From NCBI GenBank assembly GCA_964426185.1, contig CAYRPF010000047.1, positions 14,441 to 24,301 of the forward strand: 9,861 nt of DNA. Reading direction: 5' to 3'. This document shows positions 1 to 9,861 of the stretch, piece by piece; position 1 is the first letter of the stretch, and the number at the start of each line of letters is the position of its first letter. The notes under the pieces were generated by a model. It did not search any database. It was not told the origin of the DNA and was given only the letters and a program-made list of their open reading frames with translations. Position numbers and translations under genes: made by a program. Source of the DNA: an uncultured archaeon (GTDB lineage Archaea > Asgardarchaeota > Lokiarchaeia > Sigyniarchaeales > Promethearchaeaceae).

Positions 1-7
1 CTGCGGT

Positions 8-1555
8 TCAAGTCTTTTTTAACTGCATTCCAGTGAGTTCATTTACAACTTGAATAAAGTCTTTTAACTTGTTTGCGGGGATTTTTGCTCCAGCTGCGGG
101 CGGATGACCCCCAGCTGGATCTTCAATGCCTATTTGTTGACATGCCTTTCTCATAACAATTCCTAAATCTAATCCTTTTTCGATAAGATTTTTGTCAGCT
201 CTGGCTGAAACTTTTAAGCTATGAAGATCCGAATCAGCAAATGCAATTAAAGGCTTATCTTCTATATTTCCTGAATGAACCAAAATAGAACAGATTGTTC
301 CAATCATAGTTTCAGAGATAGATTGTTCATATACAGTAAGAATATATTCATACTCTCGAATATTCGCCCGTGCACGATTAACAGCTTGAAATATCTCATG
401 TTTATAATTCTTCGTGGATTCGATAGCTTTTTCTAAAGATTCTTCATCTCCCATAAGAGCAGCAATACCAAGAGACGCATGACCGCTCCGTCCGCATGCA
501 TTTAACAAGCTTGACATTTCTCTTGCATCGGAAATCTCAAATTTTGGATCGATATTATTCAAAAGATAGATGGTTTGAAGTAATTGTTTACTTTTGTCAG
601 AATCTAAGCTACATTCGACTAGAGCGTATGTGATTAAAGCTTTCAACAAGTTTTTTCGCTCTAAATCAGATAGATCAAGAAATGTACGAGGGTTTCCTAA
701 ATCATCAGTCGACCTAATTTGATTTCTCTTTAAAAATTCTTCAGCGTGAGAAAGATCTTCAGATAAATTCGGGAGAAGAATAGGAAGGGTATATGCAACG
801 GCATAAGGAAGATTTTTGGTGCGCGAAATTGCTAAATTATATTCATCCGTAATAGAATTTGTACTTTTGGCGTCTTCCAAAATAATTTGATTAACTCCAT
901 GAAATGTCCCTTTTTCGCCGTTATTCTGCATATCCCCAATAGCACCAATAATGGCTATAAAAGATAAATCAATGTTTATTGGATCAATCGTTTTCGCAAA
1001 AAAATAGCAAACACCTGCTCCAGAAATCTCATCTTCACCAAGAATTTGATAATAATATGGATTAACGTGATTAATCGAAGGAATTTTTGTATCAAATTCC
1101 GGTTTATGATGATCTAGTATTAAATAATCATCATTATCAAAGAATTTCTGAATTTGATCAATTTGCCCCGAGCCAAAATCTGAAAATATTATGAAGCGAT
1201 TAAATTGTTTTTTTTCCTGGGCAATCTCTTGAATGTACTTCAATTCTAATTGTCTTAATATAGAAATTTGATATCCAATATTAAGGCGTTCTAACAAACG
1301 CGCTAAAATCGCAGCACTACATAATCCATCGGCATCTAAATGGCTATAAATGTGAACTCCTTTTTTAAACACTTGTGGGGTAAAATCTTTTTCTGACTTC
1401 TGCTGAAACTCACTAAATTCTTGCAATTCGTCATAATTTGGCAGATATTCTGGATTATCCAATTGCAAAGATTGCTCTTTCATTTTCTGAATGAAAAATT
1501 CTTTTGTTTTTTCAAGGGCGTTTATAAAATCATTAAATGGGATGTTGATCACCAA
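8..1555 (-). CDS. recJ: Archaeal RecJ/GAN (Cdc45-like) DHH-DHHA1 phosphoesterase, putative ssDNA exonuclease
   Basis: All DHH motifs are present: SHLDADG (D74/D76), SDFGS (D126), ILDHH (148-150), HVNP, ISGAGVCY, GAIGDMQ (D208), LLNACGR. The C-terminal DHHA1 domain shows SARA...LDLG...AGGHPPAAGA. An extra region of about 100 aa (res ~240-340) is typical of the archaeal GAN/Cdc45 branch. The start is TTG at 1555 or the adjacent GTG at 1552. Confidence 0.9.
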   Translation of the reverse strand: MVINIPFNDFINALEKTKEFFIQKMKEQSLQLDNPEYLPNYDELQEFSEFQQKSEKDFTPQVFKKGVHIYSHLDADGLCSAAILARLLERLNIGYQISILRQLELKYIQEIAQEKKQFNRFIIFSDFGSGQIDQIQKFFDNDDYLILDHHKPEFDTKIPSINHVNPYYYQILGEDEISGAGVCYFFAKTIDPINIDLSFIAIIGAIGDMQNNGEKGTFHGVNQIILEDAKSTNSITDEYNLAISRTKNLPYAVAYTLPILLPNLSEDLSHAEEFLKRNQIRSTDDLGNPRTFLDLSDLERKNLLKALITYALVECSLDSDKSKQLLQTIYLLNNIDPKFEISDAREMSSLLNACGRSGHASLGIAALMGDEESLEKAIESTKNYKHEIFQAVNRARANIREYEYILTVYEQSISETMIGTICSILVHSGNIEDKPLIAFADSDLHSLKVSARADKNLIEKGLDLGIVMRKACQQIGIEDPAGGHPPAAGAKIPANKLKDFIQVVNELTGMQLKKT

Positions 1556-1625
1556 CTGATGTTACTTATCCATTCACCCAATTCTTTTTAATTAATTCTA
1601 TTAATGATATCGCATCTTGAGGTAT

Positions 1626-1659
1626 AAAAAACCGGAAAAAATTCCAACTTTGGAAAATT
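1626..1659 (-). terminator. Putative terminator downstream of the 156-aa ORF
   Basis: Just after the TAG at 1669, the minus strand reads TTCCA-aagt-TGGAA (1642-1655), then TTTTTT, ccgg and a second T-run. This is a short hairpin plus oligo-T tracts. The last T-run (TTTTATA) could also act as a TATA box for recJ. Confidence 0.45.
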
Positions 1660-1668
1660 CAAGCGATT

Positions 1669-2139
1669 CTAACGACAATAAATATCTATTTGTGCCCATT
1701 CTTCAGGTTGAGAAAAAATGGATTCCACTTTTGATTCTAAATACTCTACTATTTTGTCTGGACCATAGGTTTCACAACTTTTTTTTATACGTAGACCGCT
1801 GGAAATCTCTAAACCCCATAATACTTGATTTAAAAATAAAAAATTAATTTGTTTTCGAGATGATTTATGAGCTCGCACCAAAAACCAGTGTGAAGTCCCG
1901 TTTGAAGTGGTGGTTATATCAATTAAATTTGAACTCTGAACTTTAAAAACATTTTTTCCTTTGTTAATCCGATAACGTTTTGGGTTTTTTTTATTGATAT
2001 CTTCCATTTTTCGAAGCAGAGAGTTTTCACCCATATTTACCCGAATTTGCTTCCCACATATTTGTTCACAACTAATTATTCTAATTTCCTTATTTCTGTT
2101 TAAAAAATAATCATTATATGTTATTTCTAAAAAAGACAT
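1669..2139 (-). CDS. Hypothetical protein, 156 aa, basic, no recognised domain
   Basis: ATG start preceded by a strong Shine-Dalgarno (GAGGGGAGGGG-tact-ATG). The ORF fills the gap between recJ and coaBC on the same strand, has a TATA-like element upstream and a T-tract terminator downstream. Confidence 0.65.
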   Translation of the reverse strand: MSFLEITYNDYFLNRNKEIRIISCEQICGKQIRVNMGENSLLRKMEDINKKNPKRYRINKGKNVFKVQSSNLIDITTTSNGTSHWFLVRAHKSSRKQINFLFLNQVLWGLEISSGLRIKKSCETYGPDKIVEYLESKVESIFSQPEEWAQIDIYCR

Positions 2140-2143
2140 AGTA

Positions 2144-2154
2144 CCCCTCCCCTC
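2144..2154 (-). promoter_or_regulatory. Shine-Dalgarno site of the 156-aa ORF
   Basis: Plus-strand cccctcccctc reads GAGGGGAGGGG on the minus strand, 4 nt upstream of the ATG at 2139. It stands out in AT-rich DNA. Confidence 0.65.
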
Positions 2155-2174
2155 TTATATATATTTTGTCGAAG

Positions 2175-2192
2175 TTTATTATAACTTTTACT
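2175..2192 (-). promoter_or_regulatory. Putative archaeal BRE/TATA promoter of the 156-aa ORF
   Basis: The minus strand reads AGTAAAAG-TTATAATAAA, a purine-rich run followed by a TATA-like box, about 25 nt upstream of the SD. Confidence 0.4.
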
Positions 2193-2225
2193 CTCACCAA
2201 AAGAATAAAAATTGAATGATTCGCT

Positions 2226-2251
2226 AAAAAAGGTGGAATATTCCAAAAAAA
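2226..2251 (-). terminator. Putative oligo-T terminator of coaBC around a 12-bp palindrome
   Basis: About 20 nt after the coaBC stop, the minus strand reads TTTTTTT-GGAATATTCCA-cc-TTTTTT. TGGAATATTCCA (2234-2245) is a perfect palindrome. Confidence 0.45.
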
Positions 2252-2271
2252 TACAGGTGAATTGGTTATTT

Positions 2272-3576
2272 TTACCAGAAATCTTGCTTAATTCTATCCA
2301 AAATTCGGTGGGCTATTTCTAATTTCGAAGTTAATTGCACGTGTTCTACCATTTTGTCAGTATTAATTATATAAACTTCGTTTGTATTCGATTTAAACCC
2401 GCGTCCTTCAGCTTCTGGATGAATGGAATTGGCGATTATAAGATCAATTTTAGAATCTTGCATTCGTTGATAAGCATGATCAATTATTAAATCAAAGTCC
2501 AAACTTGACTCGGCTTTAAATCCGAGAATAATTAAATCTTTTGAAAGATCTCTGGCAATTTGAATCAGTTTTGGTGTTGATTTAAATTCTACAACAAGAT
2601 GGGATATATCCGATGAAATTTTTCCAGATTGATGTTTCTTTGGGGTAAAATCAGATAAAGCGGCCGCTGAAATCAGCACATCGTAAGTTTTGTGCGAAAG
2701 TTCTTCAGTCATTATATTAACGAAATCTTGAGTGGAAATGGGATATTTAACTATTAATTTTGGATGTGAAGGAGGATGAATTGAGGTTGGACCTAACAGT
2801 AAACACACTTCTCCCCCTCTTGAGAGAATAGCTTCTGTTAAAGCAATACCCATGCGCCCTGTTGAAGGGTTAGAGAGAAATCTGACATCATCAATCCATT
2901 CACGAGATGGTCCTGCAGTAATAATGAACTTCTTTTCCAAAAGATCATTACCTTTTTGTTCGAGGAAAGAAGATTTGGAGATATAATCAAAAACTTCTGT
3001 CAACACTTCATCCGCAGTGGCAACTTTAGCTTTATTTTCCTCCATTCGTGGATTTACTATATGGACCCCTAAAGAACGCAGTTTTTCAATATTTTCTTGA
3101 ACTATCTGATTTCGAAACATAGAATCATGCATTGCAGGGACCAAAATTATAGGTGTATTACTTCCTAAGGCAACCATACAAATTGCGGTAACAGGGGTGT
3201 CTGAAATGCCATTTGCTATTTTTCCGATGGAATTAGCGCTGGAAGGATAAACAATTACCATATCAGCAATTCCCTTAGAATTTTCTCTTTCTCCTGCCAT
3301 TGCAACATGCTCAATTTTCCCAGTAATGTCCAAGATAACCGGGTTTCCTGTTGCCCATTCCATCAATTCGGCTTGAATAAAATCGGTTGCTTTTTTTGTC
3401 ATTACTGTAAAAACTTCTGCGCCATGCTTCATTAATTCTCTGGCTAAAGAAGGAGCATTAATCACAGCAACACTCCCAGTTAAACAAAGACAGAAAGACA
3501 TTCCTTTCAATTGAAAACTTGTAATTCCTTGGATATCTTTGGTAGGATGGGAATAATTGTGCATTTGTTTATTCAT
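2272..3576 (-). CDS. coaBC: Bifunctional phosphopantothenoylcysteine decarboxylase / phosphopantothenate-cysteine ligase, archaeal type
   Basis: Flavoprotein half: TGSVA, IEH (H90), PSSANSIGKIANGISD, PAMHDSM. CoaB half: ITAGPSREWIDDVRFLSNPSTGRMG, AAALSDF, KISS, GFKAE, DLIIAN. The N-terminal HPTKDIQG segment and the short PRMEENKAK loop are archaeal-type. An alternative ATG lies at 3564. Confidence 0.95.
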   Translation of the reverse strand: MNKQMHNYSHPTKDIQGITSFQLKGMSFCLCLTGSVAVINAPSLARELMKHGAEVFTVMTKKATDFIQAELMEWATGNPVILDITGKIEHVAMAGERENSKGIADMVIVYPSSANSIGKIANGISDTPVTAICMVALGSNTPIILVPAMHDSMFRNQIVQENIEKLRSLGVHIVNPRMEENKAKVATADEVLTEVFDYISKSSFLEQKGNDLLEKKFIITAGPSREWIDDVRFLSNPSTGRMGIALTEAILSRGGEVCLLLGPTSIHPPSHPKLIVKYPISTQDFVNIMTEELSHKTYDVLISAAALSDFTPKKHQSGKISSDISHLVVEFKSTPKLIQIARDLSKDLIILGFKAESSLDFDLIIDHAYQRMQDSKIDLIIANSIHPEAEGRGFKSNTNEVYIINTDKMVEHVQLTSKLEIAHRILDRIKQDFW

Positions 3577-3830
3577 ATTAATGATTACATGCTACTAGTT
3601 AATTAAATATTTAGAATATATCATCATATGCTATGAAAAATATAATATTTTAAGCAAATTATTAAAGGAATCGTAAAACTTTTTTTTCGCCCTTTAAATG
3701 CAAATCCTTATTAATGGAGGTAGATAGATCGGATTTGAAAAATTAGTGTGAGATTCTCCCCAAAAAACAACGATAAATTAGATATCAATAGGGGAAAAAA
3801 CCTTCGGAAAGAAACGGATCGCAGATAATT
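3577..3830. promoter_or_regulatory. Divergent promoter region between coaBC and the top6B cluster
   Basis: A 254-bp non-coding, very AT-rich gap between head-to-head genes with several TATA-like runs. Individual boxes cannot be assigned with confidence. Confidence 0.55.
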
Positions 3831-6800
3831 ATGGCAAAAAAAACCAATACATCAACAAGTAAAAAACATTCTGAACCTTCAAGAAGAAAAAGCAGAGCGA
3901 AATCTGAAGTAAAAAGTATTTCTGGTGCACCTCAAGAAGTAATTCGCCAAGGATCCGTAGCGGAATTTTTCCGAAAAAGAACACAATTAGTCGGTTTCGA
4001 TTTTGGTTTGAATAAACACACCCAATATTGTATAGAATTTTTAGATAACAGCTTAGATGCCATTGAATCCTTCTACTGGAAAGAATCAAAACGACATCCA
4101 GAATACACATTTAAATTGAAGGATGATTTACTACTCCAGAATTTTTCCTATTTAGCTGGTGGAGTAAGTGAAAAAGATCTTCAAGACTTAGAAGAGCGTC
4201 TTAATTCAGAAAGAGTTGATGATGCAGGATATTCACTCACGGAAGATGGAACTTTAGCAATTCTACCAGAAGAACATAAAGAAGATGAAGAATTAATCAT
4301 AGAAGAAGAACTTCCAAAAACAGATGAATCATCTCCAGAAGATGATGAAGAAGCAAAAAAATTAAGAATGTTACAGAAAAAAGATGAAGAACGGGCGCAA
4401 GAAGTCCAAAATATTTTAGAAGGAATCAAGAACTTCATTTTTCCAATTCAAGTCTTAGTAGAACGGGAACCTTTTGTAATTATTCAACTGACTGAGCGAG
4501 AAGCTCAAGACGTTTTTGCAGATGCATCTCAAACGAAAAAAGAAGTATTGGAATATGATTTTGAAATTTTCGATAATGGAACAGGAATGTCTCCGACAGA
4601 TTTAGAAAAATTTGGAAAGTATCTTGCTTCCAGCAAATCACAGAAACTCCGTCAAACACGGGGATCTCAAGGATTTGGATCACCTAGTGCATTTAGCGAT
4701 GCACAAAATACAACAGGAAAACCAGTTACAGTAGTTAGTAAAGATATCAACCATATTTATGGAATTGCATCTCAATTTTACACGACTTCCAAAAACAATA
4801 AAGAATATGTTGTTACACCAACTGAAATTGATTGTCCATTTGAACATGGAACATATATCCGCTTGCAATACATCAATGTAAAGTATCGGAAAGGATATAT
4901 TGATTCATATATTCAAATGACTGCACTGACCAATCCACATATCACAATAATATTTCTTGATCCGTATGGCGGGGAAACTATCTATCCTAGAAGAGTTTCT
5001 CGATTCCCTCGTGAACCAACTTATGCATTACCTCATCCTTCATCTGTTAATATAGGCGATTTTCAAGATCTTCTACGAACTTCAAATAAACTATCTTTAA
5101 GTGTATTTTTGCAAGATAATTTTGTAAGACTTAGTTCCAGCATGGCAAAAGATATTTTGTTTAATGCTGAATTTGAATTAGAGAAACAATTAAACCTTCT
5201 TAATCTAGATCATGGCGTTATCACTTGGGCTCATAATGAATTAGAAAAAATTTATTTTATTAGAAAAGAAAAAAGAATATTTGGCCGAGCAAAAAAACCA
5301 CGTGAGAAGTGGGTTGTTTACAGCATCGAAAAATCAGAAGATTTGAAGCAATATTGGGATATAATTCTCCCTTTTAACAAAATACTTGATGACATCAAAC
5401 GAAAGAATAAAGAAATCAAAAAGCTAAATAAAAAAATCAGCACTCTTTCAGTCAAAAAAGAGATATCAAGCATAAAAAAAGAAATCTCGACTTTAGAAAA
5501 AGGGATTGCTGCAAATTTAAAAGAAATTAATCGGCAAAAGAAGAAACTTTCGCAAATTGTTAAAATTTTTTCCTTAAACGCTGATTCTGAAGTTTCAGAT
5601 GTTAAAATAACAGATAAATTAGAAGAAAATGTAAAAGAATTACTGATTTCTCAAGCAAGACCGAACTCTTTAACACAAAAACAAACAGAAGCGCTGTTTA
5701 AAGCATTTAAAGCGCAAAAATTTATGAAGCCTCCTTCAGATCCCGCAGTTCCGATCGGTGCAAGTGTTTTAGAAACTACTTTAATAAAAGAATACAATCT
5801 AAACCCAGCTTTTAGGACAGATCTTTTTCATGATATAGAATATATTATAGAACCTTTAACACAAAAGGAATCTCAAAACTTTTCTTACAGGATTTTGTAT
5901 AAATTCCTTCAAGAACCATATCTTAATCCAAACTTTTCTACCAAAGATTTATTACTTGATGATCGTGAACACGAATTAGAAGAATACCGAACACTCTTTC
6001 TAAAATTTGATGCACTTTATAATATTGAGGAAGACTTTATTTATGCGCACACTAGACCACCTACCAGTGGTAAAGGTTTAGCATTTGTTGTAGAAGCAGG
6101 TATTGCACTTAGTCCAAAAATTCCACAAGCAAAAACGGCTCAGCAAGTTCTTCTAAGATATGTAAACCGAACTCCAAAAATGCGGGATAATTCCGATTGT
6201 GCCATTTGGAAAGGATGCCAAATGGTGAATTGGAAAAATTATAAATTGGATACCTTTGATAATGGCATACCTAAAGGATCAATTCGAATTTTAGTCAATG
6301 TTTCTGGACCATATGTTCATTTGATGTTCAAATCTCAATCAAAAAATGCACTAGCAGAAGACGAAATTTTACTCAAAGAAATTAAATATTGCTTAGAAAC
6401 AATTGGTCGGAAAATAAGAAATTATCAAAATCGAAAAATTAGACGGGAAAATCGGAGAAAAAGATCTAAAGTTATTGAAAAATACATCCCAATATTTGTT
6501 TCCTCTTTAGTAAATATCATTAAAAATACCGATCTTGAGCAAGTTCCAGACCAAAAAGAACTTGAAAGTCAAATTTATATGCGCTTAGAAGGAAAATTAG
6601 AAGTTCCTGAAGAAAAACCAGAGTCAAGTGAGAAAGTTACAGAAAATTTTGAAAAAATAAAGGAAAAAATAAATAAACAAAAGAAAGCATTAGAAAAAGA
6701 GAAAGAACCAACAATTACTAAAGAAAAAGCGCCAAATTCTGAATTAAAAAGAGAATCAAGCATTTCAGTAAAACCAAGATCAATTTTAAAAAAGGAAAAC

Positions 6801-7328
6801 ACTTCTCAATCAGATGTGAAGCATATTCCATCTCACGCACCAAAATCTGTTGAAAAAGTAGATGATATTATCCAAAAATGGAAAAAAGGTGCAGAACACC
6901 AGAAATCCGCCAAAAAAATCATAAAAGTGAAAGATTCTGATATCATTAAGAAGAAAACAACCAAAAAGAAAACCACTAAAGTCAGAAAATCTACTCAATC
7001 AAAATTAACTCCAAGAAAGGCGTTTACTTCTAAAATCTCTGCCCCAAAAGTTACAACACAAACAAAATCCTCAGAACCACCTAAAAAATTAACAAAACCA
7101 AGTTCTAAAATTCGAATTATTACAACAGATACTATTTTAAAAACTCTAGAAAATCAGAATTGGGTTAATATCAAGGACTTAATTAAACTTCTTGATATAA
7201 AGGATGTCAAAGATGCTCGCTACTTGCAATTAAAACTCAAGCAACTTACTCGGGAAAAGAAAGTGTTACTCACGATTCAAAGCGGTAGAACCTACTGGAA
7301 ACTGAATAAAGCGGAAGTGAATTTATAA
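3831..7328 (+). CDS. top6B: DNA topoisomerase VI subunit B, greatly enlarged (1165 aa)
   Basis: Motifs in order: SVAEFF...GF strap; GHKL N-box EFLDNSLDA (E69, N73); G1 DNGTG (248-252); GKYLASSK; G2 RQTRGSQGFG; G3 HGT; NPH; PHP; H2TH-like FLQDNFVRLSSSMAKDIL; transducer FVVEAGIA, RYVNRTP, WKNY (WxxY), FKSQSK with the switch lysine K838; long basic stalk helix (res ~845-897). It lies directly upstream of top6A. Confidence 0.95.
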   Translation: MAKKTNTSTSKKHSEPSRRKSRAKSEVKSISGAPQEVIRQGSVAEFFRKRTQLVGFDFGLNKHTQYCIEFLDNSLDAIESFYWKESKRHPEYTFKLKDDLLLQNFSYLAGGVSEKDLQDLEERLNSERVDDAGYSLTEDGTLAILPEEHKEDEELIIEEELPKTDESSPEDDEEAKKLRMLQKKDEERAQEVQNILEGIKNFIFPIQVLVEREPFVIIQLTEREAQDVFADASQTKKEVLEYDFEIFDNGTGMSPTDLEKFGKYLASSKSQKLRQTRGSQGFGSPSAFSDAQNTTGKPVTVVSKDINHIYGIASQFYTTSKNNKEYVVTPTEIDCPFEHGTYIRLQYINVKYRKGYIDSYIQMTALTNPHITIIFLDPYGGETIYPRRVSRFPREPTYALPHPSSVNIGDFQDLLRTSNKLSLSVFLQDNFVRLSSSMAKDILFNAEFELEKQLNLLNLDHGVITWAHNELEKIYFIRKEKRIFGRAKKPREKWVVYSIEKSEDLKQYWDIILPFNKILDDIKRKNKEIKKLNKKISTLSVKKEISSIKKEISTLEKGIAANLKEINRQKKKLSQIVKIFSLNADSEVSDVKITDKLEENVKELLISQARPNSLTQKQTEALFKAFKAQKFMKPPSDPAVPIGASVLETTLIKEYNLNPAFRTDLFHDIEYIIEPLTQKESQNFSYRILYKFLQEPYLNPNFSTKDLLLDDREHELEEYRTLFLKFDALYNIEEDFIYAHTRPPTSGKGLAFVVEAGIALSPKIPQAKTAQQVLLRYVNRTPKMRDNSDCAIWKGCQMVNWKNYKLDTFDNGIPKGSIRILVNVSGPYVHLMFKSQSKNALAEDEILLKEIKYCLETIGRKIRNYQNRKIRRENRRKRSKVIEKYIPIFVSSLVNIIKNTDLEQVPDQKELESQIYMRLEGKLEVPEEKPESSEKVTENFEKIKEKINKQKKALEKEKEPTITKEKAPNSELKRESSISVKPRSILKKENTSQSDVKHIPSHAPKSVEKVDDIIQKWKKGAEHQKSAKKIIKVKDSDIIKKKTTKKKTTKVRKSTQSKLTPRKAFTSKISAPKVTTQTKSSEPPKKLTKPSSKIRIITTDTILKTLENQNWVNIKDLIKLLDIKDVKDARYLQLKLKQLTREKKVLLTIQSGRTYWKLNKAEVNL

Positions 7329-7330
7329 AC

Positions 7331-8614
7331 ATGGCAAAGAAATCTTCAAAACGTGTAGCAAAAAGAAGGACTAAAAGATCACGTTCTTCTAAGGGAAAAG
7401 CAAGTGTTTCACAAGAAGTAACACCATCCCGACATTTGAAGGAAAATTTAGAAATGAAAGATTTAGTAGCAGTTCGAAATTTATTAGAGAAAAGATTAAA
7501 AGAAGGAGGAACAACCGTTTATGAGATCCCTCGTGATTCTATAAAAATTGATGAACTAACGATGAATGAGGCATTAAAACGAATTAATGATGTTGCGTTG
7601 GATTTAGTAAATCAAATTAAAATTACCGGTTCACCCACATTCAAAATTCCTAATCGATCCTCATCCAATATTATCTATGATGAAAAACAAGATTTATTAT
7701 TATTAGGTCAAAAGACTACAAATAAATCACTATTAACCCTAACATCAGCTCAAGATAGCGCTCGTTTAATGAAAGTATTAGAAATTATCCATGAATTATT
7801 ACGGAAAAAAAAGCATATGACTAAGCGTGAAGTCTATTATGGCGATGTTAATTTATTTCAAGACCAAAAATTTAGTGATGCAAGTATTGAAGATGCATCA
7901 ACTTTGTTAAGAACTACTCGTAATTCCACAGGAATTGTTGCAAAAGCGCGAGGATCAGCAGTTGGAAGATTGCGTTTGAAGGACAGAAATGAAATTATTG
8001 ATTTGGACGCTCAAGGTTCTGGTGCATGGTCTATTACACCTATGATTGATCAAGTTGAAGTTCTCGAATCAGACGCAGAATTTATTTTAGTTTTGGAAAA
8101 AGATGCTGCGATGATGCGTCTCATTGAGGAAAAATGGTGGCGAAAATATCCATGTATAGCTCTAACCGCTGAGGGAGTTGGAAATGTGGCTACACGAATG
8201 TTCTTAAAGAAAATAAACCGTGATCTACGACTGCCTACATTTAGTGTGGTTGATGCTGATCCTTATGGACACTATATATATTCGGTTTATATCCGTGGAT
8301 CTAAACGTTTATCTTATGAAACGCCCTTTCTCGCTACACCCGATATGCATTTACTTGGTGTTCTTTCCCAAGATTTAGATGAATATGGTATTGATTACTC
8401 TTGCAGAATTCCTATGAATAAAATTGATATGAAACGCTTAGATGATATCCTAGCAGAACCTTATGTGCAAGCAAACAAACGTTGGAAAGAAGATTTGGAA
8501 CTTATGAAAAAAACAAAAATGAAAGCAGAAATACAAGCTCTTTCTTCCCATGGAATAGAATATTTAACTGATACATATTTACCAAATAAACTATATTCAG
8601 GAGATTGGATATGA
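7331..8614 (+). CDS. top6A: DNA topoisomerase VI subunit A (Spo11 family)
   Basis: Winged-helix catalytic motif TKREVYY (Y170, 7838-7840), FQDQxxSD, toprim LEKDA (E256), DADPYG (D308/D310) and C-terminal KAEIQAL. It starts 2 nt after the top6B stop, with an SD-like GGAAGTGA at 7313-7320. Confidence 0.97.
   Translation: MAKKSSKRVAKRRTKRSRSSKGKASVSQEVTPSRHLKENLEMKDLVAVRNLLEKRLKEGGTTVYEIPRDSIKIDELTMNEALKRINDVALDLVNQIKITGSPTFKIPNRSSSNIIYDEKQDLLLLGQKTTNKSLLTLTSAQDSARLMKVLEIIHELLRKKKHMTKREVYYGDVNLFQDQKFSDASIEDASTLLRTTRNSTGIVAKARGSAVGRLRLKDRNEIIDLDAQGSGAWSITPMIDQVEVLESDAEFILVLEKDAAMMRLIEEKWWRKYPCIALTAEGVGNVATRMFLKKINRDLRLPTFSVVDADPYGHYIYSVYIRGSKRLSYETPFLATPDMHLLGVLSQDLDEYGIDYSCRIPMNKIDMKRLDDILAEPYVQANKRWKEDLELMKKTKMKAEIQALSSHGIEYLTDTYLPNKLYSGDWI
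8599..8604 (+). promoter_or_regulatory. Shine-Dalgarno AGGAGA for the ATG at 8611
   Basis: AGGAGA lies 6 nt before an ATG that overlaps the top6A stop (ATGA, 8611-8614). Confidence 0.65.
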
Positions 8615-9186
8615 AAATCTTTCGCACGGATGATGGTCGCATTCTCCAACTAGTGGAAAAAGAAAAGATGCAAGATTGGGATGCAGAAATGCCTCTATTA
8701 TTCATTGGAGTGATGAAGGACAAACGACTTCCTTTATATAAGAAAGTATATCCAAAAAAACTCATCTCACAAGTAGAAGCTTATCTTGATGATATATTAG
8801 AGAATGTTGCAATCCCAAAATTAATTAAGGCGCTTTCAAGCCCAAATACTGAAGAAAGAGTAAGAGTGGCTGAAAATCTCTTGGAAATTAGTAAATCAAA
8901 TCCAGATCAACTTAAGATTGCGCTTCCTCACCTGGAAAGGACATCAAATGATAAGAATAAAAAAATTGCAAAATTAATCAAAGATACTATCAAAAATTAT
9001 CAAAAAGCGCAACGACGGAAACAAACAGCCGCCAAAAGAAAGAAGCTAACTGAATTACGCAAGAAAATGGATGGAATTGATCGAAAATTTGCAGATGGTG
9101 AAATTTCTGATGAAGAATACTTACAAGAACAAAAGAACTATCTGAAGTTAAAACGAGAAATTGAAATCGCAGAATCACTCGATTAA
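8611..9186 (+). CDS. Hypothetical protein (191 aa) with two HEAT-like repeats, a basic coiled coil and a SHOCT-like C-terminus
   Basis: AIPKLIKALSSPNTEERVRVAENLLEIS and ALPHLERTSNDKNKKIAKLIKDTI fit the HEAT/PBS-lyase pattern. FADGEISDEEY fits the SHOCT G-x-I-S-x-E-E-[FY] pattern. I moved the start from TTG 8605 to ATG 8611 because of the SD spacing and the ATGA overlap. Confidence 0.8.
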   Translation: MKIFRTDDGRILQLVEKEKMQDWDAEMPLLFIGVMKDKRLPLYKKVYPKKLISQVEAYLDDILENVAIPKLIKALSSPNTEERVRVAENLLEISKSNPDQLKIALPHLERTSNDKNKKIAKLIKDTIKNYQKAQRRKQTAAKRKKLTELRKKMDGIDRKFADGEISDEEYLQEQKNYLKLKREIEIAESLD

Positions 9187-9197
9187 GACTTTAAATC

Positions 9198-9287
9198 ATA
9201 AATTGCCACTAACAACCTATGAAAATTTACCTCAAAAAAGGAGATATAAATTGCCACTAACAACCTATGAAAATTTACCTCAAAAAA
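9198..9287 (+). repeat. Perfect 42-bp direct repeat, two copies, 48-bp period
   Basis: ATAAATTGCCACTAACAACCTATGAAAATTTACCTCAAAAAA occurs at 9198-9239 and 9246-9287, separated by GGAGAT. It encodes KLPLTTYENLPQK twice in frame. Confidence 0.95.
9239..9244 (+). promoter_or_regulatory. Shine-Dalgarno AGGAGA for the TTG at 9251
   Basis: Same hexamer and same 6-nt spacing as the SD of the preceding gene. It sits between the two repeat copies. Confidence 0.6.
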
Positions 9288-9844
9288 TACTATGCATCGA
9301 TATTGGATTAGATAATTTAACTGATTTCGTCCGATGGACTCGTGCTAATACAAATATATTTCCCATGGATATTCAAGCAGGTCGGTCGATGGCTAAAGAA
9401 AATTTCTTTTTACAAATCGAAAAACCCGATCGTAGGATGGTTTTTATAAAAAAAAAGAAGATTGTTTTTCTGATAATGGCCGATGTCGAAATTCAATATC
9501 AAATGCTTGAAGCAATTTTAGAAGTAATAATAGAAGAATTTTTCAAATCATACGGTGCTATAATTGATAATTTCTTTTCAGGAATGACCAATATCTTTGA
9601 AGGATTTAAAACAACTATTTTAAGAAATATTGATGTTGCTCAAAAAGAACGTGTAAAATGGATTCAAAGTAGATGTTCAATCTGTAATACTAACTATTAT
9701 ATCTGTGTTCGCAAATCTTTAATTACAAATGCAAAAAGCTTTCCAGTTTCTCTTGTATTCAAACACGGAGGACATGGATTATTAATTTATCTCGATGCAA
9801 AATTTCGTACACGAGGGAGTGAATTCGTGGAAATAACGGGATGA
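9251..9844 (+). CDS. Hypothetical protein (197 aa): longin/roadblock-like N-terminal domain plus C-terminal CxxC...HxxH putative zinc-binding domain
   Basis: Short beta strands (FFLQIE, RMVFIK, IVFLIMAD) followed by an amphipathic helix (LEAILEVIIEEFFKSY) and IFEGFKTTI give a longin-like pattern. Then come CSIC (9674-9685), HGGH (9764-9775) and IYLDAKFRTRG. The start is most likely TTG 9251 (SD present); TTG 9203 and 9161 are in-frame alternatives. Confidence 0.7.
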   Translation: MPLTTYENLPQKILCIDIGLDNLTDFVRWTRANTNIFPMDIQAGRSMAKENFFLQIEKPDRRMVFIKKKKIVFLIMADVEIQYQMLEAILEVIIEEFFKSYGAIIDNFFSGMTNIFEGFKTTILRNIDVAQKERVKWIQSRCSICNTNYYICVRKSLITNAKSFPVSLVFKHGGHGLLIYLDAKFRTRGSEFVEITG

Positions 9845-9861
9845 AATTAAATATGTGATTA

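Follow-up and report, generated by a model that had tools for sequence, protein, structure and literature searches.

A Topo VI B subunit from Asgard archaea with a tethered winged-helix C-terminal domain of an unannotated family

The accessory C-terminal domains of type IIA topoisomerases decide how these enzymes act, gyrase wrapping DNA and topo IV preferring crossings, and the unusually long topoisomerase VI B subunit (Top6B) encoded by an Asgard archaeon raises the question of what its own C-terminal extension is and what it could do for Topo VI. To our knowledge, the Ig-like domain of M. mazei is the only structurally described example of a Top6B C-terminal domain. This domain (PDB 2q2e; Corbett 2007, as cited in PMC9348778 and PMC11302465) was proposed to localise or specialise Topo VI and is poorly ordered and dynamic in recent cryo-EM (PMC13040014), and Top6B of TACK archaea ends in one or two helices (PMC9348778, PMC11302465); a preliminary description of the DNA studied here, made from its letters, had summarised the known domains in terms that agree with these last two papers. 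It had also placed a winged-helix-like domain behind a long low-complexity linker at the extreme C-terminus of the Asgard protein. The evidence assembled below supports a Topo VI whose C-terminal domain, a tethered winged helix of an unannotated family, is specific to its lineage; we infer for this domain a probable part in binding DNA.

The window, which is the whole 9,861-nucleotide stretch that was analysed, carries top6B (3831..7328, +) with top6A (7331..8614, +) starting 2 nt past its stop. The 427-aa Top6A combines TP6A_N and Toprim domains (PF04406, PF21180). The assignment of the 1165-aa upstream product to Top6B follows from its GHKL ATPase and transducer, its gene adjoining Top6A, and its score of 319 bits against the NCBIfam Top6B equivalog NF003218, which passes the cut-off of 274; the Pfam scan returned HATPase_c_3 (PF13589) and Topo-VIb_trans (PF09239, 1.1e-27). 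The product is ordered as a GHKL ATPase with an acidic insert, an H2TH with a coiled-coil insert, the transducer, the linker and the winged helix, the transducer core (residues 732-878; 6024..6464, +; PF09239) being the last domain of the catalytic body ahead of the tail. A third gene, which we call X, overlaps the top6A stop, two more small ORFs complete the + strand, and the - strand carries a CoaBC gene and a DHH/RecJ-Cdc45-like gene. The closest named orthologue of the Top6B is a 1155-aa 'hypothetical protein [Candidatus Harpocratesius sp.]', 77% identical over the last 74 residues. This nearest named relative places the window in the Promethearchaeaceae, and throughout, the order denotes Promethearchaeales (Loki-type Asgard archaea). 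Across orthologues the GHKL and transducer cores average 67-68% identity (68% for the transducer).

Several further features of the two subunits lie outside the C-terminal tail. Lys/Arg/Ser-rich N-terminal tails occur on both Top6B (3831-3950, +) and Top6A (7331-7430, +); the first 40 residues of Top6B have a net charge of +8, its residues 1-57 fall below pLDDT 50 in the full-length model, and Top6A begins with MAKKSSKRVAKRRTKRSRSSKGK. The acidic insertion within the GHKL domain (4128-4445, +; Top6B residues ~100-205; net charge -19) occurs order-wide but is weakly conserved at 31% identity, and its residues 128-172 are predicted to be disordered. A Lys-rich coiled-coil hairpin (5334-5564, +; Top6B residues ~502-578) is modelled as helices 502-538 and 542-578 at pLDDT 83-90, and forms part of a larger insertion after the H2TH motif (residues ~450-610) that is found in all aligned orthologues at 38% identity and with no gaps.

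Beyond the transducer, residues 906-1097 (6546..7121, +) form a low-complexity, Lys/Ser/Thr/Pro/Glu-rich linker that is predicted to be disordered and has a net charge of +25. Counted over residues 906-1095 (~190 aa), it contains 24% Lys and 19% Ser plus Thr at the same net charge of +25, with the last 55 linker residues rich in Lys, Ser, Thr and Pro. The charge-hydropathy plot places it among disordered sequences, and residues 923-1095 are mostly below pLDDT 50 in the full-length model, the exceptions being two or three isolated helices; composition, charge-hydropathy and pLDDT thus bear out the long low-complexity linker seen earlier. The linkers of 23 orthologues range from 103 to 317 aa in length, with a mean identity of 20% and 29% gaps, and from -6 to +32 in net charge, so that a basic tail is not a universal feature within the order.

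The last ~62 residues (1098-1159; 7122..7307, +) are predicted to fold as a winged helix (wHTH). An AlphaFold2 model of the last 80 residues, built from a 39-row alignment, has a mean pLDDT of 87.6, and DSSP assigns to it helix 1 (1099-1107), strand 1 (1112-1113), helix 2 (1114-1120), helix 3 (1126-1141) and strands 2 (1145-1150) and 3 (1153-1158), which is the winged-helix topology H1-b1-H2-turn-H3-b2-wing-b3. The full-length model repeats these elements at pLDDT 74-84; its overall pLDDT of 58.9 leaves the transducer region too poor to judge docking of the domain. Foldseek against the PDB returned winged-helix proteins only (BVU3908, PKZ Zalpha, MarR, ArsR/SmtB, Sso10a and eS25), with probabilities of about 1.0 yet a best E-value of 3.8e-3, and the best structural matches are all wHTH domains, mostly of DNA binders (MarR, ArsR/SmtB, HxlR, the H1/H5 globular domain and Zalpha). 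The likeness to solved wHTH domains is clearly above background, and we regard the fold call, made on the predicted model, as solid, with none of the wHTH subfamilies standing out. Both the wHTH fold and the helix-strand-helix-helix-hairpin pattern read earlier from the letters are therefore recovered in the model; the span then assigned, 7116-7310, does correspond to residues 1096-1160, and the peptide quoted for it runs from 1102 to 1158, a trivial offset. Across 19 orthologues the winged helix retains a mean identity of 49% compared with 20% for the linker, which indicates that the pattern is not due to chance, that the domain is under clear purifying selection and that the tether is kept as a tether.

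The preliminary description had likened the domain to PapI/FaeA, Zalpha and the RNase R N-terminal HTH, resemblances that do not hold at the profile level, as none of the corresponding Pfam models (PF04703, z-alpha and PF08461) gave a match. Searches of the domain and 39 family members against Pfam and NCBIfam gave only sub-threshold noise (Bro-N at 0.012, Cas_Csy4, Sul7s at 0.052), and the family is therefore unannotated, without any covering Pfam or NCBIfam model. A profile search of PDB sequences gave weak matches only, among them eS25, itself a winged helix, at E 0.7-1.4, which are unusable as evidence, and a feature search of the ESM Atlas led to unnamed clusters (0.90) and one BlaI/MecI cluster (0.89), which we treat only as a lead.

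Comparison with characterised domains sets the Top6B module apart in several ways. Like the M. mazei domain, it is a globular accessory domain past the Top6B transducer in a gyrase-encoding archaeon; the M. mazei domain, however, is an Ig-like beta-sandwich adjoining the transducer, whereas here an alpha/beta winged helix stands beyond a disordered linker of 103-317 residues. We saw no sequence relationship between the two, and the prediction of three helices and a hairpin, with no beta-sandwich element after residue 900, does not place the Asgard domain in the M. mazei type. MarR, ArsR/SmtB and HxlR proteins are transcription factors that form dimers and have additional helices for doing so, in contrast to the single 62-residue, enzyme-attached module on Top6B, which lacks both those helices and the MarR, ArsR and HxlR Pfam matches. 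Linker histones H1/H5 pair a globular winged helix with a Lys-rich tail, but in Top6B the order is reversed, with the tail ahead of the domain; moreover, the domain has no match to Pfam Linker_histone (PF00538), the basicity of the tail is not conserved order-wide, and H1/H5 is a free chromatin protein whereas the Top6B module is part of an enzyme.

To examine how widely the domain is shared, we followed it through Top6B homologues, as the preliminary description had proposed, and found it order-wide, at the 49% identity given above for 19 orthologues. The winged helix closes all 23 complete Top6B ORFs recovered from the four families sampled within the order, usually with the motif ...G-K-x-x-W-K-L-K. 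A profile of the domain matches 58/59 sampled genomes of the order and 2/191 other Asgard genomes, and both of these outside matches are weak and do not lie in Top6B-sized frames. The nearest Top6B outside the order (694 aa, from the gyrase-less genome G045) has an acidic tail without a winged helix, and viral contigs scanned with the domain profile yielded no relatives. When the last 80 residues were compared by phmmer with 1.84 billion representative proteins, no more than 71 matches came back. Those examined were in many cases Top6B proteins or fragments with a transducer and otherwise had other architectures; three of five matches that were looked up carry an organism name, and all three are Asgard. 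Homology with a eukaryotic Top6B C-terminal domain was considered and, on the strength of this sequence search, set aside; no plant-sized Top6B was seen among the matches.

According to a published idea (PMC9348778), Topo VI acquires a C-terminal domain in organisms that have gyrase, and the GyrA gene in the genome of the window fits it. GyrA is encoded in 55/59 sampled genomes of the order. It is, however, also found in the Asgard families f8 (26/26), f17 (10/10) and f25 (15/16), in none of which the domain profile has a match; the domain is thus compatible with the published pattern, yet gyrase presence does not explain it. Villain et al. 2022 report models of Top6B from gyrase-encoding Asgard archaea with 'a globular domain' at the C-terminus (PMC9348778), and the table of these authors, as published, marks the Asgard C-terminal domain as present (PMC9665070). 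As far as their accessible text goes, the two papers thus describe a globular or structured Asgard Top6B C-terminal region with its fold unnamed, one legend reading 'TopoVIA', which we take as a slip. A fold name, recurrence on other proteins or an order-level distribution was not found in the searchable text of PMC9348778 and PMC9665070, and the supplement text of PMC9348778 holds nothing on the fold of the Asgard domain.

Two observations concern gyrase-encoding Asgard archaea more generally. The best Top6B-like matches in two other gyrase-encoding families (G043:C26:7973-9397 and G054:C27:5039-6412; loci L033, L032 and L037) share 24-29% identity with the GHKL and transducer domains and lie inside open frames of 4191 and 2258 codons, which may represent giant fusions or else another family with GHKL and transducer domains. 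Some Asgard GyrA frames span 1266-1738 codons (e.g. G199:C10, G174:C15 and G064:C1), and their Pfam match is interrupted at profile positions ~41 and ~92, which is what one or two inteins would produce.

The residues that the order preserves in the domain cluster in two elements. Helix 3, the putative recognition helix (residues 1126-1141; 7206..7253, +), has the motif D-A-R-[YFL]-L-Q-x-K-L-K-x-L-x-R, with R1130 kept in 22/23 Top6B copies, Q1133 in 19/23, K1135 in 21/23, K1137 in 22/23 and R1141 in 14/23. The beta-hairpin wing (residues 1145-1158; 7263..7304, +) carries a conserved G-K/R-x-x-W-K, where K/R1153 is present in 23/23 copies and W1156 and K1157 in 20/23 each. Helical periodicity suggests that A1129, L1132, L1136 and L1139 form the buried face of helix 3 and that R1130, K1137 and R1141 are exposed opposite this hydrophobic face. 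A conserved aliphatic residue, L/I/V1134, would lie in the middle of the exposed face and could equally mark a protein interface. The net charge of the domain itself is +3 to +11, which is unremarkable for Lys-rich proteomes.

The same domain recurs on proteins unrelated to Topo VI. It forms the C-terminus of a 1620-aa SF1 helicase (L040:6168-11027, -; G004 contig 9) that contains DUF4011, AAA_11/AAA_12, a REase_MTES_1575 nuclease and DUF3320, and of a smaller protein (167 aa; L043:4646-5146, +; G208 contig 37) that contains two C4 zinc ribbons of the Top1 type, the gene for which, encoding Zn_ribbon_Top1, is divergent from an adjoining RmuC-family gene. N-terminal copies occur on TPR proteins, an AlbA_2 protein and a double-zinc-ribbon protein, and LRR proteins carry the domain internally or at an end. 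P0022, a 755-aa protein of Candidatus Sigynarchaeota without any Pfam match, has three tandem copies in its C-terminal half, so that outside Top6B the family extends past the order. The helix-3 motif, here as D-A-R-[YF]-L-Q-x-K-L-K-x-L-E-R, and the wing G-K-x-x-W-K are equally conserved in the carriers other than Top6B, which argues for a ligand that is independent of the Top6 body.

Gene X (8611..9186, +), downstream of top6A, encodes a 191-aa protein with HEAT-like repeats, a basic helix and a SHOCT-like end, in which the N-terminal ~60 aa are conserved and the HEAT and SHOCT matches are weak. It directly follows top6A in 37/41 relatives and is present in 57/59 sampled genomes of the order, with weak partial matches only elsewhere. 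Protein X is a candidate third subunit of Topo VI. Its phyletic range equals that of the Top6B winged helix, although both are restricted to one clade and their co-distribution counts as a single event. Co-folding of the winged helix with protein X scored 0.16 and 0.00 against a mark of 0.32, which speaks neither for nor against contact between them.

Taken with the DNA enzymes among the fusion partners and the basic tether, the basic pattern of helix 3 and the wing favours non-specific DNA binding, and we consider the chances about evenly balanced that the winged helix serves as a non-sequence-specific dsDNA anchor for Topo VI. The DNA contacts would be made by helix 3 and the wing, and the affinity would gain an electrostatic contribution from the basic linker in this lineage. 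Because each Top6B bears one winged helix, an A2B2 enzyme would carry two. The linker would tie each autonomous domain to the end of the transducer, beside the Top6A DNA gate, and Topo VI would be kept concentrated on the chromosome and gain a second contact with DNA, a mobile one. This could assist in holding a nearby duplex or crossing, like the C-terminal DNA-binding domains of type IIA enzymes, and might affect strand passage. The type IIA parallel is a working analogy: the proposed likeness is that of an accessory C-terminal DNA-contacting element that would tune substrate choice in a type II enzyme, whereas the folds are unrelated (a beta-pinwheel in GyrA/ParC, a disordered C-terminal region in the eukaryotic topo II) and the subunit that bears the element is not the same.

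Protein binding is the main rival to DNA binding. In this case the domain would be a protein-protein adaptor that docks Topo VI and the other carriers onto a shared partner, thereby localising or regulating them, where the partner might be a chromatin protein, an SMC or replisome component, or protein X. The conserved aliphatic residue at 1134, on the putatively exposed face of helix 3, and the TPR and LRR fusion partners, which are protein-binding scaffolds, make an adaptor plausible; we rate it as distinctly less probable than DNA binding, since the exposed positions that are conserved carry mainly basic or polar residues, like those of DNA-binding helices, and a DNA ligand would account more simply for the several DNA enzymes or DNA-binding zinc ribbons among the fusion partners. 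The same recurrence on other proteins weighs against the idea of an autoregulatory plug, in which the domain would fold onto the Top6B ATPase and transducer or onto Top6A and gate ATPase activity or cleavage. The MCM C-terminal winged helix, which tunes ATPase activity, is a precedent, and the tether here sits beside the Top6A-Top6B interface. However, the domain occurs with the same conserved surface on helicase-nuclease, zinc-ribbon, TPR, LRR and AlbA_2 proteins that have no Top6 body, and a tether of 103-317 residues without sequence conservation suits a fixed docking site poorly; intra-enzyme regulation thus seems very unlikely.

We attach similarly little weight to a structure-specific reader, whether Zalpha-like or recognising bent, cruciform or crossing DNA, that would direct Topo VI to regions under torsional stress. 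Structural resemblance to Zalpha does not single it out, as MarR and ArsR domains match just as well. At the profile level no similarity was seen: neither the window copy nor any of 39 members matched Pfam z-alpha (PF02295) in hmmscan, even with E-values up to 10 allowed, and hhalign of the domain profile against ADAR1 Zalpha, using a reference sequence identical to the PDB entries, returned a probability of 0.2%. A register with ADAR1 was set by hand and is inferred; it pairs ILKTLE with ILKFLE, KDLIKLL with HDLSGKL, L1136 with L176, L1139 with L179 and W1156-K1157 with W195-K196, and reproduces the 22% identity of the structural aligner. In this register Q stands at N173 and W at W195, whereas K1137 (Lys in 22/23 copies) stands at Y177 and K/R-T/K at P192-P193, so that the tyrosine and the Pro-Pro that define Zalpha (ADAR1, PKZ) would be missing. 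The Zbeta domain of ADAR1 has no such tyrosine and is not known to bind Z-DNA, and a nearly invariant lysine at the Z-specificity position makes selectivity for the Z-form unlikely. The Z-form targeting entertained in the preliminary description is thus disfavoured by the profile searches and by this register alike.

A broader version of the preferred reading, non-specific DNA anchoring, is that this unnamed Promethearchaeales winged-helix family is a portable chromatin- or DNA-anchoring tag which, on Topo VI and together with the Lys/Ser/Thr/Pro-rich tail, makes a linker-histone-like module. We offer this as speculation that is probably wrong in part or whole; if true, a decatenase would be tethered to histone-bound chromosomes, the helicase-nuclease, the Top1-type zinc-finger protein and the TPR and LRR scaffolds would be recruited to the same sites, and the arrangement would be an archaeal forerunner, by analogy and not homology, of the regulated tails at the C-terminus of type II topoisomerases in eukaryotes. 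Sequence searches did not find the domain in eukaryotic Top6B, and it therefore says little directly about eukaryogenesis. Since one compact, unannotated family is common to several DNA enzymes, discovery of its ligand would annotate all of them. For Topo VI itself, a whole Asgard order, with gyrase in nearly all sampled genomes, carries a solution different from that of M. mazei, namely a winged helix on a long disordered tether. This provides a second, independent case in which to ask whether Top6B C-terminal domains specialise Topo VI where gyrase is present, possibly towards decatenation or towards association with chromatin.
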